DNA of 64,000 nt, taken from Neoconidiobolus thromboides FSU 785. Taxonomy: Eukaryota; Fungi; Entomophthoromycota. The notes under the pieces were generated by a model. That model did not search any database, was not told the DNA's origin, and saw nothing but the letters and a program-made list of their open reading frames with translations. The DNA is taken from the NCBI GenBank assembly GCA_025603075.1, contig MU626295.1, positions 1-64,000 of the forward strand, read 5' to 3'. The position numbers and the translations under genes were made by a program. Every line of letters starts with the position of its first letter. Within the stretch, counting starts at the first letter, position 1. Positions 1 through 64,000 of the stretch are shown piece after piece.

Positions 1-138
1 TTTACACGCATCACTAATTTTAATTGGATTAAATAAAAAGTAACCAATTAAGGTCTAAAGTTACATAATTTACCAAATAAATCAACTCCAAAAATATATA
101 AAGTAGAAAAATAAGTTGTTTTATAGATTTTATTTACA

Positions 139-1470
139 ATGTCTATTCAATTCGATCATTTACCTATTGTTTTATTAGAAGATATATTCAAATTACTGGA
201 TCCAACTAAACTATTTGACTTACGCTTTTTAAACAAATACTTATTTAATATTGCAAATAATACAATTAAATATAATTTATCTTATTCAATTTATTATTAT
301 AATGTGAGTAATCAATATAGAGTATACCAACAAAACTTTATTGAACAAAATGGAACAATGATGAAACATATATATTTATATGATGACAACCTCAAATTAT
401 TAAATAAATGTCCTAATATAACATCGTTAGAGATTGATGATCGAGGCGATGACTTTGATTATGATGAAGATACTGACTATATTGATGAACATATTGAATT
501 TAGTATTAAAACAAATCTAACAAAACTAAAAAAGTTAGTTATTTATAACAACAATATCGTCGGTTATTTGAAGTTATTTAATAATTATCTCAATCAAATT
601 GAAATAATTGAATTAAGGGAAATATATAAAGACCATGGATTTGGAATAAATATCGATAATATAGTTAAACACCTTATCCCTAATAAACTAAAGTCATTAA
701 CATTAGATATTAATGAATTAAGCCCTCATATATTAAATGTAATAAAAACAAAGTTTGTTAATCTAAAAGAGTTAGATTTAGCATGGTGTAATTTCCATGA
801 TACCCCGATTAACCTTAATCCCAATGTCAACTTTGCATCTCATTTAAAATTAAAAATTGAAGGATGTTTTGGTAATAATTTTAATATTGAGTTCCTTGGT
901 AATTTAAATTGTCTAAAGCAAATAGAATTGAAAGATACATCCACTTATTTGTTTGATACGTGTAGTGATATTAAACTGATTGAAAAAGACAATTTATTTG
1001 TTTCGGGAGAATCAAATTTCAATATGCCAATTGATCATTATCTGACAAAATTAGCCTACTCAAAACAATTGTATGTTTATAATCTATCTGCACCTTTATT
1101 TAATATACTTCCATCATTACCAAATATGCTACATCTTTTTATTGGTCATTTATCAATGAATTATTATTATTCAAGTCATAATTTTGATTTAAATGAGCCT
1201 AGTAAATATAAAGTTGACTTTATAAAACAAATTACAGTTATTCAATTGGATCTATATCTGGATGAGTTTCTTTCGTTTTTATCATTTTTTCCAAATCTTC
1301 AAGTTATTAAAATTCGATGCTTTAAGTTGGTAATAAGAGAATCGACTGTTACCTATAATCCACCTACTTCTTTACTTCTTATTACCTCTATTCCATATAA
1401 GCATGATCCAGAACTCTATCGAGCATTAGATCAGATTTTTAAAATGAATTGGATAAAGTATGGACTATAA
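139..1470 (+). CDS. F-box-like / degenerate LRR (RNI-like) protein, intronless, 443 aa; member of a lineage-expanded family
   Basis: N-terminal F-box-like motif (LPIVLLEDIFKLLDPTKLFDLRFLNKYL) followed by LxxLxL repeats (LTKLKKLVI, KLKSLTLDI, NLKELDLAW, NLQVIKIRC). Three decayed paralogs lie elsewhere in the window. Confidence 0.75.
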   Translation: MSIQFDHLPIVLLEDIFKLLDPTKLFDLRFLNKYLFNIANNTIKYNLSYSIYYYNVSNQYRVYQQNFIEQNGTMMKHIYLYDDNLKLLNKCPNITSLEIDDRGDDFDYDEDTDYIDEHIEFSIKTNLTKLKKLVIYNNNIVGYLKLFNNYLNQIEIIELREIYKDHGFGINIDNIVKHLIPNKLKSLTLDINELSPHILNVIKTKFVNLKELDLAWCNFHDTPINLNPNVNFASHLKLKIEGCFGNNFNIEFLGNLNCLKQIELKDTSTYLFDTCSDIKLIEKDNLFVSGESNFNMPIDHYLTKLAYSKQLYVYNLSAPLFNILPSLPNMLHLFIGHLSMNYYYSSHNFDLNEPSKYKVDFIKQITVIQLDLYLDEFLSFLSFFPNLQVIKIRCFKLVIRESTVTYNPPTSLLLITSIPYKHDPELYRALDQIFKMNWIKYGL

Positions 1471-1597
1471 CTGAATTGTTTTACTTGCTATTATTGTAGT
1501 TACAATAGTGACATGATAAATTCTTTGATGTTAATGATAGATTCTAAACAAAGGGATCCTGATGCTTAGCTCTAATATTATTATTTAAAATAAAGAT

Positions 1598-1693
1598 GAA
1601 GATGTGTTTTTTCATTCAAGAATTTTAGTAACAATCTTTCCACTGAAATAGCGCTTAAAAAATGGAATAGTAATGAAATCAAAAAACATCCAC
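1598..1693 (+). mobile_element. MITE copy 1 (GGGGATG family)
   Basis: gaagatgtgtttt...ttccactgaaatagcgcttaaaaaatggaa...aaacatccac; matches family consensus; right flank ATAT. Confidence 0.85.
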
Positions 1694-1792
1694 ATATGTT
1701 AAATATCAACAAAACGTTTAAAAAGCTTCTTTCAGTTTATTTTTTAGCTTTTATCTTACTCTCTTCTTAATAATTTTAATAAAAAAATATAT

Positions 1793-1888
1793 GGGGATGT
1801 GTTTTTCCATTTAAGGATTTACTAACAATTTTTCCACTCAAGCAGCGCTTAAAGATGGAAAAAGTAATGAAGTCAAAAAAACATCGCC
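1793..1888 (+). mobile_element. MITE copy 2
   Basis: ggggatgtg...acatcgcc with ATAT on both flanks. Confidence 0.9.
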
Positions 1889-2068
1889 ATATTAAAGTGT
1901 TCTCCTTAAATCATAACTATATATTTTTAATTGATTGGCTAATATCCATGATGTTAATAAGCTCCTTATTTTATTTATTAACTCATAATCTATCTCGGTT
2001 AAATCCTTAAATTACCCTAAGAAATAATACGACATCTTATTCCTTTTAAAAAAATACAATTTTTTAAC

Positions 2069-2977
2069 ATGAAATCTAATTTACAACAAGTAATTCCTAC
2101 CAAACTTTAATTAAATATGAGTAAATTATATTTTCGTTAGATTCTCAAACAAAGTCAACGTTTATTTCAAAGCAGCACTAGAGCTTTTATAAAAGTTGGG
2201 CAAGAGTTATCAACTAAGTCAGTGCATTTAAACTCACCAGCAACTGAGATTAATTTATTTGAGCATTTTAAACAATATCCTTTAGCTATTTTATTTGGTG
2301 TTCCAGGTGCTTTTACTCCAGGTAAACTCACAATTCATTTTTAATCTATCCTATAATAATGTTGTTAGGCTGTTCCAAAGTAAAATATAAATTACTTTGT
2401 ATTCTAAATACAATTTGAAATTAAAATTATAATAGTCTCATTTGCCAAGTTACCTTGAAAATTATGAACAATTAAAACAAAAAGGAGTTGAAGAGATTGC
2501 TTGTTTATCTGTTAACGATGCTTTTGTTATGCAAGCTTGGGGCGAAGCAAATAATACTGATAAAAAGGCAAGTTAGACCATGAATAATAGTTCGGTTCAT
2601 TTTATCTAAACCTTCAATTAGATCACCATGTTTGCCGATGTAAATGCTGAAGCTGTTAAGGATATGGATTTACAATTTGACCTTCCTGGTAAATTTTAAC
2701 TGATACCATTATTGTTTTATTTTAAAATAAGATATAGTTTTAGGCGGTATTCGCTCCAAAAGATTTGCTATGATTTTGAAGGTAGGATTTAATTTTAATT
2801 TGTTTACATTTAATTTATTTTAATTTTATTTAGAATGGTAAAGTGGACCAACTCTTTGTTGAGGTAAACTTTTATGACTTATTTATTATTTACGATTACT
2901 CATTAATTATTTTGTTTTAGCCGGATAATACTGGACTTTCAAATACCTTAGCTAAACATGTTTTAGAGAAATTATAA
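2069..2977 (+). CDS. Peroxiredoxin, PRX5/Pmp20/Ahp1 type, 8 exons, probable mitochondrial presequence
   Basis: Spliced reading gives GVPGAFTPG-CSK-SHLP (peroxidatic Cys motif), IACLSVNDAFVMQAWG, LGGIRSKRFAMI and EPDNTGL. The introns keep frame; one is GC-AG (2568-2621). Missed by the ORF track. Confidence 0.93.
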
Positions 2978-4082
2978 ATGGTTAGACATTTTGCACGTTT
3001 GTTTTATCTTTACTTTTTTATTTAATTTATTTGATGTTTATGTTTCAATAAAATTAACACAATGCTCTGCTGTGTTATCAAAGAGGACATTTTAAAGTCC
3101 TTTCCTAACAGAATAAACTTATTGAAAGGAATTCAGGGGGTCACTTGTTTTGATAAAAATTTCGATTTTATGTTTTGTTAACAAAACAAAATGTGTTTGT
3201 TATTTATTATAAAGCTATAATAATAACCAAAGTTTATAAAGGTCGTTTTAACTACAGGCCTTTGATTTTGGTATTAGTAATCAACAAGTTTACCATATTT
3301 TAATCACTTCAAGTGTTAACAACAAAAGCAGCATTATTTGATAATTATTGAGATTACTGATCTTTTGTTTGTAACTACCATACTAATAAAGACATTAAAG
3401 CAATTATATTTTAATATTTTATCCAATTTATTTTGAAAATTTGGCCCAATGCTTGATAGGGTTCTAGATCACATTCGTATCGAATACAAGCAATAAGAAG
3501 TAAAGAAGTAGGAATATTGTAGGTAACAGTTGATTGTCTCATTTTCAAATCAAAGTATGGGGACTTTAATAACTTGAAGGTTTGAAAAAAATGATAAAAA
3601 ATCATCCAGATAAAGATTTAATTAATTAACTGTAATTTACTTTATAAGGTCAAGTTTATATTTATCAGTTTCACTTAAATCAGACTTTTGAAATAAACTA
3701 TTATTATCAATTGATAAACGACCAACAAAAACATGCCATATATTTGATAATAATGGAAGTACGTTGAGTAAACCTGTAGACAGATGATGTACATACGATT
3801 GCTTTGAGTCAATTAGTTTCATCAAATAATAGTTAATTGGCATATTGAAGTTTGACTCTACTGAAATAAATAAATTGCCTTTTTCATTAGTTTAATATTA
3901 ACATACATATCAAATAAATAGTTGGAATCATCTCTCAATTCTGTTTGCTTTAAACAATTTAAATTACCAAGGAACTCGATATTAAAGCCATCATAAAAAT
4001 ATCTTTCAATTTTTAACTTTAAAGGAGACACAAAACTGACATTGGGGTCGAGATTAACTAAGGATTATTAAAACCACTATAT

Positions 4083-4179
4083 GAAAATGTTTTTTTGGTT
4101 TCATTACTTTTTCCATTTTTTGAGTGCTACCTGAGCGGAAATTTTATTAGCAAAATTCTTAAGCAAAAAACACATTCCT
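4083..4179 (-). mobile_element. MITE copy 3, inserted in the F-box pseudogene
   Basis: Reverse-oriented consensus match; ATAT at 4079-4082 and 4180-4183. Confidence 0.92.
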
Positions 4180-4759
4180 ATATGCTAAATTTAGTACTTT
4201 TAAATTTAAAAACTTTGTTTTTATTATATCTAATCCACTAAGCTTTATAATAAAGTTTAATGTTAACGAATTCAACATATTAGGATTAAAATATTCAACT
4301 ATATATTCAATACATCAAGTTCATTAAACCTGATTCTTTCCATTAATTCAATTGTTTCAATTTGATTGAGATAACTATTAAATAGCTTTAGATAGCCGAT
4401 AATATTGTTGTTATAAATAACTAACTTTTTTAGTTTTGTTAGATTTGTTTTAATACCAAATTCGATGTGCTGATTAATACCTTCATAATCAAAGTCATCA
4501 TTATAACTATCAATCTCTGACAATATTATATTAGAACAATTAATGATTTAAAACTTATCATCATATAAAATTAAATGTTTCGTTATTTCTCCATTTTGTT
4601 CAATAAAATTTTGTCAGTATGTACTATATTAATTACTCTCAATATAATAGATTGAATAATATAAATCGTATTTAATTGTATTGTTTGCAATATTAAATGA
4701 ACATTTATTTAAAAAGCGCAAATTAAATTGTTTAGTCGAATCTAATAATTTGAATATAT

Positions 4760-4858
4760 GGGGATGTATTTTTGTGTTTAAGAATTTTGCTAACAACTTT
4801 TCCACTCAAATAGCGCTTAAAAGATAGAAAAAGTAATGAAGCCAAAAAAAACACCCTC
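4760..4858 (+). mobile_element. MITE copy 4, inserted in the F-box pseudogene
   Basis: ggggatgtattttt...acaccctc; ATAT at 4756-4759 and 4859-4862; removal restores codons caa gat ata ttc. Confidence 0.95.
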
Positions 4859-5272
4859 ATATCTTGTAATGAAATAATAGGCAAACGATTGAGTTGAATG
4901 GTCATTTTAAATAAATTTATAAAGAGTCAAAACGAATTTTACATTGATTACGTATAAATGTTCTTTTCAAATTTTAATACTAATTTCCATGCAAAAAAAA
5001 ACTACAGAAACTTATGAAAAATACTAATGTTCAATATAAATAAAAATGATAATTCTCAATGGCTTACATTATAACTATCAGCAGTAATACATTCTATTCA
5101 ATGTGTTTATACTGTTATTTTATCACAATTAAACTAAATTTAAATAAAACTATGTAAACTATAAGTAAATTAGCATTTAAGAAATTTCAAAAACTATCAT
5201 AACACAGTAAACCAAGCTACATAAATATAAAAAACAAAATTTTAATATAAAAAATTACTCTATAAAATTAAA

Positions 5273-6576
5273 TTAAAGCTCAATTTCGTCTGGATTTTCA
5301 TCCGGACCATTGGCTTGATTATTGTCTGGTTCGTCCTCTGATATCACTTCTGGGATATCTTTTATAATATCTACAACTTTATCCACTTCAATCTTATCAT
5401 AATCATTATATTTTGGTACTTTTGAATTATTATTTGGTTTTGGCTTGATATTTAAATCTCTTTCTAAAGCTTCAATATCACTATCATCATTAGTAAGCCC
5501 AATAGATTTTAATTTTGGTGATGAATCATTGACTGGTAAAATTGGGCTAATATTTAAATTATCGGGCATTTCATGGTATACATGTATGGTAGGAAATTCA
5601 TAAAATCTAATATGAGATAAAGCTTGTTGCAATGGCGTATCTGAATCAAGTTGGTAGAAAGTAGGGGTTTTGGCCTAAAAATATAAATAATGGTTTCATA
5701 TTATACAAAAATCGCTTACGTTGGTATTTATTTTTGAAATAAAGTAGTATAATTCTATACTTTGAGTTAATATGCTACTACAAGGATGTTCTTTGACTGA
5801 TTTTAACATTTTGATATCATCCGAATTTTTGCTACTGTTAACCTTTGATCGAATTTTTGATTCGAATAATTCATCCAATGTTTCTATACCCTTATTATAA
5901 TGAGTTACTACTTCAATATCCATTTTATCATTAATTATAAGTTTCCAAGTGATAGTCCAAAATGACGTATTCTCCCTTAATTAAAGTTAATATGCCTCTA
6001 ATTTAAGTTGTTAAAATTACCTATAGCACCAAAAGGAGCGATTAAGCTTAGCTTTAAGCATACCTTTACTTAAGCTCATAGCTTTAATATTAAAGGATTC
6101 TAATTTTTTATTTAACAAGTTTAGTTTCTTATTATAATTGGTATTTTTAAACTCGGCTTTATGATGAAGCTCTCTTTCTGAATTTTCCGCTATCCTTGTA
6201 ACTTCTGTTAAATATTTATAATCTAAAATCTTCAGTTATATATATTTTGTTGTACCAATATATTACCATTTAATAAACTATTTTCATCCAATTTAGCCTT
6301 TGGCAAGAACTCAAAATTTGCCTTTTTACCACTGCATTTATTACGAGCTTTATGAGTTTTAACACACTCCACGCAACATGTTTTCATCAAACAAGCTGGG
6401 CATTTATATTTAAAATCCTCTTTTTTACATACTTCACACTTAGTATCATCAATAATTTGACCAATACTAGTTATATAAACTTCGTTTTTTTTATTTGGTT
6501 GGTCTCTTATCTTGATTTCTCCTTCCTGTATCGGTATAGTCGTTTCTTCAGACTCAAATAATGGAAAAAAAGACAT
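5273..6576 (-). CDS. BCD1: Box C/D snoRNP assembly protein (zf-HIT, ZNHIT6/Bcd1), multi-exon
   Basis: zf-HIT CEVCKKEDFKYKCPACLMKTCCVECVKTHK...CSG. Spliced continuation LLNDYKYLTEVTR, FWTITW and C-terminal LQQALSHIRFYEFPTIHV. Joins three ORF-track fragments. Confidence 0.9.
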
Positions 6577-6972
6577 TTTATTAAAAGAGGTTTTATTAGC
6601 TACATGAAATTCTTGAAATTTGTGCTCAAAGAAATTCTCAAAGCTGCAAAAAAGGTTTTATGTACTTTGAATTTTTGCGTTAAGTAAAATTTGCTTATAA
6701 AATAAGCTTACAAAGAAGTGCGATCTTATTATAAAGATTAGATACAAATTGTAAAAGTAATAAAATAAATACAGTAAATTAATTTTTATATATACTGGTC
6801 CTTTAATTAGTTTTTATTCACTTAATTTTATATTCTAAAATTGATTGAACTTAATTATAGTTAGGGAATGAAACTAGTTAAAAACTCCCATCTAAACAAA
6901 TAGGATCAATTCTAAAGCTACTCGATTTTACACAAAAAAACAATTAAACTTTTTTAAATTATTTAGAGTTTT

Positions 6973-8382
6973 ATGAAAATAATAATTCATCAATTGAAAC
7001 ATAAATTAACCAAAATACGTTATGAATCCATTATAATTGATAAATACAGGTACATAAATCAAATTTTTAACATCAAAGCAAGTTTCAATTATTCTTCTAT
7101 CGCCACAAATAGTATTAATATAATAAAAAATAACGATGTTGATTCAAGCCTGATATCAAAGAAAAACGTGGAATTTTATAATGAATGTGTTAATATAAAA
7201 GCAAGCAGTGAAAACAGACTTGATGATTCTGATACAGATTTAAAAATCATTAGCTATATCCAAGGTTTAAAGAAATTCCCTAATTATAATCAATTTTTTA
7301 AATTCATAAAGAAAAAACAAGGTAGAATAACTATCGATGGGTATCATAATAAAAGTAAAGAAGAGATTGATCAAACTTATGTCAATGTTTCAAATCAACT
7401 GTTTAATGCAAGTAAGAGTACTATTAATTCATTTGATAGCTTAATCCTATGTAAACAACTAGAATATAAACAGTTAAAATTTATCTATTTTTACATAAAA
7501 GAACATAACGTAAAACTAGCAGGGAGTACGTACTACAAACTAGCTCACCAAGCATTAAGAATTAAAGATTTTAGTTTTTTTTATAAACTATTAATGGATC
7601 AATTTTATGATGGCAATTTACTAGATGAAAAGCAACTTGAATCATTTAACTTATTACCTCCTGCTGATCGTAGTTTTATTTATCAAACAATAGGTCTTAA
7701 TCTATTTAAATCTGTTAACAATTATTTAATAACTAGTTTTATAACAAATTGCACCATTAAAAATTTAGAAAATGTCACTATCTATAATGAATTAAAAGAT
7801 AGCATCAACCTACCATCCAATGTTTCAAAAAACCGATTACTTCATTTGATTAAATTTTCAATTAAGGCATGTGATGTGAATCAAGTAGAAATGTATTACA
7901 ACATAGCTATTAAGCAAAAGGAATCTATAGACGAAACGCTTTATGTAAGTTTATTTAAAATATACTCACTTGGAGGGTATGGAAAGAAAGCGAATAAAAT
8001 ATGGAGTTTAATACCCAAGAATCATCCAGCTTATGCGTCGACTGCTTCATTGGCCTTAGATAATTGCTATCTCTATTTGGATTTACAAACATTAAATGAA
8101 ACTTTTGAACAAATTCGACATCATACTCACATCGAAACCAATCATTATACCTCTTATTTAGAAGGTTTAGTTCAATTTCAACAATATGAAAAAGCAACAG
8201 AAATATTTATTAAGGATTTATGTATAGATAGAATTTGTAAACCGAATCCAAAAACATTTCAAAAATTGGTCGTTTCTATTAAAACTATTGCGGTTAGAAA
8301 TGATGACAGAAACCTTCTTCACCTAGTTAAAAGGATCCTTGTTGCTTATAAATTATACCTTCAATCTAATCCCTCTCATTAA
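6973..8382 (+). CDS. PPR/TPR-like helical-repeat protein, probably mitochondrial, 469 aa
   Basis: Basic N-terminus; repeats such as TLYVSLFKIYSLGGYGKKANKIWSLI and NHYTSYLEGLVQFQQYEKATEIF; KPNPKTF motif typical of PPR ends. Confidence 0.75.
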   Translation: MKIIIHQLKHKLTKIRYESIIIDKYRYINQIFNIKASFNYSSIATNSINIIKNNDVDSSLISKKNVEFYNECVNIKASSENRLDDSDTDLKIISYIQGLKKFPNYNQFFKFIKKKQGRITIDGYHNKSKEEIDQTYVNVSNQLFNASKSTINSFDSLILCKQLEYKQLKFIYFYIKEHNVKLAGSTYYKLAHQALRIKDFSFFYKLLMDQFYDGNLLDEKQLESFNLLPPADRSFIYQTIGLNLFKSVNNYLITSFITNCTIKNLENVTIYNELKDSINLPSNVSKNRLLHLIKFSIKACDVNQVEMYYNIAIKQKESIDETLYVSLFKIYSLGGYGKKANKIWSLIPKNHPAYASTASLALDNCYLYLDLQTLNETFEQIRHHTHIETNHYTSYLEGLVQFQQYEKATEIFIKDLCIDRICKPNPKTFQKLVVSIKTIAVRNDDRNLLHLVKRILVAYKLYLQSNPSH

Positions 8383-9237
8383 GAAATAAAAGTGCTTTTA
8401 GTTATTTTGTTTTCCTTATTGTTTTTTCTGCTCATTCAAAATTTAATTCTACTTACTTTAGATTAACTTTTATTTAAATATTTGATGTTTTCGTTAATAG
8501 GTCTGCGATTTTGTAGAATACACAATAGTGTATAAGTTGATCCCCTTTTTTAATAAGTATAATTGAGTTATTCTAATATAAAATGCATTTGATTACGCCG
8601 AAGTATTTAAAATTTGCTATCAGATATTACATATCACTAAAGATCTCGGTTTCAACTGTCTTTATTATCACAAAGTTGAGAAACCGTCTTGTGACAAATT
8701 TGTGTTTTACACCATCATCAAAGCCTTTCGGAACCCAATTCTGACTTATCTCAAGTACTTCATTTTTGTTTTTGCTCGCTTTCTTTCCTACTTCATTCAA
8801 CTTGTGAATATCTTCTCTCATTACTGTTTTTTTATCAATTTTCCATTCAAGCTACTAAAACCTGGATCATTTACACATATTTTTCTAAACTATCAGTTGA
8901 TAGTACACCTACTGCACCTCAAACTGCCTCTATTTTAGTTCATACCTGGATTGATATGTGCAAAATTGGATATAAAATAGTTAAATATATTTTACCATGG
9001 TCCAAAGCAGACGCCATTAAATTATAGTATCTTCTTTCACATACTTCGTTTTTATCTACCCTCTTTTTTTCCCCTCTTTTTACTTCCCTTTATTTTTAGC
9101 TTGTACATTCATAAATGAAACCCTTAAGATTGTCGATTCTTTCGGGATTTGAAAAAAACAATTTATTTAAAGTATTGTCTTTTAGGAATAATTAGCATTT
9201 TTTAAAATATGTAGATTCACTTTTATTATCATCATAT

Positions 9238-9336
9238 GGGGATGTATTTTTGTATTTAAGAATCTTACTAACAAATTTTCCACTTAAATAGCACTTAAAA
9301 AATGGAAAAAATAATGAAGTCAAAAAAGATACTCCC
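9238..9336 (+). mobile_element. MITE copy 5
   Basis: Consensus match; ATAT on both flanks. Confidence 0.92.
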
Positions 9337-10357
9337 ATATATTCATTGTAAATTTCATATCTTAATAAAGTATGACATCTTATTTGTTTAAATAATTTTT
9401 ATCGTCTGTTTTTATAAACCTACACCCTTTTTTAAGCATACCTCTATATACTTTTATTTTAATTATTACTACTTATCCCTACAATATAAAACTAGCTAAA
9501 AATACTGAAATGACTCCCAGTTACTGCTTTTGACTCTTTATTTTTTTTCAGGGAATTAACAATGAACTAAACTTAAATATGTTTTAGATCTATTTTATTT
9601 TCAAAAGCAAAAATAGTATAGTTTGGTCTCCTTTATTGTAAGTACTGTACTCGTTTCTTATATCGATGGCTATCATTCTCCCATTTATATCTTACTCTTA
9701 TTTACTAATATTAGACTTTTTCATTCAAGTATTTAAGAACTAATTAGCTTATTTGAAATTTAAGTGAAAAAGGCTATTTCCAAAATCGAATATCAAAAAA
9801 TCACTTAATATTTAATTATAAACTGATGCTTATGAAATATCATTTGTTTTATTATGTTTCATTAGAAATAAACAGACTCAAAAGTATATTTACTTTTATC
9901 AAATATTTTAATAAAGGCTGAATAACTTCATTTTAATTATATTCACTAATATTTTGAATCCAGTCAATGGTAAGTACTAAGTATGAGCACATGGAGAAAT
10001 TTAATCCAGTAAAGGCATTTATTTGAGTGATCTTCCAAAATGAACAAATATTTTATTTGGCAAGTTTTAATGTTATACAGCTCTAGTGTTAAATAATGTT
10101 ATATTCTTATCTATCTACTGCTTATTTCATTTGACTGATTCTTATTTTTAATTTTTTCCAATTTGTAATAAATTAATATATAATTTTATTTTATCTTATT
10201 TTATTCTATTTAAAAATATCACATAGCCCTATTGTTTTAAAATGGGTTTTATTATTGTAAATAATATTGCCCAAACTATTTAATAGATTTAAAACCAACA
10301 ATAGCCTAGAACTATTCCTTAGAAGAAGCGTGGAATTAAACGATTTTATTAGTATAT

Positions 10358-10453
10358 AGGGGTGTTTTTGGTTTCATCACTTCTTCCATTTTTTAAGTGC
10401 TATTCAAGTGAAAAAATTGCTAGTGAAATTCTTAAACAAAAAAATACATCCCC
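10358..10453 (-). mobile_element. MITE copy 6
   Basis: Reverse consensus match ending aaatacatcccc; flanks ATAT/ATAG. Confidence 0.9.
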
Positions 10454-11558
10454 ATAGAAATCTTATTAATCTTATTACTTGGTATTTAATACTCAGTACT
10501 TATAATTTGATGTTCTTTATTTTTTGCTATCATTACTCATTAATAATATTCATTAAAGCCCATTATAATAAGCAATGATACCAATATGTGATTGTTTTAT
10601 TCAGTAAAAATTGATTTCAAGTTTATGATATTAATGTTTGGGCATTTAATCTCTTAATATAAAATAGCTTTAATATTTATTTTTAAAGTATTTTTAAGTC
10701 GAGAAATGATCTACCAAAATTTATTAATTTGATATTCAGAAATTGTGTAATTAAATAATAAACACTTTAGTAATAGCAATAATAATACTTTTATTCTTAT
10801 ATATAATATATAATATATTATATATTATATACTACTATTTTTAATTTAGCTAGTTTTTGAATAACATAATATCAATTTATTGGAAGTTACCTTTGATTAT
10901 TATTGACAAAGGCGTTAGATTAGTTTCTAACATATATTTTCTATAATAATAAACTCAAGCTATTTTAAACTTAACTAAAATAATCAAAGTATTTCAAATA
11001 TGATGTAAATTTTTAATAAATATTTAAATTTAATTGGTCTATTTTGATTTAAATGATTAGTTGATGGGTAGTTTGAAACGGAATTGAATGCTACCAAATA
11101 TAGCGTTTATTATGTCTTGAATTGATAATTTCTCAATCTCTCCATCAAATGTTTCTAACAAATAATTGCTTTCAAAGGTGAAATTAAGTAATCCATTTTT
11201 AGTTGAAAAAATCCAAACGCTCTCAAAATTTGCTATACTCTTTTAGGTTAGGGTGTATTAAATTTGAATTACTTTATATGTTACTTTCCCTTAAGTTAAG
11301 TGCCTCATACAATACAAATCTGATGTTAAATTATTTTAAAACGTACTTAATAGTATCTTAATTTTAATTAGTTGGTTGAGTATTTGCTTATAAACTCCTG
11401 TTAAACTTAGATTCAAATATACTATAAATACCTGTTAAAAATTAATCTAATCGAAGTTTTTATTTTTAAACTTAACTATACTCTTTTAAGTTTAACTTAT
11501 TTACTAAAGAGATTAAACATTAAAACTTAATTTTATTATCTTCACCTAAATTTGAAAT

Positions 11559-12305
11559 ATGGATAGCGAAACAAATACTAGCTTACAATGCACCAGTGGT
11601 GAAATTGCTGAATTTTTTAAAAAAGAAATGGGAATAGACAATGATTTCTTTATGGAACCCTCAAGTTTACCGTATAACAATATGTTTATGGAACCAAAGC
11701 CTTTATCCCCGATTTTACCATATCACTTAGAACATGATAATTTACAGCTCCCTCCAATAGATGCGACCTTTTCTTATAGTCATCCACAATATATGCCAGA
11801 ATTATGGCAATCCAATAAAAGTGATTCAAGTGATAGTAGTATGTCAACCCCTGAAACTTTAAAAACAAGTCAATTTTCACATTCAAATATTATGTATAGT
11901 ACAATGGGACACCCTATGGAATTGTTGTATCATCCCAGCTTTTATCCAATGCACCCAGTAGCCGGACTACAAAATCATCCATTGTACACTCAACAGTACA
12001 ATGATCCAAATATGATGCAATTCCGTGTGCCTAGCGTTTACAACACAAATATGGTACCTTCAATGCCATTATCGAACCACACTTTAATGACTTCTTTTCC
12101 TTCTAAACCATTGAATCCAGCACACAAGAGGTATCGTTGTACTATTTGTGGGAAAGGGTTTTCGAGACCATCATCACTGACTACACACACTTACTCCCAC
12201 ACAGGAGAAAAACCATTCCGTTGTAACGTTGAAGGTTGTGGACGCCAATTTTCAGTTGTTTCTAATTTGCGTCGACATGGGAAAGTTCACCAATCAAGTA
12301 ATTGA
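11559..12305 (+). CDS. C2H2 zinc-finger transcription factor, FlbC-like
   Basis: Two C-terminal fingers YRCTICGKGFSRPSSLTTHTYSHTGEKPFRC...CGRQFSVVSNLRRHGKVH, closely resembling the fungal FlbC family; Pro/Ser/Met-rich N-terminus. Confidence 0.9.
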   Translation: MDSETNTSLQCTSGEIAEFFKKEMGIDNDFFMEPSSLPYNNMFMEPKPLSPILPYHLEHDNLQLPPIDATFSYSHPQYMPELWQSNKSDSSDSSMSTPETLKTSQFSHSNIMYSTMGHPMELLYHPSFYPMHPVAGLQNHPLYTQQYNDPNMMQFRVPSVYNTNMVPSMPLSNHTLMTSFPSKPLNPAHKRYRCTICGKGFSRPSSLTTHTYSHTGEKPFRCNVEGCGRQFSVVSNLRRHGKVHQSSN

Positions 12306-13258
12306 TTGTGAGTAAAGTGTGACTATTTAATACTATTATCGTTGAATTTTTGTTATCAAAAAATGGGTTATTATTTTATTTAACCATGCTTTTTTTAATA
12401 GATAAAAATGTTTTATAAATAAAATAATATTAATTTAATTTTTTTATTTAACACACATCGATTTTAAATAATTTTTTGCTTGACTAAAGTCTATTATTCA
12501 TTATGAACTAAGTTTTCACTATTTTAATAATTTGATATTTTTATACCGTCTAGTAGTGCTTTTCTAATGTAATTTAATGTTTTTTTTTGTTTTTTAATAG
12601 AACTTAATACTTTTATTAAATTTTATATATTAATATTTTTAAAAAATGTACTTAAGCATATTCACAGGTGATTAAACTAAAAAAGTAAATTTGTCTAAAA
12701 TTCAGTTTATTTTTTTCCACCCTTAACAAAATAATTCAACAATTTTTTTCTCCAAGCTTTGATGACACATATAAACGGCAGTGCAATTAAAAATTAGTTC
12801 GTTAAACGGACTAAAATAAATAAATAGTTTCTAAGGACAATTTACTTTTAAACTCAAGTTTAGTTATAAGTTTTGAAAAGGAAAAGTCAACAGAAGGAGT
12901 TTTATTTAAATTAAAATTATATGTTACGTTATAGTTTAATTATAAATAATAAATAGATGGAATATAGTAATTTAGCCTACACTCAAAAAAATTATTAAAT
13001 GAAAAGTTCACTAAACTATTACTTTTTTAAAAATAAGTATATTCCTTTTACCCAAAAAAGATGAAATAAAAGATTGATTAAGTGAACAGAAAAAGAGGGA
13101 ACGTCAAACTTTAATAGACATAAATTAAAAAAAATTTCAAATTTGTTTCATAAAATTAATAAGATGCTTGATAGACAAGAGCTAGTTTAAAACTTTATCC
13201 TTTATTTCTTAAAAAAATAAAACTCTTATCTTTTATTCTTTATTTACTTAGAACTAGA

Positions 13259-13792
13259 ATGTTATCTTATAATACACATAGACAAAGGAATTACTATACA
13301 AATAGCCAATCTAACTATTATCAAAATGAAAAACTTACTGTGCCCTGTTTATTATGCTCCATGGTACTTTTAGATGCAATACAGATAATTTCGCTTTATA
13401 ATCTTGAAATCAAAAACCTTACAAGTTCAAGCACAATATCATTAGCTTTATCATTGGCAACACAGATAAGCTTAGCATCCTTTATAGTGAATCTTTTATT
13501 GATAGAGCCTAGTAAAATTATATCAAAATTGCCAAAAGATATCTATGACTTGTTAAAATGTCCTTTAAAAACAATACTCTTAAGTTTGATCATGCTTTTC
13601 TTATCAAATTATGTATTTTATTTTTGTATCTATGCTATTGAATCGAGTGAGTTATTAAATAATAGTGGATTATCTGTATACTCCCTTTTTATTACTTCGT
13701 CATTCAACTCTATAGGTTGGGCTTATCTGGTTTATAATTCAGTTGATTTTGATATTTTGTTTGCTAACTCCTTAAGTAATCTCTCGTTTTAA
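13259..13792 (+). CDS. Hypothetical multi-pass membrane protein, 177 aa
   Basis: 534-nt open frame in AT-rich DNA with about 4 hydrophobic segments; no family recognised. Confidence 0.55.
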   Translation: MLSYNTHRQRNYYTNSQSNYYQNEKLTVPCLLCSMVLLDAIQIISLYNLEIKNLTSSSTISLALSLATQISLASFIVNLLLIEPSKIISKLPKDIYDLLKCPLKTILLSLIMLFLSNYVFYFCIYAIESSELLNNSGLSVYSLFITSSFNSIGWAYLVYNSVDFDILFANSLSNLSF

Positions 13793-14274
13793 TTTAATAA
13801 AACACTAATATTATTGTTTATTTTGGATTGTTCATGTTTTATTTAATAATTATAACTGCTTTTTAAATATTGCTCTTCTAACTTATATTATTCATTAATG
13901 TAACTACATTCTTAAACGAAGCTTTAGAATAACAATATGTTTGAACTTCAGTTTACTTTTCTTTTAAGAGATTTAGTTAATATAAAACTTTAAAAGCACC
14001 AATTGTTAATTTGATTTATGTGTATATATTTATTGAAAATGAAGAACACCGCTGTAAAGTGTACTTGCATAAATGATTTTAAGGTTGAATCTAAATTTAG
14101 AAAAAAATAAAATTTAAGGTGAAATGAAAATGGCACTTAAATTACTATTTAATCAATAGACTTAATAACGTTTAATAATAAAGTTAGACCATATTATCAA
14201 TAATCTAAAATAGATAACTAAAAATAAAATTCTTTATTTATAATAATGTAATATAATGGTTCAACCTTAATAAA

Positions 14275-15779
14275 TTATTGGCTGTCCTTAACCTCATTCT
14301 CGGTAGCTGGAGCCTCTACTTCAATTGAGATAGTTTCTTGAACGGATGTAGTAGCATTAGTAGTATCGTCAACCTTGGTTTCTGTTTCAACTGTAGTTTC
14401 AGTCTGTTCAGTCTTAGTTTCAGTCTTAATTTCAGTCTGTTCAGTCTTAGTTCCAGTAGGTTGATTTGGAATATCTATGTTCTTTTCTTTAGCTTCTTCA
14501 AGGACTTGAGCAAACACTTTAAGGAATTTACGGCGAGCTCCTAAAGCGGCAACTCCTTTCTTTTCAAGTGCTTCGTCATCAAGGACAACAATATCTTTCC
14601 AATACATGGTTTCAAAAAGATGAGTATATTTATGAAGTCTAAGAGAGCGCATCCATACTGGAATGTTTTCAAGGACAGCAAAGTCAGTTGGTTCAGCAGG
14701 TGGTTTAGGATCTTTAAAGGATTGTTTACTAGGCGTGTTTTGAGTAGAAGTTTGGCTTTGGCTATATTGAGATGGCGAGAAAGAAGGGTTATGTGGAGTA
14801 GCAGCCCAAGAGATAGGGGAGAGGCCTGGCGGAAAAGCAGGAGAGTTAAGGGACTTTAAGGCGGATTTTGGAGTCTTTGGAGTTTTTGGAGTTTTTGGAT
14901 AAGCGAAAGAACCGGTTTCAGCTTTATTTTCAACTTTCAAGTTAAGATTCTTTGGATTCTTCACCTTAGAGGGGGCCTTGCCCCAAGTAGAATCTTTAAC
15001 AAAGGATGCAGATTTAATGGATAAACTGATCGGACTATAATTTTGACTCCATTCATTAGCAGAGGCTTTTTTGACATCAAGTGCCACTGGGCGACTTGCT
15101 ACTCCACGATTAATGACTGGTTTGTATCCCATAATAGATGCATCACCAATACTTACTGATTTGGAATGACCATGTCTTCTTTTAACTCCATTTTCTGGGG
15201 CCATTAAATTGTTTCCCCCTTCAGTCTTTCCAGATGCAACTTCGTTAACAGCTAAATGAAGGTTAATAAATAAATTTTGAAAAATAATATAACTTACTTT
15301 GAAGGCCAAACTTAGGAGGGAAGGCTGGGGAAATCAAATCATGTGCTGGATCAACAGTAAGCTTTTGCAACACAGTAATAAAAAAACGTACTTGGACGTT
15401 AGTACATTGATGGAGTAAGGAAAAAAGGGCTGCAGTTCTTTCAGCTTCAGAAAGGGCAGAGAACCAATTCTCAACTGATCCAAGTTCCTCTTTAAAAGAG
15501 GAATCAAGATTGGCACGAGACATTTCTTCAAGCATTCTTTCATATTGAGCAAGATCCTCAAACCATTTATTCAATTCCTCACCTAATAAATATAAATAAA
15601 AGTATTTAATATTATGATAAATGCTTACTTTCCAAGTTAGGAGTGTTGAGTGTGCTAAGAATCTCTGAAGTAGGCTTAATTGCTAAAGCTTTTAAAGGAG
15701 CAGGACTATTTGAAGTAGAAGGTGCTTTTTCGGGTTGAGATTCAATGTTAGTTGCTTGTACCATCATATTTGCAGGCAT
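14275..15779 (-). CDS. VTS1: SAM-domain RNA-binding protein Vts1/Smaug, 3 exons (15779-15629, 15582-15298, 15251-14275)
   Basis: Conserved N-terminal block [51 protein letters not shown]; SAM domain [17 protein letters not shown]...[15 protein letters not shown]; GT-AG introns keep phase. Confidence 0.93.
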
Positions 15780-17987
15780 TTGATTAAATAGGTATATAGT
15801 TTATTAATTCGAATGATTTGTGTGTTTTTTATGCAGATCAAGCACGAATGATTATTAAAATTAAATTGGAATTAAAAATCCTTGATAAAAAAGGTTGTAA
15901 AGTTGATATAAAACTGATCTAAGTTTAAAAAGTTTTTAAATTGAAAATGAATTATCGAGGATTTTATACTTTTTAAATTAAGAACTTGTTCCATTAATAA
16001 AATTTCGATAGTTTAATTATCATTGCATATGATATTTATCAGCAAACCATTCGTTGAATATTTTGTTAATGATTCGTTTATTTGCTTAGAGCTTCTAAAA
16101 AAGTCAACTGTAGACCAAATAGATCAACATCGGAATAAAATAAATAGCAAATCAAAAAGGATTTTGTTATAAATGTGATAAATTATAACACTCCTGTAAT
16201 TATAGTTAAATATAAATGGTATAGTTAATCAATATATTTTTACTGCTGAATTTTACATATAATATTCATAATATTTTAATAATCATCTAATTAAATACTG
16301 TTAGAACAGATACATTTAAGCTTTAATTCTTAATTAAGATCTCTAAATAAATCTCATGGAATATTTAATTAAGTGATTAATTAATTTATATTCCGGATTG
16401 CAGTATTTTACACTAATAACTTTACTAAACATTAATATCAATACTAAAGTGAAATTAAGTATTTGCATAAACTTTTTACTTTGCTTTAGTATAATCATCA
16501 GCTTTAATTAAATAATTTAAAAATAAAGTACAAATTCATTATAAGCTCAATTGGTTATTCTACAAAGAGCTTAGTTCATTGATAAATGCCTTCTACCCAA
16601 ATAAAGCAACTGAATTTGATTTTCAATTAATTGAATATATTAAAAATGTTATTAAAGCAGCTTTTATAAATATAAAAGGACATCAAATAATAATACAAAT
16701 TAGTAAATTCTTATTTGGAAAGTATTTAATAGATTGTTTGATTATATTTGACTTTTTGTTACAACTAAGTGACACTTTTTGCTTATAGTATTATATTAAT
16801 CTAAATAGTATATTGATATCAAATAATAACTATGTTAATAATTTATAACTTGGTGTTAAAATCTAATTTAATTTTGCAAAATTCATTTTTATCTTTGCAT
16901 TTAGAAATCGGCTATTTTAAATGTGTTATCGCCATTTTTTTGAATAAGTGTTATATAAACTTATACTCCTCTTAAAATATTTACTTTTTGTCTTGGAGGA
17001 AGGTACGAGAACGTTATTACTATTGTTCTTATGTCCTCGCCTAGCATTAGCTGAGCAGAAAACCTTATCTTCCCTTCAAGACTTGCTAGATTTACTTCTT
17101 CCCTCATCTTCCACTAATATCTTATTTTTTATCTTTTAAGTGAACAAACCCACTGGATACTATCTATGATAAGTACGTTTTAAAAAATGACATTTTGATA
17201 CCTTCACTTGTCAAGCACTAAAATCAAAAGTTATTAACAAGAATGTGAAGCATATTAAAACAACATTTAAATAAATACAAAAGTAGTACAAGTAAATAAA
17301 AAATAAATCTTAAATAAAGTTTGATGAAGGCAAACCAGTATTCATATAAAGCCTTTACTAATTCTTAATAAAAAATTCCTTTTGTATAGAACAAATTCTG
17401 ATTGAAAAGCGGACAATCGAGTTAAAAGCACATCATAATTGACTTTCAAGGACTAACAGCTTCCCGTTAGTCTTTAAGTAAAATCTATTCAGTGAATTTC
17501 ATCCATAACTATTAATATTAGCGCAAGTATCTGGGATTAGGACTTGAGTTCTCATTTTCTACATTATGTTAACTTGCTAGATTTTTTACACCACCAAAGT
17601 TGATCCATCAAAAGAAAATCTCTCTGGACATTCAATTTCTTCGACTATTGGATATTTTATATAGTAAAAAAATTACGCTCTAAATTGGAAGTTAGACATT
17701 AAAGTTATCAGTTAATGACATAAAATCTCATTTTGGTTGATATTATTCTAAAATGTTTACTATCACCTTATTAAGATATATAGGTTTAAATAATGGATTA
17801 ACATTACAGGCTCGGGCTATTACTGAAGGATTTTCTATCAGTTTGAACTAAGAACGGCTTTTTAGAAGAAATGCCATATATTGTTCTATTACTATTATAG
17901 CAACATATACCGTTTGTAAAATTGATTATTTTGATTTTATCTAGAAATAGCATATTATAAAAATTATTAGGTTAAATAAAACAATAT

Positions 17988-19080
17988 TTAAAAGTAGATT
18001 TTTAAATTGATTTAGAATGAAAAAAGTATGTGATGATTATATATATTATCTTGTAGTTATTATTTCCTAGACTCCTGGTACTATAACTCCGTAGATCAAA
18101 CCTTTGGCTTACATGTGTATAATTTAAATTTTGTATATTCGATATTTGAAGGTTTTTTAAACTTGAAATTCTTTCAAAGAGAGGTTCGAAAGCATCTATC
18201 CTACTAACCTAGATCTCCCTTAAACATGAAGCATCAAAAAATGAATTTATACTGTACATTTGTTTACTAAAATCAAAAGATTGAATCCTTAAACATGTTG
18301 ATTGGGCTGTATCATCATAAACGAAATCGTTTACATTTAAAAGTACCATTTTGTTAAAATCATTACCTAAAAAGCTTATAGGACCTTTATTTGACAAGGT
18401 ACCTATTAATTTTAGTACATCAAGTGAGTTAAATTATGGAGTGTTATTAAAGTTTAATGGTATTAAATAAGTATCACAATTAATTATTAACTTCTTTAGC
18501 TGCTTGAATAGCTCTTTTAATTTTACAAATCTGTTTAAATTGATTGAAACAGGTTTAATTTTAAATGCTGTAAGTTTATCGAGATCGAGTAGATTAATAA
18601 AATTATCTAAATCAAATGAAACTTTAATACTAACTGTTAAATTTTCAATTTCAGATGACAACTTTATATGCTTTATTATAATTGATTCATGTTTACTCCC
18701 TATAAGTAATATTATATTCTTTAGATAGAGCGAATAGTATGGTATTAAATCACATAATATGTTAATATAAGTTAACTTTGTATAATCATCACTTAAGATT
18801 TTTATTTTAGAGCACGGTAATAAACAATTTAATCGATCACTTTTTATATTTAAGTATTGTACATTGCTACCGTGATTCTTACAGAGAAAGCGTTGAATAT
18901 ATAAATGGATTAATGAATTCAGTTCATCTGAGTAGGACAAATGATTGTAAATGAGTTGAGTAAGTTATCTAAACAATGCTTTATCTAAAATATTAAATCA
19001 ATCAATTTGTTTATGACATAAAATTAAGAGTAATACTGCTTACAATATCGGATAAGCCATCCAATTTTAAAGCGTTGATT
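17988..19080 (-). pseudogene. Distant pseudogene paralog of the F-box/LRR family
   Basis: One frame runs from 18940 to 17988 through two premature stops (18434, 18209). YIQRFLCKNHG aligns with YQQNFIEQNG, FDLDNFINLLDLDKL with INIDNIVKHLIPNKL, and ISFLGN with IEFLGN. The 5' boundary is approximate. Confidence 0.65.
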
Positions 19081-19592
19081 TTAAGCTTTTAGTATACAAT
19101 AAAGATGATCATTTCTCTTTCTACCTGTAACGTCCTACAATGTTACAAATTAAATAGAAATCATATCACCTCTATTCATCTTTAGTACCTTTGCATTAAA
19201 TGCTGCAGTAAAGTTAATCAAACACTATTCATCTTTCAAGTGCTTCCGTTAAACATCCTTATACAAACCTTACTAAAACGTTAAACAATATATAGTGTGA
19301 TATAACTACGATAAGCAATAGCTTTATATATTTTTTGTTTTTATATAATGTACACAAGTTAATACTATTTAAGTAAAGGGTTTAAACTTTGATAGATTAT
19401 TTGCTTAAAAAGAATAATCAAAGTTTATTATCAGTAGTAGTCAAAAACAAAACCAATAAAACTCAGATAGTAAAAGGGATCTAAAAATCAAATAAATTTG
19501 ATATCAGTGGTTATTCTAAACCATTTTGAAATGGCATCCCTTATCTCTCAAAATATAACTTCTTACTTTGTATTAAATAAAAGACGACATAT

Positions 19593-19692
19593 TGTGGGTG
19601 TTTTTTTTACTTCATTACTTTTTCCATCTTTCAAGCACTATTTGAGTGGAAAAACCGTTAGTAAAATTCCTAGATACAAAAATATATCCCTT
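19593..19692 (-). mobile_element. MITE copy 7
   Basis: Reverse consensus match (ttcattactttttccat...agcactatttgagtggaaaa...gttagtaaaatt); ATAT on both flanks. Confidence 0.88.
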
Positions 19693-21183
19693 ATATTATG
19701 AAATGGTGGTTTTCTACTAGTAGGGCTTTTACATCTCCCATAACTCAGTATAGTTACTTTTAATCTGTAGAACTCATATAAGGGATATCTTTGATATGTT
19801 GTCTATTTTTACAGGAGTATTCGTGAGCATGGTATTTATAATTGGTTAAAATTCACAATACATTTAAAGTTTTAAATCAAATATACAGCTTTAACCTCAG
19901 ATACTCATGCTATGCTTTGTAATAATTTTCATCCTATTGAAACATTATACCACTTGTTTTTCTTATTATCGCTATTTACCAACTCAAGTGGATAGATGAT
20001 CATATTCAAAACACACTCTTTCGTTCTGTTATTTAAAAACACCACAAATGACAGTCTGTCTAGCGAAATCATCACTTCAAATGCCTCATGAAATCTATAA
20101 AAACGTACACTCTTGAGCACTCATATCAACAGTTAATTTATCATTTTTAATCCTAAACCATTCTCTAGATGAAAATAGCTTAAAACGGAAGGGCATTAAT
20201 TGAATTAAGGTTGTTTAAAATACAGGTGAGTTTAAAGAGCTGATTAAAACCTCAAGCAATATTTTCCTATTTGAATTAGATTTAAGTTAACAAATCATAT
20301 TAATTAAATTTAAAAAGAAGTAAAAAATACAATTTCACAGTACTTGTCTTCAATGAACTTTACGATAAATCTAATCCGGAAAAATATTGAGCCTTGGGTT
20401 TAAATTATCCCAATCTTAGTTCTAACTAGATTCTTAATTTCTTTCGTGTATGTTTCTAATTAAAGTTTGAATCTATTGAGAAGGAATTCTATAATAAACC
20501 TTAGTATTACTATCTTCTATTAATAACTTATAATAAAAAAGGATGATTTAATACAAATGACAGTATGCTCATACCATATAAAGAATTATTTCATTTACAA
20601 AATTCTTACTATAATATCAGCTTATAGCTAGATGATAAGACGTCAAAGAAATGAACTATTTTAAGATCTAAAAGGATTTTGACAACTAAACTTTCAAAAT
20701 CAGACATTTAGTCTATCCTACCTCTACTGTTTCATACATCTGGATTTATCTTTATAAAGCGGAAAACAACTCAAATGTTGTATATGATTTGGTCGAAATT
20801 AGGCTCTCCTAAACCAGAGTGTTTCCTATATAGTATAAAAGTTACATCTTACTCTAAATGTTCCTTACTTCTTCCTCTAATAGCATTTTAAACCCAAATC
20901 ACCTCTATTTCAACTCTGATTAAATTTTCTATTCATTATTGACGCATTTGCAAGTCTCGAAATTCAATATTTTGAAAGAAAAAGTGATCTTTTTAATCTA
21001 TTTACTAGCATTCATATATTAATACTCATAATTTTGAATTATATGATAAATTTTTGCAATTTTTTATTTATGATAAGGATTGTATTATATTAAACAAAGT
21101 TAATTAATAATGAAAATGTTGTACATGTTATAAAAATAAAATAAATATTAGTATTAAGACTATTTATTATTAAAAAAAGACAA

Positions 21184-21489
21184 TTAATTAGCAAGATAGC
21201 CAGCAACAATAGTACCAAAGAGGGAGGCTACAAAGTTTGACTTAATTGAAAATCCGGAAGAGGTACCAGAAGTAGTAGAAACTCCACTAACAGTAGTTGG
21301 CATGTCCCCAGTTGAAGTTGAAGTTAAAGTTGAAGTAGATGCAGCATCGCCAGTAATAACAGTTGGTGATTGAGTGTCTCCCATACTAGAATTAGAGGTA
21401 TCCATTACTGAATCAGGAGAAGTATTAGAGCTATCTTGAGCAGATACTAAGGTAAGGAATACAGATACAATTAAAGTATTGAAACGCAT
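21184..21489 (-). CDS. Small secreted Ser/Thr-rich, probably GPI-anchored protein, 101 aa
   Basis: Signal peptide MRFNTLIVSVFLTLVSA, S/T-rich body, SSG omega-like site and hydrophobic C-terminal tail. Confidence 0.8.
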   Translation of the reverse strand: MRFNTLIVSVFLTLVSAQDSSNTSPDSVMDTSNSSMGDTQSPTVITGDAASTSTLTSTSTGDMPTTVSGVSTTSGTSSGFSIKSNFVASLFGTIVAGYLAN

Positions 21490-22235
21490 TTTATATTGAT
21501 ATGGAATATTATATATTTTTTAAAGTTGAAGCGTTGATTTTTATTTCTTTTTATAGCTTTTCTTGGAAATATGGTGTATGCCAAGCCATTTTAAATTGAG
21601 ACATTACTGAATTAAAATTTTAAAGCTCCTTTGGCTATTTGGAATCTTATTTTATTTTGGTGTATTCTATCATGATTTAATTAGGAATATAATTGAAAAT
21701 AATAGTTTTAGTAGTTCATTCAATAGTTCTTTAGTAAATAATATTCTTTTTTATTTATTGATGGATAAAGTTAATGATCCGGCTAAGTTCAAAAGTTCAA
21801 AATTTACAGTTTAACCTTTATAGTGATAATTTCGAGCTTATTCAAAAGGATGACAATTTCTATAGGATTTGTTTATAACTATCAAAAGCTGAAGAAATAA
21901 AGCTTCAAAAAGATAGACTTCGATTGTAAATGAACTCATATCCAAGGCCTCACAACTTTAAATCGAACATCTTTTTCCAGATAACGATACTTTAAAAGTT
22001 ATTTAAGGTCATTTTATATAGTAGTCATATTTTTTCAATTGAAAAACATTCTTGATTATAAGATAGTAGATATTTTACAATTAAAATTTAGTTAGTTTGT
22101 AAAAAAGCTATATCATAACAACCTTATACTCTTACCAATTAAGATTCACAAAGAAATCAAGATTATTAAACTTACGACCTAGTAATACAAAAAATTATTT
22201 AATTCACTTAATCTTGACTTTATGTTAGTATATAT

Positions 22236-22329
22236 GGGGATGTATTTTTTTGTTAAGAATTTTACCAACAATCTTTCCCACTTAAATAGCGCTCAAAAAT
22301 GGAAAATAATGAAATCAAAAAACATTCCC
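22236..22329 (+). mobile_element. MITE copy 8
   Basis: Consensus match; ATAT on both flanks. Confidence 0.92.
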
Positions 22330-22787
22330 ATATTTTATTACAATTATGTACTAAACAATTAGGTATGTTTGATTATTTTCAAATTTTCTCAACTAAATGT
22401 TAATAATTTAATATAAAATTTTAAAAAATGTATATAAAAGCTTAATATCTATATATAATGCTTCTGATTGATGGATTTTAGTTGTGATAAATTTTTTAAA
22501 TAACATATTTGGAATATAAATCCATTTGCTTACAATTTACTTTAAACTTTCATGTTTATTGAAATTCATTTATAAAATCATTAAAACTTTATTACAGTCT
22601 AAAATTTAATATATACTTAAAATAAATATTCTATAATAATATGCAGTGAAATTATCAAATAATTAAAAATATAGTTAAAAATCCTTTAAAATATATTTGA
22701 TATGCTTTCTATGCAATATCTAAAAATGATTAGAACTTTAACTTTTAAATTATTATCAAAATTTATATCTAATTCCACAAAATATAT

Positions 22788-22879
22788 GGGGATGTTTTTT
22801 TAGTTTTATTACTTTTTCCATTTTTAAGCGCTATTTGAGTGAAAAGATTGTTAGTAAAACTAAAAAAAAATACACCTCC
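22788..22879 (-). mobile_element. MITE copy 9
   Basis: Reverse consensus match; flanks ATAT/ATGT. Confidence 0.9.
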
Positions 22880-23715
22880 ATGTTTGTATTCTTTGTTTTA
22901 TAAAAATAATAAGATATAAGACACGAAACTGACATGGTATCAAATCTAACCACTTAGACTTTTTTTATATGATTTTAAAAATGTCCCAAAAGGTAAAAAC
23001 ATCCTGAGGATATTAAAAACCTTAGTTGATCTTTTGAATTCTTTTCTAAATACAAGTACATAATCTTTGTATAAATGATAGTTTTCCAATATAATGATTG
23101 TGCTATTTTGTAGTAATTATAGAGTTTACCAATGCTGTTTAATGTAGCAAATCTGCCTATAGTCTATGCTAAGCTATAGTGGCCATTACTATATAAAAAC
23201 CTACAGCCTGCCAATTTATCATATCAGAATATTACTTCACACTGGTTTAGGTTTGGCTTCAACAAGATAAAAAGCTACACGAGAGAGTGAATTAATACTT
23301 TTATAATATCTTAGAGTAAACGCTGTTTCGAAAATTTTAAGTCTGTTATTGATGCCATTTAAAAAGTAGATAATTTTAGGTTTTTAGAGTAAAAAAATAG
23401 TTTTCAAATATTTTGTTATGTAGTTTAAGAACTTGATATTTTTCCTATGTTTGCAAACTAATATGCCTGTAGTCACTTAAGTGATACAACTAGAACTAAG
23501 AATGTTTTTAATTTCAAATTAATAATGGTTACACTAATCCACCAAAAGGCTGTCCCTATCCCTTATAATTAATACAATATCACTCTAATCAAACACCTGT
23601 AAAAGAAAATGATAATATATTATAAACAGTTTTTATCAGTAAATTTACAAATGATTATAATAACCTAATAAATATTTACAAACTCAATAAATGTACAATT
23701 ATTGTTTATTTGAAA

Positions 23716-24609
23716 TTATTCTTTAACTCCAACCAAAAGTTTCATATTCCACACCACTTTTTTAACCTCCTCCGGCTCTCCCCAAGCCTTCAAAAGTTGC
23801 TCATAATTCTCAGTAAGCGCGTCTTTCTCGGTATCCTCTTTATACAATTGCGCTGATGATCGAGTTCTAAGATAATCACAATACTGATCTAAATTTAAAT
23901 GTTTAACCGATGAAAACTGTTTATTGACTCCATCGGAATCCTTTGTATGCCACTCTGGTGTTTTAAAAGGCCAAGGGATAGTAGAATACCCTTTTTTACA
24001 ATGTTCAACCTCTATAGGGTCGTATTTTTCAAAATAATCTTTTTCAATTTGAACATGTATTTGGTTAACTTCTTTGTTAACTTCAGGGTGCCAGTAAACC
24101 CACGCTGCTATGATCCCTCCTTTTTTTAATACTTTATTAACTCGTTCATAGAATTTATCAAATGGAAACCAATGTATACCTACAGCTACAGTGATTAAAT
24201 CAACCGAGTTTGGAGCTATTAGATTGGAATCAATAGCTTCACTTGGCTCTACTTCATATCTTATATTAGGCTTTTTTATTGCTTCAGAAATTTGCTTTTC
24301 ACTTAGATCAGTGGCTATTACATTATCAAAATAATCCGCTAATAAACTTGCAGCTTGACCATTTCCAGTGGCTACATCCCTAAAGAATGATTAAAGTTTG
24401 AATTTTATTATGGACATAGTGACTTACCAAGCCAATTCTCTTTTTGTAATATTCTTTGTTAAATAATCGAACAACTCCTTTGGATGAGATGGTCTATTTT
24501 GAGCATATATTTTAGAGTGGTTAGAAAATAAATCTTTGCTTTCACTTTTCATATTCGTAAACTTAATTTTAGTTAAAACACTTGCTAAAATTTTATTCCT
24601 TTTTAGCAT
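23716..24609 (-). CDS. Class I SAM-dependent methyltransferase (Methyltransf_11-like), paralog A, 2 exons (intron 24427-24380); second ATG at 24552
   Basis: DLFSNHSKIYAQNRPSHP, motif I AW|DVATGNGQAA, VIATDLSEKQI, SVDLITVAVGIHWF, VLKKGGIIAAW; open frame to stop at 23716. Confidence 0.92.
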
Positions 24610-25001
24610 TTATATAACTTTGTTAACCTTTGTCATGGTTACTTATATATAATCACTCTTGCGGAGTTATTTTTATCCTTAGTCCGTGAATTCTAAAATT
24701 GTCCTGAAGCATGGTAAGACAAATTATAAATAGTGACTCAATTTGTATAGTTTGTAATTAAAATAGTGTATTTAGACTTAGGTATAAAAAATAATTTATT
24801 TTTAATCTGATTAACAATTGTTATTAGAGCTAGAATAACATCATAAAGACATTGCAAAAATGATATATTTTATTTTTAAAATACTAAATTAAATCATAAC
24901 TTATTAATAACAAGTCATGCCACATCATACTTAAAGGAGGATGACGTTTGGTAAATAGAAAGTATAAATAACAACCGAAAATAAGAATATATTCAACAAT
25001 A

Positions 25002-25841
25002 ATGAAGAGTGAAAGCAAAGATTTATTTTCTAATCATTCAAAAAACTATGCGGTTTATCGTCCAACACATCAAAAGGATTTGATTGAATATCTAGTATCC
25101 TTTGTAAATGAAAAAAGGCTAGTATGGTAAGTCACTATGTCCATAATAAAATTCAAACTTTAATCATTCTTTAGGGATGTAGCCACTGGAAATGGTCAAG
25201 CTGCAAGTTTATTAGCGGATTATTTTGATAATGTAATAGCCACTGATCTAAGTGAAAAGCAAATTTCTGAAGCAATAAAAAAGCCTAATATAAGATATGA
25301 AGTAGAGCCAAGTGAAGCTATTGATTCCAATCTAATAGCTCCAAACTCGGTTGATTTAATCACTGTAGCTGTAGGTATACATTGGTTTCCACTCGATAAA
25401 TTCTATGAACGAGTTAATAAAGTATTAAAAAAAGGAGGGATTATAGCAGCTTGGACATATTATATACCAACAATTAATGAACAAGTTGATGAGGTACAAA
25501 ACAAAATTCACATTGAAAAAGTAAAACAATTTGAAGCTGAAGAAGTTAATTATGTAAGTAATGGATATGCTAATTTACCTTGGCCATTTAGAAAACCAGA
25601 TAATTTTCAATGTGGTGAGGATGGCGTTAACCAAAAATTTTCAGTAAGTAAAGAAATGGATTTTAATCAATATTGTGAGTTTTTTAAAACTAGTTCAGCT
25701 GCTCAATTATACTTTGAAAATAACGGAAAAGACATTATTCAAGATCACTACAATGAAATGCTTGAGGCTTGGGGTAAGAATCCATCTATTACTAGGAAAG
25801 TTACTTGGAACATTAAGCTGTTGCTTGGCGTCAAAGAATAA
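25002..25841 (+). CDS. Class I SAM-dependent methyltransferase, paralog B, 2 exons (25002-25126, 25175-25841)
   Basis: Same motifs as paralog A; 48-nt GT-AG intron; intact frame ending KLLLGVKE*. Confidence 0.92.
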
Positions 25842-25994
25842 CTAATTGTATAATAAAGTTAAGTTTATTGAATTTATTTTAATTTGCTTTAGATATTTTA
25901 AATAAGAATTTAAATTAATAAAATATTATTAGTAGTAGTATATTTTTATTTCAATATATAAATTTTCATTAAAATTATTGAAATGGTATGATAT

Positions 25995-26089
25995 GAGGAT
26001 GTTTTGTTTGGTTTCATCACTTTTTCCATTTTTCAAGCGCTATTTGAGTAGAAAGATTGTTAGTAAAATTCTTAAATAAATACATCCCC
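25995..26089 (-). mobile_element. MITE copy 10
   Basis: Reverse consensus match; ATAT on both flanks. Confidence 0.92.
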
Positions 26090-26363
26090 ATATATGACAA
26101 AGTATATAAGAGCCTTATTTTAAATCATAATAAATGTCATATATGTTCAATCTTAATTATCTTCACATTTTCTTATATAAATGGAATAAAATATTTTAAA
26201 CTACAAGTATAATATATAAAGAGTTATATAAAACTAAACAAGTATTGAACTCATTAGGTCATTTTAATAAACCTTCAAAACAAGTTTTATAATGAAATAG
26301 ATAATTAAATTTCAATATCACTTAAAACTAATCAGAAACATAAGATTAAGACTAGCAATATAT

Positions 26364-26462
26364 GGGGACGTATTTTTGCGTTTAAGAATTTTACTAACAA
26401 ATTTTCCGCTCGAGTAGCGCTTAAAAGGTGGAAAAAGTAATGAAGTCAAAAAAATCATCCCC
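26364..26462 (+). mobile_element. MITE copy 11, just 3' of tRNA-iMet
   Basis: ggggacgtattttt...tcatcccc; flanks ATAT/ATGT. Confidence 0.92.
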
Positions 26463-26499
26463 ATGTCTAAAAACTAAACTAATTGAAAAATTAGTAAGT

Positions 26500-26571
26500 T
26501 AGCAAATGTAGGTTTCGATCCTACGACCTCGGGGTTATGAGCCCCGCGCGCTTCCTCTGCGCCAATTTGCT
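26500..26571 (-). tRNA. Initiator tRNA-Met (CAT)
   Basis: 72-nt cloverleaf AGCAAAT...ATTTGCTA; A1-U72 pair, GGG/CCC anticodon stem, CAT anticodon, T-loop ATCGAAA (eukaryotic initiator signature); T-run terminator about 10 nt downstream. Confidence 0.97.
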
Positions 26572-27043
26572 ATAAATTATTGACTAACAATTTCTACTTA
26601 ACCTAATTTTTATTTTTTAGTTTACAAATAAGATCTAATGTTCTTGCAAAGGATCATAAATTATACTTAGTACGAATTCTAGTCAATAAGAACTATAGTA
26701 ACTTAGTTACTTCTTTTAATTCTATTTTAGAATGGTATTTCTTTTAATCAAATAAAATATATTAAATGGCAGTTACCAAGACAGTGGAAAACTAATAAGC
26801 GGTAGAATTTTGAATAGGGTTTAATAAAAATAGACTAAAAAAAGAGGGGGTGGATAAAAAAACTGGTAAGATAAGAGATGAATAAGAGGTACACTTAGAT
26901 TGGAGGATAAGTAAAAAGAAAAGAAGGAAACTTAGAAAAGGAAATAGGACTAGGGAATCGCAACTGGTTAAGGCAAAGTATTGAATTCAATCAAAAATAC
27001 CAAGTTTTCCGTATTATGGTTCTACTAAAATTAATATTATTTT

Positions 27044-27700
27044 TTAACGACAAATTACTTCCAGTTCATTATTGAATTCATAATCATATTCATTAAGTGC
27101 CAGCACGGTCCATAATAATGTCCTATTATTTTTACTATCCATTCTTTCTTCAGAATAAACCGAATCCGTATGAAACATCCAAAAATGACCATTATTACAA
27201 GATTCTAAACAGGCAATACATGGCTGTGTTATATGATACCCAATCTCATTACCACTATAAAAATTTAAATTTAGTTTTTTTATTTTTAATTACCAGTTGG
27301 ATTTTTTTATCAACTTTATACAAATTAATTGACTTACCATCCAAGACACGCTACATTACGTATACGACACCTACAATTCGGTGTCACATAATCTTCTTCA
27401 ATCAATTGCACACTAAAACAAAATTTTAATATTTCTATTTTTTTTTCAACTAGTTGATAAATAAACGTTACGATTTAGGTGGTGCATCAGTCGAATAAAG
27501 CTCTTTTTTTGTGTCTGCTAATAGCATTGCCTAAAAGAAAATAGCGTAAGTTGAATTTGCTTAATTATCTTAAAAAATTAAATTACCTTCATTCCACGAT
27601 TACAAATATATGTTTGACACGAACTACATTTTAATATACAAACAGATTTACTACGATAATGTTGCTGTACAGATGGATTGGGATTGAATCGGAAGGGCAT
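27044..27700 (-). CDS. FAM72-family zinc-binding protein, 4 exons (27700-27587, 27530-27472, 27412-27338, 27254-27044)
   Basis: Spliced protein: SVCILKCSSCQTYICNRGMK|AMLLADTKKELYSTDAPP...[42 protein letters not shown]...LLW, motif-for-motif with animal FAM72. All junctions are GT-AG and in phase. Absent from the ORF track. Confidence 0.93.
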
Positions 27701-30140
27701 ATTGCTATTGTTTATTGTTCAATTATATAAAATACAAATTTATTTTGGATTTTAAAGTCTATGAGATTAATAAAAATTTTAAAAAATTTAATTAAATTAT
27801 TCAATTCAATGGCTTAAATAGTCAGCCCTTTTTTTTTCTCAAATGGGCTTTAAACAGTCCTATTTTCAAAAAAAATAGAAAATAGAAAATATTATTTAAC
27901 TTTTTGCATGTTTAAGGTTTAAAATGCACCTATTTTGGTTAACCTACAGCTTTGTCATAGCTCATTTGAAGCATTTAAAAAATTTAATTGCTAGTCATTT
28001 TAACTAAACTTAGTAATTTTGCTTAAGATTTAGCCTCCTTCAAAAATTGCTAATGGATTTTATTGAAATTTATGGGCGTGGATATTAACTCAATTTTTGA
28101 ACTAAAATCCTATTTTTAAAAGAATCTAATATTATTGGTCGATCTTATTGGATTTTAGCCTATCTTTAAATTTTGATTGGCCAATACTATTTTTTGTTCA
28201 AGTTTTATTAACTTTTTCTAAATTAATTAGAAACTTAAATAAAAGTTGATAACAACAGCCATCTTATTTGAAGTTAACTCATTTTAATAAAATGTTAGAA
28301 TAATTAACAGTTATTATTGTTATTTATAATTGATTGATATTAATGAATGTTAACTATTTAATGATAAAAATCATCTTATTTTGCTGCTTTTCTTTTTACT
28401 TTATTAATAAAATTAGATTCTAGTTTTCTAACAAAATGAAATTAATTCAACACCCCCTTATACTTTTATTTAAAACCATCAACCCCTTACAAATAGTTAG
28501 CAAATAATAATTGAAATTTGAGGCAATTTAAATGTTATTATTGGATTATTATCCAATCTTTCAAATGTGGGGGATATATTAGTTCTCCTTTTTTCTATAG
28601 GATTATTAATAAATTTTCACTTTACCTTAAAAGAAGTTTAAAATCAAGAAGTTTAAAATCTAATATTAAACTGTTGAAGTTCAACACTCTTATGTTAATA
28701 GAACAATGGATTACTCATTTCCCTTTTAGTTAAAGTCATTGAGTCATTGGGTTGATATAGTTTCGATTTATTTAAGCTTAGTAAATTAGTTTCAATAAAA
28801 TGGTTTATTTATTGCGAATTTATTGTTTGATTTTTAAATTGATTTTAAAATGAAAATTTATTAGGTAAAACGAAATGAATAGCTTAAATTCATAAAAAGA
28901 TCCCATTTTAACTTAATAATTAAATTTCATTATAAGTTACTATTTTAACTATTAAACATTAAGGATTGCAATGTGGTAGAAATACTTCATGTTGCTCATT
29001 TGAATTTTTCATCTTTTTGAAGTAAAATTCAACTTATTATAAAACTACGTAATTCAGATTACAATCTAACAAATCTGAATACAAAAGTTCAAATTTTATA
29101 AAACAAATTCAAGTCATAATTCTTTGTTCATTTAACTATTAAAAATATAGATTTTTAATAAACATATTACTGACAATAACAGATAGTGATTTAAAACAAA
29201 TATCTAAATTGATAAGTTTAACGTTAATTTAATAGAATAATATAGAATAACATAGAATAACATCTTGATTATCTCAAGTTTCAACATATTAATACTTTGA
29301 GAATATTTAATATAAAATGATTGTTTATTTTGCTGTAAATAAATATTTTAAATTACAATTGAGTATTTCTATTTGTTTCTAAATAAAAGAATGTTCTTTT
29401 ATTTTTTAATTGAAGAATAAAGAGTTATCTGATACACATATAATCAAGATATATATAGTTTATTATATATAATAAACATCGTATCTGTTTAAAAATTAGT
29501 ATATAATAATTATAAACATAGCATTTTAAAAGAACACTCAGGATTATATAGTTAGAGATAGAATGACTCGATGGTTAAATGATCTAATATGGTTGAATTT
29601 AAAATAATAATATTATTAGCCATTTATAAACAATAATAAAGAAACATAATAATTATATGATAAAATACAGAATTAAACTTACTAAACTAGGAATACTAAT
29701 ATTTTAATAAAAACAATCTCCATCTATTATGTTAGCTTTTTATTCTTTTATTTCGTATAACAAACATTTTTTTAATATGAACATTTTATAATATGAATAT
29801 ATTATTAATTAGTTCTATTATAATTTACCAAATAAACCCTATCTAATAAAATATTATTTACTATTAGCAATAAAATACAGTATTGTAACTTAACTCTTAT
29901 CGTAAGAGTCATCGCATCAATAATTGGTGGGATTAATCCCATTTTACCGAAAATGGCCAATGAAATTTACTAAAAAAAGAATAGTTAAAGATAACCTTTT
30001 AATTTTATTATTAAATTCAACTCAACTGACTTAAATTATAAAAAATAAGTATAAAATAAAAAGATAGTTGAACTCTGTTGGTTGTTCTCGTGTGGATTGT
30101 TAAGTTAGATAAATTATATAAAATAAAATTTTAATTGGAA

Positions 30141-31312
30141 ATGAGTGAATATCAATTTCCAACTCATAGATTAGCTACCGCTTTAGAAGGTATTTCCTAT
30201 TGATTGTTATATACTTTTTATATGTTTGACTTCAATAAATAAAAGACAATCTCATTTTAAAACTCAATATTTAATTCATTTTCAACTCTACAGATGAATC
30301 TCGTACCCCATTAATATTAGTAGCATGTGGTTCCTTTTCACCAATTACTTATTTACATCTAAGAATATTTGGTAAGTATTATTTAATCTTCATCTTTTTT
30401 ATTTCTCTTAACATCCTCAAACTCATTACTAATTCATCTCCTTTTTCATAAATGTAGAAATGGCTCGTGATCACATTCAAGATTTAGGGAAATTTGAATT
30501 AATAGCAGGCTATTTTTCCCCTGTTTCGGATAAATATCAAAAAGAAGGTTTGGCTAAAAGTGAACATCGAGTCAACATGTGTCGTATGGCAGTAGATTCT
30601 ACTTCAAATTGGTTAATGGTAGACGATTGGGAAGCTAGTCAACCTACTTATCAGAGGTCTGTATTAGTACTGGATCATTTTGATAAAGAAATCAATCAAG
30701 TCAGAGGAGGGGTAGTGACTAAAAGTGGTAAGTTAGACGATAGAAGAGGAATACAATAATTGAAGTTTATTCATTATTTTGAATTTTATTAGGTATTCAT
30801 AAAAAAGTTAAAATTATGTTATTAGCTGGTGGGGATTTAATCGAATCTTTCGGTATACCGGGACTTTGGGATCCATTTGATGTAATTTTTATTTATTTTT
30901 AAATTTCATTCATTAATATAAAATATATAGTTAAATAGGATTCTTGGAGAATATGGTACAGTGGTAGTTGAAAGGACAGGAGTTGATGTTTATGGATTTT
31001 TATTAGCTAATGATAGTATTTATCAACATAGAGTAAGTTTATGTGTTATTATAGAAATAAGTCAGTTCTAATTTTTGTTTTTCATTTTGATTATTTATAG
31101 AAAAATGTAATTGTAGTTAAACAATTAATTCATAATGATATATCATCTACAAAGATAAGGTAAATTTCAATTTACTTTTTTTTAAAATAGAAAATAATTT
31201 CAATGTTTTTATTTATATTAGATTATTTGTTAAACGAGGTATGAGTATCAAATATTTATTACCAAATCAAGTAATTGATTATATTAACAAACATGATTTA
31301 TATAAACAATAA
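30141..31312 (+). CDS. NMA1: Nicotinamide/nicotinate mononucleotide adenylyltransferase (NMNAT), 7 exons
   Basis: LVACGSFSPITYLHLRIFEMARD, WLMVDDWE, MLLAGGDLIESF, ISSTKIRLFVKRGMSIKYLLP. Confidence 0.95.
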
Positions 31313-31550
31313 TAACATATTTTTTTAATACAAAACTTTTATTTATTTTTTAATATTAATTATAAACATTAATTAGATCTTTAAATCTTATTAATATTAT
31401 ACTAATTAATTTATTCAACATAAAAAATAAATATATCAACTCTCTACATTTTACTTTATTATTAATAATCTTAACATATTAAATTATAAATTTTATTAAT
31501 TTAGTCTACTTTTATACAACAATCTAATCTAGTTCAAATTCAATTTTACC

Positions 31551-33986
31551 TTAATTTCTTTTAATGAAATAAATTATTCTTTTAGATTCCAGCAACTGAG
31601 GATGTTTTTCGATTATTTTATCAAACTCAATAAAATCTTTATTTTTAGCACAACAATAAGCAAAATTTTCCAATACTTTAGTATCCCATTTATCTTCATT
31701 ATTGATAAAAACCTCCTTTAAAAACTCAAACAACTCTTTATTATTCAACGCATTTTTAATTAAACATTGATAAGGTTCATTAAATTCATTAAATTCTTTT
31801 TCTTGATTTTTAAAATAAGCAATAAAAAAAGCAGTCCCTAAATGATTTTGAATATTTTCTAATAAAATAGAATGTAATATCCCATCTTTTTTTAAATTTA
31901 ATTTACTTAATAATTCTAAAAATTTATAAACATCAGATAATCCTCCTTTAAACATATGTCTTCCAATTAAACTAGTATAATTAATTAAGTCTAATTGAAT
32001 ATTTTGTTTTTCCATTTGTAGAAAGATTTCTTTTGCTAAACTTAATTTACCAACTTTAATAAATCCTCTTGTTAATACAGAATATAATATTTTATTTGGT
32101 AATAATCCTTCCTTTTTCAATTTTAGTAAAATACTTTGCACCATATTTAAATCTTGTTTTTTTAGATAATAATTAATAATTTGTGTATATAAAGGTAAGT
32201 CCCCTTTAATATTATACTTTATCATTAAATTAATACTATTTTCAATTTCAAGATGTTGATTAGATTGAATCAAATTATGAATTAAATAAGCAAAATTCTT
32301 TAATTGAGGTGTAATACCTTGTTGATTTAACTGTAAAAAAAATTTAATTACTTGTTCATATTGTTGATTTAAAATATATTCTTTTATAATTATATTAATC
32401 AAATCTACTGTCGGATATGTTTCTGTTTCTATTATATCTAAGAAAGTTTCTACTAATAATAAATATTCCTTGTTTAAATTTAATATTCTCATTATATATT
32501 CAATACTATTCATTGTTAATGTAACTTCCATTTCTTTAGAATAATTAAACAAATCTAATGTTGAATTTAAATTTAATGTTTGACTTAATAATTTAAATCC
32601 AATTTCGAAAGTATAACTAGTTAACGGTAATTGTAATTGTTTAATATCTTGAATTAATAATAATCCGATTTCTTCCTTATTACTTTTATAATAACTACTC
32701 ATTAATTGATGATAACTTTTAATTGAATAAATCTTTTTTTCTTTTAATTCTTTGATTAGTTTAGTTGCTAACTCTAATTCTTTTTCCTCACATAAATATT
32801 TGATAATAGAATCTATTAAGTTTTCTTTTGCTAATACTTTTAATTCCACATTAACTTCACTTTCATCTATTTTGTTTAGTAATAAAAAATAATCTGGCAT
32901 CAATGGGCAATATTTTAATATCAAAAAATTAACAAAACAGTTACCATGAATAAAATTTAATTGATTTAATGGAATTTGATTTAATATTCTGTCAATGTTA
33001 TTAATTTCTTTCCTTTTTAAACAAACAGTAATTAATTGAGATTGAAATTGAGTAGATGGTACACCACCTAACTTTATAAATTGATTATAACTATTTTTTG
33101 TTTTTTCCAAATCATTATTTTTCAAATATCCTTTACCCATAGTAATAAATAAATTCTCATCTAAAATATTTCCTGTTTTATTCCTATATTTCTCCATAAT
33201 CTCTTCTGCGTCTATCATTCGATTTTGATTCACAAAAAAAGCTATAATTTTATTGAGAATGAAGGAAGGTAAACTCAAATCAAACAAATTCAAAAATAAT
33301 TTTAAATTACTTGCATCTTTTCGATCTACAAATGCCATCAATAAAGCCATTTTAACTTTATCTGAATGTGAACTCAAATTCTGTGATATTAATTTCAAAA
33401 GTTTAATACTAGTTAATGTTCTACTTTCTTTACCTAATTTTTGGATTAAAATAACTAATATTTTATCATTTAAATCCATCTGTTTTTCTTTCATTTCATT
33501 TAATAAAATCCAACATTCTTCAAACCTATTAGTGGAAGCAAAAGAATACATTAATTGTTCATAATGTTGTATATTCATTTCTTTAGATGATAGTTTATAA
33601 TCTTTAATAATCCTTAATACTCTACTAACTCTATCCTTTTCGCAGCTTTTATTCATCTGAATTAACAAATTAGTCAAATCAACACTATCTAAATACTTTA
33701 TAACCTTTGTTGAATTGTAATGATTCCAAATTTCTTCTACTTCTCCTTCTCTTTCTCCTTCTTTTACTAATTTCAAATGCTCTATATAAGATTGATTTAT
33801 TAACTCCTTCTTCTTATTCTCTAATTTTTGTAATATATCTAAATGTTTCTTTTTACTATCATTAATTAGAAATAGCTCAGTTAACTTAGGTATTTGTATA
33901 TTACTATCAATAGTTATACTTCGCTTTAAATTAAATAAAAAATTATTATTTTTTAATCCATTATTTCTGATTCTAGTTTGTAACAT
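31551..33986 (-). CDS. Pentatricopeptide-repeat protein, mitochondrial, 811 aa, intronless
   Basis: Presequence-like N-terminus (MLQTRIRNN...LKRS); many ~35-aa PPR motifs (HYEQLMYSFASTNRFEECWILLNEM, PNKILYSVLTRGFIKVGKLSLAKEIFLQM). Confidence 0.9.
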   Translation of the reverse strand: MLQTRIRNNGLKNNNFLFNLKRSITIDSNIQIPKLTELFLINDSKKKHLDILQKLENKKKELINQSYIEHLKLVKEGEREGEVEEIWNHYNSTKVIKYLDSVDLTNLLIQMNKSCEKDRVSRVLRIIKDYKLSSKEMNIQHYEQLMYSFASTNRFEECWILLNEMKEKQMDLNDKILVILIQKLGKESRTLTSIKLLKLISQNLSSHSDKVKMALLMAFVDRKDASNLKLFLNLFDLSLPSFILNKIIAFFVNQNRMIDAEEIMEKYRNKTGNILDENLFITMGKGYLKNNDLEKTKNSYNQFIKLGGVPSTQFQSQLITVCLKRKEINNIDRILNQIPLNQLNFIHGNCFVNFLILKYCPLMPDYFLLLNKIDESEVNVELKVLAKENLIDSIIKYLCEEKELELATKLIKELKEKKIYSIKSYHQLMSSYYKSNKEEIGLLLIQDIKQLQLPLTSYTFEIGFKLLSQTLNLNSTLDLFNYSKEMEVTLTMNSIEYIMRILNLNKEYLLLVETFLDIIETETYPTVDLINIIIKEYILNQQYEQVIKFFLQLNQQGITPQLKNFAYLIHNLIQSNQHLEIENSINLMIKYNIKGDLPLYTQIINYYLKKQDLNMVQSILLKLKKEGLLPNKILYSVLTRGFIKVGKLSLAKEIFLQMEKQNIQLDLINYTSLIGRHMFKGGLSDVYKFLELLSKLNLKKDGILHSILLENIQNHLGTAFFIAYFKNQEKEFNEFNEPYQCLIKNALNNKELFEFLKEVFINNEDKWDTKVLENFAYCCAKNKDFIEFDKIIEKHPQLLESKRIIYFIKRN

Positions 33987-34281
33987 TATGGCTCTCTCTA
34001 TATTAAATTAGTTTTTAAAAAATGGATTATCTATTGTTAAAAAAACAAAGTTTAAATTAAATTTTTCAACTACTCATCCCTTCTTAATAGTTGCAAAATT
34101 TTCAATCTTTTTTCAACTGCAATTTTCCAACTTGGTTGATTTCACTCAATAAAAATTGCTTATCCCCTCTAACCAATAAAATGTCCCATCCTTCTCTATT
34201 ACTAATACTCAAATGATTAACTCTTTAAACTGAGCACTAAAACCAAACTATTTTTAATAAAACAATACAATAATTGGCAAA

Positions 34282-34830
34282 ATGGATCCTAATGGAAAAC
34301 CGTGTCGAGTATGTTCTGATTTTCAAGGTTGGACGAAAGAGGTGAGTGGTAAATCAGCTTCCAATAAAAATTCCAATTCAACCAACAAAGATGTCAACTC
34401 CAGCACAAAAACAACGGATGATGCTACTACTATCCATGGAAGAAAATCCAATTCGACTTCTACAACTAATATCAAACATAAAGAAAAGCTCCCTTGTCCT
34501 CCAGATTATGTTGAATTAGGTAACAGCACCTGGACTTTCCTCCATAGTACTGCTGCTTATTATCCAAATCAGCCATCGGAAATTCAAAAATCATCCATGT
34601 ATAATTTATTGCAAAGTGTTTCTCAACTTTACCCTTGTCAACCATGTGCTGAACATATGCGAGAAGAAATAGTAAAAAATCCACCAAAGGTAGGGAATAA
34701 ACTAGAAGCTTCTAATTGGTTATGTTGGTTTCACAATGAAGTAAATGTACTATTAGGTAAAGAAAAGTTTGATTGTAATAGAGTATTAGAAAGATGGTAT
34801 ACTGGACCAGAGGATGGGAGTTGCGATTAA
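34282..34830 (+). CDS. ERV1: FAD-linked sulfhydryl oxidase Erv1/ALR
   Basis: N-terminal shuttle CRVC, PPDYVELGNSTWTFLH, redox YPCQPCA, structural C-x16-C (CWFHNEVNVLLGKEKFDC). Confidence 0.96.
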   Translation: MDPNGKPCRVCSDFQGWTKEVSGKSASNKNSNSTNKDVNSSTKTTDDATTIHGRKSNSTSTTNIKHKEKLPCPPDYVELGNSTWTFLHSTAAYYPNQPSEIQKSSMYNLLQSVSQLYPCQPCAEHMREEIVKNPPKVGNKLEASNWLCWFHNEVNVLLGKEKFDCNRVLERWYTGPEDGSCD

Positions 34831-35070
34831 GATATTGATTAGATTCAGTTAAAATTATTAGAGTAGTTTAAATTATAAATATAAAAATTGAAATGATTAT
34901 TTTTGTATTGTATAATATTATTAATATTAAAATAAAGTAAAATTATAAAATTTATTATTCAACCAATTTTATTTTAAAGCATCAAAAAATTCAATATATA
35001 CTTAAAGTTGGGTCAATATCAGACAACTTTAATTAATTTCATCTATTATATTCTAATTTAAAAAAACTTC

Positions 35071-37185
35071 TTAATATCTATCATTTCTACCGCCTCTAAA
35101 ATTATTTCCTCTGGAATAAGTATCATTGGAATTTCTATTACCATATGACTTATTTCTATCCATGTTTCTATTATTATTTCTATCCCTATTGTTAAATCCT
35201 CTATTATTGTCTCGTTCATTGTTACCATAACGATTCATTAACACGCTAGTGCGTTGGCCAAATTTTTTATTTTTTCGATCATTTAATTGTTTCAATGCAT
35301 TAGCTTTCACCACTTCTGGTAATTCTTCACATACTTTAACTTCCAATTTATACTCCTCATCTTCTTCTTTTAACTTTTCCATCCCTTCCATAATGTTATC
35401 TAAGCTATTATAACTGACATCAAATACAATACCACTTCCCTGCTTCAATGGAGAAATGTTACTCATTTTGACTTCTTCTGGATCCAATTTCATATTTTTA
35501 TAAATTAAATCCAATAAATCACCGGTACGATTAGTACCCTCAATAATTAATGTAATTTTACCATCCGTAGCGTCTATTAAAGATCTTGATTCGGCACCCG
35601 ATAGTGAAGGATTATTTTTAATTGAAGCTTCAAAACAAGTGGCTAATATAAGTTCTGGATTCTCTTTAATATTCTCTGGTAAATTGTTATATTGAGAAGA
35701 GATTAATTTTTTAATCTCATTATTAACGGATTTAACCCTTGAAATACTTTTCATAAAATCCTCAAAAATAGAAGCTCGGAAATCGGCCATAGTGGGTGCT
35801 CTAACAATCTTAAATTGAACCCCGGTATGTTGTTGAATTTTATGATAAATCTCAGCATCTTGCTTAGGGTTAAATAACATTACATTAGTACCAAAATTCC
35901 CTGCTCTACCAGTACGTCCCGATCGATGAATAAAGGTTTCTGGATTATTAGGTGGTTCCGCTTGAATCACCAATTCAACATTAGAAATATCTAAACCACG
36001 GGCCGCCACATCCGTTGCAACTAAGCAAGAAATTTTACCTGATTTAAAATTATTCAATGCAATTTCTCTAGAGCTTTGACTCACATCTCCATGAAGAGCA
36101 ATAGCATTAACTCCATTTAATTTATTTAAACTAGTAACTAAGGTATCACAATAACTTTTAGTTTGGCAGAACACTACACAACGTCCGCTTTTAGATAATT
36201 CCCCTTGTAAAAGACCAGCTATAGTAGTTGGTATTTGTTTATAAAGTGTAGGAATAGCCAATTGTTTCACATTTTTACTTGCTTTTAAACTTTCATCACC
36301 AACATGATCCACAGTAATATAATCCTTACTTAAATATTTACGAATTGTTTTTTTAATCCATTCAGGTAATGTAGCTGAAAATAATAAAAATTGAAATGGT
36401 TGAGCATTACCAATTGTTTCAATTCGTTGGGTACGTACACAATTAATAATATCATCCAATTCTTTTGAAAACCCAATGTCTAACATATGATCTGCTTCAT
36501 CTAATATTAATGTTTCAATTTCAGTTAATTTTAAATGCCCTTTGTTAATTAAATCTTGAACTCGGCCAGGGGTACCAACGACTATATCCACACCTTCTCT
36601 TAATTTGTTTTCTTGGGGACGATATGGAGAGCCCCCATAGATACAAAGGGTAGAATAAGAATTAGCTACTAATTTAGTTATTTCTTTTTCAACTTGAGAA
36701 GCAAGTTCTCTGGTAGGTGCTAAGATTAACACCCTTGGGGTGCGAGATCGAAGTTTATTACGTTCTAATTTTTCAATAACTGGTAAAGCAAATGCCAACG
36801 TTTTTCCAGTACCAGTTCCTATTAAAAAAAGATTTGTTATTAAAAAAAGAAGAACTCAAGAAAAAAAAAACTTACTAGCTCTACCTACTAAGTCTTTGCC
36901 TTCAACGATATGTTTAAAACAATCGGTTTGGATTGAAAACAAGGATTCAATCTTATTCTTTTTTAACGAGCTTTGAAGTAATGGGGATAAGTTTAAATCC
37001 TCCATATTAAACTCATTTTTAAATTCTTGCTGTTCATTAACTTCAATTTCTTGTGGTAATGAAGCTAATTTATTATTAGTATTGAAAGAAGCTTGGAAAA
37101 TCTTGATGTTGGAATACTTTGAGCTTCTTTTGATGCATTTAGAAGCTAAATTGAACCCCCTTTGTAAATTGATAAGTCTTAACAT
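35071..37185 (-). CDS. DEAD-box RNA helicase, DDX21/RH-II(Gu)-like, with mitochondrial-type presequence; 2 exons (37185-36876, 36818-35071)
   Basis: Q motif LFSIQ, GRA|RTGTGKT, LAPTRELA, DEADHML, FSAT, TDVAARGLDI, HRSGRTGRAG; C-terminal GUCT-like region and RGG/Asn tail. Confidence 0.9.
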
Positions 37186-37998
37186 TTGAATTTTTTTGAT
37201 ATTAAAATGAAAAGTTGAATCTTTTATTTTTTTTGAAAATTTAGTTTTCCAAAAAAGTAAGTTCAACAATTCCCCAAAACTTGATATTTCTATTCTTAAA
37301 TTGTAAATTATTGTAAATTAAGAATGGTATTAAGCCAATTAAATGAATATTTTCTGAAGATTACTTCCGCATAAAGCTTAGCTCTAGAGTAAAAAGGTCA
37401 AAATCAATCTAGCAAAGTTGCTAAAATTGAAAGTAAATTCATTAAAAAATTATACTAACAACTTTTATCATTGTATTTTAAACTGATGAAATTAGAATAG
37501 TGTAAATTATGAAGAACGGCATCTACTAATAAATATTAATAATAATAAATTATATTTACTTTATATTAATAGTCAGTTTATTTTTCTTAATGATTATTGT
37601 TTTTTTATTATGAATTTTCAGAGGATAAAATTTCTAAAGTATTTTGTTTTTAAAATAATATCAAAGCCTATTAGGATTGAGGTAAAAAATTAGAACAAAG
37701 AGAGTTACCTTAGGTTTGCTTCAAACATTCTGACTTTGATTTGACTTCTTTGGACTTGGTTAGCTATACACATTACTTTCATTGTTTTTAATAGCCAATA
37801 TTTGATTTAAAAACAAAAACTTACTAATTTTTTTAAATAAAACCAGTCTTTAGGTTAATTAAAAATGACTTATTTTATTACTATAAAATAAAAGCAAAAT
37901 AAAACAATTAAATAGTTATAAAAAGATAAATGAATTCTCTATACTTTATACCTTTAATTATAGAAATACTAAAGTTTGAATTGCCACTTTAATCATGT

Positions 37999-38095
37999 GG
38001 GGGTGCTTTTTTTAGTTTCATTATTTTTCCATTTTTTGAGCGCTATTTGAGTAGAAAGATTGTAGCAAAATTCCTAAACAGAAAAATTCATCCTC
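37999..38095 (-). mobile_element. MITE copy 12
   Basis: Reverse consensus match; ATGT on both flanks (37995-37998, 38096-38099). Confidence 0.9.
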
Positions 38096-38836
38096 ATGTA
38101 TAAAGTAATCGAATTCGTTAAAATTGTCAATCCATTCAAAAAAACCTTATCAAAATAGCACTGTTAATTTTATCATCATACAATGGTTACTTGCCCAATT
38201 GATTTTATGCAATGATTTTCCTAATCTTTAAGAAATTGAAAACTGACATTTTCAACTGTTTTAGTTTAGTCATTATTTGAATTATGAATAATCTTATTCT
38301 TTGTTTGAACTTTTATAAGCCTTCTTTTTTTGATAGATAGAGTTTATCATATTTATAAAAAAATTTGATATTTTAATAAGTACCTCTTGATTATAAACTT
38401 TAAATAAAGTTTTTTTAAGCAAGTGACTGTTTTTTAGATTATTTGTAATCTATTGAACTGACCTTTGAGTCTGTACTCATAAGCTACCTAAAAACTTAGC
38501 TTTTAAGAAAATTAATTGAAATTTTTAGTTTCAAAATTTTGGGTGCAATAAACTATAAGTAATAACTGTTTTAACTGTTTTAGATAAGCCATGTTTTTAA
38601 TCTTATTTATCAAATTATTACAGATACATCTATCATCATTTAAGTTTGATTAGTTTCGAGTAACATATGAATAGGAACCACAAAGCTATGATATACAATC
38701 AATATATTATTAAAAATTAAAAAAGTATTAAAAATTAATAAGGAACACTAAAAAACACTAAAAAAATTAAACTTTATTATATATTACAATGGGAATGTGG
38801 TTAGTAAAAAGCGAAGCAAAAATAAAAACAAAGAAT

Positions 38837-40241
38837 TTAAAGAAGTGAGTTATATACTTTTGAAAACCAGCCAGAAAGTGATGAATCTCTCAATGAATCT
38901 TGAGATGATTTAGGTGATAATATTGGTAAATGATGAGTCGGAGGTGAAAGGATAACAGGTCCTAAAGCTGGACTTTGTAATTTAGAATGCATTACACCTT
39001 CCACTTTTTCTTCTAACTGTTGTAGCCTTTGTAATGATCTTCGAACTAATACCATACCTTGTCCAAGTCTCTGGGAGGTGGATTGTATCATTGCTGTTGT
39101 TTCATCAGTTAAGCCTGATGGTGGAGGTGGTCCTGTTACTGATCTTGCCCTACTCTTATTGGAACTATGAGAATTGGACCTTGTATGATTAGCTGAAGAT
39201 GCTTTGCTTTTTGAAGACTTGGATGTGGATTGAGAATTTGATTTTGATTTAATTGATTGTTGTTTAACCGGTGAAGCCAAACAAAGTGGTGTTATAGAGG
39301 ATAGTGAAGGTTGTCGTGTTTGCCTCGTTGATGGTCCAATGCTGGGTGTATACGGTACAGTTGGAAGTAACTCAACTGATTTTACTGAAGAATTGGAATT
39401 CCTTCGAAACATTTGTGGTTTTTCTGATAAAGGTGATGTTGTTGAAGCTTCGTGTGAGTTGTAATTATATTGTTGTTCATAAGAAGGTCCAGATAATTGA
39501 GAAAAGCCGCTTATAGTTGATATTGAATCCATATGACTAAATCCTGGTCTCTCTTCATTGTCCATTAATTCTTCAAAAGAAAACTCGCTTGAGTTATCAT
39601 CATCTTCATATAATTGCGTATTTTCTACATCAATATTCAATACCTTAGACATAATTATATCATTATTCCTAAAAATTATTAAATACTTAATAAATTAAAG
39701 AGTATTCTAAACTTACTCTAAAGATATTTTTAATTCGTGAATTTGTTTCAATAGTATTTTCGTTGTAGTCCTAAAAAGAAGTATCAATAACTGTCCGTTT
39801 TTATAAAAATTAAAATAGTATATATTGATAAACCACTTACAAGTCTTCAACAATTAATGGGTGTAAATAGCTTTGAAGTTCGAGTTTTGGATAAGAGGTC
39901 CAATTAGATAAAATGGGAAAAAGAAATGCCAGATAAAGTATTTTACAATCTTCTATATCATAATCCTTATATTCTTTCCATGCTTCCCATTTCCTTATTA
40001 TAAAATTATCAGATTTCGATTCGAGGGATTGTACAAACTTTCCTTTCGACTTGATCTAATACTTGTTAGCTGAATTGATTAGTATTGAGGATTCATTTAC
40101 CTGCTTATACAATCCATAAAATATTAATTCCGATTTTATTGATACTGTTAGCTCACTTCTAATCAATGGACTTTTATACGGAGCTAACTTTATGATATTA
40201 ATTGCCAATTCAAATAGATGGGTGATTGACTTAGAAGACAT
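38837..40241 (-). CDS. Acyl-CoA-binding (ACBP) domain protein with long Ser-rich disordered region and coiled coil, 4 exons
   Basis: Spliced frame FYGLYKQ|IKS...IRKWEAWKEYKD...CKILYL (ACBP signature residues) runs in phase through two further introns into the 271-aa ORF 38837..39652. Confidence 0.8.
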
Positions 40242-41213
40242 AGTCAAAATTAAAAAATTAAAAAAGTAACTAAATAATAATGAATTAGAGAAAAGAAAAG
40301 GAAAAATAGACTAATACATACCTAAATAAATAAGTTGTGGTGAAGAGTTAAATTAATTTATAATCAGAAACAAGGATAAATTCGAAAATTATCTAACAGA
40401 ATTTAAGCTTTAAAAGATAAAAATTTTAATATGGGTGGAGAGAAACTTTATTTAAGTGGAATTTAATTTAATTTGTATCCTATCTTATCGTTCTATTTCA
40501 GTTTCAGATTGGCTGGAGATAAAAAATTCTCAAATTTTTGCAGCTTTAAATGAACGGTGAACTTATAATGAGTCATAAGTTAATTTGGCTAATAACAAAT
40601 GATATACAAAGTTACCATGATTTTCACAGGTAGCATCATCTTTAATGAGCTTTATTCCAAACTCTGGCATAAATTTATTCTTCCTTTAAGTTTGCATAAA
40701 GTATAAGATTAATAAAATAAACGTATCATTACGAAAACATAAATTTATAGATAAACTTCAAGGCGTTTGAATGATATGTTAATCACCCACTTTTAAATTT
40801 AAAAAATCAGGCAAACTTTGTAGGAAACTCTGAATATGAAAATAGATATAAACTTAATATTAAATCATAAATATTTAAGAATAAAATAGTAAACAAAAGG
40901 GTATTTATCGTCATTGATTTTCCACTAATATTATTTCATTATTATATTGATTCTATTAAACTTTTGAATAGAGAGAACAAAGTGCTTAAAATGCTATATT
41001 AACGGTGAGTTTCATCTTTAGCCATAACTGCGAAAAAAATTAAAAGTTAAATTGAGGTTTCAAGAATATTATATTCAAAAATTGTATGGAAATCATATAC
41101 TACTATCTACTTTAAATGATTTATTGTTGTTTATATTTTGAAAATCGAGGTAAATAAATTATACGATTTCGAAGCAAATCAATGATAAGTTATCAATATA
41201 ATTTTCACTATAT

Positions 41214-41308
41214 GGGGATGTGTTTTTTTATTTAAGAATTTTACTACAATCTTTCCACTCAAATAGCGCTTAAAAAATGGAAAAATAATGAAACTAAAAA
41301 ACAGCCTC
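41214..41308 (+). mobile_element. MITE copy 13
   Basis: Consensus match; ATAT on both flanks. Confidence 0.92.
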
Positions 41309-41314
41309 ATATGA

Positions 41315-41406
41315 ATGAATGTTTTTTTTTGGTTTCATCACTTTTTCATTTCTAATATGTTATTTTAATGGGGAAGTTAATAAAATTCTTTAAAAAAAAC
41401 ATCCCT
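41315..41406 (-). mobile_element. MITE copy 14 (older), tail-to-tail with copy 13
   Basis: Degenerate reverse match ending aaacatccct, followed by ATAT. Confidence 0.8.
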
Positions 41407-42261
41407 ATATTATTAATAGAATATATTAGTAATATATTATTGAATTTTAGCCCTTTTGCCTAAAATCGACTTTGACTTACTATTGTGTAGATAGCTTAAA
41501 ATAAATATAAAAGCTATTAATAATATGAAGGTTTTAATATTGTCAATAGTATTCCAAGCTTAATTTATAATGAATTTTTTATAAACAAATCTATTAATAA
41601 ATTATAAAATTACTTTTAAAAAAATACAAAAAATACAATGCTGGTTTAAAAAGGAGATTTGATTTAATATATCAAATTTATTATTATACATATTACATGT
41701 TAAAAGCAGGTGTTTAACATCTTATTTTTTTATGTATTAATAATACCAATAGTATTCATAATTTATAAATTTAGATATTAAAAAATGTTGGGTATAAATA
41801 TTTAAATTCAATTAGCCGGTTTTAGAACTTAGTTATCTAAATTTCTTTATTTAGTAATTAAATGATTGTCTTTTAAAAACCTATAAGGTCGCTCTATATT
41901 ATTTAAAGCTTTGGAGCTCTTTGAGTTAAAAATTACACACTGAATAATATGTCACAAATATAATAATATATTAAAAATAAATTCTAGAATTAAAAATATA
42001 ACTTATAGATGGAAATTAAAAACTAGTTTAGCTGAATTATAATTTTAAGAGAAAGCTTAATTGAATTTAAGCTGTAAAAATTGAAACCAGTTTAATTTGA
42101 TTTTTTACTTTCAAGGATTTCTATTTATTTATCTAGTAATCAAAAGTACTATAATTATCAAAAATGTTTTATTTAAATAAAAGTACTTATATTAATTATA
42201 TTTAGAATATTATTTAATGTTTAAAATCATATTATATCTTAAAGTTTTTATGAAGCTATAT

Positions 42262-42355
42262 GAAGATGTATTTTTTTGCTCAAGAATTTTACCAACATTT
42301 TTCCACTCAAGTAGCACTTAAAAAATTAAGAAAATGAAGTTAAAAAAATACCCTT
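42262..42355 (+). mobile_element. MITE copy 15
   Basis: gaagatgtattttt...taccctt; ATAT on both flanks. Confidence 0.88.
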
Positions 42356-42361
42356 ATATAG

Positions 42362-42822
42362 TGTGAAATCTGGTACTTAGTGATTGGAGCCAAAAACAGC
42401 TATTGCTGGGTTGACTACACTATAAGTCGAAAGGTCTTAGTTTATGTGACTAAGATAGATTTAGATTATAAAGAATAGCACGTAATAGGCTATGGACTAT
42501 GTAAGACAAATAGAATAGACAATAATAATGTAAAATCTACATAAAATACTATTAAGTAAACTTAATGGCTTTATTAAATGTTCGAAATATCAGTGAATAA
42601 TTCAGTTAAAAAGCCTCGAGCTACTATACTCTAAAATCTCTTTTACACTCTGAAAAGTATAAATATCAAAATAAGATAATATTCTTTGGGATGAAGCTAG
42701 AAACCCTCATAGCAAACCAAACTAAGAGCGTGAGATTAATTGCCTCTAAACTCAAGAACGCAACAGTTTAGGTGATTATTATGCTATAATTAACCACGGG
42801 GCTGACAAAGCGATATTTCACA
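42362..42822. mobile_element. Probable solo LTR (or Ginger-like TG...CA element), 461 bp
   Basis: Begins TGTGAAAT and ends ATTTCACA (8-bp perfect inverted termini); ATAG direct repeat on both sides (42358-42361, 42823-42826); interior visibly less AT-rich than its surroundings. Confidence 0.75.
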
Positions 42823-42923
42823 ATAGTAAGTTTAATTAACTTCAAATAATTTTCCTATTAAAAATTATTGTGTTCTTAAATTGATATGATTAATTTAGAA
42901 TTTTTTAGTTGAATTTATTATAT

Positions 42924-42952
42924 GGGGATGTATTTTTGTGTTTAAGAATTTT
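42924..42952 (+). mobile_element. MITE copy 16, 5' fragment only
   Basis: ATAT-ggggatgtatttttgtgtttaagaatttt, then similarity stops. Confidence 0.8.
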
Positions 42953-43143
42953 ATTGATAAATGTAAGATGTTATTTTACTAACTTTATAATTGATTACAA
43001 TGTAATAACTGTTTAAATCATTTATATAACTAATCGTAATTTTACAATTAATTCGATTATAATTTATATAATGAATATATTTAGCTTTAAGCAATTTGGT
43101 TATTAAAAATTATAATCTTTTTAAATTCAGGTATAATTAGTTT

Positions 43144-43242
43144 GGGGATGTATTTTTGTATTTAAGAATTTTACCAGCAAATTTTCCACTCAAATAGCGC
43201 TTAAAAAATCGAAAAAATAATGAAGTCAAAAAAAACACTCTC
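43144..43242 (+). mobile_element. MITE copy 17
   Basis: Full-length consensus match; flanks not duplicated (GTTT/ATGT). Confidence 0.9.
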
Positions 43243-43625
43243 ATGTCATCATACAAACTATTTTCTCAACTTGATACATTAGTATTTCAGGGTATTGTAT
43301 TTTTGTTATAGCCATAATATAACGAAAATATTTTAATCAAATCAATTTTTTTGTATCTGTTTTTAGTTTCTAGTTTTAGCTCTGTACATTTTTATAAATG
43401 TAAAATTAAATACTGATCAAAAAATTTGCAAGAACTTTTGAAAAATCTAAATACTATATCAGAGATATCATTGTGATTGAAATGGCTAGTCTAAAGATAT
43501 AAATAGTTCAAGCAAGCTCTAAAACAAGCCAATAAAGTGTGTTATTTTGATGAATAATTTACGTCAATCAAATCTAAATTTAAAGCTTTAAAATAAAATA
43601 AAACTTGATCTTTTGTTTATTGAGT

Positions 43626-44709
43626 ATGTCATTTGAATCTGAAGGGACTAAAAGCAAATTGTTACTTAAAAATATTGACACATTGAGTTTTATAAGGGGA
43701 AGAAACACTAAAGCTAGAAGGCTAGAACCAATATCTCAATTGACATGTGCTGGAAACAACATAGATTGCGATAATGCTGATATAGGTAATTAAATAAAAT
43801 TTGGCTATCCATTTATTCATTTTTAGATTTTGTTACTTGTCACAACACCTATCTCGGAGAAGAATGTAATGCAATAACGCTATACTAAAAAATATTTATT
43901 AAATTGCGTATTAGTGGATTCACTGCAGTATTGGAAATGTTCAGCTGAAATGCCTACACAGTATTCATTTAAAGATACTGAAGTGTCTTGTGAAGGTATA
44001 TACTTTGGAAAAAACAATTAAAAAATTAAAAAAGTTAGGGTATTCTTATAGCGGTGATCCACATATATTGGATGGAAGCTGTGGGTTAAAATATACTTTG
44101 AATTACCATCCAGATGGTAAAAGAAAAGGAAAAGGTAATTAAAAATACACATTTAATTATTTCTAATATTTTAAGAATCTGCCAGTTCAAATGCTGCTGG
44201 TTTATTTCTAATAGTTTGGTTCGCTTTATTGTTTTTTATCATTTACAAAATATACACACAAAGGAATAACAGAACCAATAGTCCTGGCTTTAATAAGTAA
44301 ATTAAATATATTTTAAATACATTTCTTAATTTTATAGTGATGATCCAAATAATCCACCACCGCCTCCGTATAGTGAGATAGATCCTGATTATGGTAAAAA
44401 TTATTAATGAACATTTTTGACAATTTATTTTAATACGAAAAAGATAATTCAGATCATCCTAATCAATCTTCAACTTTGAGAAATATAAAGTAATACTATA
44501 TTTTATTTCAAAGTAGATATTTAAACTTTAATAGCCCAAGGTTGGGGAATTCACTATTACGTTCAAGGCAGCAAACTGGTAATATTTAAACTAGTGCATG
44601 AAGAAATTCATTATTTATTAATTTTATAGATACAGCACCCCATAGCTCATTTGAAGAGACATCTAGTAGCCATGTTTCGGATTCCTTTGCCTTTAGTAAC
44701 TCACGTTGA
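43626..44709 (+). CDS. SARAF/TMEM66 (store-operated Ca2+ entry regulatory factor, DUF1183)-like membrane protein, 9 exons
   Basis: Spliced: LLLKNIDTLSF...TKARRLEPISQLTC...C...VTC...YWKC...EVSCEGY...ILDGSCGLKYTL, one TM helix, PPPPPYS motif, ending SNSR*. All eight introns are GT-AG and in phase. Start codon uncertain. Confidence 0.88.
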
Positions 44710-45587
44710 AAATAAAAGTTTAGGATTCATAATTTTACTAACTTCACTTAACATATCATTTCATATTGCTATAGCCAATTTAATCATAAGCTCTAATTTT
44801 TACTCTAACCTTTTAGTTATTTGTGCTTTAAATAATTTATATATCTATTATAAGTCATTGTTCATGGCTAAATCAAATTGTTATTATATTTTAATATAAA
44901 AGCAGGCAATCTGATTGATTGCATTTGATAATAATATTTTATGTTTTAAAACTCATCTAAAGCATAATCTATTTTTGAACATTGTAGAAATAATATTATT
45001 AAAAGCACACCTTAGCTACTGTATAAGTATATCTCTCTAATCGAGAACTCTGCAATTTGGATAATTTTTGTCCTTTTTTATACTAAAAAATATTTCATAC
45101 TCTTTTTCTACCTTTTAAGCTAAGGACCTATGGCTCGCTAAACATTCTTTTTTATTTATATGAACGATATATAAACAAAGTTAAATACATAGTTCTGATT
45201 ATCAAATCATTAACTTCATGCCTTTATATTTCCCAAATTTGCTTAGTCCTTATACTGATTTGAACCTTCTATAAGTTAGTTTGAACATTTTGGTGTCAAA
45301 TGGAATAATGTGTATTTGATGACAAAGGAATTAATTTCAATAAACACTAAAGCTTAATGATTTCCTGTATATATTATAAAAGTAGAACTTTTCAGTTCAA
45401 TTTTATGAAAATAGGCAAATAGCTTTTAGCCACTTTGGCTTTATCGTCATCAAAAAGGACAAATATAATTGGTTAATTGTAAAATATAACAAACTACAAA
45501 ATCAATTGTAATATTATTTTAATATCTCAATTAAATAGTGATTATAATTTACTTAAACGATTACAATTTAAATTATTACTGATAGAA

Positions 45588-48500
45588 ATGTCTGGACAAC
45601 CTCCCATAAATGGTCAGCACAATAAACAACAATTTACATCCCCGCCCTATCCTGGTGGCGCAAGACCACCAACAGGGAATATACCACCCCAAGGAATGAG
45701 CAATCCACCATTTAATCCAAATAGACCACATTTGGGTCAACCAAACTTCAATCCAAATGCCAGACCAATCCCAGGGCAACCTATGCATCATCCAGGACAA
45801 TCTGTCCAACAGCCTGGCAACCGTCCTCCATTCCCGCATCAACAGATGCAAAGACCAATGCAACGTAAGATTATTCATGTATTTGTATTAATTTACTTAA
45901 TTTTTAAAAGAAAATCAACCACCAAGGCCAGGTCCACCTCAACAGCAAAATTTTAACCGAGGTATGCCTCAACCTCAACATATTTTGCCAAACCCTGTTC
46001 CAAACCAACAGAATCAAATGAATCAACTCAATAATCAGTTTAATTCAATGAATTTACAACAACAACAACAACCCGTTGTAGATGTAATAGAAAAATAATA
46101 TTATTGTAAAATTTATTAAAAGTTGTTTAGAGTAAACCGAAGGTGAGATCACGTTATGCTAATGATCCAAGTTTATCACCTGGATCTAATACGCAACAGT
46201 TACCAAATTATGGGATGTCTTCTCCTCCAGCTTCCTACCAAGCCAACCCAAACATGAATCCAGGTATGGGACAACCTTCTGGATACAATAACTTGCAAGG
46301 CGGACAAGATAAAACTGGATTCCAACAGCGCAAAGCTATAGATATCAATATGGCACCTTCAGCAGTTGAGTTTCAATTGTTGGATCAACAAGAGTATTTG
46401 AACGAACCTTATTTTACTTTAACTAAGGATATTGTTCCTAAAGCATCTTCAGATTATTGCGCTATAGATAATGGTATTATATTTAAATAGCAAGAGAATA
46501 AATGTTAATCACTAATTTAGGTAATGCCAACCCTAAATTTATGAGAATAACCACTCGTAATGTCTCTGTTTCTGGAGAGCTTCAAGAAGCTTCACATATC
46601 CCATTAGCTCTTGTAGTACAACCTCTAGCTGAACTTAGAGAAGATGAAGTAAGTTACTTAAAAGTATTTAGATATTGGTTTAAAATGATTAGATCCCAGT
46701 TCAAGAGGTTGATTTTGGTGAGCAAGGACCTATTCGTTGTACTCGCTGCAAGGCATATATAAATCCATTTGTGACTTTTGTTTCCGGAGGTCGTAAATAC
46801 TTGTGTAATTTATGTAGATTTGAAAATGAAGGTAGAATTTATCTAATTCAAACGATACAAATCCTTAAATTGCTTTATAGTTCCTGATGCTTATTTCTGT
46901 AATTTGGATATGAATGGTAGACGCCTTGATGCTGATCAAAGAGCTGAACTTAGATTCGGATCCGTTGACTTTGTAGCCACTAAGGTATATCATAAATTGA
47001 ATAATATTCTTTTACTAATTATCATAGGAATTTTGTAATCGTCCACCTGCACCAGCCAGTATTGTTTTTGCAGTTGATATTTCGTGGAATGCTGTACAAA
47101 ATGGATCACTCCATCAGTCTATTCAGGCAATTAAAAACGTCCTGTATGGACCAGCCCCAGTACAAAACGTTAAAATTGGGCTTATTACATTTGATAGAAA
47201 CGTTCACTTCTATAACTTTAATGCTTGTTTAGACCAAGCTCAAATGCTAGTTGTATCTGATTCTAACGATCCTTTTGTACCTTTATCTGATGGTTTCTTA
47301 GTTGACCCTAACGAATCTCGGTAAAATATTCTATAAATTTTGTTATTATTTTTAATCTCTTTTAGCCACGTGATTGAACCATTTTTAGAAGCTCTTCCAA
47401 CCATGTATGGTAACAACCGTACAGCCGAAGCTGCACTTGGAGCTGCTTTAACCTGTGGTCAATTAGCATTGGCTGAAACTGGTGGAAGAATCTTTGCTTT
47501 CCAAACATGTTTACCTTCTTATGGCGCAGGTGCTCTTAAATCAAGAGATAACCTTAAATTATTCGGCACTGAAAAAGAGAAAGCATTGTTCGCATGTGCC
47601 GATTCATTTTATGAAAAGCTTGGTCAAAATTGTGTAGAAAGTGGAGTATCTATTGATCTCTTTATTTCTACTAACACTTACGTTGATATTGCTACTATTG
47701 GTAATCTTAACGTTTATCTTTTTAAACTTTTATTGATGATTTTAGGCTTCCCAACAATTAAAACTGGTGGTGAGCTCTTCTTCTACCCCGGATTTGATCC
47801 CAAGAAGCATGGTATAAAACTTTCAGAAGATCTTGTTAAAGTGGCTACTAGACCATTTGGCACTAGCGGAGTTCTCCGTGTACGTTGCTCTGATGGCCTT
47901 ATAGTTGATCGTCACATCGGAAACTTTTTGATGCGTAATAGTGCCGATGTAGAACTTGGGGCATTAGATAGCGAAAAAACTATTACTGCTTTAATACAAC
48001 ATGAATCTGGAAAATTGGATGAGAAACTAGATGTATCATTCCAAGTAGCTTTACTTTATACCCGTTCTACTGGGGAAAGACGTATAAGAGTACATAATCT
48101 TTCTGTCCCAGTTACTACCCTTATGGGCAATATCTTCAAGTTTGCTGATATTGATTGTCTTATGAACGTATTAGCTAAACTCTCGGTAATGGCCAGCTTG
48201 GAAACTCCACTTAAAACAGTACGTGATAATTTAACTGAGAAGTCTGTTAAGATCTTAACTTCTTATCGTAAAAATTGTGCACAAGGCACTTCCCCAGGAC
48301 AGGTTAGACTTTGTATCCTTGTTTTAAAACGTTGCTTATCAAATTTTAGTTAATTTTACCTGAGGTCCTTAAGTTACTTCCATTGTACACCAACAGTCTT
48401 TTGAAAAACAAAGCTTTAAGAGCAGGTAAGACCATTGCTGAACTATTTATAATGTAGTGTTTAATTTACTATAAAGGCATGGATGTTTCCCTTGATTTAA

Positions 48501-49185
48501 GAGTAGCAAATCTTTTCAACTGGCTCTCTCGCTCTGTTACACAATCCCTTTTAATTTTATATCCAAGGGTAGCAGCCCTCCATACTTTATCACCTGAAGT
48601 AAGTCGTAAGTATTTTAAATATTTGATATTAAATAAAACTTTAGGTTGGTAAACCAGGGGAAAACGGACGTGTACTCCTACCCCCATTAACAAGAGCAGC
48701 TTATACTTTCCTTGAGCCTACTGGAGCCTATTTATTAGGTAAATGTGTAAAGTCATTTTTTATTAAGTCAAGTATTTAATTTATTTATAGAGGATGGCGA
48801 TCATCTTTTCTTATGGCTAGGTCGTAAAATAGATCAAGGATTTTTAAGTGCCTTGTTTGGTGTATCTGCTATAGAGCAAGTAGACCCTAACTTGGTAATT
48901 TATTTATACAAACATAATAATAACATATTAACTATAAATTGAATTTAGAATGAACTCCCACATTTGGATAACCCATTCAGCGAACAAGTTTCATCAGTAA
49001 TTAAAGCTATAAAAGAACAGAGATCTCATGGAATGAACTTACAAATTGTAAGACAACAGTTAGATGCATCCGAAGTGGAATTTTGTAACCTTTTAAGTGA
49101 AGATAAAAATCTAGACAACCCATCTTATGTAGATTATCTTTGCTTAGTCCACCGACAAATTCAAACTGAGGTGAGCCGAGTCTAA
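45588..49185 (+). CDS. SEC24: COPII coat subunit Sec24 (SEC24C/D / Sfb3-like), multi-exon
   Basis: Pro/Gln-rich N-terminus; NANPKFMRIT, PLALVVQPLA, Zn finger PIRCTRCKAYINPF...CNLC, ELRFGSVDFVA, FQVALLYTRSTGERRIRVHNL, gelsolin-like C-terminus SYVDYLCLVHRQI. Confidence 0.95.
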
Positions 49186-49724
49186 TATTTCTTTTCCTAA
49201 AATATTTTGTTACTTGTTAATATAAATTTTAAAATATTCTTTAAAACGATTGTTTATCTTTGTTTTGTTTTTTACCAATTGTTTATTATTTGTGTTTATC
49301 CTCTAATATTTATTTATTTAGAGCAAACCCCCACCACCTGCACCAAAGTTCAGCTTTCATTAAGATTTATGATTTCAGAGTAGTTTTAGTAATTTTTAAA
49401 AGTTTATCAAAATAAAATGAATTTAAATTTTTAGATAAAATAAATGCTAGATTAATTTATGGCATATAATTTTTGCTAAATATATTATATTGTCTAAAAT
49501 ACTTATACTATACTATAGTTCATTATAGGTATAATATTTTATATTTATGTTATCGAGCATTGTCTTAGATATGTCTATTGGGTAGCATATTATTGTACAG
49601 AAGCATACGCTTTATTAGTTATAATATTACAAAAAGAATAAAATTTTAACATAAATGGATAGATACATTTATATAATTAAAAATGATTGAAAAGGCTTAA
49701 AAATTTTTTTTATTTTTCTATAAA

Positions 49725-51345
49725 ATGAACAAACGAAAAAATGAATTAAAGCCTGAGAATGAGCAAGAAGAAAAAGGAATAGTGGAAGACAATAAAAAGA
49801 TAAAGAAAGAAGAAATACCAAAGGTACCAAATAAGCCAAACCAATGTCATTTTTATGTCAAAAAGAAAAAAAGATATTGCAACATGACAGCAAAAAGAGG
49901 AGGAGATTACTGTGGAGAGCATGTTAAGTTTCAAATTGTGAACAATGACAATGGTGAAGAAGTTATCAAACGTATCCCTTGTCCATACGATGGGAATCAG
50001 TAATACTTGGTTACATTTTATATTTTAGTAAACTAATAATTAATTAGCACTGTTTTCGAAAAAGCGTTAGAAAAACATTTAAAAGTATGCAATGCACGTC
50101 CACCAGAGGTTTTTCCAGATTATTATAATAAAGATTTACATCTGGCCACAGATATAGAAAACGATGAAACCAAAAAATTATCGGAGCAAACTGAATCCAC
50201 GGTTAAAGAATTTTTGACAAACCTTAGCAACAAGGCGAACGAGTTAGTGCCAGATGTAGACGAAGAAATTTTGGATCATAATGCCTTATTCGAACAAAGA
50301 AATCTTAAAACAGATGTCAAGCATGTTGCACAGCAAGTGAGTATATTATTAAGATTAAAATAATAGTTCATTAATTTTTAGGCTTCTCTAATAGGCCATC
50401 TTGAAAAAGCAAAATTATTAAATAAGAATAATGTGTTTATAGAATTTGGTGCTGGAAAAGGTATATTTTTCAAAAAAAAAAATTCATATTAACTCAAAAG
50501 CAATAGGCGAATTATCTTTATATGTAGATAAGGCATTAAATGATACAAATCCTGAGAAAAATGATTCAAACAGTTTTGTTTTAGTAGATCGTAGTAATTT
50601 CAGATTAAAGGTAGTTATAAGTATATATAAAAAGCACTGGTTTACGTTTCTGTAGTTTGATCGCTATTTAAGTGGTGAAAAGGTTAAAGAAGATAAAGCT
50701 AAAAATCAGTTTCAGAGATTAATGATTGATATCAAAGATTTGGACTTAAATAAAGTGGAAATAATCAAAGGTCGTCCAGTTGTAGCTTATTCAAAGCATT
50801 TATGTGGCGGAGCAACCGATTTGACTTTAAAATGTTTAGCAAACTTTAAAAAAGCAGGGTAATTTTATTAACCTACTATTTTATATTAATATTAATTTTT
50901 TTATCCCTATTGTAAATTAAATAGAGGTAAAATAAGTGGAATAATAATAGCATTATGTTGTCATCATAGATGCAATTCTTCTACTTATACATCATTCGAT
51001 TATTTAAAAAAGAACGAAATTCTTCAAAGTGAACAACATATATCTTGGCTCTCTAGTATAACCTCTTGGGCTACTTGCGGAAAAAGAGTAAATTCAGAAC
51101 ACAATATAGAACATGATGATATAGAAAATGAAGTAGAGAGTAATGACGACAATAAACATTTTTCTGGTTTGTCACACCAGGAAAGAGAGTTTTTGGGATT
51201 CCAGACTAAAAGGCTATTAGATCTTGGTCGCCTTGATTATATTGTGAATCACTTAGGTTTAAAACCTCATTTAATTAAATATATCGACAAAAAACTCTCG
51301 TTGGAAAACATTGCACTTATTGCTCTTCCTAAAAGTGAAAATTAA
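49725..51345 (+). CDS. TRM13: tRNA:m4X 2'-O-methyltransferase Trm13, multi-exon
   Basis: CCCH finger QCHFYVKKKKRYC...YCGEH, CHHC finger RIPCPYD..HTV..HLKVC, KHVAQQ|ASLIGHL, IEFGAGK, SKHLCGGATDLTLKC, IALCCHH, SLEN. Confidence 0.95.
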
Positions 51346-52140
51346 TATAGAAATTTGAATTCACAAATTCAATTCCATTAAATAAAAACAGAATTTAAAA
51401 GTTCGGTCTATTAATTATTAACCTTGTGTTAAAAAGAATTGCGTTTATTTCTTAATATAAATGTTCTAATCATATACTATCTATTGTAATTTTCTCCGAA
51501 AATTCTTGATTCAAAATTTTTACAACTAAACTTAGCATGAAATATAGCTTTTTTACGTACTTCAATATTATCAAATAGCTTTAAATACAATAACAAATAA
51601 ATACAACATGACAATAAATTTAATCAGCCATTTATATTCAGATATGCCACCAATTCATGTTTTAAGAATATTCGATGAACATGTTATTTCTACTGCGATA
51701 TATAATATAATAATATGAAAATATTTTGACAATAAAACTAGATCCTGGCCAATAAACGATGCCTTAATATATTACTACAGAAGAAATGGGAAGATTTACC
51801 AATCAGATTGCGTTTTGCTCATTGAAACTTGATATAACTAATTAAAGTTAAAAACTCAAAATTCAGGATAAGTTTAAATACCCCAACTCCCCTTATTCTA
51901 AAAACAACTTCTGACATTTTTTGAAAAGGTAAATCATACTTTGAAGCTTATTTTTTATCTCTGTATTAAATTGACAGTTTATAAGTAAAGCTTAATAGTT
52001 TTATATTTTTGATTTATTATAAATGGGACATACTATGCTATATACAAGTCATACTAATCTCAATTCTACAGAAATAGAAAGAAATCGTGAATAGAAACTT
52101 AAATTGAAAATACATAACAGAACTGAAAAATAACCACAAA

Positions 52141-53058
<918 letters not shown>

Positions 53059-53414
53059 ATTTGTCTACTTTTGTAATAGATTCTAGTCGAATTAATAGAG
53101 TTGACTTTAGCATACTGTTTTCTCTAAGTGTTCTATTAAAATTAAATATTTGTTTATATATTTTTTCAAAGCAATTTCTAATTGCTGTTTAAATGGATTT
53201 TTAATAGAAGTAGTTTAAATATATCTATAAATAGCGATTGTTAAATGTAATGTGTATGTTTTTATTTTTATTGTTACTTTTAAAAGCTATTTAAATTGTT
53301 TATAAGATTAACAAATGAACAAATGTTTGAAGAGAAAGTATATTTTCACATTTAATCAAACCCATGTGATATTAAAATTAAAAAATCAAAATTAAATTTA
53401 TTTAGAAAAAATAT

Positions 53415-54029
53415 TTACCAAAAGCGAAAGAAATGCCACCATAAAAAGCCTTCGCTTCCTTGGTCCCAATCTTCTTTACAACTATTACCATTATACTGTA
53501 TAGCTTCTCTTCCCCAGGTAGTGACCAATTTACGAGTTTCAACATTGACGATAGTCATTGAGGGTAATAAACCTATACCAAACCTTTTCGTTATATTGGA
53601 TCTTGTTTCCAAGTCTTCAATATCAAGAAATTTCCAGTCTTTGTTTTTAGCATAATCAATAAATTGCTTACGGAGTGTATCACAAGAGATAACAATATAA
53701 CTGAACTCATCTTTATGTTCTTCTTCAAACTTGGATAAACTTGGATAAAACTTGTGACAAGGGGTACACCAAGAAGCAGTCATATAGATACCGAAATATT
53801 TTGTTTTTGGAGTGAAATCAACTAGTTTTTGTTCAAAGATTGGCTCTGCATAGTTATCTTCCTGTCCTACTTTAACTAATTCATATACCTCTTTAATCCC
53901 TAATTTTTCAAATAATACCTTTCCTTTAACGCGTAAGTTTAATTCTTCATCTCCAATTTGATTATCAATTAGCGTTACTTCGGACTGATTATCGCTTTTT
54001 ATCGCACAACTGTTGTCATTGCATTCCAT
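53415..54029 (-). CDS. Nucleoredoxin/tryparedoxin-like thioredoxin-fold protein
   Basis: YFGIYMTASWCTPC active site; ISCD; cis-Pro LLPSMTIVN; LVTTWGREAI. Confidence 0.88.
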   Translation of the reverse strand: MECNDNSCAIKSDNQSEVTLIDNQIGDEELNLRVKGKVLFEKLGIKEVYELVKVGQEDNYAEPIFEQKLVDFTPKTKYFGIYMTASWCTPCHKFYPSLSKFEEEHKDEFSYIVISCDTLRKQFIDYAKNKDWKFLDIEDLETRSNITKRFGIGLLPSMTIVNVETRKLVTTWGREAIQYNGNSCKEDWDQGSEGFLWWHFFRFW

Positions 54030-54809
54030 TTTGTAAGCCTGTTAGTATTTGTTTCAAAGAAAGGTTAGATAGAAAGCTTTTATATTATTTCTTTAAATTA
54101 GATTCTTAGTCCTATGATTCAATGGAAATAAACCTTATTTTTTTGGTAGTATAAGTTATTAGTGAAATTGCTTTATTTGGGTTCTATTTTTAAAAAAATT
54201 ACTTGCTTTAATAAAACTATACAAACTTAGCCAATTATATGATAATGTTGACTTGAAGAATACTAGCATATTTCTTGGGTAAATTCTTTTACACAAAGTT
54301 GTTAAAATATTAATGATCAAAATTCTAATTTAATCGAAAATATAATATTTTATTAACCTATAAGTTATTAAGTAGACATACAAAGCTAAACATCTATATA
54401 AATGTTTCCCATGGGCTTTATTAAAATGACTAATGTAATACTTTAGGAGTATTTATTTTATCATTTTTATATCATTTTTCAACTTAACGAATGGTTGATT
54501 TTTGTAAAAAATAAGTATGAAAAATAGAAAAGTAGAATTCCTAAAAAGAAATATAAATAACGCAAAGCACCACAAAAGAAATTAGCACATCTCTAATCTA
54601 TTTAGGCAAAGTTTATAAACATAATATCACTTTATGTAAATTAAGTATGGTTCAATGAATAGTATAGAATGAGCTAATATTTGAAATTATATAATATGAC
54701 TTTATTTTATTTTTGCTTAAAACATTCAAAATGAAGGCAAATTTTCATTGGATAATGAGAATTTTAAAAAATCCAAAATTTAAATAAAAATCATTTTATA
54801 AATTTGAGA

Positions 54810-55364
54810 ATGATTAAAGAAAATAAATGGCAATTGAGAACAACAGCAAAAGAAGATAGTTGCTTTATATGCTATAAATTAACAAACTCATGTTTAGTGC
54901 ATGCCAGTACGAATCCCCCTATAGATTGGTTTTATACTTGTTTAAATCATCTCAATGACCCTGGATTTGGTACTTTAATCAACTTAAATAAAGAAGAGGG
55001 GAAAGAAAAGAGTCCTAAACAAAGCAAAACAGATATTGGTAAAACTACTTCAAAAAAGGAAGAAACAGATAAGAACGAAACAAACAAGAGTGAAATAAAT
55101 AAGGATGAAACAAATAAGGATGAAATGAAAAAAGATGTAAAAGAGAAGGAGGAAATAAAAGATGTAAAAGGAAAAGAAAAGGAAAAGGAAGAAGAAGAGG
55201 GGGAAAGTAAAACTGAAACTAAAAAACTAATAGGCTATAAAGAATACGAATTACACAGAGACATTTTATTTTTAAGAAACAATCATTTAAAAAGAAAATT
55301 ACAAGCTAAAAGGGATGCTGAGTTGATGAAGCAATTTCCTAAAGTACCCAAAGGTTTCCCTTAA
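54810..55364 (+). CDS. VFA1: Vps4-associated protein 1 (DUF1742)
   Basis: CFICYK...DWFYTCLNHLNDPGF zinc motif, charged linker, YELHRD..., C-terminal FPKVPK. ATG at 54810 (the ORF track starts at a TTG). Confidence 0.85.
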   Translation: MIKENKWQLRTTAKEDSCFICYKLTNSCLVHASTNPPIDWFYTCLNHLNDPGFGTLINLNKEEGKEKSPKQSKTDIGKTTSKKEETDKNETNKSEINKDETNKDEMKKDVKEKEEIKDVKGKEKEKEEEEGESKTETKKLIGYKEYELHRDILFLRNNHLKRKLQAKRDAELMKQFPKVPKGFP

Positions 55365-55814
55365 ATTTAAAGTTTTAATTAATACAATAAACATTTGATT
55401 ATCTGAAATAATTTTTATGGTTATTATTATTTTTTATTAATAATCATAGTCGTTTGTTGTTTATCTTAATACAATTATAGTTACTTTATATAATTATTTT
55501 TATTAATAAATTTATCATTTTGTCTATTATAGTAATTGTTCACCTAAATGATAATCATTTCGGAGTGAACCAGCATGACTAATAAAAAAATGATAAAACA
55601 TGATTGATAAAAGATAAAAAAAGTAAGGTGTGATTGGGAGATTGAGTATATAAACCAATAAAAGCAAAGCATGAGTAGAAGTATACGTAAGTGGGGAGTG
55701 TTACAAATGATATAATTAAAGGGAATAAAAAATATGGGAATAGAGCTACAAAAACTCAAAAAAAGCATATAAATACAGATAATTACTAATTCATATTTTA
55801 AATTTAAAATCAAA

Positions 55815-57380
<1,566 letters not shown>

Positions 57381-57729
57381 CTAAAAAGAATAAGCTATGT
57401 AAAACGATAGTTTATATTTATTTTGACCATACTTATACAGTACAATAAAATATAATTCATTATATAATTGTTTTGATCCTTCTTTCAAATTTAATGATTT
57501 GTCTGTTTTATTATGTGATTATTTTCAAAAGTAATACTACAATACCTATTGGATTTATATTTAATAAAATAATATAAAATAAAGTGACATTTTTATAAAA
57601 GTTACACTACATATCTATTATTCTGTATCCCTTTATAAACCATTTGAAATTTAAAATAAAAATATTAAAACATTACATAAATCTAATGACTATGTTAAAA
57701 TTTTATGATGTTCGTAATAAATAAGATAA

Positions 57730-57828
57730 GGGGATGTTCTTTTTGATTTCATTACCTTTTCCATTTTTTAAGCGCTATTTGAGCGGAAAATTTGTTAGTA
57801 AAATTCTTAAACACAAAAATACATCCCC
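57730..57828 (-). mobile_element. MITE copy 18 (closest to consensus)
   Basis: Perfect GGGGATG/CATCCCC ends; flanks ATAA/ATGA. Confidence 0.95.
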
Positions 57829-58062
57829 ATGAAGTGGAATAAAATAAAGCAGGAAATTAATCTATTCTAGCACCTGTTATATGTTATTTAGCCTAAGTGA
57901 GCATTAGAATACTTTTAAGCCTTTCATGAACAACTTAATCTATCCTAAGAGTACAAACCACAACAAAGTATGTAGAATTGGTAGGGCTGTAATTAATTTT
58001 TGAATCCATACTCATTAAATTAAAAACCTTAGCCTTAAATAATTTGAATTTGAGAAAAGATA

Positions 58063-58155
58063 GAGGATGTTTTTTTTGATTTCATTACTTTTTCCATTTT
58101 TTGAGCACTATTTAAATGGAAAATTTATTAGCGAAATTCTTATAAATACACCCCC
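58063..58155 (-). mobile_element. MITE copy 19
   Basis: Reverse consensus match. Confidence 0.88.
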
Positions 58156-58169
58156 GTATAATAAGAAAA

Positions 58170-59395
58170 GAAATCTTCAAATATAGTATGAAAGTTCTTA
58201 AAAACATATATCTAATATAACTGTATCTAGCTGGAGTGTATATATTATTGTTAATAACATTCTCAATAGCCTTAAACTCATGAATCAATTTCTCAATGTC
58301 TTTTAATTTACCAAAATTAATAGATTCTATACTTAAAAATAAACTATATAAAATAAATATTTTTTTCTAGTAATGTTGATCGAAGAATCTAATAATTCCC
58401 TTGTAAAATATTAAAATAGGCTTATTATAACACTAATAATTTAATAAATTCTAATTAACACTATTATATGATCTGAAGTTATCCAAAATAATAAAGTTTT
58501 ATTTTCGTACTTATGTATTTTCATATTATTGTTTCCATTATAAGCCCTAAAATCTCGATTACCACTGTCTAATGCCTCTATGCATTTAAAGTGCTTCTTT
58601 AACTTGTCAGGATGTTAAACTTCAAAATTGCTCATAATATTTCCTAGGATTTCTAATTTTAAATCAAAGTTACAGTATATATAATAGCTTCAAAAATATT
58701 ACCAATAGAGAGCTTTGAGAACTCACTTGTAATACTTTCAATTAATTGGATTCTATTATAATAACATCCATCCCCTTAAGAGAAAGGTCATCATATGAAT
58801 GTATATTAATTACTATTAAATAATTTAGGTTAAACGACTAATCATTTCTCTAACATCTAAATATTATCCACGGATTTCAAACATCTTAATTTTTTTTTAA
58901 TAATTATAATCAGCTGAGACTATACTCAATCTTTTTAAACTTAGTAGTTCGACATTTATTTTGTAATTGTCGACATGATTGTTATTATTGTTTCTATCAC
59001 TACTATCATTATCGTTATCATTGCTTATATGATAGACACCATTGTCACTGGTATCTTGATTATTAACTTTGCTATTATTATTTAACATGAATATTATATC
59101 ATAATTTAGTGAAGTTAAATTTAAACAATAACTTGAATATTTGGTATTAATTTTATACATATTAAAACGTCTCATTAATATTCCATTTTCTTGATAAAGT
59201 ATTCTTGATAACACTAGTGTTCTATAAATTTTCTTTGATTTAGACTGAATAAGTTAAACGTGATTCAATAACTTTATCAACAGCTTCATATAAAAACTTA
59301 TTTAAAAGAGGGAGTTCAATAAACCCTACTGGATCCAATAGCCTAAAGACTTGCACCAATAATACATACAATAAATGCTCAAATTTTAGAGGTAT
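58170..59395 (-). pseudogene. Third pseudogene paralog of the F-box/LRR family
   Basis: ATA at 59395 (probable mutated ATG) reads IPLKFEHLLYVLLVQVFRLLDPVGFIELPLLNKFLY, in register with MSIQFDHLPIVLLEDIFKLLDPTKLFDLRFLNKYLF. ENGILMRRF aligns with QNGTMMKHI and LEILGN with IEFLGN. Many stops and frameshifts; 3' end approximate. Confidence 0.8.
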
Positions 59396-59891
59396 TTTAA
59401 TAAGAGATAATTAAAAGAGAAAGAAAAGATTAGATAAATCAAAATACTTCATCTGTTTCAAATTAATTTTTAATTAGTTAACTATTTACTTAGTTCACAG
59501 TCACTAATTTTTTAGATTCCAATTCTGCTAAATACTCAACCAATTTCAAAGTGCTATTTATTTTTATTTATAATATGATTTATGCCTTTTAGGTTAAAAG
59601 GAAATTTATAACAACAGTAAATGTGATCTCATTTTGTGTATTTTATATTATTTTAAATAATAAGGCTTATTATATATATAAATTATGAAAGCTATTTATA
59701 TAATGAGAATTTTGTGAGTTCTAATACAGAGTTTTCGATTAGCATTCGTTTTGTTTAAAAAGACAAATTTCTTATAGAAAAATTATTGGACTTTTAACTA
59801 TATGTTCATTTCTATTCAAATCTGCCTAAACATTCCTATTATCTATGGAGCGACTTAACAGATGAATTGAATAACTTGGTTGGAGTTGTGT

Positions 59892-59988
59892 ATGGATGTC
59901 TTTTTTATTTAAGACCTATTTAAAAAACTACATTCTATACTTTATAACGCTTAAAAAGTGAAAAAAAGAAATCAATAAAGACATCCCA
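59892..59988 (+). mobile_element. MITE copy 20 (highly degenerate)
   Basis: ggatgtcttttttatttaag...aacgcttaaaaagtgaaaaaa...gacatccc. Confidence 0.65.
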
Positions 59989-60579
59989 AGTGAAGAGAAC
60001 AATGACTAAATTAAAAATCACTATCATATTCCTTTAGTTTAGAATTAATAAAGTATATTCAAAGGCCTAATATATTAGGCTTTGTGGAAACTACAATAAC
60101 AATCAACTAATATGGAATCTTATTTTTGATTGAACTTCACAATATATTAAAATATATTAAAATATATTGAAGTGGGATTAGACCATTTTAATCTGTTATT
60201 GAAGGGCTTCTTAACCTTTCAATATCATCTATTGAATCAAAATTTATTAGATGAAATTTAATAAAAACTAGAAATACATCACTTTTAAATAGTACGCTAT
60301 AGCTGTGACGTGAATTAATTTTAGCATCGTATTGGAAGGCTTCTTAATCTTTTAATACCGTCTAACAAAAATAACTACGTCACTTTTAAATGATAGATTA
60401 AAGATAAAATTAAGATTTATAATTCAAATAATTTAATGCAATAATAATACACCAAAATGCTTCAAATTTAAACTCATTACATGAATAGTGAATAAAAAAT
60501 CAAGGGATGAAACAAGTTTTAGATTAAGGGATAAAAAAGTATAAAAAGTCCAAATAATCTTACAATAAAAATTTAAAAA

Positions 60580-62175
60580 ATGATTTATTACATTTTACCA
60601 ATAATTTTAGTAGTAACTATATTTGCTTATAATTTTATTCAAAACAAAAAGGATCCGAATAATGATTTACCATCGACTGGTATCTTCAACTTAATTTATC
60701 ATGTTATAAAACAGACGCCATCTCAGATAAGAGATCAAGAGTTGTTAGTACCTTTATTTCAATCAAACAAATATATTAAGTTTTGGTTAGGAAAATGGTT
60801 TATTATGGTATCTGATTTAGATACAATTAAGAATATATTAATGGATAGCGATACATTTATTAAATTAAATCAATCAAAACAATTTAAGCGGATTATCTCT
60901 TTAGATAAAAATATAGCAGTTGTAGATGGCGATGAATGGAAAAGACATAAAAAAGTAGTTAATCCTGCATTTAAAAGAGGATGGGATATTAAAATATTTA
61001 TTAAAGTTGGTATTAAAGCGATTAATTATATGAAAAAGAATGGGAATGACTTTGAGTTAATTAAATTATTAAAGAATTCCACATTAGATAGTTTAGGTTT
61101 ATCTATTTTTGATGTTGATTTTAATTCCATTGAAGATGAAAATTGTGAAATATCAACACTTTATGTAAATTTTATTAAAGGTATCAATAATATCTGGTTT
61201 CTTTTATTCCCTTTCTTAGATAACTTACCTATCCCTTCAAGAATTCAATTAAAGAAGGATACTGATCGCTTTTGTCAATTGCTTAAAGATTTAATTAATG
61301 GAAAAAGAGAACAAATTAAAAAATATGGTGTTGATAATGTTAAATCAAGTTTACTAACTATGTTAATTCAATCTTCAGATGATAATAATAGTATATCGGA
61401 TGGGTTGACAGATGAGGAAATCATTGTAAGTTATAATTTAAGTATCTAAACTAATGTATGATACTAATTATTTAGAGTGATGTCATTGTATTTTTTATTG
61501 CTGGACATGATACTACTGCACATACTTTATCTTCCATACTATATTATTTATCAAAAGATCAAGTAAAATTAATATTTTATATTATTGATATTCAATATTT
61601 AATTTATTATTTAGGATATTCAAAACAAATTAAGAGATGAAATAATCCATGTTTTGGGAGAAAGATCTAAGAACATTAATGAAGACATTCAAATAACACA
61701 AGAAGATTTGAATAAAATGAAATATTTAGAGGCAGTTATCAATGAAGGAATGAGAATCTTACCAGTAGCCTCAATAATAACACGTCAAGTAGCTAAAGAT
61801 TATTATTTTAATAATGAAATCCAATTTAAAAAAGGACAACCATTATTGTTAAATTTAGCCTTAGCAATGAATAATGAAACTAAATTTAAACATCCAGAAG
61901 AATTTAATCCAAATCGTTTTTTAATTCAAAATGAAAAAGAAGAGATACAAATTGATAAAAAATTAACTAAAGATATGATTGGCTTTAGCGTTGGTCCTAG
62001 GATGTGTATTGGAAATCAATTTTCACTTTTGGAACAAAAAGTATTCTTGATTTTGATATTACTAAAATTTAATGTTGAGTTACCACAGGATTCTATTCAT
62101 TGTAAACATCCTATCCTCCCTGCTTTAGGGATATCTAGTCCAAAGGATCTCAAATTAAATTTTATTCCGATTTAA
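60580..62175 (+). CDS. Cytochrome P450, 3 exons (60580-61425, 61476-61562, 61615-62175)
   Basis: N-terminal TM anchor, WKRHKK C-helix, I-helix FIAGHDTT, EGMR (ExxR), PNRF, heme FSVGPRMCIG. Confidence 0.96.
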
Positions 62176-62409
62176 TATATTTGCGTGATTTTATAACTAT
62201 AGTTATCACCATTTTTATTGTAAAATCATATTAAAATTGTATTATTTTCAATATTTTAATAAATAAATATCTATAAAATTAATTTAAAATAATTGCTTTA
62301 AAAATCAATTATTTTATTTTATTTACAAAAATGATTAAGTAATAATACTGGAATTAATAACTTACAACTTAAAAGTAATAGTATTTTTGTTAATATGAAG
62401 TCAATATAT

Positions 62410-62508
62410 GGGGATGTATTTTTTTGTTTAAGAATTTTACTAATAGCTTTTCTACTCAAATAGCGCTTAAAAATAGAGAAAAGTAATGAAACTAAAAAAA
62501 ACACCCCC
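62410..62508 (+). mobile_element. MITE copy 21
   Basis: Consensus match; ATAT on both flanks. Confidence 0.93.
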
Positions 62509-62617
62509 ATATGTTTATTTAGATTATATAAACTTATTATTCTATGAATTCAAACGTCATTATTTTAAATCAACTTGTTAAGTAAATAACAAAAACTATT
62601 CTATTAGTAACGAAGCA

Positions 62618-62690
62618 GCTCCCTTGGCCCAATGGATAAGGCATCAGACTTCTAATCTGAGGATTGCGGGTTCGAGTCCCGCAGGGAGTT
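62618..62690 (+). tRNA. tRNA-Arg (TCT), intronless
   Basis: GCTCCCT/AGGGAGT acceptor stem, TCAGA-CTTCTAA-TCTGA anticodon arm, GCGGG-TTCGAGT-CCCGC T arm; T6 terminator at 62701. Confidence 0.96.
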
Positions 62691-63247
62691 AAAAGTATCC
62701 TTTTTTCCTTATGGAAAAGATGATTTTTATTTCATTAGTAAAATAGTTGAATCAAGGTTTAAGTTTGTTTAAATAAAATTAATGGAGTTTTATTTTAATA
62801 AACATAGTATATAAACCCTTTTAAAAGTACGTTAACAAAAAAAGTGTTCAATAAAGAAAATTGATAATTGATTCAATCAATAAATCAAAGTTTTGTATAA
62901 CTTCAAAAATAATGATGTATATAGATAGGATCGTTAATAAAAATTATTAAGGTTGATTAAGTGATGCTTTTTGGTAAATAAATTCAATTAATGCAAAAAT
63001 ATTTAAACTCGCGTTTTGAACCTATAAATTAGACGCGTTTTGGTAGAGTTTTATAGCAAAAAGTTCAACTTAAAACTTGGATCAATTCAAACAAAGCAAC
63101 TTGTTAACTCACTTTCTAAAAACAAACTTTTGAAAAAAAAGTTTTTCAACAAAATCCTTTAAATCAATCTACACTTTATCTTTTTATATATATTAACTAA
63201 CATCAACATCAACATCAAACTAATCAACATTAAAATAAATCAAAAGA

Positions 63248-64000
63248 ATGAAATCCATCTTACAAAAAGAATTCGATCGTTTTATATATGAAAGTAAAGC
63301 GTATTCCATTGATAAACCGAAGGCAAAGAGTAATCCACTTGGTAATTTCAATTACAAATCCGATATTGAGAAACAAATCATTCATGGTAAAGAGCATTAT
63401 TATGACTCTTTATTAATGAATATCGATTTAACTAAAATTGATTTAAAAGATAAAAATTTAAATATCAATGGTAATTTAATCTTATTCTCAATAGATATTC
63501 TTACTAAGATTGATTTTTTATTCCATTAGCTGCTTATTTTCCGATTGAGAATAATGATATGAATACGATAAACGTAAATAAAAAATCCAATTATCGATTT
63601 GAAGTTGTGAGTTCTTTAGGTAGAGGTGCTTTTGGGGCTACTTTTTCAGCATTAGATAAAAGTTTTAATCCACCTATACAAGTGGCTATTAAAGTACAAA
63701 TTGATCCAAAGCAAAATTATATTGGAAAAAATGTAAGTAATTAAAACAAACAAAATTAAGATAATGTTCCATTTTTAACTTGATATTTAATTTAGGAAGC
63801 AAGTGCTATTAATTGGTTATCAAGAAAGATCAATGGACGTAAGTCCTCAGGTTCCCAAAAAATTGTCAATTTAAATTTCACCTTTTATCAACAAGGGCGT
63901 TTATGTTTAGTATTAGAATTATTAGAAAATTTTCCCATATTTGAATATACATTTCCAAAAGGTTATAAAGAAAGTAAAGTAGAATGGCGACCTATAAAGA
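63248..64000 (+). CDS. Protein kinase, DYRK/CMGC-like, 5' part only (runs off the window)
   Basis: Spliced frame: YRFEVVSSLGRGAFG, VAIK, KN|EASAI, LCLVLELL. Catalytic HRD/DFG motifs lie outside the window, so family and activity are unconfirmed. Confidence 0.75.

Follow-up and report, generated by a model that had tools for sequence, protein, structure and literature searches.

Probable gene conversion of the catalytic core and intron in an old inverted pair of methyltransferase genes of Neoconidiobolus thromboides

Two methyltransferase genes of the fungus Neoconidiobolus thromboides FSU 785 stand head to head and share an almost perfect inverted repeat that includes their intron, whereas the remainder of the two genes is strongly diverged. 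How can one part of a gene pair be nearly identical, down to its intron, when the parts on either side of it are so different, and what does the inverted arrangement of the identical parts allow? A first-pass annotation of this DNA attributed the identity to recent gene conversion that has kept one catalytic core under two different substrate-binding halves, and saw in the geometry the possibility of a flip-flop inversion. We followed up both proposals in the 64-kb window (the whole stretch of DNA that was analysed; 26.6% GC) and in the 24.6-Mb assembly of 799 contigs from which it is taken.

The genes, here called A and B, are divergently transcribed and have one intron each. Gene A is on the reverse strand, where exon 1 (24428-24552) supplies 41 codons and the TG of a split tryptophan codon and corresponds to residues 1-41 of the annotated protein P0002 (262 aa). 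It is followed by a 48-nt phase 2 intron (24380-24427; GTAAGT...TTTAG), the removal of which yields P0002, and by exon 2 (23716-24379), in which positions 23716-24378 translate to residues 43-262 and the stop codon occupies 23716-23718. An in-frame ATG located upstream, at 24609, is not used by the public model of gene A. Gene B, on the forward strand, comprises exon 1 (25002-25126; residues 1-41 of P0001, 263 aa), a 48-nt intron (25127-25174) with the same sequence as that of gene A, and exon 2 (25175-25841), in which 25176-25841 translates to residues 43-263 and 25839-25841 is the stop codon. The intron divides the tryptophan codon between TG and G in both genes alike. A word-based protein search identified P0001 and P0002 as proteins of N. 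thromboides FSU 785, encoded on a 139,874-nt NCBI contig and annotated as 'S-adenosyl-L-methionine-dependent methyltransferase' and 'methyltransferase type 11', respectively, and exon-by-exon translation of genes B and A equals these annotated proteins. Comparisons and searches were made with the separate exons or with P0001 and P0002 rather than with joined spliced sequences. The earlier description of both genes as intact agrees with these translations and with the retention by each protein of all 17 residues that are invariant in the family alignment.

The start codons are separated by a divergent intergenic region of 449 bp (24553-25001; 23% GC) that must hold both promoters. Its two halves are only 36-50% identical to each other and are thus unrelated. 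Together with both first exons, this region is contained in the 695-bp spacer (24430-25124) that separates the arms of the inverted repeat, as had been described before. When the spacer was scanned for bacterial-type promoters, sites were no more numerous than in shuffled sequences, a result that is in any case irrelevant to a fungus.

A repeat search delimits the arms at 24100-24429 in gene A and 25125-25454 in gene B. They are 330 nt long, 99% complementary and 695 nt apart, and in an ungapped comparison they mismatch only at 25392, 25394, 25442 and 25451 (gene B positions), the first two of which fall in one codon (Leu in B, Phe in A). The remaining part of each arm, 267 nt at 24163-24429 and 25125-25391, is perfect; the arm in gene B encodes residues 42 to ~137. 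The tract of 317 nt with 2 mismatches that was initially reported is exact for 25125-25441, and its extension over the whole intron holds as well, the introns matching at 48/48 positions. The tract takes in the final 2 nt of exon 1, the whole intron and the codons for strands β1-β5, in homologous register and with both reading frames and all splice sites preserved. Its edges are sharp. In a 50-nt sliding window, identity drops from 1.00 within the tract to 0.54-0.62 towards the end of exon 1, and on the other side it falls abruptly to ~0.55 past 25454. A perfect run of 267 nt would arise by chance with a probability of ~1e-59 at 60% per-site identity and of ~1e-12 at 90%. It is the only repeat of at least 120 nt above 85% identity in the window; the tract occurs twice in the 24.6-Mb assembly, and A and B are the only paralogues of this kind in the genome.

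The contrast between the tract and its flanks is strongest at sites that should be close to neutral. By the Nei-Gojobori method, dS is 0.05 in 93 core codons, where the three synonymous differences all lie near the 3' edge, compared with 1.26 in the C-terminal 128 codons and ~2.0 in exon 1. The same codon is used at 90 of 92 identical core residues, as against 26 of 50 in the C-terminal half. The perfect 267 nt contain no difference at ~96 near-neutral sites, which places their divergence below ~3%. These values, together with the identical intron, bear out the proposal that core and intron were recently converted. The accompanying estimates of flank divergence were also accurate: the C-terminal portions are identical at 49 of 125 residues (39%; 35-40% had been judged by eye), and exon 1, described as clearly diverged, at 25 of 42. 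Because the identity within the tract extends to the intron and to synonymous sites, purifying selection does not explain it. This gene pair itself illustrates the point: both proteins begin with the same 14 residues in exon 1, and yet four of the six synonymous sites in these codons differ (pS 0.67), so that ordinary purifying selection on the protein does not keep silent sites alike in this pair. We had considered a second, older tract at this 5' end of exon 1, where a 93-nt inverted repeat of 77% identity includes a 26-nt perfect run, and rejected it, because the same pS value points to purifying selection on the peptide. We also rejected the notion that the main tract is a transposon or MITE, as the genome contains no more than two copies of it and outgroup methyltransferases have a homologous core (57% at the amino acid level).

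The duplication itself is old. A maximum-likelihood tree inferred from the C-terminal columns, with 75 outgroups included, groups the C-terminal halves of A and B as sisters (SH-aLRT 99) that lie 1.32 substitutions per site apart; they are 39% identical to each other and at most 32% identical to 58 outgroups. A protein search returned no orthologous pair in other organisms, and the next relative is about 41% identical. Old sister C-terminal halves joined to near-identical cores imply that the duplication is old and the core young. On this sequence evidence the A/B pair is best described as an old, lineage-specific local inverted duplication with a recently homogenised core.

What the tract corresponds to in the protein is indicated by family and fold. 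The Pfam Methyltransf_11 profile (PF08241) matches exon 2 of gene A (E 1.1e-11) and of gene B (E 5.5e-12), and the two exon 2 translations, which score 46.6 and 45.6 bits, are well above the cut-off of 21.2. P0001 matches 4HG2, an uncharacterised 'methyltransferase type 11', over its full length (E 2e-27), whereas its sequence likeness to yeast Tmt1 (3G5T, trans-aconitate 3-methyltransferase; E 4e-9) is restricted to the N-terminal half. The closest sequence relatives are prokaryotic or metagenomic, at ~40% identity. AlphaFold2, run with 77 family members, gives a confident model (pLDDT 94.2, pTM 0.90) that has seven strands (β1 40-44, β2 61-66, β3 81-85, β4 101-106, β5 126-136, β6 194-203 and β7 249-261), N-terminal helices at 10-19 and 25-32, cap helices at 144-170 and further helices at 205-241. 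Model and family alignment together contain the glycine-rich motif I, the acidic residue at the end of β2 and the seven-stranded Rossmann-like fold, and D43, G47, G49 and D66 are invariant across the 77 family members. The top Foldseek matches are 4HG2 (E 3e-26), Tmt1 and the pantaphos methyltransferase HvrF. Superposition gives TM scores of 0.79-0.88 with 4HG2 and 0.70-0.79 with Tmt1 (3G5T), and the model also superposes on HvrF (9E72). Tmt1 and HvrF, the nearest characterised folds, both act on small acid substrates. By sequence and predicted fold, genes A and B look like working small-molecule methyltransferases of the class I SAM-dependent kind exemplified by 4HG2 and Tmt1.

When the tract is mapped onto the model it covers β1-β5, the Rossmann half with the SAM-binding motifs, and its 3' end lies just past the codons for GGIIAAW, the β5 motif. 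The diverged parts are the N-terminal helices, the cap helices and β6-β7. The earlier picture of one catalytic core that is shared beneath two distinct halves is thus a fair structural description of what the model predicts. In class I methyltransferases the parts outside the core generally decide the substrate, and it is a reasonable inference from the model that A and B carry two different substrate-binding halves.

Taken together, the tract is very probably the product of interlocus gene conversion between old inverted paralogues, a conclusion drawn from one assembly of one strain. The exact register of the repeat and its intact splice sites and frames argue for homologous repair and against a fold-back or transposon origin. 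From the form of the tract we infer a recombination mechanism, repeated conversion and boundaries set by selection, as follows. A break or gap in one arm would be repaired by homologous recombination with the other arm, ~0.7 kb away, as template, mostly without crossover. Heteroduplex would be unable to enter the flanks, which are ~55-60% identical, so that the ends of the tract would be pinned at the end of exon 1 and after GGIIAAW. Selection for differing N-terminal and cap/β6-β7 parts probably set these limits; the C-terminal half has a dN/dS of ~0.4. The 5' edge, at most 2 nt from the junction of exon 1 and intron, would fit such selection, with a neutral intron free to be converted and a variable exon 1 end not. 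The outcome would be two enzymes with a common SAM-binding core and a differing remainder, and possibly with different substrates. A signature of GC-biased conversion is absent, GC3 being 0.16-0.17 in the tract and 0.20-0.31 in the C-terminal halves; conversion does not require GC enrichment.

The distribution of the mismatches bears on how often conversion occurred. All four are confined to 63 nt at the 3' end of the 330-nt repeat (P = 0.0013, or 0.007 when the pair in the same codon is counted once), which suggests at least two conversion events with different 3' ends. The tracts would then be nested: the older would extend to 25454, whereas the younger would stop before 25392. Recombination between strongly diverged sequences is strongly suppressed, and had conversion first set in when the copies already differed as much as their flanks do now, it would have been very inefficient, so the model needs homogenisation to have been going on since soon after the duplication. 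In such a history the flanks would have escaped and diverged at some stage and from then on would have blocked the extension of heteroduplex.

The same pattern is found elsewhere in the genome. Among 23 matches to the WOPR family is a head-to-head pair on another contig (C245) with a 486-nt inverted repeat at 93% identity, which includes a 273-nt perfect run and has abrupt edges. The recurrence at an unrelated pair favours a generic recombination process over a device specific to the methyltransferase locus. The seven genome matches to the FA_desaturase family include no adjacent inverted pair. The methyltransferase and WOPR pairs together suggest that ectopic conversion between neighbouring paralogues is unusually visible in N. 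thromboides.

Three other accounts of the repeat have to be weighed against continuing conversion. The closest to it is a single recent replacement of one core by the other, by a one-off conversion or a template switch between genes that had long since diverged, without ongoing concerted evolution. A single event of this kind, with a few later mutations, would likewise leave a sharp-edged, near-perfect tract, and our data are one genome at one time point. We nevertheless regard this account as improbable, because the recombination that it asks for is strongly suppressed at the divergence now seen in the flanks, and because the clustering of mismatches at the 3' edge is better fitted by nested tracts of different ages. 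Less likely still is an artefact, in which the true arms are less alike and were made the same by the assembler or a read-based polisher, or, in a weaker form, the arms are right and the orientation of the spacer is arbitrary. Identical inverted repeats of a few hundred bases are difficult for short-read assemblers, and unless the 267-nt perfect part is bridged by a read or a read pair, the assembly graph favours neither orientation. Which exon 1 is joined to which C terminus in P0001 and P0002 hinges on how the assembler resolved that stretch. The recurrence of such a tract at the WOPR pair could also be the product of a systematic artefact. However, reads across the edges of the tract are uniquely anchored by adjoining flanks that are ~50-60% identical, and mis-mapping cannot raise ~70% identity to 100% over 267 nt. 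Four mismatches moreover survive in the tract, the frames and splice sites are intact, and the window is without any N.

The last account extends the inversion proposed at the outset: crossover in the 330-nt arms would flip the 695-bp spacer, different nuclei or strains would carry different orientations, and the locus would act as a switch with four combinations of promoter, exon 1 and C terminus. The geometric part of this proposal stands: the inverted arms, at 99% identity, have sufficient length for homologous recombination, a crossover would exchange promoter and exon 1, and because intron and core are identical either orientation would give two intact spliced reading frames. Since a recombination intermediate can be resolved either as gene conversion or as crossover, the spacer may plausibly have flipped now and then in the course of evolution. 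The switch is another matter. The assembly, which is one consensus path, has one orientation of the spacer and no contig with an alternative junction; each arm, exon 2 and junction is present once. No recombinase-like gene was found among the long open reading frames within ~8 kb, which give only cytidylyltransferase-like and PPR matches in a scan that is blind to intron-split genes, and no core sites for site-specific recombination are evident. The recurrence of the pattern at the unrelated WOPR pair points to a generic process and away from a dedicated switch. The predicted four proteins would moreover differ from the known two only in which 42-aa exon 1 and promoter goes with which C terminus, and the two exons are 60% identical. 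That the spacer flips often enough for both orientations to be present at once, whether in different nuclei of the coenocytic mycelium or in different isolates, or that this fungus reshuffles gene halves in general, therefore seems very doubtful, and a dedicated invertible cassette is the least probable of the accounts considered here. Inversion, if it did occur, would add a case of recombination-based isoform shuffling, of which eukaryotic examples are rare.

Gene conversion between the arms, our preferred reading, has close precedents. The inverted hsp16 modules of Caenorhabditis elegans lie 416 bp apart and are 100% identical between fully diverged flanks, adjacent inverted hsp70 genes and the col-12/col-13 pair, with its converted intron, are further cases of concerted evolution, and published conversion tracts may include short introns (PMC3966223). 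The A/B pair resembles these genes in its close spacing and in its sharp tract of ~100% identity that takes in a short intron between diverged flanks, and for those genes, as here, conversion was inferred from the contrast between tract and flank. It differs from the hsp16-type cases in that the tract is a part of the gene, corresponding to one half of the enzyme, and in that exon 1 and the C-terminal half are at saturated synonymous divergence. A literature search found no comparable report for an entomophthoralean fungus. In the primate red and green opsin genes and in RHD and RHCE, introns and part of the coding sequence are homogenised and functionally distinct segments stay different. The A/B pair shares with these mosaic paralogues the confinement of conversion to a part of the gene; in our case, selection at the boundaries is suggested by the abrupt edges and by the C-terminal dN/dS. 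The human FLNA-EMD inversion and, among bacterial invertible cassettes, the shufflons and the hsdS inversion systems are the relevant comparison for inversion. In all of them inverted repeats flank an invertible segment, and, as would hold here, inversion pairs 5' and 3' gene parts anew; the A/B locus is unlike them in its single orientation in the assembly, the lack of a recombinase in nearby long open reading frames and its short arms. The process behind the A/B tract is thus well known, and what is particular is the neat fit of the tract to one structural half and the intron, and the lineage in which it is found. Because only part of each gene reflects the age of the duplication, whole-gene dating or tree-building with A and B is unsafe. 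Set beside the systems above, the pair is a clear instance of concerted evolution limited to one domain, in which core and intron have been held identical and the N-terminal helices and the cap/β6-β7 region have diverged to saturation.

The tract shared by the two methyltransferase genes, gene A (P0002) and gene B (P0001), contains a single residue difference, encoded by CTC (Leu) in B at 25392-25394 and TTT (Phe) in A at 24160-24162, that is, by two base changes within one codon. The site directly follows a nearly invariant HWF motif. The family consensus here is Phe, which makes the Leu in B the derived state. Conversion may have missed this codon, or the difference may have been selected for. 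Upstream of the start in the public model of gene A there is an in-frame ATG that would add 19 residues (MLKRNKILASVLTKIKFTN; 24553-24609, minus strand); this extension has no counterpart in gene B.

Among the matches listed, the closest relatives of the two proteins outside their own genome are about 37-42% identical, and those that are named are archaeal or bacterial (Nitrososphaera, Cyclobacteriaceae and Blastocatellia), plus one ciliate, the remainder coming from metagenomes. No named fungal homologue is present among the 120 matches listed, and the match to the yeast trans-aconitate 3-methyltransferase Tmt1 is confined to the N-terminal half. A horizontal origin of the two methyltransferases is possible.

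The pair is flanked on both sides (22230-22870 and 25973-26500) by a MITE-like repeat family with inverted termini, the copies of which are around 147 nt long and 71-76% identical to each other. Further copies lie at 4751-4897, 9229-9375, 43135-43281 and 62401-62547, and one copy adjoins a tRNA-Met gene (26498-26572, minus strand). Two ORFs in the neighbourhood, one for an 811-aa PPR-repeat protein (31551-33986, minus strand) and one for a cytidylyltransferase-like fragment (30460-30759, plus strand), are ordinary context genes.

The same window holds a further inverted paralogue pair, arranged tail-to-tail (139-1470, plus strand, and 3411-4523, minus strand), in which one copy is an intact ORF of 443 aa, leucine-rich-repeat-like in appearance, and the other is degraded and split into short ORFs. 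Their inverted repeats are 76-85% identical across about 1 kb, and the pair has no high-identity tract. Elsewhere in the assembly, a segment of contig C245 (12500-19500) carries a head-to-head pair of WOPR (Gti1_Pac2) genes, a family with at least 23 matches in the genome. This pair shares a 486-nt inverted repeat of 93% identity (arms at 1280-1765 and 5142-5627 of the segment), with a perfect run of 273 nt and abrupt edges.
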